From: Fimbriosthenelais zetlandica
Taxonomy: Eukaryota
NCBI GenBank assembly: GCA_977030845.1
Contig: OZ365116.1
Coordinates: 18,352,001-18,416,000, forward strand
DNA length: 64,000 nucleotides
Direction of reading: 5' to 3'
The notes under the pieces were generated by a model, which made no database searches, was not told the origin of the DNA, and worked only from the letters and a program-made list of their open reading frames with translations. The position numbers and the translations under genes are program-made. Position 1 is the first letter of the stretch, and every line of letters begins with the position of its first letter. Positions 1 through 64,000 of the stretch are shown here, in pieces.

Positions 1-3000
1 CCCGGTGCTAAAGAATCAGAAGTGTCTGACCCAGCGATCAGCTCGGCAGAAAAGGAAGCAGAGGAACCTTTGACTGATGGAAATAGTGAAAATCCTGAGA
101 AAGAAACACCAGCTTTGACGGAGGAACAACCCAGTAAACCACAAACAGAAACTACAGATAAGACAGAAGTGACAAAGGATTCCCCTGAGAATACTGACAA
201 GCTTGAAGACTCCACTGAGACTGAAGAGATGGATACCCTCCGTCACCTACAGTCATTGACAGAAACTGAGAAGGAAGGCACTGCTGAGGTCGAGCCAGAA
301 GACACAGATATTGATGCAGAGCCTGCAAATAAAGACAATATAGAGGAAAATGATGGACAAGATAATGACAAGGAATCCACTAAATCAGTTGAAGCAGATC
401 AAGAAAATAAACCAAGTGAAGAGGTCCCAGAAAAACAGGATGATCATTCAGTTGATGTCAACGATGGCAAGACTGAATCTGTCAAAGATGGCAATACTGA
501 ATCTGTTGAGGAAAGTGAAAAAACTGATAATGGAGAAGTGGCAATTGATGGAGAAAAAGAGAAGACTGAGGAAGGTGATGGTAATAGGGCAAAGGATGAT
601 GGAGAAGAACAGATGGACACCACACCTGCTGAGAACCCATCATCAACTGATGACAAGCCAGAGGAAAGCATTGAAAAAGGCAAGGATTCTACAAAAGAAG
701 ATAGAATGAAAAATAATGAGACAGTGAATGAAGATGTAGAAAAAGATGAAAAGGATACAGAATCCATTGATAAACCTGCCAGCTCTGACGAAAAAGAAAC
801 TGAAGTTATGGAAAAGGGAACAGAAAAGGCCTCTGAAGAAGCTACGGAGGAAAGTGAAACGAGTAATGAAGTAGGAGATAAATCCAATGATAAAGAGCCC
901 ATAGTTATGGACGATGATGAGGCAAGCACTGATGTTACTGAGGAGAAGTCAGGTGATGAGGACAAGGCTAAGGAAAGAAAGGTAGTTTACTTGTATAATC
1001 TTTACCCATTAGTTAATACCTCTTTTGTTATGTGATGAAATGATGGAAAGAATGTCCCACGTTATTTTAGCAGGAAAATAATATATAATTTTTAATTTCC
1101 CCCCAGCGGACGGATAGCACTCACAGTGAGGGCGACCCTATCACCAGTGTGACCATAGAGGATACGCTTTCTAAAGATATGGATAAAGGTATGGATAGGC
1201 CTAATGTCTATTATATCTGTGAATTTTTACATTGATTGTTTAGCTAGAACCTACTAAGACAATCGGGAATTTATCAGTTAAAACTTACTGCTTTAAATCA
1301 TTTTTTTCAGAATCAAAAGGTCCCAATATGAAGGGCGGGAGTAAGCAACCCAAGGCTTGCATTGTTTGTAAAAAGGTAAATAAATTAATAATTTTTCCAA
1401 TGTGTATTTCACATAATTATATGTTAGGGACTATGGACATGTATTATCCAGAATAGAACATCTACTCGTATCTGCATTCTTAACTTTAAACATTCTTTAA
1501 ACAATTAGGATTTTCCATCATGACTAGAAAAATATGACATTTTGAAATTCTTGATTGCAATAATAGTTGTTACATAACTAGGACATCTAACCACACTTGA
1601 GTTTTAGTTCACTTAAACTTGGAGGCTGGACAGGTTGGTTCGTCCAGGTGTGCATGGCAGCAATATAAAGCGGGTTCACTACTTTGGTTACCCTCTACTA
1701 GATGTGCTTGCGCCAACAAGTCTACCTTTTGACCTGCTGTTAAGCATACACCTATGCTTTGCTCAAAACATTAGACTGATATGAACTGAAGACGTCGTAA
1801 CAATGCATGATGTCACCTTGCACCTGAACCCAAAGAACATCAAAATCCTTGATTTTTTTTCTCCCGAATGAAATTCAAAATTGATTATGAAGTACATGCA
1901 CGCTGGATAAACAAACCATAATCATCTGTGGCCACAAAACGTTTGAGGCCAGTCTATCTAAATTGTTGTCACTGGACAGCATAATGCAATGTGCTATTTG
2001 TCGAAGATGATAGCTTCGATTCAGGCTGATTTTTCCCTCTCTTTTTCTCTTTCCTAAATTGACAGGTTTGCAAGTGCAAATATAACATAGTCCGAAATGG
2101 TGACGTCAAGCATCTGTGCGATGACAAGTGCTTCAAATCCTTTCGGTCGAGCCCCACCAAGTACCTCCGTTCTGAAGCCTCGGAGAAAGAAAAGGCCGCA
2201 GCACTGGAAGCTAGTAGCAACCTAAAGAAACTTAGCAACCTAAGTAAACAACAGTGTTGCACAACCTGTTCATCAATTTTCAATTTGAGCAGTATTTCTA
2301 AGTTTGAGGTGAAAAGTGGTAATATCAAACCATTTTGTTCAAACAAATGTCTTCAAGATAATAAGGCAGGTAGGAAACTATGTGGCTTTTGCAAGATGGA
2401 TATACAGGATTCAGCCGAGGCCATAATGGCTTCCATATATGATGACAATTTTCTAAGAAACTTCTGTAACAAACAGTGTCATGAACAATTTGAGGAAAAG
2501 AACAAAGATGTCTCAATCAATGAAAATGATGACGTAGTTGAGATACCAGATGACAATGACGTTTCTGTTTCTCCGACCCCGACCCCGACCCCGACTGGGA
2601 AGAAAAAGCCTGCCACTCCCCCAACTGTCACACAGCCAGACCAGAAAAAGTCTGCTGGATGTTCAGTGTGTCACAAAGTGCTGGAAGTGAAGCATGAAGT
2701 CACCTTTGATGGGAAATGCTTCACACTTTGTGGAGATTCTTGTTTCAATACCTTTAGATATGCCAATAAACTGGCCATGAACGAGTGCAGCTTTTGTGGG
2801 GCACATTGCTTCAGTGAGGGTAACAATCCCCATGCTATTCAGTTTGAGGGGCAAACGAAAAAATTCTGCTCTATGACTTGTATTAATGCTTTCAAAGTTG
2901 ATAAGTCCAAAACCGTTGCTTGCACCTGGTGCCAGGCCAAAAAGACCAACTTTGATATGATTGAGCGGGTGGATGCCAATAATAAGTACCAGTTATTCTG

Positions 3001-6000
3001 TTCTCTGAACTGCTTATCTCTGTATCGAGTGAACCTCCAGGCTACATCTAATCAGAGTGTGCCATGCGATCAGTGTAAGAGAACAGCCCCTGCACAGTAC
3101 CATCTCACCATGAGTGATGCATCAGTTAGAAATTTTTGTCAGTATAACTGTGTGATGGCCTTCCAAGCCCAATTCACTGCTCCAAGTAAAAATGCTACTC
3201 CACAAACACGACGACAAGGCGGCAAACCTACACAAGCTGCCATGCCATCTGTGACACCAGCCACCCGTCAAAGTGCACGACTACCAGCCAAGTCAACTAA
3301 ACAAGGTAACTTCACTTTTTTATTACATATTTTTGTATCTTTGTAGGAAACAGAGATGGGAGATGATGAAGAAGCTTGTGTCTGTCCAAAAGAACGGACG
3401 GAGGCAGTATCTGTGAGCAAAGAAGAAGGGACAGGAGAAACACCAGAGCAAGATGTGACTGAAAGTATAATCCATAATCCAGAAACACAGAGTACTAAAG
3501 AAGAAGCCACTGATCAATCTGTGTCCACGGAATCTGAAGTGAAATTTGAAATGCCGAAAGAAAATATTTTGTCTGACCAGAAAACGTCTCCTGGATCTGG
3601 TGAACAGATTGAGTCGGCCATGAAAAATACGGAAGAAACAGAAGAGATAGAAAAGTCAGACAGTACTGTTAAAGACAGCTTACAAAGTCAAAGTTTAAGC
3701 CAGGATTCAGCTGAAGGAACGGCTGAGATAGTTTCTGAGGAGAAACCAATTGACTCTGAAGTCCAGGATGCAAATGTTGCAAACCAGAAAGACAAACCGT
3801 CCAATGTACAGACCTTAACAGAAGACAAACCTGCCCTATTACAACGTAGTCCAGTAGAAAATGACAATTCACCTTGTAGAATGGAGTCGGTCTCCACTAA
3901 TAATGAATCTAGCCAATTAGAACCCAATGTAGCTATAGATAAAATACAGTCAGATGATCAATCATCTGCCGCACAAATAGATAAATTAGAATCGGACCAG
4001 AATGTTAATACTGTAGGTACTAAAGACAAAATAGCTTCAGTTGAAGGAAGTCAAGAATTAACTAGTCAAGTATTTGAAGACACTAATTCCAGTATCTCCT
4101 CTGCTAGCAAATCAGAAGTGTCTGATGTTCTAATGGACACCCAGGACCAAAGCAGCATTAACACAGTGCAAAGTGTTGAAGCCCCTAGCCCTAAAACTAC
4201 AGATGAACAGAAAGAAAAAACGACAGCTTCTATATGTTCACTAAAGGAGCTATGTACTCAAGCATTGTTATCACAGAGACGTGTTCACCCCTCCGACTCG
4301 TTCGCTGATCAAGTTGGTATTGGTCACATCCAGAGCCGGAGGGGCAGGGGGAGACCTCCTGGCAAGCACAAACACAAGAAAAGAGGCCGTAAGAGAGAGG
4401 ATGGGTTCAGTGATGATCCCAAAGATCCAGATTTCAGTTTACATGAAGCCTTAGAACTGATGCCCAAAAAACGAGGCCGGGGCCGAAAGCCGAAAGAAGG
4501 CGGATTGGTACTGAGTCTTAAAAGGGTGATGTCCACAGAAAGTGACAGCCCGGACCCTGATGATGAGGCAGGTCTGAGGAAATCAACACGTAGACGAACA
4601 CCCACCTATAAAGGTTTGATTATCAAGTTAGGATGAAATATAACAAGCCCAAAAACATGGGTTATTGACCAGGTGTTATGTATTGATATTGAAAAAAGGA
4701 TTGGTATGGATTTCTCTCAATGCCAAATGCTACTTTTATTTTATGTCAATTGGATTTCATATTTTTTCTCCCGACTAAAATAGCTATGTCTGCAATTATA
4801 AATTGGTTTGATATCTGTATTACAAAGACAATTTGGAATATATTTGTTATATTTTCAGTCAGCAGCATGACACAGAAATCTACAGGCAGTTCGGCCAATG
4901 TTCCTGTGATATCAAATGTTATGTCTCTAGCCAGTAATGACAGTAAGTAAATCTTTTAAGTTTAACCCTACTAAAGAAACCCTTCCTATCTCCTGGATTT
5001 TGAGACCCAATTTATCTCTAAATTAAATCTCTTTTAAATTTCAGGTAGTAAGGGAGCAGTACAGAACAGTACAAACAGTACTCAGGTAGGCCTACTTTTT
5101 TCCCCTCTATGTTAAAAAGAATTATAATTATGAACTAAATTTTTCATTACTACTATTACTGCCGTCATTACCAGTACCATTGTTTTCCTTGTAGGTGGGT
5201 GGGGTGCAGACAAGCAGCGTTGGTAGTCAAATAATAATACAACCACCGGCACCCAAGATTATGAGGAACAAGTCGATGCTGTGTAAACCATTCACCCAAA
5301 CCAAAGCAACTGCTTGCCGTCCGCACACTCAGAACAAGGAATGTCAGACAGGTGAGTATTTTAAAATTGCCCACTTTGATTGATTCCCTGACCATTTAAA
5401 ACAGTTTTGAATAAGCTTTCATTTCAATTTGACTTAAAGAATCTCACTAAATTTCAGATGAATCGAACGTCAATAAACCCGTGTTGGTTCCTGTACCAAT
5501 ACCAGTATATATACCAGTACCAATGGCGATGTACAATGTACCACAACCATACCCACTACCTATACCATTGCCAGTTCCTATACCATTCTTTGTTCCGACG
5601 ACCAAGAAAAATGCTGACGGTATATTAAAACACATCAAGGTGAGTAACGAAGTTTTATCTCTAGATTTTTGTATTTTTTTTGTATTCTGATAGATCTTGA
5701 TCTAGCCTTTCCATCATTGAAAATTTGATATATAACCTAAGTAAATAATATAAATATTTCTAGGAAATACAAGAGCGAATGCCAGCTGATCCATTTGAAG
5801 CCGAGCTTCTAATGATGGCTGAGGCGGTCGCTAGTGCTGATAAGTCAGACTCGAGTGACGAATCCGACGACGACGGTGGTAACGCCCCGGAACCAACATT
5901 TGACCCGTCCCTGCCTATGGCACCCAGCACACCACCCGGTGTGAACACTGCTAATGACATGGGTGAGGATATGTTGTCCATGGCGCTACGGATGGCGGAG

Positions 6001-8064
6001 ATGCCACCAGGAGATGAAGGGCAGCTTGACTTGGAGGATAGTATCCAGTCAACGCCCATCAGCCAGCCACCAGTGCAGCCATCACACGGTAAACCCTTTA
6101 CTTTAATACGAATCTGATCTCTCTACCAGATCCATTCATTGACATTCCAATATTCAATCTCTCAAATAAACATTTTCATCCAATTTTCCTCTTCTATGGC
6201 TTAATGTAAAATATTATTTTGTAAAATAAAAAAAGAAAAATTTGTATGAGGATTAAGAGATAAATTTCGTTATATCTCTTATGTGAAGTATAATATTTAA
6301 TCCTAAATTTTGTTAATTTACAGAAGTGTCCGTCACCGAGCCTGAGTTTAGCACCATTGACCAGAACAGTGAGATTTTATCAGCGTCCAGGGGTCGGGGA
6401 GGCTGGCGGGGCAAGCGCTCACGGAGAGGTCGTGGCAGCTCTTCCTCTCAACGAGCCAAGAAACCCAAAGTAGAACCAGCTGAATCCGAGCAAATTATGT
6501 CCGCACCCACCCCTGTCCTGCCCCCTCCTCCAGCCGATGCTAACATGGTGCTCAAATATTCATTTGGAGTAAATGCATGGAAGCATTGGGTGGTTCAGAA
6601 AAATACCCAGTTGGATAAAGCCAGTACTGGGAGGGGCAGGTTAAAACTTTTCAAAACCGATATATTACAATGCACCTCAGACGAATTGAACTATTCCCTA
6701 TGCCTGTTTGTAAAAGAAGTGAGGAAGCCGAATGGAGAGGAGTATGCACCTGACAGTATATATTACCTTTGCTTAGGTAAGTTGAGTGTGGGGCAAACCA
6801 CTTAGTTAAACTTAATGGTACTTAACTTCTCCGCTCACTGATTTTAAATTGTGACACATTCTGATATTGTACAAAGGATTCACCGAATTTCTTATTTTCC
6901 AGGTATACAACAGTATCTGTTTGAAAATGGTCGTATAGACAACATTTTCACAGATTTTTACTATGAAAAATTCACAGAATGTTTGAATGATATACTGCAA
7001 CGATATGAAGTGCGATTGAACACACTAGGTGAGTAAATATCCTGAATAAAGTAACAAACATTTCTGTAATTTCCCATGCGTCAGTAGTATAGACAAATGT
7101 ACATATTGCAAGGGAATTCCCAGAACAAAATTTGACTTGTACATGTACCCCGTTATCTGTCGCTTCAGGCCTGATTGTATGCCGAATAGAAGAGGAGCAC
7201 TTGTGGGAGTCTAAACAGCTTGGAGCTCACTCTCCCCATGTCCTCCTCAACACATTGGTCTACTTCAACACTAAGAGTTTCATGTTAAAAACAGCGGAGG
7301 AGCACATCCGACTCTCCTTCTCACACATCATGAAACACTGGAAGAAGACCAACATACCGGGTACCCGCACGCCCGGCCGCAGTGTCTACCTACGCTACTA
7401 CGCACCTGTCAGTGCTAAAGGTTAGTTCAACTAATTATATCTCAACGATACCATGAAAGATGGAAAGAATTCTATGATAATTTATTAAGTAATTTTCCTA
7501 ACTATAACATCTATATCGAGAGAAATTTTCGATATCCAAAAATCAGGAATATGTACTGATTAAAAGGCTCTTATTTCCAGAAAACTCCTCTAAGCGGAAG
7601 CGAGAAGAAGTACCAGTTTATGAGCAGGCTGAGAGTGTTGAAAATCCTCTGAGATGCCCTGTAAAGTTATACGAGTTTTACCTATCAAAATGGTGAGTCG
7701 ATGCTCTGCCTATCTATTTCCCTATGAGCTTACTCCTGAATACATAGGTTTAATCGAAAGCACGGTTTCGGGGTTAGAGATTTAAGAGTCATCTAGTTCA
7801 TATATAAAATGACCATTGACATATTCTCTCCACTAAAGTCTGATTCTCATGATTTTATTTGTTATTTTCAGCCCGGAGAGTATCAGAAATCGTAATGATG
7901 TGTTCTACTTGGTCCCTGAGCGTTCGTGTGTACCCGACTCTCCAGTCTGGTACTCCACAGCGTCCCTGGGTATCGACGCCATGACCAAGATGCTGAACCG
8001 TGTACGTGTGGTACGTGAGATACAAATGTCTCACATCCACCACACCCCCATGTACTCTAGCTGA
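1..8064 (+). CDS. ZMYM4: Zinc finger MYM-type protein (ZMYM2/3/4, Drosophila woc family), 5'-partial and multi-exon. Zinc-finger isoform exons: <1-981, 1107-1188, 1311-1375, 2066-3305, 4859-4942, 5045-5085, 5195-5351, 5458-5639, 5764-6088, 6324-6776, 6903-7028, 7169-7420, 7581-7692, 7872-8064
   Basis: Every junction is GT-AG and phases are consistent (4293 nt, divisible by 3). The protein has an acidic N-terminus, seven CxxC...CxxxC MYM fingers, and the family motifs VPVISNVMSLA, RNKSMLCKPFTQTKAT, the PVPIPVYIPVPM tract and MPADPFEAELLMMAE. The C-terminus is DUF3504 (LKYSFGVNAWKHWV, KPNGEEYAPDSIYYLCLGIQQYL, EEEHLWESKQLGAHSP, NPLRCPVKLYEFYLSKCP, PDSPVWYS). It is a co-ortholog of ZMYM2/3/4, so the symbol is approximate. 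Confidence 0.95.
2066..3305 (+). CDS. ZMYM exon carrying the MYM/FCS zinc-finger array (alternative exon A)
   Basis: Acceptor ttgacag at 2065 and donor caag|gtaac at 3305. Length 1240 nt (phase 0 in, 1 out). It completes the finger begun in exon 1311-1375 (CIVCKK|VCKC...LCDDKCF) and encodes six more. Confidence 0.92.
3347..4613 (+). CDS. ZMYM alternative exon B: about 422 aa acidic, Ser/Thr-rich disordered region ending in AT-hook-like basic motifs
   Basis: Acceptor tttgtag at 3346 and donor aaag|gtttga at 4613. Length 1267 nt with an open frame (phase 0 in, 1 out). Composition matches the protein's acidic N-terminal exon. Contains RRGRGRPPGK and KKRGRGRKPK. Confidence 0.75.
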
Positions 8065-9349
8065 GACCGGGCCAGCCCTGCCGCCTGCTGCCCTGCCCCA
8101 CCTGCCGCGACCCCGCCTCATCCACCCATCTACCCCCTACACTGGGGACTCGTTAGGCACATGGGCCCCCTCGGTGGGACAGGAGAGATGGACAGGAGCT
8201 GCTTCCCTAACATGCCTCCAAGGCTAGCACCAGGATGGTTTATATAAGTCATCCATCAAGCTGCTTACTAGATACCTACATTATCACCATGCTATGAGCA
8301 GTCCTTTCAACAACAGTGGAGATCTTTTAAATGCCATAAATGCCGAAAGAGATATTCCATCTACTGGCAGCTATGATTAAATTTCATCAAGTTAAAGGTC
8401 GTCAAGCCATTTGGTTTGGTCTTTTACCCAGTAGTCTGTGGGTATATAATGTAGAATATAATGGGAATCTGTTGCATTTCTAATGCATAAAAATTAATTG
8501 GGAGATCTTGGGATAGTTATTTGCATGGGAATATCGTTGGACCAGAAATCTTTTGGTCATTAACTAAGGCATTAATGATTGTCGTTAGAGAGGCATATAT
8601 GTACATACATACATTATGTATGACCCCAAACCTTGTAGATGTGCTTTTGTAACCCTGCTTCATGTCTGAAATATTACACTAACATGGTAAAACCCCTCCC
8701 AACTTTCATCTGAGTCCCAGTATGTTAACTTCTGTGACAATCACTGGATTACACACACATGTAAAATTGACCCTGCATAATCCTGGCTAATAATCTGTCT
8801 GAGAAGAGTAGTATATTAACCCTAACATCAATTTGGCTAGTGTCTGAGAATTACAGTACTGTTATCTATTGACAGATTCCTGACGGACTTTGCTGTAATA
8901 CCTTACTCTATTATGTAAATTAATCGTTTTATACAAAGATCGAATCTGGTGGTTGTACCTAAAGAATATCTTTATGTTTTGAATGTTTTTCACTTCAGAA
9001 GATTCCATTAACTTCAGTGCACTTGGTTATGTCAAAACGATATGTGCTGCTTTTGTTGGTGCTATGGGCGACTATATAGGTTTGAGAGGCCCGCTGTTAA
9101 ATTGTTCATGTCCCAGGAAATATAGCAAGATCGTGCCAGAGAAATTGGACGCATTATCAATTGAAACACTCAATATTGGCAAGATTGCCATTGGTATTTC
9201 TAAGTGAGCCATTAAAATACAGATGAAAACCGAACCTGATGTCTGTTTGTATATAAAGGTTGGGCGAAAGATTTCTATTTTTCTAACGAAATTTAATAAT
9301 TATAGTGGGATTTGATGTTGGTTATTCGCATTATAAAACCTGCACTATA

Positions 9350-9355
9350 AATAAA
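9350..9355 (+). terminator. Candidate polyadenylation signal (AATAAA) for the ZMYM gene
   Basis: AATAAA at 9350-9355 overlaps ATTAAA and lies about 1.3 kb after the stop, just before the opposite-strand ACTR6 signal. Confidence 0.5.
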
Positions 9356-9417
9356 TTAAAGTTATCAAAACCTATTATATATTGACTTATTGACAAAGGA
9401 AATAGATTGAAACAACA

Positions 9418-9423
9418 TTTATT
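9418..9423 (-). terminator. Candidate polyadenylation signal for ACTR6
   Basis: TTTATT on the + strand (AATAAA on -), about 250 nt past the ACTR6 stop at 9673. Confidence 0.55.
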
Positions 9424-9672
9424 GTTCCCTGTGAAAAGACCATGTCAGGAATGATTCTTTGATGTTTGGCTTGTATATATGGGGCATGTATGAAGATGGG
9501 TATGAAATTGAATGACGGGGACAGTGACAAATTGGCAGTATCTAATATTCTGCGAGGAACTTTCAGAACTTAAACACAAATTTACACATAGAAAATGCAT
9601 TTTGAGATATGGCAGTAAGGAGACATAAAATTGAAGATAGACTGTTAGTAAAAATGAATTCTTAATGATAGA

Positions 9673-12600
9673 TTAAATATCAAAATGTTCATAACAAATG
9701 TTATGGCCGTGTTCTTCATACTGTTGCTTGGTAACCATTATTTTACTCATTCCGGGATCTTTACTGAGTAGCTGTCCTCCTTTCCATGGAAACGTCACTG
9801 GACTGGAAATGTGATACAACAACGCGTTAGTGCTTAATTTATGAGAAACAAGAACAAAACGTAACTTAAATAACTGCCGCTTCTGTGTCAGACATCTCTC
9901 ACAGTCACAAGTGACAAACATGCCAGTCATCAAACTGGCACGGCCCCTGTATGGAAGGAAGATGTAACAGATTAAAAGAAATGGCTTACTTTTCTCCGAC
10001 GTTTATCTTTATATCATATTCGTCTGGTGCCAAAACTCGTAGGTCCTGATAGCTGTAAATAAACAGGCACGTTATTATTATTAAGAATACAGCTGATGGA
10101 TCAATCAATAGGTCAATTAAATAGTAGTAGCCAACGATTTTTTTTTTATTAACGATTGCCTTAAAACTTCATCAGTGCGGTACACAAATAATACTTACAA
10201 TCTATCTTTGAATCCTGTATACAAGGCATTCCCTCCAGTGATCCAAATGTTCCTGTACATATGGGGTTTCATATCTGTGAATGTTGAAAAATCATTTCAT
10301 CAGTTGAGGTCACCAAGTAGATTAAAACTGGACATTCCTGCTCCCATTATTGACTAATACCAACCTTCAGGTAGTTTATCGATGACGTACACCACAGCCT
10401 CTGGGATACCCATCTCTTGTATTCCAATGTCCGAAGGGTGGAACAAAATCTCTGGTACACCAAACCGCTCATTAGCCAAACGGATAATCTGTAACAGAAA
10501 GCTTTTTGTAGTGAGATTGCTACTAATCGAATTGATGTTTAGGAAGATAATAAAAAAACTAAAAGTTAGTTCATTGGTCTTTGATACATTACCTGTTCGC
10601 CACCTTTTGCTTGTTTGCCAGTCTCTTCCACCGGACGAACATAGCCCCGCTTGATGTGTGTGTAATCAGGCAGAACATAATCCCGCACAATCTCATTCTC
10701 TCTACCTCGTACCCTGAAAGGAAAGGTTGGGACGAATAATTGAAAGGGTATACATTGTTTCTTTTAAAGGAGATCATCTTCCATCTCAATGAATCCAGAA
10801 GTACCATGATACATTGGTAGGCTTACATGTAATATTGTATGTGAAAATATTTATAACTAGTTAAACTTAACAAATTGTACACTAATTTCCATGCATCTTA
10901 CTTTGCTTTCTTCATATCTTCATGAAAATCTTGTGATACGAAACAAAGGTCCTCCTTTACTTGATTGACTACATACGTCTCGTCCATCACCATAAGTTGT
11001 CTGAAAAAGTTATCATATAAATAATTATACTGATTATATATTCTTCTCAGATTCTTGTTACAATTTAGATTCACAGCAGATAGGTCAGAACTAGATTATA
11101 CCACTGACAGGTCCTACCACCTCTCAACAAAGGTAAATAGAATATGTAAGAAACTTACCGATAAGAAATAATTTCTTTCAAATGGTTTGTCAAGATCTTT
11201 CCTCCGATATTTATCCTATAAAACAAAGAAATTTCTATTCAGCAAAAATGATTCGTTCTATGGTATGGAGCCATTATTCTTTATTCTAAATTTTTGTTAA
11301 ATTCAAACAGTAAAACAACTATGACGGATCGTTATTATTTTGTAATAAAGTAGATGGCTATTTCTTTCATTGAGTGTGTCCCTACCTGCAGATGGCCTTG
11401 CTGATTTTCTTTCCAAGATAATATGGTATGATATGTGTGAAAGAGAAGCCGGTCTCGACCACCAGGCAGCATTTATGGGCAGTCAGACTGTGTTTCTTAC
11501 CCGCATACTGCGTGAGGTAACCAGCTGAAAAATCAAATTTAATATAAAACTTCATTCCATCTAAACAAGTCTCATGTCATGGTCTTAAGTTATAGTATTG
11601 TGAGCTTGGGACGCTTACCATTACAACGTAATGCGGATTTGAATCCATAGTCTTCGAAAATGATCTCGTTCATCGACTCCTGGATTGATTGGAAGTTGAA
11701 GTAGGGCTCTGTCACTATTATGTTGGTATCTGCGAAATTAACCTGAGAACAAAAGCAGCCATGTTCTGAATTAAACAAATGTACATTTTAATAATAATGA
11801 AGTATTTTAAAAGATTCAATTGACTTTTCTTTAAGTTATCTTGGCTCGTAAACAAACATACCTTTAGCATATCTTTTCCGAAAGTTCGATCCCATACTTG
11901 TTTCTCCAACTCCCAGTTCACCAGATATCCCTATGTATATGATTATAACACTAACATTTCAATGGTTAAGATATCACATGAAGGCATTAATGCAGGCAGT
12001 TTAAATACTAGAATTGGTTGTTTTTATACGGAAACATAAACCAAAATACTTCGTTTTTACCTTTTGAAATGGTAAGAGATAATATAATCCAGAGAGGTCT
12101 TTGCAATCATCAACTTGGTCAGCCACGAAAATCCTCGTCCGAACGTTCTTGGCTTTCATGACACAGTTCGGAACCACCCTGGAACGAAAACACATGGCTA
12201 CGTGTCACCTCCATTTTTGAATTAAATTGAATAGTAAGACTAAGTTACCATTGGCATTGCATTGCATAGGCGTAAAAGAGGTTTTAGGCTACTAGTACTA
12301 CTTGGGCCTAGGAATAGGCCTAATCTTCCACATTCAAGTATAATTAAAGGGTAGGTCTGTCTGCCCTGAACATATAAGCCGTATGATATCCTAGCTACTA
12401 CTCGGGAAAACAAAGCAATACGCTGAACACGGCCAGAACACCGCCGGGCTCGGTCGACCACACTGCCGGCCCCGGCACCGGCCCGGCCGGGAAGCAGGAT
12501 ACACCCAACAGTCCCCCGAGTCGGCTGGTTTAGGTCATCAGGGTTAATTAAATTAGATAGCCACAATAATAAATCAAGTTAGCCATACTTCCACATTACA

Positions 12601-12704
12601 TACTCTATCAATATATGATTTATCAATGCTCACCGTGGTGTATCTTCGTTGCAATAGCCAACTTTTGCGGTGTAAGCTCCATTGTCTAGCACCAACGTCG
12701 CCAT
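9673..12704 (-). CDS. ACTR6: Actin-related protein 6 (SWR1/SRCAP subunit), 12 exons: 12704-12634, 12178-12061, 11930-11862, 11742-11619, 11524-11386, 11215-11159, 11000-10902, 10713-10593, 10488-10365, 10274-10199, 10052-9990, 9802-9673
   Basis: Exons sum to 1191 nt (396 aa plus stop) with all GT-AG junctions in phase. ARP6 motifs: MATLVLDNGAYTAKVG, LPFQKGYLVNW, TEPYFNFQSIQESMNEIIFE, INIGGKILTNHLKEIISYRQL, VMDETYVVNQVKED, DYVLPD, RLANERFGVPEILFHPSDIGIQEMGIPEA, and the C-terminus YEEHGHNICYEHFDI. Confidence 0.97.
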
Positions 12705-12979
12705 GCTTGTTGGAAGTGGGTTAGTTCATAATGTCGTAAAATAAAAACTTAAAAATGTATGCTTTCTCTTTATGTTACAAATTGAATTTGGTGAATTTAT
12801 CGGCAATTTATCTATTCTCTTCTGAAAGTTATAAAATATTTCATGTATACCCACAAATACAATATTTTAGTTTTACGACATTCTACTTCCGGCGCCGGAA
12901 CCCGACAACAACACTGTCAGCAGTTTCCGAACAAGAAATTATTGCGTAAATTGTGAAATCGGCTACATATTTCATTATC
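12705..12979. promoter_or_regulatory. Bidirectional promoter shared by ACTR6 and the RING-NHL gene
   Basis: The two ATGs diverge and are only 275 bp apart. A perfect 14-bp palindrome TTCCGGCGCCGGAA (12887-12900) forms two inverted ETS/GABP cores. Confidence 0.75.
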
Positions 12980-14740
12980 ATGGCGTCGGCAACCCCTGAC
13001 AGGATGCTTTTCGAGGACCTCTTCTTATGTTCTATCTGCCTACAGCCGTTTGAAGCTCCTAAATTGCTGCCTTGCCTGCACAGCTTCTGTCGAAACTGCC
13101 TGAGCCGTCACTTTGAGATCGATGTCCTGCGGGTAGGTACCAGTGGGAGCCATAATAATCATGATCCAACAAGTCCTCAAGTATCCTGTCCTGCATGTAG
13201 GACCTTTGCCGTTGTTCCTGATGGCAGAGTCAGCTATTTCCATGATGATGTCTCTGTGGAAATGACTAAATCCTTTTTACTTGAATGTTTCGGTCGGATG
13301 GATGGGTTTGATGATACGAGTGACGTCCAGTGTGAGAATGAGGTGGTGGAGCTAGCTCAGCGACGACGTGAGTGGCTCAGGGAGAATGTCAAGACGATTC
13401 AGCAAAATCTTGTCGATCTGCGATCAAAGACGATGTATGTGGCCGTCTTGACGGATCATCTGCGTCGTGTTAAAGGCGATCAGACGAAGGTGATCGGAGA
13501 AACAGAGCCGGTCAATCACGCCCAGTTGTTCAAAGAGCTCAACATTAGCTTCCGGCCTGTCATCGCTCAGGTCGCTGACCATGCTGAGAAACTCTATGGG
13601 GCCGCCTGCAGGCAGAAGGCGGTGTATGGGTTGGTCGAAGAAATAGTGGAAAATGGAAGTGTAATACATGTAAACGCTGCGTATAACCCACTTAAGGATT
13701 TACTTCACGAATCGCGCGTCAGACCCCCGATCCTTGAGACAAATCTTCATCATATGGTGGCTGGTCTTAATGTCAATATGACCCAGGTCGACTCAGAGGT
13801 TCACCGAGCAAGTGCTGGCACTGAGCTTGATCTCCATCCACGGAAGAACCAGAAGCTGGCGGTCTCTCTCAGACTCTTATGTCGCCTCTCCAGATGTGGC
13901 GACAAACCGGGCCAGTTTAACTTCCCCATCCACGCCACTTTCCTACCTGATGGTGGTTTCATTGTTTGTGATAAGAAAAATCGCCGAATTCAGATCTTTG
14001 ACAAGATGGGAAGATTCAGTCAAGAGTTCATGAAGGGACGAATCAAACCAAGACGTGCTCGCCTGAACCCGGTGGATGGGTTATTGTACGTCAGTGATGA
14101 ACACACAGAGACAGTGAAGGTCTATACCATACATGGGGCATTCATCCGATCACTTGGAGAGAAGTACTTCATGTGTCCGGCTGGTCTTGATTTTGACACA
14201 CATGGCAATATCGTTGTAACCGATGCTGAAAAAGCCACAGTTATCGTCTACAGTCCTCAAGGCAGACGCATTAATAAATTCTGTTACGCCATTTTCCAGC
14301 CTAAGGTCCCATGTCCTTATTTCGCTGCGTGTAGCAAAGAAGATCACATCGTCGTATCCGACTATAGAAATAACACAGTACGATGTTTCACCTCACATGG
14401 CCGTGAGATGTTCTGCATTTCAGATCTGAAATGTCCACGGGGGGTCTGTATTGACAAGAGTGGCAATATTCTCATTGCTGAAGGCGATGGGCATAGAGTG
14501 GCGCTGTATTCACCATATGGTAAATTCCACCAGTATGTTCTCACTAAAGAAGATGGCCTCAATTACCCGATGTCGGTGGATATTGATGACGACCTGCGGG
14601 TTTTGGTCACTCAGTGTGGTCTGTATCATAATCATGAGGTCATGATGTTCCAGCTCACATATGGTACTGGACCGGGAAGCAAGTCTAAACCCAAAACCAA
14701 GACTGCAATGAAATCATTCAGCCAGATGTGTGAAGACTGA
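12980..14740 (+). CDS. TRIM2/3-like RING, coiled-coil and NHL-repeat E3 ubiquitin ligase (586 aa, intronless coding region, no clear B-box)
   Basis: ATG in atcATGG context at 12980. RING motif CSICLQPFEAPKLLPCLHSFCRNC...CPAC, a helical middle region, and six NHL repeats (GQFNFP..., CPAGLDFDTHGNIVVTD, CPRGVCIDKSGNILIAE, LNYPMSVDID). Confidence 0.9.
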   Translation: MASATPDRMLFEDLFLCSICLQPFEAPKLLPCLHSFCRNCLSRHFEIDVLRVGTSGSHNNHDPTSPQVSCPACRTFAVVPDGRVSYFHDDVSVEMTKSFLLECFGRMDGFDDTSDVQCENEVVELAQRRREWLRENVKTIQQNLVDLRSKTMYVAVLTDHLRRVKGDQTKVIGETEPVNHAQLFKELNISFRPVIAQVADHAEKLYGAACRQKAVYGLVEEIVENGSVIHVNAAYNPLKDLLHESRVRPPILETNLHHMVAGLNVNMTQVDSEVHRASAGTELDLHPRKNQKLAVSLRLLCRLSRCGDKPGQFNFPIHATFLPDGGFIVCDKKNRRIQIFDKMGRFSQEFMKGRIKPRRARLNPVDGLLYVSDEHTETVKVYTIHGAFIRSLGEKYFMCPAGLDFDTHGNIVVTDAEKATVIVYSPQGRRINKFCYAIFQPKVPCPYFAACSKEDHIVVSDYRNNTVRCFTSHGREMFCISDLKCPRGVCIDKSGNILIAEGDGHRVALYSPYGKFHQYVLTKEDGLNYPMSVDIDDDLRVLVTQCGLYHNHEVMMFQLTYGTGPGSKSKPKTKTAMKSFSQMCED

Positions 14741-15818
14741 AAAACGTTAACCGAACTTAATCAACTTCTTAACCTATAAATGTTACATAATAATGCTTCA
14801 TGCGACGTAATGCATCTGATATAAGCTTATTCCCTGAAATCAAACATGGCCTAGTCACTGGATGTGGATAGATGGTACCGTACTATGTATTGTGTTTAGA
14901 TAGTGTATGTTTAATCTGTCACGTCACATATTGAATGGATGGATGACATAGGCATAATATTCAAAACAATGCTAAATCCCAACTATCTAGAATGTTTCAA
15001 GTTTGTTGTATTAGTACATAGTATTAATTATAGAATCATCTTAGTACTAAAAGATGTATCCATATTCTAACTGTTTGTAGTGAAGTAAACGACTATATGA
15101 TACACCAAATGTTCCTCTCATAATTAAATAATATGTTAGTAGACATCTAGACACCCAAAGAAAGAATAGTTGAACAGAAACTCTCCGAATACATGAATAT
15201 GGGTATTAGTTAATATACCAATCTCCCGTTACGCGTATCTGTATTAGCATGCACAACAATGTTCATATACATTTACTAAATGTACGGAGAAAGAAGAAGA
15301 CGTAAATCACAATACTGCCAATCACTGAACTCTATATACACTTATACACCTGCCAGTTATAATAGCAACTACAATGCACCCTGCATTTACATTGAAGAGA
15401 CAAAAAATAATTCCCTATACTAAAAAATAGGCTGTACTCTCTGGACTAAGTTTGAATAATACATCCATACATATGACTAGCTTTTCTAGAACTTTTCTTA
15501 GGGTAACATTACACATGTGTGTTATGATTCTTATATATAAGATGATCATCAGATTATTGTGATCATCTACCCTTAGACATTAAGAATACCACAGCAGCGA
15601 ATTAGTGAATAGATGATATTCTATTTTTCATTTTCGGATGAACTTCATAGATTACTAATTTCATATACCGGTAGTGTATAATATCATAACAGGTTATTTC
15701 TGTATCGGGGATCGACAATTTGTATAATGTTGCGACTCGTCCTCTGAAATTGTCCAATTCTTGGAATATGAAGTATTTTCTTTCCTGATGTTACATTCTT
15801 TCCTCTCCACAAACGTAA

Positions 15819-17685
15819 TTACCTCCGTGCTAAAACTCTCTGGACCATCCCCCGGACAAGTAGCCTGATGTTATCATTAATCTGGGGGAAAATCGAAAAA
15901 AGCATTGTCATTGACCAACCCGCTCCAATATATTCTAGGCTTAGACTTTTAATTTTCAGGCCTTTTCAAGGTTTTCAACGACGTTTCATGGTAGTTTCAT
16001 GATCTTAGATAGTTGATTTCACTACAAATTATAGCTGGCTGATGTCTCAGTAGAGATAAATCGATTCCTAAACAACTATTTAAGGTCGGAACTATCTAGG
16101 AAACGAACTTAATACCAAGTGTTTGATATCCCCCTATGTTTGGGAGGTGTGAGGAGGGGAAGGGGAATCAGACTTGTAGTTGGATAATTGTCACAAAATC
16201 ATTTTCACTTACAAAGCGATAGAAAAAGCAGACAGTCGGCTCCTCATCTTCACCATATGGACAGTCCGTCTTGCCATTACAGAGTTGATGGTCGGATATA
16301 CATGTGTTACTTACAAGGGAAAGTGGACATCGATACCGTCTATGACCATCTAACGTCACTGGGCAGCCTTTGAGGGTAGAAATCAGATGAGAAGAGATTA
16401 AATAATAGGTCTATGTACAAAATAATCTATATTCCGATTATTTAGTAAGCGTATGATGGCACAAATGCCTTCTGTGGTGGAAAATAGGTACGGTTTCAAA
16501 TGCAAGATATCATGGCCCAATGCTTAACTTTAGGTTCTTAGAAATGCATTGTCCCATGATATAATTCCATAATTAACCATATCAATGCTTTATATAAAGC
16601 ACACCTGAATCATTTGAGTTTTCATAAGTAAGTTCATAACAGCTATGAACTGATTTACGGCACGGTTTCTGACCATTTGGTGCCCATACCGTCATCGTAT
16701 TGGTGTGTGAGGTAAAAGTGACCCTGCCTGAGCCCCTGGTCGTCAAGTCCCGTCAGTCTAATTGTTGGTAGAGCTTGTATTGATGCCCCCATGCGCCCCT
16801 ACCGGCCTGCCCCTCATCTCTTTAACTCCCTTACCAACACCTGCACCCAATGGAATCAAGCTTGACTGAGATTTCCGCTTCCGGTATACAGTGCCCTCTA
16901 CAATGCGGGGGAGGGACCTTAAAAATGATTGTTGGCATCCCAAGATGCTTAGGTCAGCGCTTCCACCTTTTTTGGTCAATCCTATCCCATTTAATCTTCG
17001 GGGAGTACATGACCAAAGTCTTCCCCTAGTCTTCCATGTGGCCATTTTTTGTTAGAGATAATTAGGACGTAACAACTCAAACTGGCACCTCGATCTCAAT
17101 GTACATACATGTATATATAATTATCTTAATTGGGTCTGCAATTCTACAAGGTTCATATAACACGAAAATTAGGATGAGAAATTGTGTAATTATCCTGATA
17201 TGCAGGAGCACAGATTGTGGAAGGGCGAGTATTATCGACTTTAGTGTAATTAAGTTAAATGCTGGCAATTGGGGTGATCTATGTGATCTGAATACAGAAC
17301 GAGATACATGTATGTCCTGGTAAAATAAATTATTCATTAATTTCAATACCGGGAAAACAAGAACTGTAAAAGTTACATTCAACCTACCATGCCTTACATT
17401 AGGTTCACCTGGTAACAAGTGTATTTTCTGGGCTTCCCTCCCAGGCACAGAACTTTCCCGTTGGAAACCAACTTCACTTTTCTCATGAAGAGATGTGTTC
17501 AATCCGTTATTGCTTAAAGCGATTGAAGACGTGCGATGTAAAAGTCTCTCCAGAGTACTGAAGCCATGCCCCCCTCTCTTATCCTCGTGGATGGTTTGAA
17601 TTCCATACGCTCCGTGATTAAGTGTTAGGGCTAGAAGACAAGGAATTATGACAAAATTTGCAATAGAATAAATCTGAGTCCACAT
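15819..17685 (-). CDS. Secreted protein with a single LDL-receptor class A domain (prohormone-4-like architecture), 164 aa. Exons 17685-17409, 16367-16213, 15881-15819
   Basis: Hydrophobic signal peptide (MWTQIYSIANFVIIPCLLALTLNHGAYG) and a dibasic KR site after IQTIHED. Exon 2 is a six-Cys LDLa (CPVTLDGHRRYRC...CISDHQLCNGKTDCPYGEDEEPTVC). Junctions are in phase (1, then 0), and exon 3 reads INDNIRLLVRGMVQRVLARR-stop. The exon 1 donor and the last exon are less certain. Confidence 0.75.
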
Positions 17686-18035
17686 GTTGGAAATAATGAT
17701 TTGGTTGTATTCCTTACAGAGGTTTGTTCCATCTATGGCGGGGGAAATCAAATCTGTGAATAGGGCGTAACCATTTTAAGTCTATGTCTCGGTGTAGGTG
17801 AGTGTCCCATGTCTCTGATTGGTCACTTTCTGGTGTGGTCACCACCCAGGCCACAACATAATTCTATCCTTTCTCCTATAGATAATTAACTTGTCTATGT
17901 GTAGAAAGCGCGTGCAGGCATATGACTGGTGCGCATATCTCGTGGAGGAAGACTGTTCTATACTTTAAAAAAAATTCTAATTGATTCTTCTTATGCGATA
18001 TTTATAGTCGCTCAAGAAGATTCAAAGATAATTAT

Positions 18036-18077
18036 TCAAGTATAGACCTAACGCACTCAAGTATAGACCTCACGCAT
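18036..18077. repeat. Two-copy 21-bp tandem duplication (TCAAGTATAGACCT(A/C)ACGCA...)
   Basis: Read directly; the two copies are nearly identical. Confidence 0.8.
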
Positions 18078-19214
18078 AAATATATCATCGTTTATATGAC
18101 TTGTACAAAGTAATTAAAATATGACATAGGAGATTAAAGACTTAGGTTCAGATGTCTCTCGTGTAGATTAATGTTTATTAAATTGTATCACATATTTTAA
18201 GCTATATTAAGACTTAACATAGTCGGTGTTCATTCCCCCAGTAAAGACATACGTTATTTCAGACGGCGTTTTGTCATTTTAACCATAATTTTATTTCGCA
18301 AAATAGTTATATAGAATAACTCAAGTAAAAACATGTATATCTATAGTTCAAACGTTATATGTTATAATTGGAAACCAAAGTAATTCAATGCGACGTCTCT
18401 AATATCAGATTAAGGAGTCTCATGACCATGTTAACGATAGTGTCCTATTCAACAGACATCATGATCATCAGTATCGAAATACTGTCATTTGTATAGCAAA
18501 ATGTCAATGGAGGCTAGGCTACTGGTCTAACCAAATCTTATTTAGGGATTTCCCCATCCATTAACCAATCAGTCGAGTAATTGAATGGAAAAGAAATTAG
18601 CTAATTGTCCGATCAGAGATTCACACAAGTTGAGAGCTTTTTCTCAGCGTACATTGATTTGGTCAGTAATTGTTGCTGCCTCAGCAGATCCGTTAGGTAC
18701 AAGAATATACCCAATCGCATTCATAGTCAATCCCCGATAAGTCCCATATTTTTGGTACATTTGGGATTAACATATTTTTGTTAGTCTCGAGGGACAAATT
18801 TAGTTCAAATTTTATTTAACATTCTAACAACTGGGGGATAGCATAGTTAGAAAAAATATCATAAAGCTAGACTATAATGAGTAATTTATTCGTCATAACC
18901 ACTCGAAAATAACGCTTCACGAGGCCAATATACCAAAAGGCATATACGCCGAGTCTATTTTAAAATAATCTATACCTAGCCTGAATGCCACTAGGTACAT
19001 TCCTGAGTAAGCAACTCTTTTATAGAGACGTTAAAAACTATTAATCCCAATCCACGCATATTAAACTAGAGCAAATGAACCTTAAAAAACCGTCATCGTG
19101 ATATAGATGATTAAAATGAAATTTAATCAATTTAGGTAATTAATCTAGGCCCATTACAATAATATAATTTAATTAATAATAATCACTTAGTCTAACTAGC
19201 CTGAATACTAGTGT

Positions 19215-20186
19215 CTATGCATGTAACAACGGAGGTGACTTATTAGAACAATCACTTTCATCGTCGTTGTTCTCATTGTTCTCATCTTTCTCAGTGAGTA
19301 GTGAGTAAGTTGTATCTTTGTCGGATCCTGTGATTTGATACATTGTATAATCTGTGTCATCTACCACTGTGGGATAACAGCACGAAATGATGACAGACGT
19401 TATTAAAATGAATATAACAGCAGCTCCGGTGTGCCAGGTGTATAAGGCACCCACCATCATTATCTGGGTGCTCACTTGTTTAACTGGATCCAGAGTTGGC
19501 TTGGCTTCCTTCAAATCAACATGGTTATCATGGGTATGGTGGGCATGATGGTTTATGTCTTCAAAATGATCCCATGATGCTGGGTTAGAGAGAGCATACG
19601 CCATGTGGCAGAACCACATGCCCTGTAAAAGCGTGAAGTAGGCCCTCCCTAAACTAACCAAGATGTTGTCTCTTTCAGCAATTTCCCAGAAAGTACAAAT
19701 ACAACAACCAAAGATTGTGATGATAAGAAGAACGTGCGAAGCAATATCCACATCACTCCTACCCTTTAAATGGAAGGCGAAAAGTATCCCTTCCATCGCA
19801 AACGCGAGAGTCATTAGTAAGTATACAACTTTTCCCAGCTCTGGAATTGCAGCCTTTAGATTGCGCCTCAAGAGAGTGAGGCCTGCAGGAAGGATGAAGA
19901 AGGCATACATTGTGGCATGTTGAGTATTGTTAGCTTTGATTCCATGTAAGAGTTCCACACAAAGTCCTATCACACACATTATGAACAGGATAATTGCCTC
20001 CAAGTTCAGGCCACGTATGCAGCGGACATTCATGCACTCCATGAGAGAAGAGTGATATTGTTCTGCAGAGGACTTGGAGAGGAAATAACGGCGTAATTCT
20101 ACGATCGCCCACCACACTCCAAACATCATGAAGAAAAGACCTGGAATGGTATGACCTATGACGTGATTACGGTCTAACTCTACCAT
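19215..20186 (-). CDS. TMEM45B: Transmembrane protein 45 family (DUF716), 323 aa, single coding exon
   Basis: N-terminal GHTIPGLFFMMFGVWW, QHATMYAFF, EGILFAFHLKGR, HVLL, RAYFTLLQGMWF and several hydrophobic helices. An acceptor upstream of the ATG (about 20258) implies a non-coding first exon. Confidence 0.9.
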   Translation of the reverse strand: MVELDRNHVIGHTIPGLFFMMFGVWWAIVELRRYFLSKSSAEQYHSSLMECMNVRCIRGLNLEAIILFIMCVIGLCVELLHGIKANNTQHATMYAFFILPAGLTLLRRNLKAAIPELGKVVYLLMTLAFAMEGILFAFHLKGRSDVDIASHVLLIITIFGCCICTFWEIAERDNILVSLGRAYFTLLQGMWFCHMAYALSNPASWDHFEDINHHAHHTHDNHVDLKEAKPTLDPVKQVSTQIMMVGALYTWHTGAAVIFILITSVIISCCYPTVVDDTDYTMYQITGSDKDTTYSLLTEKDENNENNDDESDCSNKSPPLLHA

Positions 20187-22597
20187 TTTGACTTGTTCAC
20201 TTTGGTTTGCACGAGATGTTTAAGATGCCTTAGATATACGTGTATATTGTGTGGAAACTGAAATATAAAGACATTTACAGAAATTAGAGTAAAACATTTT
20301 CTTTGAGGCAGTGTACTATTTCATATCCAAAGCCCATGGAATAGAGTGATCTCAATCTCCCAAAGACGAGATTTGAGTGCTATACTTGGTCCAGTATATA
20401 CATCAATGATAAATTATCCGGCAAGACTTTGTGAATGAGTGCATGGATAGAGACCGGGTTTTTATATAAAGACCTTGAAAGTTTGAGGGTGAGTGCTTTA
20501 TCCACTTTAGTACACCGGATTTCATTACAGTGGATTATGGTCACGATAAATCAGCGCGATTTAAAGCAATAGACCAAAGAAACGACTACGTCAGTGTACT
20601 CACAGCAAATAGCTAACAGAAAGAATGGCTAGGAAGAGGATAGATTGTGGTATGCTGACAGTAAAAAATGGGATAATAAATCCGGACACTTTGACTTAGG
20701 AAGGAAAACTATACATCCGTTATGCATGGAAACACAAGTAGGACTAGGATGTAAAAAACATCCCATGAATGTGGGAAAATAGTAGGTTTGTAAGTCAAGA
20801 ATCAAGTCAAGAATGTTTTCAACCGGAAATATGATCTTTTGGGTTATGCCCCTAGATATAAGGAGTCAAAAACGAGTAAGCGATGCTCAGAATTGAGAAA
20901 ATGAATGAGGGAAATGAGAGTATTGAAGATAGACAATGTGACGTGGCTGAAAAACGTCAATGAAAAACAATTTAAGTATTATAAAGCTGATTCACGATGA
21001 CATAAAAGCAAAATACAATCGAAAGACGTCGTGATCTTGTAATGAGATACTACTCACCAGTAGTCTTATGGAATTACGTCCTTTTTGCAATGTTAGTTTT
21101 GTGGTCTGCAGTGATCCTTTTTACAACAGTAGTGTAAAATCTTGGGCGCTGCCCCATGAAGCAATGATTTCATGGGCGTGACAAATGAGGATGAATTTCC
21201 GCACAGGTCTGCCAACCCAATGCCTGTCCTCACTGGTACTGAAGTCTCTTAGTCCCAGTTCCTGCACCATAGCACGTAGGCAAATGGTCGGAAATCTCCG
21301 AAAATCTTTGCGAGCTGACTATTAACTGTAAGTGTGACGGTTCACTTCTCCGAACAACCACCACTCCCTTACTCCACCCCGATCATCCACGCCCACATGT
21401 ATATACATGTATATACATGGCCTAAATTTATACATGTGCATATCTAAATTTCACACAAATTGACTTTCAATGGGACTTCAGAATCCATAAACCAGGCGGA
21501 AACTTGCAGGTGGATCATATATTGTATATTAATAAACGTTACTCATGTACTGGTAGAGGGAGATGCCAACCCTCATATGCCCGACCAAGTCATAATTCAA
21601 TCATTAATATCATCATATCTTGTCAACACTTAAATATGAAGTAAGGAAAAAGATGAAGGTCCATATTATCAGAGACAGTCAGGGCGGTACACAGCAGCGG
21701 AGCTATTGAGAACGAAATCATAATTTGATTTCTTTCAATGACTGATTTCCTGCAATTATATATGTTGAAAGAGAAACTAAGGAAAGTAACAATAATGTAG
21801 CCTGTAGAGGAGAGCCGCTACAGAAATTAACATACCATGGGTCGGCTGATATACAGCCAGTAATCATACCTGTAACTCATGATTTAACTGCCAAATGTAA
21901 TCAAATTAAATTTAGAGTAAGTGGATGTGTAATTTGGCTCTGTTAGGAGAGTAGGCCTAGTAATCAATTAATAAGGTAGACCTTATTTCAGGCCAATTAT
22001 CCACCCATTGATTACACTTTAAAATAAAATAATTATTTTGAATTTTTAGAATCCTTAGCCAATACCAATACAAGGTATAATTAGTTTAAATTGATCTACA
22101 GAAGAAAGTTGCGTCTGTAATCTGAGATTTAGTACCTCTGCGTTCATAATTCTTTCCGCTCTACCTTGCACATTCCATATTAAACCAGTGAAAGCTCAAT
22201 GACCCCGAGTTGAGGTCAGAATGTAGCCTCAAGTACAACACGATTTCTTGTCTCCAGAGTCATGGTATTCTGCTATAGCCTACCTTTGACATTTTTTGAA
22301 AAACTTTTTTAAACGGTTTAAAAGATTGGGTGAATCTAAAAATGTCGTAGACTGGATATCCAAATTGGGTGACAGAAAACTAGAATGAGCAATAATAAAG
22401 ATACCTACAGTCAAGATATTTAAAGTTGTAATATATAAAAGTAGAAAAGGAATTGAAGAAATGCAATGTGAACTTCGCAAAGCAGTAAATTGAAGCGCAT
22501 TAAGACCACATTGATATTCAAATGGTAGGCCCACATTATATATCAACCTTAATCCAGATTCCATCAGGGAGATCTCTCCTGATATGTCAGCCATTAA

Positions 22598-23243
22598 GGT
22601 GGCTCGTACCATTTGCCACGTGACCCTGGCGTTGCAACGCCTTTCTCTCGGTTTTACGGGTTGCCACTTTCGCCTTTTTCCGCTCCCAGTGTCAACTTCC
22701 TGCTGGCTAATATGGCAGCACACTACATGCGATTACAGGGGAAATTTGCTTCCCAGAAGAAACTAAACAAGGTTAACCACATTCTGGATGTCCGCCATGA
22801 AAAAGCTTTATCCAATATACAAGACTATGTTCATTTGGATCACTGTTACGGCTTTCCAACCTCAGAATTGAACATTGCGGCGGAGGTGACAGTTGAGACT
22901 ACCGACCCGGTATTTTTATAATAAATGTTATTTAGTACAAGTTGCAGTCGGTCAATATTTTGTTGTTGTTGATATATGATGGCTAACAATATAAATAACT
23001 CCCTGGACAATTTTCAGGATTTTTTGTCAAATGGTTTTCCTTGAGGAGCCTTACAGGGGAAAAAACCTGCTATTTTGCACTGAAGTCAATGAGCGGACTG
23101 TGAAATTCTTTAAAAATTGACACAAAAAAAACTAGTCGGTCGATCCACTTCATTTTTTTCATTCTACCTCCTACGACACTAGGCTACAACATATAAAAAA
23201 ATTAGGGATTTCTGTCAAAAACTTTAAGAAGGTATGAGCCACC
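22598..23243 (+). mobile_element. 646-bp non-autonomous Kolobok-type DNA transposon (possible solo long terminal direct repeat)
   Basis: TTAA at 22594-22597 and 23244-23247 flanks 13-bp inverted termini GGTGGCTCGTACC and GGTATGAGCCACC (one mismatch). TTAA duplication with purine-purine termini is characteristic of Kolobok. Internal short ORF at 22712-22921. Confidence 0.8.
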
Positions 23244-24293
23244 TTAAGTGCTCTCAGTATAGCAGTTTCTACTGTTATTCTGTCAGGACATTCATTAGGA
23301 AGAAAGTAGGTCATATTCTCTCAACGCAAGAACCCACATAACTGGTTAAGGTAGTTTCCTTAACAACAGCCTTCCTTAACAATATATTGGGCCTGCAGGT
23401 TTGTGGGTTGCGTGGACATACAGTATATGTGATATGTTGAAATTAAAAGAGTCTAAAGTCGCATATGGCCATGCAGCTCTACGGGCCTGAAGGCTTTGTA
23501 CACAAGCTATTTATCTGAGCATTTTCGCATTAAAAGCAAGTATACAATGTTTTGACTATTTTGTGACTGAAACTGAGAAAAGTTCACATTTGTGCGTATT
23601 ATTATCCCTTCAAGATTTCTTCCAGTTGGAAAAAAATTTGTCTAAAATGGGCATTTTCTCTGGTTTTTGTGCTATACATTCTTGTGCTATACATTATTGG
23701 AACGCTCGTGATATGCTCTATACGAATCTGCAACTTACTCTAAAACCTTTTTCGCGATTTTTGACTCATTTATTGAAAACATGTCACATATATGGATCAA
23801 TATATGGATCACCAGAGCCTTATATATCGCTCCATGAATAATAAACCTTCACAGTCTGATGAATGTAATGTCTTTTTGCTTGAAAAAATGGCATCGGAAC
23901 GGACCTCGCCATAGATGATTGTCAGATATGTATCGAATCTAAGGAGGAAATCGTGTAACATAGTAATTAATGTCAAAATGATTCATTCATTTTATCACTC
24001 GAGTAAAGAAGGAAATGGAATGGATCCATCGCCAAACCATGAGATTTCATGTTGTACTCGTATTTTCATCCTCTTCTGTCTATGCGTGAAACTATAAAAT
24101 TACAAACCTGGGTTGACAAGTGAACCATGGAAAACCTTGAATTGTACCAACTACTTTGTCATCAACTTGTCACGGTATAATATGGTTGGCTGGGAACAGT
24201 CATTCGTCTAAGAGTAAGAGTTTGAAAAGGTAGGAAAATAGAAGATAAAAAAGAAAACATAAAGAGTACATTAAACGCTAGACTAACACGTGA

Positions 24294-24720
24294 ATTACCT
24301 GTTCCAGTAATTAGGACATGTAATTAGAAAGTGAGAGCAGGTTCTAAAGGAAGTCAGATATATGGGACATCCGTTACAACTAGGGCATGGAAGAAAACCA
24401 CATATAACCGCATTTCGGTGGAAAATTGATTAAAGAAAGGGGTGTATTAAAGTGTTCCGGAAACCAGGGATTACCTATCCCAGTAATATGAAAGTGAAGT
24501 CAGAGATTTGGGGCGTTAAAACTAGGCCATGGAAGAATACTATCAATGCGTGAAATACACGCGTGAAATATCTCCATCAAAATTCTTACAATAGGCCATT
24601 CTTAAGGAAAGTACTGTGTAACCACATTTCCTGCGTAATATAACCGCATTTCGGTGGAGAATTGTTTGAGGAAAGGGGTGTATGAAAGTGTTCAGGAGAC
24701 ATGGGATTACCGAGATTAAT
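24294..24720. repeat. Degenerate tandem duplication: units at 24294-24469 and 24470-24705, with a third start at 24706
   Basis: Shared blocks ATTACCT..CCAGTAAT, GAAGTCAGA, CTAGG.CATGGAAGAA, ATAACCGCATTTCGGTGGA and GAAAGGGGTGTAT.AAAGTGTTC.GGA. The second unit carries an insertion. Confidence 0.75.
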
Positions 24721-25631
24721 AAAACCGCTTTTATATTGGACCACAATTGAAAATCTGAGTAGGGTCATTTTCAATCTTTTTTCATTCGATAGTGATTGTA
24801 AAAATTGGAAGTGGAGCAGAAAATATGAACCATTTTCAACACGAAAGGATGGCATTAAAGATGGAAGTGCCCTTGCTGCCACCGAGTGGAAAGTCATAGA
24901 ATTACTGCACCAAACCGATGACTAGCCTATAGGTTCCCACTACAGCAAAGCGACAGGGAAAAGCAATTTAGATTCTCTGGGATTTGAAGCCAATGCCTCT
25001 TGCACCAAAAAGATAAAGGGGATCATTGGGATAAAAACTGTATTAGGACAGTGCACTAAAAGACTCCAGAATGAAGTATATTGCATCTGAATTATCTGAC
25101 AATTTTGGCCCCTGGCATAGGACAGCAGAAGTTAGCAGCGCCACTGTGTTAACCTGGGGTAATACTTGTTGGTTTAGCCTGGGATGGGGACATTTTCCAC
25201 ACTACCAAAGAAAGGCATAGGAATATATTTTACCTGTAAGAGAGCTCGCATCTTCCAGCATATCCTTCATTGCTTTCGAATACCTACCTTAAGAAACTAC
25301 CATTCACGAAATAACCCAACAGTGATATTTTCTACACTAACAAAGCTTTTAGAATTTGATTCGCAGAATGATTGATCGAAAGGGAAAGCTATGAAGAAGA
25401 TTAATGCCTGTGCCAATACACAAGAAATGTGTCCTGTTTAAGATTATGGAACGAAATTACCCCCACCCACCACCCACCACCACCACACAGATGCACACGC
25501 ATGGAAATTACAAATTGATAAACAAGTACTTGTATTTATTTGTTCGTAGTACTAATATTATATTTTATGACACTGTAAAAACGAAATTTGCTGTGGATAA
25601 TTTAATGTGCAAGTGTCCAGACAGCACAAGA

Positions 25632-27257
25632 TCAGTGTTTCTGTGATTGCTTTGCATTCTTTTGACTCTGAAAGTTCCTTAAAAACTGCATCCAGCGAGC
25701 TTTCGTATGTTTCATTACCTCTGCATTATATGCTGCCATTTTATGGCTCACTTCAGCCAATCTAACGGATGAAAAGTCTCGCATTTTGAGGACCAAATCA
25801 TGGACACTGGAAAACTGTATTACATGTGGCCATGCATAAAAGTCCGCGAAATTAAACCAGAAGCCAACGCTGTCTTTCTTACGGACATCATTAGGATTAG
25901 GAATAGACAGCTTTCCTGGCATTGAGTGGAGACCGCTGGTGCTTATGTGGCGAGTAATGCGCTGCCAGTTCACATGGGTCAAGAGACCAAATGTAACCTG
26001 CCAATTAGTTAAAAGTTCCATGCTTGGCACAAACAGTGGGATGTTCATTCTGTATAACTCAGTCATTCGCAAAGATGCCACTTGGTAAGGCATTAACACT
26101 ATACCCGAATATTGAACCAGAGTCTCAGCTGCCTGGTCAAAGCGGTACTGGTTCATGGACGTTAAAATGGCTGTAGTATTCTCAATGCCAGAATATTTAT
26201 TGAATTCCTTCATGAAATTCTTCAAGAATGAGCCTTCGTAAAGTCTTATAGGCGAGAGTAAAAAGTGAGCAATGGTGTTGGGTTTGTAAGAATGTTTGAT
26301 GTAACCACAATATGGACGTAACAATGTGGAGCCTATGCCAGTGTAATATCTCATGTATTCTATGTCATACTGATTGGTAGCAGCCACTAGATTCTTAGGA
26401 TTCCTAGCGATCTGCACCAGGTTATTATTCCAGGTTTTCCATCTTTCCAGATCCCAGCGTCCAAATTCATAGCGCGTGTCAATGAGGATGATCATGTTCT
26501 TAACAAAGGGAGCATATAGTTCACACATAGCTGCAGGCCTGACACATAACACAATATCAGCTGAGCTGAATTCTGGGTCGCTTGTATGCGCTGATTGAAA
26601 TGATTCCGCAGTCTTCTGTGTTAAAAACAATCCAGAAAGAGCATCGATGCCACCGATATTCCTCGAACAAGTCTCAAAGACATTACAGCTTGGTGACAAA
26701 CTTTTATCAATGAATTTTACTCCCATGGGTTCGAGAAGAAACTTTAAATCTGCTATAGTCCCTGCACTGTAATCCATCGTCCAGATAGTCAGGTTGAAAT
26801 GCTCCTCGACGAACTTATCAGGTTCAGCACAAGTACTAGTTTTGTTCAGTCGGAAATGTTTGTCATGTGCACAACGGAGGACTTGCTGTGAATCAAATCG
26901 TCCATCGTCAGACATGAAATAGAGGGAAGTCTGCAACTCTACAGGTCTAATCCTAGGAGCAGAAGGGCGATGTATTCTTTTCTGAAACTTTGGGTCGACT
27001 TCGATTTCTTCCACACCATTTGCTACAGTATCATCAATGGAAAACTTAAACTTCTCATATGCTTCCGCAGCCTGCGCTTTAAAATAATCTGTGCTGAGTC
27101 GGAATTTGTGGAGTTGTCTCCCTCTATAGTGTTTGCTATAGGTTTCTACAGCAAGATGTTTGTCATTTGGGGTTTGAACAAATAGTTTAAACACAAGGCA
27201 AATGCCAAGAACAGTGAAGAATGGAATCCGGATATATTTCCACTGTGGCCTATACAT
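25632..27257 (-). CDS. Uncharacterised type II membrane protein, putative glycosyltransferase (GT-B-like), 541 aa, intronless
   Basis: Long ORF with a short N-tail, one TM helix (IPFFTVLGICLVFKLFV), a stem and a large lumenal domain. The motifs FIDKSLS..C, TRYEFGR, LMPYQV, YRMNIPLFVPS and FADFYAWPH recall an uncharacterised family. The enzyme assignment is inferred. Confidence 0.7.
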   Translation of the reverse strand: MYRPQWKYIRIPFFTVLGICLVFKLFVQTPNDKHLAVETYSKHYRGRQLHKFRLSTDYFKAQAAEAYEKFKFSIDDTVANGVEEIEVDPKFQKRIHRPSAPRIRPVELQTSLYFMSDDGRFDSQQVLRCAHDKHFRLNKTSTCAEPDKFVEEHFNLTIWTMDYSAGTIADLKFLLEPMGVKFIDKSLSPSCNVFETCSRNIGGIDALSGLFLTQKTAESFQSAHTSDPEFSSADIVLCVRPAAMCELYAPFVKNMIILIDTRYEFGRWDLERWKTWNNNLVQIARNPKNLVAATNQYDIEYMRYYTGIGSTLLRPYCGYIKHSYKPNTIAHFLLSPIRLYEGSFLKNFMKEFNKYSGIENTTAILTSMNQYRFDQAAETLVQYSGIVLMPYQVASLRMTELYRMNIPLFVPSMELLTNWQVTFGLLTHVNWQRITRHISTSGLHSMPGKLSIPNPNDVRKKDSVGFWFNFADFYAWPHVIQFSSVHDLVLKMRDFSSVRLAEVSHKMAAYNAEVMKHTKARWMQFLRNFQSQKNAKQSQKH

Positions 27258-30200
27258 GATGCTTTCAGAAAAGATATCTGCAAGATTAATGTGTGTAATA
27301 AATGTTCAAACACATTTCTTCACCCTTATTGCTACGCACTGACCTGTCTCAAACTGAAGTCCTTTGCATGCAGCCATGATGACAAGTATGTGATGTATTT
27401 TCTTGAAGTCTGATATGGGCTGAGAAATTAAGACCCTGATGTTCTATAATTTTTGTGGCAACACGCTGGGAAGCTTTTGTGGTCCATATCAATCAGATTC
27501 CCTTTCTGCTCAAAAATCTGCAAGGAGGAAATAAAAGTATTGGTTATTGAAATGGCTGGGTGTCATTTACCGAGTTTCAACACTATGGAAGACGATAGGA
27601 TTGCATATAAATGGTTTTCCTGCCTGTCACTCAACCCAGCAACGGGACAAATGACATTGAATGGAGGGTGTGAAAATTGCCAATATAAGAAATATTTGCA
27701 ACAGTAGATTTCCGTTAATGATGCAACACAAGGATTACATGGGGAAAACCTCAGCGAAATCCAACTCCCAAATGGCAGGTCAAGATCCATTTGCAAATTA
27801 CCAAAGCAGAAAGAAGTCTAAACTCAGGCGTTTTGCTTCCACGACTGAAATGACATTAATATGTTAACTCAACAAAGCTTGAGCACACTAAATATGTGAC
27901 ATAAGTATTAGTCCTCAGACATACTTCCATCTTGCTGCATCTATGATGCATCCATGGCCATACTTTCCTACAGAACTTATGCTCAGTGATATTGTTTCCC
28001 TTCACATCCAACCTATTCGATACTCAATCAAGGGATTGATGTACACGAGGTACGTAGACACAATCACATCGCACACGTCCTGTGTCATGCACAGTAATGA
28101 CAGAATTCGGGCAAACTTCATTTAACTAGCCACATTAATTACCTATCTGAGTGCATTTTCATTTTACCCAATCCCAAACACTTTAATTTGGCCAATTCAC
28201 CTGGGTGTAATTTATTGCTTTGTTATGGGTAGAAGGTTGCCAAGGTAACGGTTTGTAATAATAGTTTTATAATGGATTGTCATGAGGTATTGGTGGGCTG
28301 CTGGGGCAGCATTGCACGTTATGTGTGAGGCACGTTATTACACGCCATTACCTGCTGGCATCCTCTCAATTATTGATAGCTGGGTTCACACAGGAAAATC
28401 CTGTAATAAAGCATGGAACAGATTCTAGTTTACCACCCTAAAAAAGATGTCAAAAGTCAAATCTTCTAATTTACTTTATAGCCTACCTTAATTTCAATTT
28501 TAAAAGTTATAAATGTTGAATCAAAGTATGCAAATTGCAGGATGTGAAAATAAGTCTCGCCAAGATAAGTTGTACAGTACCGCCTTTTTGCGTAGATTGA
28601 ATATATTAATTCCATTGGAAATATTCAATCCTGCTTGTAGGTAAGAGAATGAGCAGCGTGATTAAATCTTTACGCTGCCAATCAATAGTGAGGTAGAAAA
28701 ACCCTCCGTTCATAAATAATGGAATCCCGTCTACACAAGACGTCAAGCCATTTGGAGTGTTGATCAATCAAGCCCAGTATCAACCTACATCATTTAGCAA
28801 TTTGTAAATAATGTTCTTTATATGTCCCAAGTAAAATATGTCCGTGTAATTTCACTGACGGTTTATTACACTAACACATATATGACAGGTAAAATTAACG
28901 ATAGACAGGGAAGTGCAATTGGAGCGTGAGACTTAAATTATTGGATCTATCCATGAAACGTCCCTCTATAATCCGTGACTTGTGAATGTCTCCACGGGAG
29001 ACAAAGGAAAAAATAGAGAGAAGGAAACACAGTATAGGAATTCCGATGGAAAGTAGAAAGAGGAGTGTATGTTGCTCCAGAGGTTTCACTTACATCCTGG
29101 AATGCCTTTCCCATTGACCAATCTTCAGTAAGAAACATCCCAGTCCTCAGTATGCAGGTAAAGCTATTAAAAAATGAGCTTAAAGCTTGCAAATCGAGGC
29201 CACGGCACAGTTATAGTAGCACTTCTCAAACCTGTTTGATATGCCATCATTTGGAGCTGTCCTCAAAGCTCTGGGCTGAAAAACCAGTGGATATTCTTAC
29301 TTGTTGTCTGGTTTCCAAGTACATTATAACATTGCCTTTTAGTTTTCCCTGTTAGATCTAAAGAAGACTGATCATAGAAGCTTGGACCTTTGAACTGTTG
29401 GCACGTAAGTCTGACTGCACTTAAGGTAAAAGGCCTTAGTTTATATAGCTTCCTCCATGACCCTCATAGCCAATGCTTGAAACAAAAAACTTCAGCCACT
29501 TGTTATGGTTCGATCCACACAGATTGTGTTATGTTTGCATGTATAACAAGTTCTCCTCTTGATGAACATAACGGTAAACTTAAGGGCTGGAGACACATCT
29601 GATGCCCACACACGAATTCCTTAACTAGTGTGCCTGTAACAATTGTATGCCTCTTTAAAATCTGATAGTGTTATCACAATTAAGGCTACAAGAAATCTGC
29701 ACAAAATCTGATTAGGCACCTCGTCATTCAGGCTTCCTACTACCAGAATGATAGAATGATCACTTGAGTAAGTGAGTGAACTCTACCCTTAAGTCAAAGC
29801 TTGGTCAGTGAAGGCCATATACAATGTACTGCCATGTAACTTGGCAGCATCCCAGCAGTGAAGGCTGGGGAAAATGCCACTTCAACTCTAGACATTGCAA
29901 GTCCAAACATATAGAACCAATTTGTGATTTAGTTTCACTGTCTCATTATCGATTAAGTCCATGAAAGGTTCCATAATAATATATCAGTAGATATTCGGGT
30001 GTCAAGCTCATCCTAATCTGCCCTGACTTATAGCCTATTTGGTAGCCTGACAGAAGTCCTTATAAATCACCAATGTAACAATGATGAATAATGAAGAGAC
30101 ACTAATGGACCGGTGAATCCTTCTATAAAAATGGGACGGTTGAACAAACACCTTTGGACCTAGTTCTTATTAAAATTTGAATACGCAGCTCTTGATGTTG

Positions 30201-32176
30201 CTATCAGCCTTTTCACAGGTTGTTTTAGTTATAAAAGATTCTCTTTCAAGTCTTGGAAGACACATAAAAATCAGACTATAGGTTTTGTCGGTGCAACCAA
30301 ACACCCTAAGCAATCTTACATAATTTAAATAGTCAATTTACAGGGATCAAATGTATATGTGTGCAGACATAAGCACCTATGGATGGGAAGCAAATATGTC
30401 AAGGAGTCTGGATTCATCCAATACTCACTTGGGCTCAGTCTTGTTCCTCCACCGCATATGTATGTCCCATGTGGTTGTAACATGGTAAGTGTGCTCATTT
30501 AACTTTACTCCTGTTTTTATAATGTTATATGGCTAGCCAGCTGTTGGAAAGTTGCCAGCTGTATTCACAAATCTCTCTCCCCCCCCCCCTCCCTACATGC
30601 TTCGATGGTGGATCAGCAGTAGAGAAAGTTGTAAGCTTTCAAATGGGTCAGTGGTATAATTGGTGGTGTGTGCAATATGCCTGGCAGCAAAGTGGGTGAC
30701 TAAACCTCCCTCCCCCGTTTTCATATATCATCTTTATCTATAAATCAACATGCCTAAGTAATCATGCTTTATAGTTCATACCACCCCTGCCCCCCACTGA
30801 AAGATTCAAAACATACACCCATTACATCATCAGCTCTTCTCCCCGGTACCAAGTTATACCATGACATGGATGGAATCTGGGTTTATTAACCATCAAGGGA
30901 CCATCATTAATGGGACAGTACAGAATTTAGTTCAGTTAAATTGGTGAATGATTATTTCAAAAAATTAGAATTTTACTTTTCCAGATGTGAAATGGAAACC
31001 ACACAAAGCAAGATAAGTGATTGCCTCTCTGGCGACCAGATGTGCATTGGGGAAATTAATATAAGAAAGACTCGAGCCACATGCAAAACAATGACCCCCC
31101 TTGCAGGAGACGACCATTAATACTGAGTGTGCCTCTGGTTTTCAGCATGATCGTGCATGGCGTTACATATACATGGAGTGAAGATGGCTGAGATAGGCGC
31201 AGCTGGCTGCTGTACCCTCATATCATCTAAACATAATGACCTTTGCATGCAGAAAGTCATTATGTTCAGAGGTACTTCCATATGCAGGTCTTGTCCTAAC
31301 ACATGTAAGGTACAGTATACATGTATCCAACGAATATATCACAAAACCAGTATTTGTCCTGCTCTAATTTCCCCTTCGTCTACATTTTATGCAGAAAAGA
31401 ATACCTTAGGCCATCTGAACATTATATGCATCATATGGAGGTATATTATTGGAAAGTTTAATCATTAATTAGTGTAGACCGCCTATAGGTAAGTTTAAGT
31501 ACCACATCATCCAAGATCATTAACTAATTATAACGAGTACACTTGTGACGATAACATCAAGTGTAAAATATTAAGTACATGTAGATTCAATAATCAATCT
31601 TTTCTACTACAGATGAATAGGTAAGACTGTTAAACACATATTTGCTCCTGCAGAAGGTTCTGATTTGAAGTGAGTGTAGCAACAATTAATTACCCAGTAA
31701 GTGGATGTGAGAGAGTAATTAGTAATCACCATAAGACATAAGACAAATCCACAGGTCAGCCTCACATGTGGGGATCCCAGTGACCTTGGCAAATGTAGAG
31801 TAAATGTGATACATTGCTTTTTGCAAAGGAATGCTGTCATACCCGTCTATGCAAAAATAGACCATCCACGCTCCAATAAGTTGTCAACTGGTTTGCCTCA
31901 AGATAAAAGGCTAATAAACAGTGAAATATAAAGTTTAAGGAGGGCATATATTCACTGAAAACTAGCTTAGATATTTTGGATTCCGCTCAAGCAGAATAAA
32001 GAATACAACTCACAAACGAATATAATGAAAAGATCTTGCACTTCAAGATTCAGACTGTCATAATCAATCTAAATTCCCGGATCATATCAAAGATACATTA
32101 TAAACCAAATAATCCAAAATTCAGAACAACTATAAAATACCTGCTTCATGTTATACCTCACCTTCGGGAAGGATAA

Positions 32177-32220
32177 TTGTGGACGATATTTTGGTAGATT
32201 GTGGACGATATGTTGGTAGA
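32177..32220. repeat. Two-copy 22-bp tandem duplication TTGTGGACGATAT(T/G)TTGGTAGA
   Basis: Read directly; one mismatch. Confidence 0.85.
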
Positions 32221-35200
32221 TGGAAGTTGGGATGGCCAGGTTGTCGCTACCGGCAGTGTTCTATACAGTTATAGGGAGAGTCAGTAAAAACTTCACACAT
32301 ATACCACTATAGCCCTTACCTTCACTAGAAATCTGGCGTGATTGCCAGCCCTACAAACCTAGTGCTTTCTATGTCTATATGTGCAAGCTTTCCCTGGCAC
32401 ATCCATAAGTAAATAATGCTCTAAATCCAGGGTGAATGCATGACAGTGACCGCGAAGGGGGAGGAGATGCCTGCTGATGGCAGGTATACCACCGACTACA
32501 CTGAGACATGTAAGGGACTGCAGCTATTAGGTATTCAATCAACTGAATAGAAACACTTGAACCTTGGAGTGATCTTGTCAGGCGTGACGTTTGGTCATGT
32601 GGTTCTTGTAGTTGTATAAATTATTAAGCAGCATAATCTGAATCTTTCTTGTTATTTTCATATCACAAGTTTCATTTGAAGCTCTGCTGACCATATTCAG
32701 GAGAAACTGGGATCTGGGGCCTATTTTAAAAGAAAAATTAGCAATGCTATAAATCTATGACTCATTTTTGTATTGAAATGGGCTGGCTCCTGGGTTCAGA
32801 TTGTGTTTCATCATCAAATCTGTGGAGATTTCAGAAGGAATTCTTGAGTAGTTCTGTTATATTATTAAATGTGAAACACATGGAAACGACATTATGTGCA
32901 ATATCTATATCACTTTACGAGGTGAAGCAAAGGGCAGAACAAATAAAAAAGAAATGTATCAATCATTTTCCATGAAGTATGAAATTTGCATCATATTGTC
33001 TAGAATTACATGTGTATTCGGATTGTGTCTGAGAGTAAGATATAACTTTTTTTACGCCCATACAGTGTACATTGTTTATATGGTTCATAAATCCAAAATA
33101 TTTACTTAAGATGAATTAATGTATATTAAATTCAATATGAACGATCCCTTTATGTAGAGAGTGTGATATGAGAGAGGCAGGTTTGCCAGCAGTATATGGT
33201 CGGTGTGAGTGAGCTTATTATAATGATATCAGGTGCAGTGGGGAGCAACTCGAGTTATCCGCAGAGGCGAGGTTATGAGTGAAACCAAATCCATTAATGG
33301 CCCCGGCCTGGCGGTGGTTGGCCATTGCCAGTGTCAACTGTCCGATGTGGACGTCAGTAGGGAGGGCGTCATCATACTCCATGTCACTGACGGGAACACT
33401 CCTCTCATCTTTTGCACGTATTGAAGACATGCCTCATAAGGAATTAGTAAATAACTGCTTAGAGTATAGCAGGAACCGATCAAGGCGGGGGTGGTGGGGG
33501 CTGGAATATCGTCGAATTTAGGCAAAAATAGAACAAAACAGCAAAGAAGTCCTTATAGTTCTAGTACAATAATTATATTAGATACAGGCGACCCACCTCA
33601 CATTATGGGTGGCATGGTTATGCTGTCAGACCTGAATTGATAATTATGGAATGACCCAATTGATACAGAAGCAGATAACCGCCATACAAATAATTAGTCC
33701 TCAACCATAATAGGATGCTTACTGTTGTACCTCAGTAAAGAGGAGTAGCCCCACAAGCCACCCTGGGTATCTGACACACCTTGCCATCTGACATCGATAT
33801 CAGAGTCGTTCTGATGACAGCCATGCAGAGAGGAAGACAGATACTGGTTATTTGTATGGCATGGAGAATGGAATATGGGAGAGAACTAGAAGATTCAGTG
33901 ACCAGATGTCTCCTAGCTGGCCCTGAACGATCACCTTCCACAGATAGGAAATATATGCCTGTCTGTATACAGGGAATTGCTCGATCATCTTTTTGTATTT
34001 TCTTGACCATAAATTTTAAGATGTGAGAAACTTCCATCAAGTTAAAACAGGGAACTATAGCAAACGGTCCAAATTGTTTAGGCAAAGGGGTACAGGACAA
34101 TATAATTGAGATTTCTTGTGAGGAAACAAGCATAGGCTGGCATAAAACCCACAGTACATAACAGCTATTCTGCCCTTGTCCCTTGTAGTCACAGAGACTA
34201 TTGCGCCCTCTATATTCTTCTGCAGAACTTATATGAGACTGCCACATATAGGTTCAGTTACTACTCCCAGAATGAGATAGAGAGCGAATTGAATAGTTCA
34301 AAAATCTCTTAGACAATATAAAATTAGGTCTGTCATCTGATACAATTAATGTCAGTATGTAGGTTACTTCATCGTACTTACGAGGAATGCCCGCAAGTCC
34401 CAAAAGTGAGGACAGAAATGAAATACTCTGGTGTAAGAAGAGTTCCCGTAACACTCACATGGGCGCACCACCATCGAGTTAACTGGGACCTGAGAGTCCA
34501 AGACATGAAGGCCTTCAGGTTACGCGTGGTGCTACCCGCACAAACATGGCCTCCATCATCGTAGGAAGGTAAGACAACTTTTTGCAACACAGAAACTTTT
34601 TTGTCCTTACAAAATCAGCATACAGGAAAGCAGGTAGGGCACACAGGGATAGAGGTCTCACTTTGAAACACTATTCCCTTATAAACTAAGGGGAATCGAG
34701 TAGATCCAGTACTACTGATGGGGTGAACATCACCAAGTCATTTTATATTCACGAGATGAGGGAGATAACATCTGTACTTCGTTCACATATGATCATATTC
34801 ATAAAATGGTTAATACCTAGTCCGAATATCAGATGATCAGGTATTCTTAAATTACAAGCGATGCGATGAATCACATTTTAGACTACATCGTTTCAATGAG
34901 AGAAGAGATAAAAACATGAGGATTGGTAAAGGGAAGTCATGAGAGGTGTTCATTTATCATTTGCTGATGAGTTAACATTCCATTTCTTTGACAAAGCATA
35001 TCGCATATCAGAATTTTGAAAAAACTTACATATCAAGCAACGTTTTGGGGGGATCGAGCTTTACATTCCATGTTCTCTCCCATAAAAAAGAAATATTTCC
35101 TTAATTTGTAACTTCACACTGAAAATGGGAGACGATGCTGTTTTTGAGGTTTAAAAAAAAGTTTTGCGGACTTTTAAGCGAAGAATGAATAACAATGAGT

Positions 35201-35390
35201 AAGGTTGGTGGATTTTCTCGTTCACTGAGTTCAAGGAGACCAATAGGGCCCTATGTGTAAGTGATAGGTAGATTGACATGGTTGCTACAACTACCGATAA
35301 AGGAATTCGCTGTTGGTGAACTAAACTAAAGCCCCCTTCTGCATAATGATAATGTAGACAACCCATCCTCTGCCAGCAAATGTCTCAAAA

Positions 35391-35472
35391 CCACGCCCAC
35401 TTTTCCTTTTTTTATTGGCTGCATAAAAGCACTGGCAAGTGCGCAGGCGCAGGAGGTAATCCAATATGGCGG
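35391..35472 (+). promoter_or_regulatory. SOBP proximal promoter
   Basis: About 100-180 bp upstream of the ATG: KLF/SP CCACGCCC (35391), ATTGG (35414), NRF1-type TGCGCAGGCGCA (35440-35451), CCAAT (35461) and YY1-type AATATGGCGG (35463-35472). Confidence 0.7.
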
Positions 35473-35571
35473 ATCATGTAGCAGCCGGGAGCTCGACTTA
35501 CATGTCAATACGGTCGGTATTTCTCATATTCGAGCGGAGTAGCTGAGAAGGCAGGCAGTTTAAGCCTGGCC

Positions 35572-38500
35572 ATGGAGCCGAACGGTGGTGGCAAGGAAAG
35601 TAAGGAGGTAACACCATCAAATGGGAATGTTAAAGTCAAAGAGGAACCACGAGAGGAGCCCCCACCTGCACCAAAGGTACGTCCCATAGTGTTTGTCACT
35701 GTTTTGTCGTCTGCCACTGTGATGACGTTTAGAACAGCGTCTCGCTGCCACATGGTCTGGGAGCGTCTGCTATAGCTAACGGGCAAATGTTGGCGGGAAG
35801 GAGAGAGGCAGACGTGGTGGTGGAGGCGTCGTCAGATAGGGGATGGGATGTGGAGAGAGGGAGAGAGCAGGGTGAAGGTAAGAGAGGGAGAAGAGCGAGA
35901 GAGGTGCAGAAAGGCAAGAACTGTAGGTGTAGGAGGAGGAGATTTACTGGTATCTGTTTATAAACTCTCATGGAATACATCCACGGATTTCCTCCCACCT
36001 TGGACTGGTAAACCACAATACAACTTACTAAGAGAACCATTCCCTCATTAAGTGACTTTGTAATGCCAATGTATCTATCAAGTTCATCCACATCAATTCA
36101 GATCTCGAGGTTCTGATTTAGCGATTCATAGGGCTGCGATTTACTCATTTGGCTAATCCTTCACTCTTGTTTATACTTTTGGATGCCATTAATTTACTCA
36201 TCAAAACATCTTGATCACAAGAAATTGAGTTTAACCTTAGTGTGATTTCAAACCAATCAATGAAAAATAGATGTCAAAATCACTTTTCCCTACCAAGCTT
36301 AGGAGCACCCTTCACTATCAAGTTAGTTTCATGGTGCAGCTATTTAAGAGTTGAAAGAGACCTGTGTTCGGGGGATAGGATGGTTCTGTTCCCCGTGTCT
36401 ATGTCCCGCTGTACATGGAGAGTATAGACTTTCAAGCTAAACAGATCGATCATTCCCTGACGAAGGGGTACATCTACTTACACAGTCCTAACCTTGTGCC
36501 TTCAATCATTAGAGTCAACTTAGAATATAATGCTTCGTATTCAATACTAAAAAATGGAATTTGGGGGTACACAAAACCAGTGCTAAGTAGGATGTTTTAA
36601 CTATCATAGTAATGTATTTGGGCATCTTAGATCAATGTAAATGTTGAAAGACCTTATGAGCACAATGCTAGAGGCCTAAAGCAGTGAACCTCTCTTGTCA
36701 ATCGTTTGCTGAAACGGTGCGTATCGACCCCTCAATGAAATACATACAAAGCACATAATAAATGTTAATCGATGTTAAATTGAAGAAAACACAATCCAGC
36801 TCCCGAAAAAAAATCAGTCAAGCGTGATCCAACATCCTTGTACCCATGTATTCAGTTCCAGGGATGAAAGGAAATCGAACAGGATTTTCTAAACAAGGTC
36901 TTGTAGCAACTACATGTTTACAATAAGGTATTGTGTAGTAACAATCAGGAAATACAACAAACTTCAAGAGTTGTATGTTCACTACTGTAGTTGGCATTTT
37001 AATCTGGTCCATCCGGGAGTGAAGGTGCCTGGAATTCTTATGTTAGAACCAGGGGCGGAGATACAGGAAGGATAGACCATTTTTTTACCATCAGAAAACT
37101 GATCTTCATGATCGTTATCCACTAAAAAGTTTTAGATTGACAGTCTGCTTACTATTATATAAAAAAAAACCCTCACAATAGGCTTTAGAGTCTAGCGTAG
37201 GTGAATTTCAGGCCAGAAGCGTGAGTTTTTATGATGTCCTCGCTTATAAAATGCGTGAACTCAAAAATGTGCATAAACTAATATAATAAACTACCTTCAC
37301 TATGGTAACTATAACACATAATGGGGAAGCAGATTTTTTCCCTTCTGACGATTATCATCTCTGATTGACCATCAATAATAATTGATCTGCCCTTACAGGA
37401 ATTCATATCAATCTCTTGTCCTTTCAGGCACCTGAAGGGGACCAAGCCGCACTTTCTGTAAGTTAATTAAAATTTGATTCCTCAAAAACACACTTATTTT
37501 ACTTTTTCAATCCTTATTTTGGTTCGCCTCAAATTTCTTTCCATTACTATGCTTTCATTCCATGTTATAGGATAATAGGAACATTCAAGTGTAGCGTTGC
37601 ATGCCTAGTTCCTCTGTATAGATATTATATGAAGGTGAACATATGCAGGTGAAAGTAACATAATAACTCAGTATGTATGTAACCCTAAGCATATTCAACC
37701 AATATAGCTTACTGTCTAATAGGGCTGTGACACAAAAAGGAGGACAAGGTGTCAATCTACTGATATCTTAAGAATTCTTGTATGTGGGAAGGAAATTCCG
37801 CACATACAGAAACCTTGCAATAGTTTCTGCCTTGGCTAAACATACGTCATTAGCAAAAATTCATTATTCCAATTCATGCCTAGCATGCTTTAGATAATGG
37901 TAATTCCTTTAAGCTTGAGGGATCTCTACAAGACAAGATTTTCCAATGTTTTAGTGGTATCCAAATCTGACTGAAATGCACCCAAATGGAATGGGCACTT
38001 GGGCACATGCTATAAGTTCTTGAAGGCTCAAGATTTACAATGTGTAGTGCCAGATTTCCAGTGGAAACCCCCATCTCTGCTCGAGTAGATGATACGAGGA
38101 ATGCCAGCAAGCAGAAATGGTTGAAAAGAAAGAAAAAAGCGTTTGAGAACTTTTTTTCTCTTCAGGCACCCGAGAAAACCCTCCATGAATCACTGCACGG
38201 TGACTGTGTGTATGGGTGCTGGTAGGTGGGGGAGAAGATGATGGTGAAACTCAGTATGTACTGGCTACCATATACCAGGCTAACAAACCCACACTACCCT
38301 CTCATATATGGTTTCTCTCGCTCTTTTCCAACTGCCAAAGTAAATTTTAACCCACTTCATATTCAAATCAGAGACAATTCCATGGAAGAGTTCATGTCAT
38401 ATGAAATTATCACCCAGTTGATGCGTAAGCATCGAACTTATGACATTCCAAAAATCTAATAATCTAAGTTCTTTGTGCTCATAAAGGGTCAATTAACCTA

Positions 38501-41500
38501 TATGTTATAGCCATCAGTCTCCAAAAAGTGACCATTTTTTGGATCAAAGTAAATTCATTGTCAGATTTTGAGTTCATTCCGCACGACCAGTTCGTTATGT
38601 TATCTCTTTGCCAAGAAAGGAGCTTACTCTAATTCAGGACACAATCTCACTTGTCATGTATATGACAACTGTCAAATTAGCTGACATTTTGTAACAGATA
38701 TCACATGTGTGGGCAGTATAGCTTAGCTTTGTGTGCAATTGCACTGGTTGACCCAGAAATGCAATGGTTAGCGCAGACCAGTACTGGAAGAGCAAGACTA
38801 ATTCCTAATTGCCCAACACATCGCCACTGGCAGACACCATCGAGTACGCAGCCTGAGATAGGCAGCCGGAAGCACTCTCTTCTCGTTCTCCTTTTGGCAG
38901 GGCGCCCTTCCGGCTAGTCTGCAGGTCGGGTTTATATCTCCTGACAGAAACCAGGTGGCATGCTTCTTCAGCAAATGGCCATTTCAACCATTACTGCTTG
39001 AAAACAATATTGAGAAAGTCAATGGTGGCTTCTTTGGACTTGACGTTCAAAGGAAGTGTTTTATGCCCTTTGAACAAGGGAACACATTTTTCAGAATCTT
39101 TGTTTTTGCAATTCAAAATATGTACTACTTCTTATTAATAGCTCGTGTATCTAGAAACTATAAATTACTTGATAGCTCATTGAGAGCTTCACACTAGAGC
39201 TCAGTAGGATGTTACAGACCATGTAAATACATATGGCTTCTTTAAAGGACAAAGCAAGCAGCTTACACCCACAACACAAAGTTATTACAAGCGTAATGTC
39301 TACACCTTCCCTCATTCTTATATGAAAGTCTTTTTAGGGGCGAGATGATCACCATGATTGAAACATGATGTCTCCCTTTGATCTCCGGCTCAGGCCAAGA
39401 TTGTGATATAAGCTATTCCATTTTAATCAAACACCATAGCGTATCATAGTACACTTAGATTATTTGAAGCAAGCAGCCCTACAACATCAGATAGCACATT
39501 ATTATGTTCATCTTCTGATAGCGTGGTGAAATGGTGTCTTCTTTCAAACAACTTCCTCCTCTAGGACTTCAGTGTAGGAGTCATCCAAGTAGGCATTTAC
39601 AAGACACAGGGCGCCGCTTTTACCAATGAGGGAGTAGAAATCAGTCCGGACACCTTTCCCCTCATATTCACCCTTGTAATTAAGCAAATGAGATTTCCTT
39701 GTAACTTAGTACAGGCAATCCATTTACTTCTGCTGAAAAGAAAAATTTGTCTATATAATCTTGCAGGGAACCCATTCTTCACTTTCACGTTCTATGCATC
39801 ATCGTTTTTATTCTTCACGGAAACTTCATCCCCAATGACACATAGCCTCCGCATCTGAATGTAAAGTGATTCATGGTTGCCGCCATCAAAAAAGCCTTGT
39901 GTATACATGGGTCGAGGGTATCCCCTTCTGATCAGGCTCCAATCCTTCAGTTGACTGTCTACGAAAGTACAACACTGCCTTGCCATTCAATCGTATGCTA
40001 AGTTTGACCAGAGTGAGCTATACCCCCAGAGTAACGTTAGTCCTAGGGGGCCAGCCTCTAGGGTGTCTCTGCAAGGCAGTGGTATATTTGCTCTAGAATC
40101 AGCAGATATGTGTGAACAGTGGCCTGGCTTCTCCTATAGGAAATGATAAGAATGACTTATATCCCCTCCGAAGCTCCCATTTCGATGGTCCACGGAAGAA
40201 GGGCCACAGAAGAATTTCCCAAAAGGCAAACGAGAAGGAGGTACTTGGCTGCAGTGGCATTCCAAAGAAACCTAACCTCACGTATAGCGTTTCTGTCTGA
40301 ATGATTGTGAAGGCTTTTTTATGGGACCTCTTCCCCACTTTAGGATTCTTCTTGGATGCTTGGAGGAGGGGAGCCTTTCGTTTACAGGAGACTTGCTAAG
40401 TAACCGTAGACGGCACAGTGATGCCCTTGCAGCATTGACAACAGAAGAAAGGTCACCATGCACCGTTATCAACCTACTACGCACCATGGACCAATATACA
40501 ACAATGCATTCTGCTTCTCACGGCTTTTGACAAATTTAAGTAGCATAATGCAAAATAAACATATACCATTGGTAGAATTTGACCCAATGCTATACATGTA
40601 TTTTGCTATATTAGAAAGCACCCAGTGGTGGCAATATTGCATCCTAGCTACTATTATTGTGTATTTCTGCCAGTCCAAGCTGGCAGCCAATTATACAGAG
40701 ATGAAAGCCTTTGGTCTAAAACCTATAACCGTGACTCCATCTCTATGGCAGTGTCAGGTAGAACGTTATTCTCACAGACCTGGCCGGTATATGTGCCTCG
40801 GGCAGTCATGATCCAAACAGAGAATTTAGATCTCAAGATCCCAATACCATGGGACAATCTTGACAGGCTTGACATACCCATTGACAGACAGAGGATGAAG
40901 CCTGACAGGCCTGTGTGTGTAGCAGTTGACAGGGAGGGGAATGTCCTCCCCCCGTAGCCCACCAAGGAAACTGATACACTTCTTTGCTTTTGTTTGGATA
41001 AATCAGGTTTTGGGGGATGGGTCTTCTTGGTGGGATTACTCCTGTCAACCTCCGTATGACTGACGTATTCTGATGGTCTCCATACATTTTAAACAAACAA
41101 CATATCCCTAGTATCAGACATTATGGATCGCCAATTTGCATAGTATGATCGACAAAATCGACATACCCAAAAAGGCCATAGAAATGTCTGCTGATCTCAA
41201 AATGTTACGAAAATAGTGTCACCTAATAGCTTCCATACTGAAATCATCCTTTATTTTATTCTGTATAGTCCATTCTTGTTAATCATATTGAACAGAGGGT
41301 TTCAATTTCATTTATCATATCCTATCATTTTAGTGTAGAAATAGGCTTTACAGACATCAATTATTTTGATTAAGTGATTCTCTTTTCAAAGTTACCACTC
41401 TCCAATGGCAAACCGCAATTCACTGAGCTTGTGATAGTTGAAATTAAACCACATGGCTCCAATGATAGGAAATAGTGAACTTTTGCTTTAAAGATCATAA

Positions 41501-44500
41501 TTGCAGTTTGCATATCATTTTCCTCCTTTCTATTGTACATGGTCTCTTTGTAGTAACTATATTGATGTGATGCACCTTCCGTGCTTTTGGTCATGTAGTA
41601 TAATACATCCATCCAGAGTTCTGACACTCAGGAACTTATATTTCTGTGGGTGGCTCCAGACACGAACACTGGAGTACAATTTTCATAAAGGTGGGGAAAT
41701 GATCTGTAAATGTCAGTGGATGAGGCTTTGTGCGGTCTACCTGCCACTGTGACATTAGTTTTGTGACCTAATGGTCCATGATCAGGTGACCAGAAAGCTG
41801 AAGAAACCAAATTTGACACTTTTCTGCAAAGAAGCAGAAGAAAAATCTTAGTCCCTGGCAAATGGCCAGGAGATGATAAGCTGTTTACAGCGAGATCAGG
41901 TCATCTCAATATTGTAATAAACCTGTGACTATATTATCAACAGAGTCTTCAAATCAACATGAACCGTAGCAATGTGTGTGACGTATGCACACCAAGATGA
42001 CTATTCTGAATTGAATTAAGACCCATCATCTTTTTACAATATCAGAATATGAGATTATTGGTAGCTTTGGGTTCAAGTATACGATAAATAACATATAACA
42101 CCATACCTTTCTTATCACCCCACGTTAGCAGCAAATGGTTACCACCCAGCGAGTGACCTATAGAATAACTCTAATCCTGTCATAACATTTCATCTCTAGC
42201 TATACTGAGGGCTGATAAGTTCACATATCACAGCCTTCAGTGCTGTCAGTCTATCCACATAGCTATACTAATAAAACAGCTATATCACATGATCATCTCT
42301 TAATTCACGCCCAAGTACTCATTCTTATTGTCATACATATATTTCACTAGACCTCTCTCCACTATTGGAGATACCTGTATAATGTTCTACCTTAGAGCAC
42401 CAACCACCTTAGCAGAAGAGGACCTTGGTGATCAAGATACTGAAATTAATGATCATATTTACACTCCGTATAAGTCTCACCAGGAGAGAGAGTCGATCAT
42501 ATACATAATGACGACAAGAATGTAGATATATATCTCATGGTGTACCTCTATCATTATGATGATTTATCAGTAGTAACACCTGACATCTATCAGCGTTGCT
42601 GCAGCATGTTTCACAGGTTGGTGAGGTTCTTTGTTGAGTTGCCTATGGCAACAGTGGGTGTTAAGACCTGGTATTTGTGGTGGGGAAGTCGGGAACAGAC
42701 CCATGGCGATGTGAGGAGATGTATCTGATTCAAGATCTGAGACAAGTAACAACAACTTGTACCCTTTCCTGGCCTTATCCCAGGCTTAAATGGAAAGAGA
42801 TTTATGGGATACATAAGTCGGAAAGCAAGGGAGAAAAGGAGATGGAACTAATGAGCAGGAATGAGCAGAAATAATCTAAACATACTCCATGTTATGCCTA
42901 ATGATACTGACATACAGGTGCGTGGGGGGGGGGGGCAGCCTATAAAGAAGGCGAAAAGAATATATAAGAGGTTTATATCCTTGACGCAAGGTATTGAACA
43001 CTTTCTGTAGAAAGAGCGAGAAGGCAGATAGATGGATAACAAAGGGGATTAAGATGTAGAGGTTGGATGACTCCGTCTCGGTTATATATGTTGTCCACGA
43101 TAGGGTAAGAGTTTGAGGGGATGGAGGAGTAGGAGGAGGAGAACGTGGTCCATTTACACAGCTGTCGCTGCCTAAAAACTGGCCCAACTACTTATTTCTG
43201 TGCCCAGAGGAGGTAAAATCGGATACGTCGACCGTAGGTAAGTTGATCCTTGTGGCCGGGGCAGGGGCTGTCTAAGTGTGAGAAGCACATCCCTCCCATG
43301 TGAAATCCATCCTCCCCCAGTCTACCAATACACACCCCTGCTATCTAACCAGCCTCTGCTCTTACTTAGCCCCAGCTGTCTGCCTCTCCTACTTCTGATG
43401 CAAGCGTCTGAAATTGCTGATTAATCGGCGCCTTTCCCATTTAATAATGCGCCATCACCGCCGAAAAATACAAGATTAATGAATCAGGAGAACGAGAGTA
43501 TCGTGTGTATGTGATAAACACGAGAGAGGGAGCGGCTCGCGAGGGGTAACATTTTTTGGGCGCGACATTCGAGCAGGCTCGGCTACAGGGTTTAGCAGAC
43601 GAGATTCGTACCATGTAACTTAAGGATGGCGGGAAAACAAACCCCTACCAGTCCGTGTCATGCCGCAAAGCAACAGATACGGGGGCCACGGGATGACATT
43701 GGGGGATAGTATCTGTCGCTGCTCGTTTCGTGCAGAAATTATCAATCCCACCTGGATTGGACAGGCAGGTCTTTTGATGAAGTCCCGCCATTCTGAAGGG
43801 GGCAGGAAATTACCAGTAATTTGATCTCTTAATTTGAGCCCCTCTGCTCCGGCACGGCTTGGATATCCGAAAGGGGACACTTCGGGGTTAGGGCAGCGAA
43901 GAAGCGGCAGGAAAAGGCCGCGGGTTTTCTTTACTGGCGCGAACTGATGCGTGCAGGCAGATCAAGGTGTTCTGTTACCCCCCGAGACAAATAACTCTGA
44001 GAAAATAATCACGTGAGGAAAAATAAGTGGAGCAACACTAGCCCTTGTCAAATAGAGGCCACTGTGTGTGCTTGGGGAAGAAGGGTGTTGGCTCGAAAAG
44101 ATAGAATTTCGCTAAGGCAGGGTTAGGGATTGGATTACTCCAGAAGCTGAATAACGAGTTCTTTGCGGGGTTTCCTCGATGCTCAGCCATTTTGCAAGCC
44201 CTTGCCATTATTCATACCATTAATGGCTGATCTTACAGAGTTACATGGACTATTTTGGGGATGGATCCATCCCCCTCCCACGCCATCCCCACCCTACCAG
44301 TATTGGTAACATTTGAGATCAACTACAAGGTAGAAAACAGAAGCTAATAAGCCATGGAAAAATAAGCGATGACTAATAGGTAATCTTCACCAAACTAGCA
44401 ATTGATCGCCATAAATGAGTGCAGCAATCCTCCCGCAATTCCCTTTCTTCTCAAACGGAACTAAATCTTGCTCGTGGCTCATTGAACTTTTTACGGGTAA

Positions 44501-47500
44501 TTTGAAATGCTGGATAACTAATTGACGTATGTGATATGTCCGCACTTTTTAAATGGTTGTAAGGCGCTAAATGACCAATAGATTGTTCTATGACACGGGT
44601 AGAACAAATCATGTGGACTAGCCCTACTTAGTAACTACTATCAATGACTTCATGACAATGGCTTCCGAAGTCATAATATGCAATCTAACCTTGTCTATAG
44701 TGGATGAGGGAAACCATACAGTGAACATGGCCTTGGATCTTGTAATCCACCCTATCCCCATCATATACACACGCCACACCCTGCCTTTTGGTAACTGAGC
44801 ACCTACTAACATTGCCTTTGGTGGAACTCCCTTATAAGAGGACAAGTGATCTTGTGTTTTCGCTAAAACTATGCCACCAAACCAAATCTAGACACAGCTC
44901 AGATTGCTGAAGCTGAAGTTTTGTGTAAGTTCATTATACAGAAAGTCACTGAAGGCGGATTAGGAATGAATGGGAAGTTTCATTCCATAACGAAGTTCAC
45001 CCGTTAAAGATCCAAGTGCACAGACTGGCCATAATCACTTGATATTTGTGATGTTATCCCTTTAGTAACATCAAATCAAAACACATTCTAAAAAGTGAGG
45101 AATATATAGGAAAGTCAAAGGAAGTGGGGGTGGAGTGTCTGCATTTGGTGACTTGGAGGGCGGGGGGAGTTGAAGAAACATAGAGGCATATATAGATGGT
45201 TGCCTTAGTTCTCTATATACCAAATCCTTAACAGCCCAGGCTACACTGGCGCCACAATGGTCGAGAGAGAAACCAGAAACCAGAAATGGGATATGCATTC
45301 AAGGTGCTAAGCTTACCTCTGTAGCAGTTTGAGTGCCAGGACTTTGGTCTAGTTGACACATAGGTATCAGGTGACAGCTCGGTGGCCAGTGGGTCACCAG
45401 TAGTGCATAGGACAAGGGGTTTGAGTTCAGGCAACTTTCAAAATACGCACTCCACATTGAACATCTATCTCTCCTTCAGTCGTGAGATTCTTGTAGATAG
45501 GCATTCAACGCACAGTAATAAGTACGGCTATATGGTCAAGTAAAGGGAACTGATTGTTTACCATGGTTGATATGGATCTTTACCATCTAACCACATATAG
45601 ACCATGTGAGACAGGACAGTCCTATGATAACCCAGTCAGCACAGACAGATTTACCAAAACCAGAAAACTGTGAAGTCAGTGGATTGGTATATGTCTGTTT
45701 TTGTGATATACAATCTATGATGTGACCACATCAAGATTATTATAGGCGCTTTATGACATTATATGAAGTGCTTCACATCCCTGTCCTTGCTATATTATCC
45801 AGTCACCATGGATGGTGAAGCCAGTATGGTAATAGAATCCCCCATTCATGCCTGCTTCTGCCATAGATAAGCTGAGCTCATAACACACTCTAAACACCAA
45901 TCCACGAAATAGTAGTAGCTTGGCCCCTCTAGGCCACCTACCCCCTTCTACCCTCCCTCTCTCCCTCTACAAAACAAGCCCCGCGCCTCACTCGGGTTTC
46001 CCTATATGGAGAACCAACATGGGGATCAGTTTTCTGCTATCAGGTGGCATCTCAATAATTATTCCATCACACATAACTGGGGCCGTGTGCCGAACTGGGC
46101 TCAAGTTTCCTCCTAGAGTTTCACAATGTTCGCCAAACACGTTGAGGGCCGTGGTGCTACTTAGTGCTAGTGGCTTATGGGTATTTGTAGTGGTGCCACC
46201 AATCTATAGCGGGATGATAGATTCATTATCAGGAAGTCTAATATAGATTGAGCAGGTAAAGTTCCTCTTGTAATTTCAACTGCACGCTCTGTTTTTCTTA
46301 CCCCAAAATTTACTCAATAACAGATCAGTATCTACTTTTCTGAGTGAAATTTCAGTCCAAGTACTTGTGTTTCAACTCGTATGTGCATGAGAAGTGATAC
46401 AGATCTTTCCATCCTCACATTTGACACTCCTATATTCATTTCATCCAAGTTTTTAATAATTAGAAATGACGGGATTAAACTTAGGTGGAATATAATATCA
46501 GTTTTATAGATGTGTGAGGGAGATGCTATTGGAAGGGTCTATGATAATCGAGCCAGCGGTATTGATATGCCTGTGGGTAGAGAGTGTAGAATTTAATCAC
46601 TGTGAGGGTCCGTTTTTGCCTCACAATCATCGGTACTGTTCTATGGGTGAGCGCTCTAGGCTCGGGTGACGGCCCCCTCATCACACAGACTTGTAAAGTT
46701 AAACTTGGACTTTCACTCAAAGCTCCAGTTGCTCTCCTTCAATGGTTTCAAACTACCCTCTCAAGTTCGGGTAATCATCTCATCCCGTCCCTCTCTCAGC
46801 CAGTAATATCAATACTGATTCCTTATCATATTTCATCAGTAGTTATTAGTTAGAAACATGTGACATTCTAAACACCTGTGCCTATTGTCAGAGTAATTTT
46901 TGCTTTGCTTACTCGGATCAGCGAGCAACTAGAATTCGAGGTGAATATTAAATTGAAGGCTGAATTTCATAATGACGTGGAATGAAAAAAGTTCAGATAT
47001 ATTACGGATCAGTTACCATATAGACTTTGTGTAGGTATAGGCCTACTCAGAGAGTCATTTTCGAGCACTGCAGATTAAGGCGGAGGGGAGTTGGGGTTCA
47101 AAATATGGGTTCAAATGGGATCATTCAGCTCTGACAAACCAATTGGTGTTGATTTGTTTAAAATAAATCTACACTGATAAAGTACACACATATTTAGAGT
47201 GTAGAGGGAGGACGACCTGTGAATGCGCCTCATTAGGTTTGCCCATGTCTCTGTGTTTTCTAATGACCCTATGATGAGGACTGTGAGCCTCTCACTATGA
47301 GGGAATGACTCCCACTCTTTTGGCCAGCATTCTGCCCACATACCACACAACTCTCTCCTCTTCAGCTCCTCTCACTCGGCCCATCTCGGATCAAATACCT
47401 CTACTCGATCGGCCGCAAGAGGCGATGGTGGCATTCAAAACCCACAAAATAATAAATCCAATAAAAAGACATGCCATTTTTTCTTTTTCAAATTCTTGGC

Positions 47501-50500
47501 TTTTTTTTACGTTTTTCTTTTGTTCCAGGCAGATTTTCGGTATCACAAACTAATATTGCAATTCATTCCGAGTGCTCTGTTGCGGTCGGTGGGTGTTCGG
47601 TTGTAGCCGAAGACGATCCCATTTGAATGTGGATTATGGGTCCTGTCAATGATCTCCAAGTCATTTTGCTCCAACTAAAAATGAAAAGCTGCAAGAGAAG
47701 ATGGAAGGAATTGGAGACGGCAGGAGTCTTTTCAAGAATAATTCAGAGTGATGGGAATAAACTCTGACTGAATCATCAGAGATAAATGAGTCTGGAAAGG
47801 GGATTATCGTGGTTTTCTGGCCTCACTACACGAACACAGCCAGTGCACTTAGAAAGTTGGCCCTGAGGCAGGGCAAGTCGTAAGACGATCCCTCTACCTC
47901 CTATACCCATGGGTTGGTGTATAGATATCCCTTCTGGTGCTCAAACCCCATCCTCCTCATATTGAAATATTTAGTTTTCCTCTTCTTTCACAGTCTAGAT
48001 CACATCCGCCAAAATAATATGTTCCCATAAAATATTAGAAGTGTCCCGATTACAAGTTCACTTTTGAATTATCACAGATCAATATGAAAATGTTTTGTAT
48101 TTCAGATGACATTTCATCATATTAAAGATATTGATTATCCTCCAATGTGAGAGAATCATTGGCCACGATAGATCTCTAATCTATGGGAAGTGATCTATTT
48201 CTCAGGCTATTAATTTCTAAGTTGAGGAATAGGCCCATTGATCAGCTACACAACATTCCAAGTCATGGAAACGCTGGCCTATTTATGGCAATAGAAATAT
48301 GTAGGTGTGGGCCCTAAAGAGGCACTCAAAAGTTTGGAGTGGCTCAGCCAGTCAAGCCCGCCCACCCAGAAATCACTCCAGATTGATCCGCCAGAGGGGG
48401 CTTAAGCCACTACTTAAGTCTACCTTCATCATCGACTCCAATGCCGTCCATTCCTCAGAGAATAGACCCGGGTCGCAACCAGGTCTGTAATTTGCATAAA
48501 TCACCTGGTTCCCGGCCCTCCTCTGGCTTAGAAGTTCTTGAAACCAGGGTGACAGCCACGCCCTCACACTGCCTGGCCAGGCAAATGACCAGGCTAGCGT
48601 CCACGCCCCTTCCAGGACACGGTGGGGATGACCAGGTCTCCAGCCACGCCCCCTTTGTAACCCTTTTACCATTAGGTCTGAGGCAGGATATATACACAAG
48701 TCAAGAAAGAACATAAATAAGCCTCCTCCTCTTCACTTTCTACACATGTGGCTGGCTGCCTTTCCTGGGGTTATACGATATGCCTTCCTAGACTTCTACA
48801 TTTACTGAAATTGATCCAAGATGAGGCGCATTTGAACTTAAGTACAGGCTGTCTCTTGTCAGGAATTTCGATCGTCTGTGACAGATCAAGATCTCTTTAG
48901 CAATTCTCCTTGTTTCCCTTCTTATTATTTGTCTCACATAGTAAGTGTCATCTTCACTGATCTCAAGTCAGACATACCTATGAATTTCCCAGGCGATCTC
49001 AATGACAACTGTAGAGCTTTCTCAAAAAGTCATTTAAATTTTATTAAACCAGAAAGGGCAAGTTTGCTTCAAATTATAGCAAAGCATATTCTCATATCTG
49101 TATAGCATTTCCCTTTCTATCAAATCTCGCAATCAAATCGGAATGAGAATTTAAGTAAAAAAGACATTTTATAGATCAGAAAACTACCGTGAAATGTCAC
49201 AGTGATATTTCATCTGCTTTTGTCGTATGAGACAGAAGTCAGTGGAGGTCATTAGAATGGAAGCCACTGTGTGGTTTGATAGTATGATGTTATCAAATAG
49301 TGAAACTTAGGCTGATGAGCACAACAAACATGCAAGATCATCCCGCCCTGAAAAACACGCTCTTATCACGTGACCAGGGCAGCCATGACTGATCTCTAAG
49401 TACCACGTGACCTTCAAGGTTAGGGTGTAACCATGACACATGAATCGCCATCGTCTCAGGTCCATCAGAGACGACGCAAGAAGTTTTCGTGCATGCGCTC
49501 CAAGAGGTTGACATTACACTCGAGGAGATGGGAGCAAATGCTTTGGATGGCAGAGAGAGGAAGCTGGAAAAATCACTGCTCTGCCACGCAGGGCTGATGA
49601 TATGTATGATAGCATATCAAACAAATGCTGGCCCATTATGTCATGTATCCAGATATAAAGTTTTACCCCTTTCTATTCTTATATGAATGTCACTAGAATA
49701 TACATAATTAAGATGCTGATCTTCATATGATGTTTTCATGAGAAATGCAACAACATGGTACTGCATCAACAATACTTATAAATCGTGTATTGTCAATTAT
49801 ATAGAAGACATACCGATAGTAGGCCTAAGATAGAATACATGACCATTCACTAAGTTATACGCCCAGCACGTCTGCCCACACAGGACACGTACAAGATACA
49901 AGAAGCATATTCTCAATTCACAGCATTGGTCTCAGTAACCAAACCCTCAGAATGGTTCGCACATATTTCGTCATTTTGTCTACAAGGAGGATTGAGGATA
50001 AAAACCATGCCTTGGCCTGTATGGGGGCTGTCTAGGATTACGGTTAGCCTTAGTGACCTGCCAGAGGCCTGTCATGCCAAGAGATGACCCCCATAGCAGT
50101 GACAGGCATGACAATCGCCAGGTGAGGCAAGGGAGATGGGCCTTGGTGGTATTCAGAAATCTGACTCCCTTCTGAAGGGGGTGTTTTTCTACCGCATGTA
50201 TAGCTATTTAAGCTATATAGGGAAGTATTACTTTACTGGATGAAAAGTGGGGATGATCGAGGGGATATTGGTTACTTGATAATAGTCACGTTTTAATGTT
50301 AGCTTTTAGACCTGTGTAATAAGGGCATGAGAGAGGTTTTTGTAACAGAAGCTGAAGTTAGCACAATCTAGTCATTTTGCTCAGGTGACCATCACCTGAA
50401 CGGAAAGGAAAATATCACATAAATCCTCTTAAGTTGTCAGCACATACATATTTGAAACTTCAATCATGTTATTACTGAGATAGTTGTCACACACAGATTC

Positions 50501-53500
50501 CACTAACACATGAGTGTCTTTCAAAATCCATCATGTTTTATCACCAAACAGAGCAGTAAAGAATGATTGACATGCAGTCGAACCCTATCACACAGAGACA
50601 GTCAGCTCAATGTTAGAACAGCCTATAAACGTAATTGCTTTGCTAGGGCTGTCATTGAGAGGAGAAGATAACTGGAGTATCTATCACAGCCATGACACAG
50701 GTAGACACAGTCTATTGTACCATCACACACTGGATCACTTAATGGCTGCTGTCATTATGGCCAATTATTGTCATTGGTGTTCAAATGTCAGCCCCTCTAA
50801 GCCAAGGTGTTGATTATGAGAAGACCATGTGTTGCGTACAAATGCACTGTTTGATCTGACTAGACTGTGTGTGGAGAGGCAGAGATCCAAAAACTGTCAT
50901 TCTCTTATTTTCCTTCTCATTTCTTTCCATCTATTACACATAAAGTCACTGCTTGTTTTTTCCCAGGTCTTATCCAACAAAAGCGCACATTAGGAAGTAT
51001 TTTGGCATTAAGCAAGAACGCCGGCTCATTGCAATAAATCAACCCTTCAAAGATACTATAATTATGTTTACATAATAATGATTTATTCACTATCTGTACC
51101 AAAGATTTAGACCAGAGAATCTATGATTAGGACCTTGAAATGTGAGTCACCTGGCATGTATCTGTACCAAGAATGCAGGGCAAAATAGACTGTCATCCAG
51201 ATTTAGAATGGCCGTATCGGATTGCAAGGTGTCCTTATCAGTATACCTACTGTATAAGGCCTCTGCACAGTGGAAAGGGGTCACTACCAACAGAAAAGGG
51301 TGAGGGGAACTTAGTTCATAGATAGCAATCAAATGATATAACAATGAAATCAATGACTACTTTTAAATGCTACTGACGGTGGCAAATGAAAAGGTGAGAG
51401 AACTTTGTCAGTAGATAGTATATGAAGGTATATGCTCCCTGAGGTAAAACAATAATGATTTTTAACTTCCTGCTACAGCACAAAATACTGCATGGGTCAA
51501 TGAGAGAGCCCAACCCAACAATTCATCTACCTTTCCTCCTCTTTCTTCTCAAATGGCCTAGCTATATATTTGTTAGCGAGCTACTTAAACAAAGTCAGAG
51601 ATAACCCCCAACAGATATGCACTGAACCTAAGGCCCCTCTCAACTACATGCTCAGAAAAACTCTCTGATTAGTTTGGTAGTTGGGAGAAGTGTCACCACG
51701 GTTTCTGCTTACGTATAGAAAGAGGCTAGAAGTTAATGTCATCCCTACTTTGCAAGTTACAATAGCCTTTTTGGATTCATAGTATGAAGGGAGAGTAGGG
51801 TTACTTGCAGGAAGATCGGGTTACTTATGGATTATTTGAAAGTCTGTTAATACTGCCTCTTACCTGGCAACAAATAGCCTCAACACCCAATGACGTACCT
51901 ATATATTTACAACTTCCCTCAATTCGAAAAACATTAGAGTAAAATGAGATAAAACACATTCCATAATTATGAGGTTAAAAACAAGTTCATGACAGTGCAG
52001 CATCCTCTGAGCACTCATAATGTAATATCACCTGCGATAGTTCGACCTATTTCACTCAGGTCCAATGAAGATAGGCGCAGGTTGAAGGGGAATTACAGAG
52101 CACAAAGGACGAAAACCAAGGTAGAGAGATACCAGCGGCAGCATGGGGTACAGTTTTCATGTGTAATGGCTGTAACTCTGTCTGTTTGAACTAAGTCTGA
52201 TACACAAAGATATGCATAAGGCGGAGCAGTTAGTTTGTTGTTCCACAATAGCCAGCAACAGGTATGAACATAAAATATCTGCTTCACCTTATCCTGTCTG
52301 ACTCGTGATATGTACAGTTTACTGTAAATCGAGCCTGTGAAAATAGCAGACGTTTATGCGTTACCCTGGTAACGCACCAGCTATCGCGAGATTATGCAAA
52401 AGATGGCCGCTACGAGAGAACTGAGAGGGTATACGATTACATAGTGAGCAAGAAGGCAACAGCGGAACAGAAACAAACACATCAAGGGAAGGGTCGTCAC
52501 AGAAAGGCAGACACAAGGGATTCTCCACAGAAAATAGTTAATGGATTAATGCATCATATAGCAAAGGTGACCCTATCTGAGGCGCTTTGTAAATCAAGCC
52601 CATCCTGGAATGAAAACGATTCTTGTTTTCTGAATACGTCTCTTTCAGCAGGCGCCTCGAGGGCCTAATATTCCAGGTCCATAAGCCATGCAGATAGTCT
52701 CAAACATCAGATTTCACCTTTTCTATATGCATATAAGTGGAGGGATGGAGTCATAACTCCTCATATGAAAATAAATGGTTTTAATGAAAATCAAAGCCCT
52801 TCAATAATTCAGAAATCAGCACATTTGTCGGCTCGGGTTTAAAATCCCGCGTGCCTCTCTGGGAAACAAGATCTTGAAGTTATGAGGAGCTCTTTGGATT
52901 ACAAAAACGAGCAGATGATAAAGAGCTTCAAAGTTATGCCGAAAGCATTTGTTTTGCACAACTGAGAGAAAAACTTTTCACTGTGCATGTTTAAGCCTCA
53001 ATGCAGAGGCCAATAAAAATGTATTTGCTCTGTGAACCGTCGCTTGTTTCCAACAGGAGACATTGGAAAAACACGTTGACTGTTTGCTTATTATCTTCCG
53101 CAGTATCATGTTACTTTGGGATAACTGTTCCTGTTATTTTGACAGTCTTGAAACATATACGATGACAAGGCATGATTTCACTTAATAAAAGGGGCCTTCT
53201 CATGTTGGGTGCCTTTTTCGCAGACGCCGCTAATTTGTGTTCACTTTGTAAAACCTGATATGCTATATTGGCCCGCGGTAAGATGAGCTATGATTCACCG
53301 GGAATCCTATGCGCGCATTTGGAATATCCTCTGCTTTTCCTCCTGACATATCGTTGGAAACAGAATATAGCAGATATCCCAGCTCAAAAATGGACTGGGC
53401 GAGAACCGAGCATATATATGCCACGATCTGCTGCCGGGATTAGGTGTATGTATATTGTTCTTTGGAACTGAAGATCGCCTGGCAGGCTCAGTTTCGCCTG

Positions 53501-56500
53501 TGTATATGTGACAACCGTCTCGGACTGACAAACACTTGTAAATGGATCTGTTTCACCTGAGACTACTGACATTTTACCATATTCCATTTGCCAACAGATC
53601 CCCGACCATGTCGCCCTCCCCCTTTCACTGATGATATTTCACGTTCACCCCCATTTGGGCTTCATACACCTGATAGCCCCAACTGCTGATATGTGAGAAT
53701 CCTTTTCTAAAAAATCATATTTGGTCCAGCCAGGACGATCCCATAAAACTTGTTGATGATCTCATGCATTTCAGGAGAATATTTGAAATATATATATTAA
53801 TCAAAGCATGTTCTTGGTAGGTTTGTGGAGAGTAAAGAATGTCATGTACTCTCTTGACATGAAATTATGATTGAAAGAATTTTCAAACACCAAAAGAGCA
53901 TAACATCCAATGATATTTACCTAATAATGGTGGACATTATTTCATGTTCATTTTCGGTTGTACATGGTGTGGGAGACTGGCACTTTTGTGTATAAACACT
54001 AACAAATCATGTTGAGAAAAGGTTCTCAGTGAGTATAGGAGTAACTGAAGTAGCACTCTTTACACTGTTTGGCATTTGTTTCCTCAAATCGGGCACACGG
54101 TTGAAAGGAGATGTCCCTCTTTCGGACCACCCATGGAACCAACATTTTATAACACACTACCACTTTGAGCAGGTCTTGGCAAGTGATTGTGACAAAAATG
54201 TGACATGCTCCTAGGCTACATGTCCTGTTCATCATTCAACCAACATGCGAGATAGACTCAAGACATATGTTCCGTATACCTGGTTGCCACTTAAATTTAT
54301 TCAAAAATAGCATCGGAGAAATTTATCAGCAATTCTTTGGAATAATATGCCAGAATCTCAATATGAAAGATCTTCACATCATGGTCATTGCTAAATGAAT
54401 CAAGTCTGCCTAATCTGCGTTGTATACTGTATTCATCAACAACAGGGGTTACTTTAGTCAGATGACGTCACTAGTCGTGTCATATGACGTGGTGCACCAC
54501 GTGAACCCGAAAAAAAGGAGCTGGAGAGGGGGTTGGAACGGGTAGGGAATGGTACACCGGGCTGGTATAGGGGTGGGTGAGGAGTGTATGGTTACTATAT
54601 AGATGGTTCAGTGACAGAATCAAGTCGGACAGTTGGAAAAGGGAGATGTAGAAGGGGGGCAGGCTGGTTCTCTTCTGTACCGCCCTTTCTCTTCTGGTTT
54701 GGGAGGTTCTCTCATGTAAAGGGACACCAAACCGTAACTGCTCCAAGGTCAGTCAGTATTTAAGGACAGGGGTGGTGGGTGAGACGAATGGTTATCAAGA
54801 AGGCTTGATATTAACTATGTATGTAGCCAGGGAATTGGACTCTTGATAGTCCAATGTGAGACAACAATCATATCTTGATATCCTGATATTATTTTTGTGA
54901 ATATCGCCAATAAAATAATGCCTTATGATAACATTTGTAACCCATGTGTGCTTTAACTTAACATCTTGGACTGAGACATGATCTGTTCCATCTATAGTCA
55001 CTCAAAAAGTATATTGAATGAAGTCACTCCACATATTGTTACCATTAAGGACATTGGAACATCTGTATCCGCTTCATGATTTTTGCTGTGTTTTTTACAC
55101 ATTTAAGAATCTAGTGTCAAGTTCCATTTAGGCAGTATGAAAGTTAAGAGTGCGAACGACCGTTCCGATCTCGTGAGAAATCTCAATTCATTATTGGGGC
55201 TTCCAAGAAGAAAAGAAATAGAACTTGAAATCCGCCCCAAGCTCTTAATATGAGTAGCCTCCATCGCAACTTGGCAGGAGTAGTGGTGGCCTGCCTGGGA
55301 GGTACAGTATGGAGTGCAATATGGCCCAGCCTTCAAACCCTTCCCCACCCCGAGCACAGGGAACAGGGGGGCCTGCAGCGGGGTGAGCTTCTAAAGTTTC
55401 CCACCAGTCTTTTGTTGGTGGTCTCTTGAGTATGTTTAATCATGATAGATGATATAGGCAGAGGGCATGGGGTGTAGATGTGCTAGTATCTAACATGACC
55501 ACATTTATTTAACATTCAGCCTCTGTGCGGGAGGAATAAGCCCCCATCCGTGGGTAGGGGCATTATTTGCTAAATATTATATCACGATCATTTATTTGTA
55601 TGGTTGATGTTGAAGGATAAGGCACAATATTATATTTAGTGCTGGTTTTCAGTGTTGTTCAAGGCATAACCCTTGTGCTGTCAACCTCCGATCCCCAGAC
55701 GGATGATATGTGTTGACGACTACTGTTATATATACTATGTACTACTACTGTTATATCTATAATTAATGACAAGATTCTAAATTTACTTTCCTCCATGAAA
55801 AAGTCTGGACGACACATGTATATTGTCTTAAAATAACTTTCCGTCTTTACTCCAATTTACTGGCATCAAACATCAATATCTTTTATAATTATTTAATACA
55901 CCCACAAGGGTATAGGTTACATTTCCTTATAAAGTTCTATAGACAGTTATATGAGCCACCTGTACATCCAATAACTCACTTCTTCATTGTGCTTTAAGTA
56001 GTGAGGGTATGAAAATGAAGCATTAATTTGAGGGTCCCAACCAAGTATATATTCTAATCTAGTGGTATGGTTCTGGTATTATGCAGCGTTATCAGCCATG
56101 CTGGCTTTAGTTGCTTATCTTACATATCTCTCTCTCAGGCCAGGTGGTGGGCTTCTCATATAGCTGGTAAGTCTATCCCCGGCTCCCAATGTCTCCACCA
56201 GAGATATCCCAGGCTGGTTCAGACCACCTCTCACTCTACAGTATATCTACCACACATAGATGTACAAACTCCAAGATGACCAGCCCAATCATTGTCAAAA
56301 ACCAGCTCAAAATTGGTCAATATTTAATGAATAGTGAAGTAGCATTCAGTGCTAGCAATCGAGGTAACTACTTGGGAGTATAGGTGAATGTAATAGGCAG
56401 CGTGTGCTGGGTTAGCTGGCTATTTTAGTCACCTGTTTAGATGATCAGCGGGAGCAGCTCACACATCAATCTACACTACCTCTAGCCTTTGTCTATAGAT

Positions 56501-59500
56501 CACACCTGACAATGTAAATAACGATATGCACTGATTGTTGTGAACTTTCCGGACTAGCCACCATGCACTTAGATATAGCCTAAAGTATTTGGGGGTGTCC
56601 TCATAAATGGATCATACCCCTAGATAGACTAGTTTCGTTATGCATAGGCTGTGAATGTTCAGCTTCATTTATCATAGCCTTTAGCTTACAGGGTTTCATA
56701 TTCGAGTACCAGTGAAGAGATTCTGTATGGAGAAAGAACGCATAGTGGGAGAGTGGGAGATGGGGAGGAGAAGGTTGAGGGTTCGTGGCATGGCAAGGAG
56801 AAAGGTGAATATTTCCATCTCTTCTGACAGCCAGAAACCTGCAAGCTACACCCGATGTTTCACTACGAGTTTACACACCCTGGTGAGCTCAACATTTTGC
56901 TAAGATAAACAGGGGAAGGGGGTGCGGCTTAAACCATCCTAGAAGTAGTGTGGAAGGTAGATGCTCCATGTGCCAGGAATCCTGGAAGGAGCAGAAGTGG
57001 GCAAGAGGATGGGGTGTTGAATCTACCGTATTTCTTATAATATAAACCTGGCCTTCTAACTGAAATGTGTTCATTTACATCAGTTTAATAACAGTTTGAC
57101 CCTGTAAGAAGCCAGAGTAGTGAGGAGTACCGAGTTCAATTGTGTTATAATTTTAATAGTATAGGAAGGAGTCTGAGAGGGCCTCTTTCATGCTCATACT
57201 ACACTCTTCTTGGTAATTAATAGTTCTTCCATCAAGGTTAATTAATTAGGATTTACTATTCTTTTTCGATTTCCTTCCTACACTTGATGAAGTGGCTCTT
57301 CTTACATCAACCCCAGTAGCCGAGTGGCCAGAGTGCCTGACTCTTATCTACTCTGCCATTCCCATCTGAACTATTTCCGCTCAGATCATATTATTGCCAA
57401 GTTGTATTCGGGTAAATGCGGTGTAGCGGTATGTATTGTATGGGTACATGGATGGAGGGCTTGTTTCTGCACCTCTCTGGTGTTAAGAGGGTCAAATACT
57501 ACCCGCGGTTGAACAGGGGCGAACCTCTGCCAACCTTCCTGTTTATTTCTGTTGAAAAAATAAACAGTCATCAGTGACTCTCGCCATGAGATGTGCTTGT
57601 AATTTTGATGGATGGAAGCGAGTAAAAAAAAACGCGAGGTGGCACACATAATTCAGGTTCCCCTTCATTTTAGGCTATGCTAAAGTGCAGCTGATTGAAT
57701 GTTCAATCAGCATACATATTTTGCTCAAGTAGTCTTGGTAAAGAGCTTGAGACAATGCAGATGGGATTAAATTAGCGTAAGAAGACAAAACGGTGTTTCA
57801 GCAGTTTGCAAGAGATTATTTCTCTCGAGGCCACCGTATTCAATAAATAACATAATTTGAGAGGAGATGAGAGAATGACAAGGACCAAGTGTAAGATCTG
57901 AAGGTAACAAAATAGGCGTCAAGCAAATAGGTTTGTATGAGACATTTATAGATGATGTTTGCACCCACCAATACGGAGCTATCAGATTGCATTTTTTCCC
58001 AATCAGTGTGTACCCCATGAGACCAGGTATATCAAGATGGCTTCACATATTCTATTTCTCCACACCATCACTTGTAATCCGGTCTCAAGGTCACGCTTGG
58101 GTCAAACAGATCAGATTTAACCTAAGGGCAGGGTCAAGTGAACTACAGGTTCCTGACCTCGCCACTGTGGGAGAAATGGCGCTGGTGATTGAAATGCTCA
58201 CACAGGGCCATGGGGAGTTGGTCTGTACCCCTGTATGTCTATGTCCCTGTATCAGGTAGGTGAGTGAAAGGGTAGGCAAGGCAAACAAGTTATCACTGTG
58301 CAATAATTTCACCCTTACATCTGCCGGACACATGGTTGGTACTGGAACAACCAGCATGGACTTACCTCTGATATTTGAGGCCCCAAGAGTACTAGATGCA
58401 GGTATTATTTGCAATTTGTTCTGGCTTCAGTTTGTAATATGTATTAAAACCGTATGGGGGCCTTTCTCCTATTAGCAGATCACAGCCATAATTATTTAAG
58501 CGATATCTCCCTGGATGTATATATCCAGTAATTTCAACTCTGATGTGTGCTATCCTAGAATTAGAATTCTAGTCATCATAGAGTATCGCACAACATAATT
58601 ATATATAATAGGATTTCATTATAAGGAGGGATATGGAAGGAGCGCTACATTGTCTTTAACTTATATATTCCAAGACTCGCCATAGGCCTATACATACGTA
58701 AGAGAAGCTTAATAAAAACACATGCACCTGACAGACATGCGCACTTCTGCCAGAGAAGAACCGTCCCTCCCTCATTCCCACTAACCATACATATTACCAT
58801 AGCAACTGTACACGCCTTTACCGATTCAATTTAAGTTTTTGTCCTGGAATAATTGTGGCTCAGATTACAGGAGGCCGAACGTCTCCGATTGTTTCCGAGT
58901 CACCCGATACCCCCCAATGCTCAACTTCATGCACATACCTTCAACAAACTCAATAATGGCAAGAAAAAAGAGAAGACGATTCGAGCTGGCATTCTAACTG
59001 AAGTAAGAAGACTCTGTGTATTTGACCGTTTTTTCCCTGTCCCCCCATGTCTTGGAGGAATGGTGCTCTTGTGTTTTTTTTTTAATTTCTGCCGATCTCA
59101 AGTAAATTTCTTCATTTTGATGTTAGATTTGCAATGCCACGTTCTTGGAGGGTGAGTAGGTTGGAGAAGTAACTGGTGGGAGAGGAGGGGCGAGTGGCAG
59201 CATTGAGTAGCGGTTTAATTCTTTGTGAAGGAAATGAAGCTGGTTTCAGGTTACCAGCCTGTCTGATTGTTAAGCCAGATTCGTTTCATTAATTCTAGAT
59301 ACTCACACTATTACATGTCATGTTGCTTTTAAAGAAGGGCAAGGAAAAAGGAGAAAATGAGGGGCTGCACGAAAGTTTTAATTTATATTCCCTTGTCAAT
59401 TTACATCGGATGAACGAATTCCTGGCCTATTTATGCAGCTTTTCTTTCGAAATTCGAAAGTGATACCCTATTTTTCATTTGTAACTGGAAACCTGGTTGG

Positions 59501-61405
59501 AAAATCTCATCTTTGGTTTCATTAGAAAAGAGGAGTTGAGCGACAGAGAGTAGAGACTGTTAAGGGAACATCAATGTAAGGTGTCTCAGTCACAAGTACG
59601 ATTCTTATGATCAACCTACCACCATACCAAACACTGTGAGAGATGACTGGCCATCCTCCACACAAGGTCCTATCTCACACCCAATGTACAGGTGGACACC
59701 ACTGACACGCTCCCATATAGACGACTGTCTTAACAATCGATTAACCGAAATGCTGTAACTTATCTCAATGTGTACCTTCTTTAGAAGTGGTTTCCAGCAC
59801 TTTGACAAGCCAGTATATATAACTAGTAAGGACATGTCACTTGTCCATCGCTGCCTTCCACTCTCCCTCCTACCAATACCCCTATAGATCCACAACAAAA
59901 ACTTCACTCAATTCCTTCTCAAGTCTCTTCAGCCCTTGAAGATAATCCCACAAAGCGTGTCTTGTACATGTATTATTCCCCTGGAGGAAGTTGCCTCATC
60001 TCCTAACTAAAAAAAACTAGTAACATTGAGCTCAGAAATTTCAGATTGCATGCCTTTAACCTGGCACTCTTATCAACAGTGCAAATTTAAAAATCGATGA
60101 GTCGGTGGGGATTTCTTTCAGGTTTACCTTCCACCAACTGATGTCCCAGGTCTGTGAGTTTAAGTTTTCTAAATAATGAATCTTGGTGGGACTGGCCGTG
60201 TTGTGTACGTCATTGATGTGCGCTGAGGTCTTTTGTTTTCCCGCTCCAACCAATCCATATCTGGCTAGGTAAATGATACTTCTACTTGCCATGGTTTACA
60301 GAATGGGGTTTTTATGTTGCAAAAGTATCAAATTTGTCGACATGCATAGGAGGAGGAACTGGGGCTGGATGTGAGGCACGATTCCAGCACCCCCTTGTAA
60401 CTGTGATCTAGTAAAGTCAGGGTTAGTGAGATGAAGAAGATGATGATATAGGGTGGTGGAGGGAGCGGGAAGAAGCATACAGGGGGATAGAAAGAAGCGA
60501 GTCATGCTGAAGTGGTTAAAAATTGCACCAGATACTTATCAGGTTGCAATAGTATTCCCTTTGTCTCATGCCTCATGCACAGAATATAACATGGTTGCAT
60601 TTTAATTGCTCTCACTGTTGGTGATCTTTTTCCTGACATCATTAGGGAAAGTAAAGGCAAGATGAGAAAAAAAATGTTCAAAAAACACTTCAGTCTGAAA
60701 TTGTATGAAACTCGACACAAGGATTTGTTTCATATCAACAAGCTATATAAGATTACAGCCTTCTGGGTCAGACTATAGATTCGAGATCTGAGAAATGTTA
60801 TAAAATATCATGATAGCCTATTCCTTTCCTATATCATCAGTGAAATAATACAGGTTAGGGATTTGCATATAAAGTCATTTGTGTTGTTTGGCAGGACTTT
60901 GCTGAGACTACTATGAATGAGCTGCTGGGCTGGTATGGCTATGATAAAGTAGTTGATCGAGAGGACACCCAGGGGTTGAATCTTCAGCGTTTCACATCGC
61001 GTTCATCCCCCGACAGTGCTGCCTCCCCCGGAGAACCAGAGGCTGATGTCCCTAGCAACCGTGACTCCGCATCCAACGGCAGCTGTGAGAGTGACGTCAG
61101 AGCCGGCAGTGCCCCTAGTCCAGGTGAAGTCATTTTTAAAGTTCCTTTTAAAATCTTAGTTGAGTAAAATATATTTTCTTGTATTTCTTAGAGTCACAGA
61201 GACTAAAGGATTGCAGCCCTATGCTTCCCCTTAGCCTTGAGGTCCAAAAGGCACAGAATGTTTCTATTCAGATTTGTAGAAAGTTAATTAAATGAAACAA
61301 TTCATTCCATTCCTCCAGGTTCTGGCAGTGAAATAGCAGCACATCACCAAAATCTGGTGTCAGCCCTTACGACAAGCAAGTCCCCAACCTCACCTAATTC
61401 ATCAA
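35572..61405 (+). CDS. SOBP: Sine oculis-binding protein homolog, 3'-partial. Exons 35572-35676, 60895-61123 and probably 61319-61405; the gene continues beyond the window
   Basis: Exon 1 (MEPNGGGK...VKEEPREEPPPAPK|gtacgt, phase 0) joins the acceptor ttggcag at 60894 and reads DFAETTMNELLGWYGYDKV, the conserved SOBP N-terminal signature (human NFAENTMNELLGWYGYDKV). Exon 3 is 87 nt, phase 1-1, with good splice sites. Confidence 0.88.
48385..48403 (+). promoter_or_regulatory. Candidate CTCF-binding site in SOBP intron 1
   Basis: GATCCGCCAGAGGGGGCTT closely resembles the CTCF core CC(A/G)CCAG(A/G)GGGCGC. Motif match only. Confidence 0.4.
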
Positions 61406-64000
61406 GTGAGTAGAATAATGATATATGCATGTATTCTGTAATGATTGCACAGAATATGTAGCCGGAACATGTTCTGAATTGACACTCGGAATAGTATAAT
61501 AAGAATTCCTGGTCAACCATATTTAAGAATTTCAATGTTTCAGTTTTGTGTAAAAAGATTCCCCGGTGAAGTTATGAGATGTTAATTTTTAGGAGAGGAA
61601 AGGGAGAAACATTAATTTGAACCAAGGCATCGGTTTTAATCTGTTAAGTGTCGTCTGACGAAAGGATAAATTCCCTCGTTAAAAGGTTCTCATTAACTCA
61701 TTAATTGTTTCATACACATTCACATTTCATGTGCCACTATGTATAACACAGGGGGGGGGGGCGAATTCAGTGATTAAAAAGTCTATTAAGAGAAGCCTCA
61801 TAATTACTATAGTTCTGAGCTTGTACACTTTCTGTGCACTTTCACATCGAAAGTTCGGATCCCTTACGGTTAGCCTGTGCATTTTCTTGGTAGAAAAATG
61901 TTAACTTTTTATCTAGTCCTATAAGAAAATTTAGGACACCTCATTTAAAGAACTGCCTTCTTTAGTTTAACTGAAGCAAAATTAAATATGCGAGAAGCGA
62001 GAGAATTGACTAAAGAAATGCTGCCTCCATGACAACTTAAGCCCTGCCATGCGATATGGTGAAACCATGAGAAGAGGATGCAGCAAGAGGCAGGGCAAGG
62101 AAAAATTGTGCAAGAGCCAAAGAAAGAAACCACGCAGAGCATTTCTCTGGAATGTGTGCGTGTGTCTCCATGTCAGCGCCAGGAGCAAGCCATCATTATC
62201 CCCCAAAGTCAAGCGGGCCTTCTGAAACTCAAATCTCCGCATTAAGAGGTCGGCGTTTTTAACGAGTTAGATCAGTGCACACCTGAATGCGACACGAACA
62301 GTGAAATGACGACTGTTAACACAAGATGCCAAACTACGGCTGGGGTTTGTTATTGACCTGCTGTAAAGGATAGGTGGACACATTCTCCATGTATTCAATT
62401 CACAAGTTGAGAAAGGATGGATGCATAATGAGACCATGTGTCATGACAACTAGTACTGACTGACCCTCTTTATGGATCACTATGGTAACCGATCTCGCAA
62501 TGTAACGTGTGATCACACGACATCTTCATTCACTAATATGCCCAAACCAGGGGGAAGGGGACTCCCCTTTCCGCCTCCTTGTAAAAAGAGATCACCCAGC
62601 TTCGTTACAAAGTTCCTGGCATCCGAGTCTCATAGCTTTTGTAACTGCAGGATAGGAGGAGAAACTAGAAGGTTGGGCCTGGGCCAGGGGTATAGGTGAA
62701 GATCAAAAGTGGAGGATGGTGGAGGAAGCTCCAAGTTCTGAGCTCGTTGGGATCACGTTAGAGATGATGACCAGGGGTAGGGCAGATCTTGTTCAAGGGG
62801 TGCGCTTGGATCATTGGAGGTATACATAGGGAAATGATCCCCTTAGCGTGTGCTATTATTTGGCTGGCCTGGGGTCAACTGTATCAACTGGCTATCTCCT
62901 CCAGTACTGGTCACATGAGCTGCTCAAACCAGCACAGGTGAAGGTACTTACATAGGTGTATGAGGGTGGTACTAGCTCAGTGTAAAGCCACTTCATATAT
63001 TACATTGAATTCTGGCTCCTTTCACACAGGGAGAATATATAATATAGGTAAAGTGAATAGAACCAATCAGCCTAATGCAAGAGGATCACAGTTCCAACCA
63101 AACAACCAGGGATTCTTAATTGTTTCTTTCACAATGTCTCACCTATTTTCTCCTGCCAAGTGAGGGAAGTGGATATAGAAACTGGTTTTGACAGACCAAA
63201 GCCTATAGTTCTCTGAATACAGTCATCCCCTATTCGCTCTTCTAAATGCATATGTCAGCCAGCGGAAGTCTTGGGTCGTATTCACGGATCCAATAGAATA
63301 TGGGGTCTCAGTTTCCGTCTGTTTTTTTCTCCCACCATTCCAAGCTTGGCCGATGTCAAAACTTATGATGACATCATTGGCAGCCATTAGGTGGCACAGG
63401 CTATAGGGAGGCAGGCACGTGTTCCGGCTGCCATCTTTGATCTGAGCTGAGATCAGGTGACATGGTTGGTGGAAGATCACCTTTCGCTTCCATTACTCTA
63501 CCTGTCACCCCGTCCCATGTACTGTCTGAGATATGCCAGACTCTGATGGTACTGTCCGTGATGAATTACGTTAATAATAACCCATATCTACACATTACTC
63601 TGCTCAACAAATGAATATAATCCACATAATCTATAAATAATTGCTCTTGCCTGGATGTATTTTGTCGAGCCAGGGCGCAGAACCCCCTGTCAGTTATTTT
63701 TAAGAAGACCACACAATTTTGAAGATGTCAATGATGTTATATGATGATACCTTTCATTGAGGTGAAAAGCTGACTCAGTGAGAGTGGGGACTGCCAAACA
63801 GAACATTGTTAACTCAAGACAGGTCTCCCTTTGTGTGTGGATTATTGTGTATGCAAGGCAACAATATTTTGATCCACACGATCCCTTCTTTCTGCCCTCT
63901 ATAGAAAACCAGATTCTTGAGGGCCTGTGTGTATAAGAACACAGGCAAAGGGCTATATAACCCCTGTTTGTGAAAAGGGGGTGCTCGCTGGTCATGTGTG

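What the first reader, a model, noticed from the sequence alone, without database searches (positions are those of the whole stretch)
2066..4613. Giant mutually exclusive exons may swap the ZMYM zinc-finger array for an acidic, AT-hook module
Seen in sequence: exon A (2066-3305, 1240 nt, MYM fingers) and exon B (3347-4613, 1267 nt) are both 3n+1 long, phase 0 in and phase 1 out. They lie between a phase-0 donor (1375, or 981) and a phase-1 acceptor (4859), and only 41 nt separates them. Including both shifts the frame to TGA at 3364. Retaining the 41-nt intron stops at TAG 3344-3346. Skipping both also breaks the frame. Established: a very short donor-to-branch-point distance sterically enforces mutual exclusion, as in alpha-tropomyosin, but such exons are normally small homologous duplicates. 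Here they are about 1.25 kb and unrelated. Exon A also has a SIM-like DDVVEIPDD, and exon B has a psi-K-x-E site (VKFE) plus RGRGRPP and RGRGRKP motifs. Inference: one gene makes both a zinc-finger ZMYM/Woc and a finger-less, AT-hook DUF3504 protein. The latter resembles the architecture vertebrates encode with the separate paralog QRICH1.
Basis: partly seen in the sequence, partly recalled or inferred. Interest (0 to 1): 0.8.

Follow-up and report, generated by a model that had tools for sequence, protein, structure and literature searches.

The report
Swappable giant exons in WOC/ZMYM
In an invertebrate chromatin-regulator gene, two unrelated giant exons (a zinc-finger array and an acidic AT-hook tail) sit 41 bases apart in a layout, kept in three distant species, that lets only one be used per messenger, but no RNA data could be checked.

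Summary
I first suspected an artefact: a CAG 7 nt further on (exon start 3354) gives a 48-nt in-frame intron and an open A+B reading.

- Exon B is a real coding exon. It occurs only in this clade, always 41-60 nt after exon A's donor.
- In all three species the first AG, the only strong acceptor, sits at phase 0 of B. That fits exon 3's donor and clashes with A's phase-1 donor.
- The in-frame AGs score like background and are expected by chance.
- The gene's 13 other introns are at least 101 nt long.
- All annotated relatives examined join A directly to the next exon.

New here: the intron before A holds invariant blocks that base-pair with both ends of exon A. The pairing with A's 3' end shows compensatory changes and would loop A out.

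Best reading (about 0.6): A and B are mutually exclusive. This gives a canonical finger protein and a finger-less AT-hook/DUF3504 protein.

No sequencing run was listed, so no transcript evidence exists. Fly woc orthologues are annotated with a similar finger-less isoform made from an alternative first exon.

The parts
1..981 (+). Acidic N-terminal coding exon (cut by the window start); donor AAG|gtagtt after 981, phase 0
   Evidence: ORF 22-1035; phase computed
1107..1188 (+). Exon 2 (82 nt, phase 0 in, phase 1 out)
   Evidence: Splice sites read; the models are open
1311..1375 (+). Exon 3 (65 nt), ending ..ACIVCKK| at phase 0. It carries the first half of the first MYM finger, which exon A completes
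   Evidence: homologous exon and phase in L001 and L002
1634..1662 (+). E1: intronic block with a 16-nt core (1642-1657) invariant in three species. It holds UGCAUG and is complementary to the 3' end of exon A (candidate docking site)
1795..1827 (+). E2: intronic block with a 13-nt core (1805-1817) invariant in three species. It holds UGCAUG (AGCAUG in L002) and is complementary to the 5' end of exon A
1887..1917 (+). E3: weaker E1 complement (core ACATGCAC at 1894-1901), 157-184 nt before A's acceptor in the three species; tentative selector for A
   Evidence: The energy exceeds the level of the E1 x A-3' shuffles only in L002; E1 x E3 itself was not shuffled
2066..3305 (+). Exon A: MYM zinc-finger array, 1240 nt, phase 0 in, phase 1 out
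   Evidence: orthologous in molluscs and an annelid
2070..2122 (+). Partner of E2 inside the 5' end of exon A (codes NGDVKHLCD of finger 1)
   Evidence: dG -33.6; 0 of 500 shuffles reach it
3235..3262 (+). Partner of E1 inside the 3' end of exon A (core CCATGC at 3240, 65 nt before A's donor, about 100 nt before B's acceptor); candidate selector for B
   Evidence: dG -41.4; 0 of 500 shuffles; compensatory changes
3306..3346 (+). 41-nt gap made of A's donor (gtaac), a pyrimidine tract and B's acceptor (tag). It has no internal AG, and its in-frame TAG at 3344-3346 blocks read-through
   Evidence: homologous gaps of 47 nt (L001) and 60 nt (L002)
3347..4613 (+). Exon B: acidic, serine-rich region plus a conserved C-terminal module; 1267 nt, phase 0 in, phase 1 out; weak donor AAG|gtttga
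   Evidence: 0 stops in frame against 25-52 in the other two + strand frames; homologues in L001 and L002; the last 130 codons have pN 0.20 against pS 0.83
3352..3353 (+). Second AG (aaCAG), which would join A to B' in frame (rival reading)
   Evidence: acceptor score -1.2 bits against 10.2 for the first AG
4337..4396 (+). AT-hook-like motif 1 (RRGRGRPPGK plus a basic run)
   Evidence: GRP core invariant in three species; not called by Pfam
4466..4495 (+). AT-hook-like motif 2 (KKRGRGRKPK here; a GRP core in both relatives)
4502..4612 (+). Conserved hydrophobic run plus acidic-serine tract (LVLSL..SDSPD), then a basic tail RKSTRRRTPTYK ending at the donor
4859..4942 (+). Next exon (phase 1 in), coding ..VPVISNVMSLAS. 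In the annotated relatives examined it follows exon A directly
6324..8064 (+). C-terminal exons with the QRICH1 domain and DUF3504 (Crypton-derived); stop at 8062-8064

Best explanation
The window holds the single WOC/ZMYM orthologue of a lophotrochozoan, most likely a mollusc. In this lineage and two distant relatives, a second giant coding exon (B) lies 41-60 nt behind the zinc-finger exon (A). B is an acidic region ending in two AT-hook-like motifs. Exon 3's phase-0 donor can be spliced to A's acceptor or to B's acceptor. A's phase-1 donor and B's phase-1 donor both fit the next exon. I propose three layers of control. First, A's donor and B's branch point and acceptor are too close to be spliced to each other (steric block). 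Second, joining both exons, or neither, breaks the frame (a decay safety net). Third, the choice is steered by conserved RNA pairings: block E1 in the upstream intron pairs with the last 45-70 nt of exon A, and block E2 pairs with A's first 55 nt. Together these loop out or occlude exon A and bring exon 3's donor next to B's acceptor. UGCAUG motifs lie inside both blocks, so an RBFOX-type protein or another competitor for these arms could decide whether the loop forms. The products would be a canonical finger-containing WOC/ZMYM protein and a finger-less, AT-hook-bearing QRICH1/DUF3504 protein. Shown here: the anatomy, the phases, that B is coding, their conservation, and the complementarity with covariation. 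Inferred: which junctions are actually used, the steric limit in this animal, and the direction of regulation.
For: 1. All arithmetic is confirmed, and exactly one of A or B keeps the frame when the strong acceptor is used.
2. B is coding. It has 0 in-frame stops against 25-64 in the other two + strand frames in three species. Its last 130 codons have pN 0.20 against pS 0.83. Two near-identical copies (L002, L003) differ by 9 synonymous and 8 non-synonymous changes.
3. The phase pattern is the same in the window, L001 and L002: exon 3 donor phase 0, A 0 to 1, B 0 to 1, next acceptor phase 1. Synonymous sites are saturated. In L002 the A and B frames differ on the DNA, which rules out read-through there.
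4. The first AG scores 9.6-10.2 bits, inside the range of the gene's true acceptors (9.0-15.7). The in-frame AGs score -0.6 to -1.7. None of the 13 other acceptors has an AG within 14 nt upstream. An in-frame AG within 5 codons is expected by chance in 49-58% of cases per species.
5. The gap is 41, 47 and 60 nt, against 101-690 nt for the other 13 introns. Any branch point inside it lies below the roughly 50-nt donor-to-branch-point limit cited in PMC7969005 and PMC5740500.
6. The annotated relatives examined have no room for B between A and the next exon, so the A-only product is the ancestral protein.
7. E1 and E2 are invariant in three species, while the intron after B has no conserved block.
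8. E1 pairs with the 3' end of A at -41.4, -39.8 and -29.1 kcal/mol; 0, 0 and 65 of 500 shuffles reach these values. E2 pairs with the 5' end of A at -33.6, -33.7 and -24.5; 0, 0 and 4 of 500 shuffles reach them.
9. Three of the four pairs flanking the E1 core show compensatory double changes and none is broken, including a synonymous GCT to GCC change matched by A to G in E1.
10. No conserved phase-0 donor lies inside A, and no start-codon mini-exon lies in the upstream intron.
11. Fly woc orthologues are annotated with a finger-less AT-hook/DUF3504 isoform.
Against: No transcript evidence of any kind is available: none of the sequencing-run searches listed a run, and no transcript-derived protein spanning B was found. 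An in-frame AG lies 7, 13 and 10 nt after the first AG in all three species, so A+B' remains possible. The B-only product would keep half of the first MYM finger (CIVCKK) from exon 3. The 50-nt steric limit was measured in vertebrates, and animals with short introns splice 40-60-nt introns routinely. The limit for this genome rests only on this one gene's 13 introns. Only three species carry B and they form one clade, so features they share, including E1 and E2, are not independent of each other. In L002 the E1 duplex is not better than shuffles by energy (65 of 500). The E1 x E3 pairing stands above the level of the E1 x A-3' shuffles only in L002 (E1 x E3 itself was not shuffled). Full-length fly Woc has fingers and AT hooks in one chain.
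Confidence: 0.6

Rival explanations
1. A and B are consecutive exons of one mRNA. A tiny intron (48 nt here, 60 or 69 nt in L001, 70 nt in L002) is removed using the second or third AG, giving a protein with fingers followed by the acidic/AT-hook region, as in fly Woc. B' (1260 nt, 3n, phase 1 to 1) could then also behave as an ordinary cassette exon.
For: A + B' (3354-4613) is open over 1843 codons. An in-frame AG exists within 13 nt of the first AG in all three species. B' is a symmetric 3n exon. Fly Woc and sandfly ZMYM4 carry AT hooks just after the fingers in the same chain. This is the more ordinary reading a priori.
Against: The in-frame AGs score -0.6 to -1.7 bits, against 9.6-10.2 for the first AG. 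Each would have a perfect decoy AG 7-10 nt upstream, which none of the 13 other acceptors of the gene has (nearest is 14 nt). Their presence is expected by chance, about 15% jointly. The decoy with its pyrimidine tract is kept at phase 0 of B in three species with saturated dS. This reading gives no role to the helices that loop out exon A.
Confidence: 0.2
2. The conserved pairings between the intron and exon A are not splice selectors. They could instead be editing-complementary sequences that guide ADAR A-to-I recoding within exon A, or they could promote back-splicing of exon A into a circular RNA. The A/B choice would then be governed by something else. This rival concerns the mechanism only and is compatible with either splicing pattern.
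For: Strong, conserved exon-intron duplexes of 10-25 bp are the classic signature of ADAR sites (established knowledge). The exonic arms contain adenosines. The arms bracket A's acceptor and end 45-70 nt before its donor.
Against: E1's target sits a conserved 62-71 nt before A's donor and about 100-135 nt before B's acceptor, in a fast-evolving linker with no conserved protein motif. That placement suits a selector. Back-splicing normally needs the 3' arm to lie after the donor. Neither alternative explains the conserved phase clash or the short gap.
Confidence: 0.2
3. B is joined at its phase-0 acceptor to some other upstream exon, such as an alternative first exon or promoter outside the window or exon 1 (donor 981), rather than to exon 3. 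The finger-less protein would then have a different N-terminus, as in the fly X3 isoform.
For: Donor 981 is also phase 0. Fly orthologues make their finger-less isoform from an alternative first exon. The window begins inside exon 1, so upstream exons are unseen.
Against: No start-codon mini-exon with a phase-0 donor exists in the upstream intron in any of the three species. The E1 and E2 looping geometry brings exon 3's donor, not a distant promoter, next to B.
Confidence: 0.08
4. B is a terminal coding exon or a separate embedded gene. Its reading frame ends 1-10 codons after the proposed donor, and it is never joined to 4859.
For: The ORF stops soon after the donor in all three species. B's donor is weak: 0.7 bits in the window, with T at +3 in all three species.
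Against: The exon ends AAG|GTT at phase 1 in all three species, matching the next acceptor. Another constitutive donor of this gene is also GTTAGT. B is open from its acceptor with no conserved start codon: the first Met falls at codon 4, about 75 and about 105.
Confidence: 0.04

Closest known systems
Alpha-tropomyosin exons 2/3 and OGDH exons 4a/4b (mutual exclusion by donor-to-branch-point proximity)
   Same: Two adjacent alternative exons whose intervening intron places the second exon's branch point below the roughly 50-nt steric limit from the first exon's donor. The intron size is held short over long evolutionary time (PMC7969005; PMC5740500).
   Different: Those pairs are short, homologous duplicates encoding the same part of the fold. 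Here the exons are 1.2-2.0 kb, unrelated in sequence, and encode different modules. The whole intron is 41-60 nt. Splicing is unverified.
Docking-site/selector competing RNA structures (Dscam, 14-3-3xi and similar clusters)
   Same: A highly conserved intronic element just after the constitutive exon is complementary to a sequence lying about 100 nt before an alternative exon. Pairing would loop out the exon in between. Covariation supports the duplex.
   Different: Only two exons are involved. The selector for B lies inside exon A's coding sequence. The selector for A (E3) is weakly supported. The lineage is lophotrochozoan. No functional test exists.
C. elegans egl-15 exons 5A/5B and unc-32 exons 7a/7b (RBFOX-controlled mutually exclusive exons)
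   Same: A conserved UGCAUG in the intron upstream of one alternative exon, where RBFOX binding represses that exon (PMC3585155).
   Different: Here the UGCAUG motifs are embedded in pairing arms, so they may be a by-product of complementarity to exonic CCATGC and AAGCAT. No RBFOX data are available.
Drosophila woc (fly WOC/ZMYM orthologue), full-length and RefSeq isoform X3; vertebrate QRICH1
   Same: It belongs to the same gene family (MYM fingers plus QRICH1/DUF3504; PMC3212892). Fly X3 (710 aa) is a finger-less AT-hook/DUF3504 product of the same gene. QRICH1 is a finger-less paralogue.
   Different: Flies use an alternative first exon and keep their AT hooks in both isoforms. Vertebrates use a separate gene. 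Here the AT hooks would be exclusive to the finger-less isoform, and the switch is an internal exon swap.

Membership tests
WOC/ZMYM gene family | Array of MYM-type (zf-FCS/TRASH) zinc fingers | tested here: met
   Pfam zf-FCS at 9.9e-18 (3 stretches) and TRASH_ZMYM4 at 5e-10 in exon A
WOC/ZMYM gene family | C-terminal QRICH1 domain plus DUF3504 (Crypton-derived) | tested here: met
   PF25561 at 2.3e-29 (6326-6805) and PF12012 at 2.3e-28 (7132-7425); family definition from PMC3212892
WOC/ZMYM gene family | Collinear similarity to annotated orthologues | tested here: met
   Sinanodonta, Haliotis, Mya, Nucella and Owenia proteins map exon by exon onto 2063-8055
Mutually exclusive exons | Transcripts join each exon to both flanking exons and never, or only unproductively, to each other | not testable with these tools
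   No sequencing run was listed for this stretch; no transcript-derived protein was found
Mutually exclusive exons | Including both or neither breaks the frame; including one keeps it | tested here: met
   A-only and B-only are open; A+B through the strong acceptor stops at codon 789; skipping both stops at codon 373; same phases in L001 and L002
Mutually exclusive exons | Steric criterion: donor-to-branch-point distance under about 50 nt | tested here: met
   The whole gap is 41, 47 and 60 nt with no internal AG. The threshold comes from vertebrate work, so its value in this animal is unknown. The other introns of the gene are at least 101 nt
Mutually exclusive exons | Alternative exons are homologous duplicates of similar length (classical type) | tested here: not met
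   A is a finger array and B has no Pfam family, and searches with A and with B found no shared homologues apart from P0001, the read-through ORF that holds both exons in turn. A and B were not compared with each other directly. Lengths match here (1240 and 1267 nt) but not in L002 (1366 and 2029 nt). Hatje et al. note that annotated MXEs without homology exist
Docking-site/selector RNA switch | Conserved intronic docking element complementary to a site upstream of each alternative exon | tested here: inconclusive
   E1 against the site before B: strong in two species, and an 11-nt perfect match in the third. E1 against E3, before A: stands above the level of the E1 x A-3' shuffles only in L002 (E1 x E3 itself was not shuffled)
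Docking-site/selector RNA switch | Compensatory substitutions keep the duplex | tested here: met
   Flank pairs are C-G/C-G/G-C, A-U/G-C/C-G, G-C in all three, and C-G/C-G/U-A; none is broken. Only three species were available
Docking-site/selector RNA switch | Disrupting and restoring the pairing changes exon choice | not testable with these tools
   Needs minigene or genome-editing experiments
AT-hook | GRP core flanked by Arg/Lys | tested here: met
   RGRGRPPGK, with GRPPG invariant in three species. The second hook has a GRP core in L001 and L002 but reads RGRKP in the window
AT-hook | Match to the curated AT_hook profile (PF02178) | tested here: not met
   No AT_hook hit even at E up to 10. 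The profile is very short, so this is weak evidence. A language-model look-alike cluster carries PF02178 at score 0.70, which is a lead only
RBFOX-regulated exon | Conserved (U)GCAUG in a flanking intron | tested here: met
   Two sites, 261-454 nt before A, are kept in three species. TGCATG occurs 0.31 times per kb in the window
RBFOX-regulated exon | RBFOX binding and dependence | not testable with these tools
   No CLIP or knock-down data are available

The most novel reading that the evidence does not exclude
A lophotrochozoan clade has turned its single WOC/ZMYM gene into a two-state switch. A docking-site/selector-type RNA duplex, whose selector lies inside coding sequence, works together with a sterically unspliceable 41-60-nt gap. 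The switch swaps a 1.2-kb MYM zinc-finger array for an unrelated 1.3-2.0-kb acidic AT-hook module on a shared QRICH1/DUF3504 body. One gene thereby yields both a ZMYM-like and a QRICH1-like chromatin factor. This would be mutually exclusive splicing of giant, non-homologous exons that exchanges whole DNA- and chromatin-targeting modules rather than fine-tuning one fold.
Probability: 0.4. Interest if true: 0.8.

Novelty: new variant of a known kind. Interest (0 to 1): 0.66.

Why it matters
Mutually exclusive exons are generally thought of as short duplicated exons that modulate one structural element. A conserved pair of kilobase-sized, unrelated exons that exchanges a SUMO- and chromatin-reading finger array for an AT-hook DNA-binding tail would show the same machinery doing domain swapping. 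That machinery is a steric block, a frame check and competing RNA structure. It would also add a docking/selector-like system in a lophotrochozoan. For WOC/ZMYM biology, it suggests that the split between finger-bearing ZMYM proteins and finger-less QRICH1 recurs across lineages by different routes: gene duplication in vertebrates, an alternative promoter in flies, and an exon swap here. The covarying E1 duplex with exon A gives a precise, cheap target for compensatory-mutation tests.

Tried and rejected
1. Artefact hypothesis, my starting view. The CAG at 3353 gives an in-frame 48-nt intron. I downgraded it after acceptor scoring, the AG-exclusion comparison and the chance estimate, and because in L002 A and B lie in different DNA frames.
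2. Read-through of the gap as one 2.5-kb exon. It is open only in L001, where P0001 is exactly that ORF. It is blocked by TAG here and by TGA plus a frame change in L002.
3. RNA evidence. Both sequencing-run searches listed nothing, so read laying could not be used.
4. More B-bearing species. Protein searches with B, with P0001's B part and with a three-species B profile found only the loci already in hand. Metagenome scans with the E1...E2 pattern and with the B profile found nothing. The loci of P0014, P0002, P0062 and P0003 lack a B-like ORF.
5. An alternative phase-0 donor inside A: none is conserved.
6. An alternative first coding exon in the upstream intron: none found.
7. Rfam on 900-5200: only a sub-threshold chance hit.
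8. E1 pairing with E2's flank as a local hairpin: there is no compensatory support, so I did not rely on it.
I used a joined-segment alifold in a script instead.
10. The ESM Atlas look-up of B's tail gave only low-score leads.

Full report
**1. What is there**

The + strand of 1-8064 encodes the C-terminal 1,400-1,850 residues of a WOC/ZMYM protein. The parts, in order, are:
- an acidic N-terminal exon, cut by the window start;
- two small exons (1107-1188 and 1311-1375);
- exon A (2066-3305), with MYM zinc fingers (Pfam zf-FCS 1e-17, TRASH_ZMYM4 5e-10);
- exon B (3347-4613), with no Pfam family;
- ten further exons, including a QRICH1 domain and DUF3504.

The best annotated relatives are mollusc ZMYM-like proteins (Sinanodonta, Haliotis, Mya, Nucella) and an annelid one (Owenia). 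They map exon by exon onto the window. WOC/ZMYM/QRICH1 is a known bilaterian family built on a domesticated Crypton recombinase (PMC3212892).

**2. The observation**

- A is 1240 nt, B is 1267 nt, and the gap is 41 nt.
- Donors 981 and 1375 are phase 0. Acceptor 4859 is phase 1.
- A plus B at 3347 runs into TGA 3364.
- Retaining the gap stops at TAG 3344.
- Skipping both exons stops at once.
- A-only (1423 codons) and B-only (1432 codons) are open to the natural stop.

**3. The obvious rival**

A and B lie in the same DNA frame. A second AG (aaCAG, exon start 3354) gives a 48-nt intron, which is a multiple of three. The resulting A+B' reading is fully open over 1843 codons. Fly Woc and a sandfly ZMYM4 carry AT hooks right after the fingers in the same chain, so such a product would be unremarkable.

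**4. Relatives change the picture**

A search with exon A found P0001, an ORF on a genomic Logan contig (L001). Its A part is 75% identical to the window. It runs straight through a 47-nt gap into a B homologue with 43% identity overall and 71% over the last 131 residues.

A second relative has a 679-codon B homologue 60 nt after exon A. It is represented by two near-identical contigs, L002 and L003, and its A part is 66% identical to the window.

B is clearly coding:
- it has 0 in-frame stops against 25-64 in the other two + strand frames in each species;
- its C-terminal module is conserved, with two GRP-type hooks, a DPDF motif, a hydrophobic run plus acidic-serine tract, and a basic tail;
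- its last 130 codons have pN 0.20 against pS 0.83;
- L002 and L003 differ by 9 synonymous and 8 non-synonymous changes.

Synonymous sites between the species are saturated, so neutral sequence has been fully turned over.

B is absent elsewhere. The five annotated full-length relatives mapped onto the window have only about 40 residues between the end of A and the homologue of exon 5195-5351. One transcript-like entry joins A directly to the next exon. Four other genomic loci have no B-like ORF after A. So the A-only mRNA encodes the ancestral protein, and B is a clade-specific addition.

**5. Which acceptor serves B?**

The phase pattern is the same in all three species: exon 3's donor is phase 0, A runs from phase 0 to 1, B from its first AG runs from phase 0 to 1, and the next acceptor is phase 1.

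| Species | Gap (nt) | Result of joining A to B at the first AG |
|---|---|---|
| Window | 41 | TGA six codons after the junction codon |
| L001 | 47 | GGA then TGA |
| L002 | 60 | TGA after 12 codons |

In L002 the two ORFs are in different DNA frames. Neither read-through nor a multiple-of-three intron can apply there.

I built a position matrix from 17 acceptors of this gene. It scores the first AG at 10.2, 9.6 and 10.1 bits, inside the range of the true sites (9.0-15.7). The in-frame AGs, which lie 7, 13 and 10 nt downstream, score -0.6 to -1.7.

None of the 13 other acceptors has an AG within 14 nt upstream. The rival reading needs a perfect decoy 7-10 nt upstream in every species.

The in-frame AGs carry no weight of their own. 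B is rich in xxA|Gxx codon boundaries (13-16%), so one within five codons is expected in 49-58% of cases per species.

No conserved phase-0 donor exists inside A. No start-codon mini-exon with a phase-0 donor exists in the upstream intron. The only productive route into B that uses the strong acceptor is therefore from exon 3, or from exon 1, with A skipped.

**6. Why A and B would not be joined**

The gap has no internal AG. It is far shorter than the gene's 13 other introns, which run 101-690 nt with a median near 125. Any branch point inside it lies under the roughly 50-nt donor-to-branch-point limit used to explain steric mutual exclusion in vertebrate genes (PMC7969005 and PMC5740500).

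The limit in this animal is unknown, so this step is inference. If the gap is spliced anyway, the product is frame-shifted. The frame therefore acts as a second safeguard, as in many human cases.

**7. A new element: conserved pairings that loop out exon A**

The intron between exon 3 and A contains blocks that are invariant in all three species, although the intron after B has none.

| Block | Core sequence | Window position | Distance before A's acceptor (window, L001, L002) |
|---|---|---|---|
| E1 | GTCCAGGTGTGCATGG | 1642-1657 | 414, 401, 454 nt |
| E2 | GCATGATGTCACC | 1805-1817 | 261, 245, 316 nt |

Neither block is present in the B-less loci.

I scanned each species from exon 3 to the exon after B. 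In the window and L001, E1's best partner is the 3' end of exon A; in L002 that site is a near-tied second, at -29.0 against -29.2 kcal/mol for the E3 site within the same intron. E2's best partner is the 5' end of exon A in all three species.

| Pairing | Window | L001 | L002 |
|---|---|---|---|
| E1 x 3' end of A (kcal/mol) | -41.4 | -39.8 | -29.1 |
| Shuffles reaching it, of 500 | 0 | 0 | 65 |
| E2 x 5' end of A (kcal/mol) | -33.6 | -33.7 | -24.5 |
| Shuffles reaching it, of 500 | 0 | 0 | 4 |

In the window the E1 pairing runs 1634-1662 against 3235-3262.

The E1 core GCAUGG pairs with an exonic CCAUGC that lies 62-71 nt before A's donor in every species. The flanking pairs change in a compensatory way:

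| Flank pair | Window | L001 | L002 |
|---|---|---|---|
| 1 | C-G | C-G | G-C |
| 2 | A-U | G-C | C-G |
| 3 | G-C | G-C | G-C |
| 4 | C-G | C-G | U-A |

One of these is a synonymous GCT to GCC change in the exon matched by A to G in E1. The exonic arm sits in a fast-evolving linker with no conserved protein motif, so the constraint there is on the RNA.

The arcs nest: E1 ( E2 ( A acceptor ) 5' end of A ... ) 3' end of A. Formed together, they would occlude A's acceptor, loop out nearly the whole exon, and place exon 3's donor about 100-135 nt from B's acceptor. This is the logic of docking-site/selector systems.

A third block, E3 (core ACATGCAC, 157-184 nt before A), can also pair with E1. 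It is strong only in L002, so a second selector is tentative.

Both E1 and E2 contain UGCAUG, the RBFOX motif. In worms, RBFOX bound upstream of one of two mutually exclusive exons represses that exon (PMC3585155). Here the motif may merely mirror the exonic sequence.

Two rival readings of the helices cannot be excluded without RNA data: ADAR editing guides, or promotion of a circular RNA.

**8. Products and precedent**

The A form is the canonical WOC/ZMYM protein. The B form would keep the acidic N-terminus and the QRICH1/DUF3504 body, lose the fingers, and gain two AT-hook-like motifs. It would retain an orphan CIVCKK half-finger from exon 3.

'AT hook' is a motif-level call. Pfam does not report it.

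RefSeq annotates, in two Drosophila species, a 710-residue isoform X3 of the woc orthologue. It consists of 9 residues of its own followed by residues 1021-1721 of the full protein. That makes it finger-less, with the AT hooks and DUF3504. The family therefore does make a finger-less isoform elsewhere, by another route.

**9. Verdict**

Comparative anatomy, splice-site strength, intron size and a covarying RNA structure all point to mutual exclusion, at about 0.6. No transcript was seen. The in-frame second AG keeps the ordinary A+B' reading alive, at about 0.2. The case is a new variant of known kinds: steric and frame-enforced mutually exclusive exons, and docking/selector RNA structures. 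It is unusual for the size and unrelatedness of the exons and for having a selector inside coding sequence.

Noticed in passing
window 1634-1662, 1795-1827, 1887-1917 with 2070-2122 and 3235-3262; L001 595-623, 759-791; L002 9107-9135, 9261-9284, 9394-9428: Invariant intronic blocks E1 and E2 (and a weaker E3) are complementary to both ends of exon A, with compensatory changes for E1. I use it above as support, but it could also mark ADAR editing sites or circular-RNA formation.
   Followed up: yes
proteins P0155, P0162 against P0164 (Drosophila kikkawai and D. serrata woc orthologues): RefSeq isoform X3 (710 aa) is 9 residues of its own plus residues 1021-1721 of the full protein. It is a finger-less AT-hook/DUF3504 isoform made from an alternative first exon.
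   Followed up: partly
window 4502-4567 (B residues 386-407) and homologues in L001 and L002: A conserved hydrophobic run LV(L/M)xL is followed by an acidic tract with SDSxD. This resembles a phospho-regulated SUMO-interaction motif and is kept in all three species.
   Followed up: partly
window 3262-3305 against 4568-4613: The last residues of A (..TRQSARLPAKSTKQ|G) and of B (..RKSTRRRTPTYK|G) both end AAG|GT at phase 1 and share a T/R-R-Q/K-S-x-R flavour, which also appears at the end of A in distant relatives (YGTRQSTRG, YGTRKSFKG). B's 3' end and donor might be a diverged duplicate of A's. The stretch is too short to test.
   Followed up: no
window 4614 and 7421; L001 3497; L002 13033: B's donor has T at +3 in all three species (GTTTGA, GTTTGG, GTTAGG). 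A constitutive donor of the same gene is GTTAGT, so GTT donors seem tolerated in this lineage.
   Followed up: partly
L005 205-2775 (minus strand), upstream of the ZMYM homologue: A gene with RRM_1 and NOPS domains (SFPQ/NONO/PSPC1-like) lies head to head with the ZMYM homologue. This is the same neighbourhood the Crypton paper describes for vertebrate ZMYM2-PSPC1. The window starts inside exon 1, so it cannot be checked here.
   Followed up: no
L002 and L003 (same ENA assembly, two contigs of 6.7 and 4.8 Mb): The whole locus is present twice at about 99% identity, then diverges sharply after position 13000 (240 differences in 500 nt). These are either haplotigs with an indel or a recent duplication.
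   Followed up: no
window 3356-3400: In the window only, the B-only junction would read CIVCKK-ETEMGDDEEACVCPKE, giving C-x2-C ... C-x-C. The Cys pair in B is absent from L001 and L002, so it is probably chance.
   Followed up: partly
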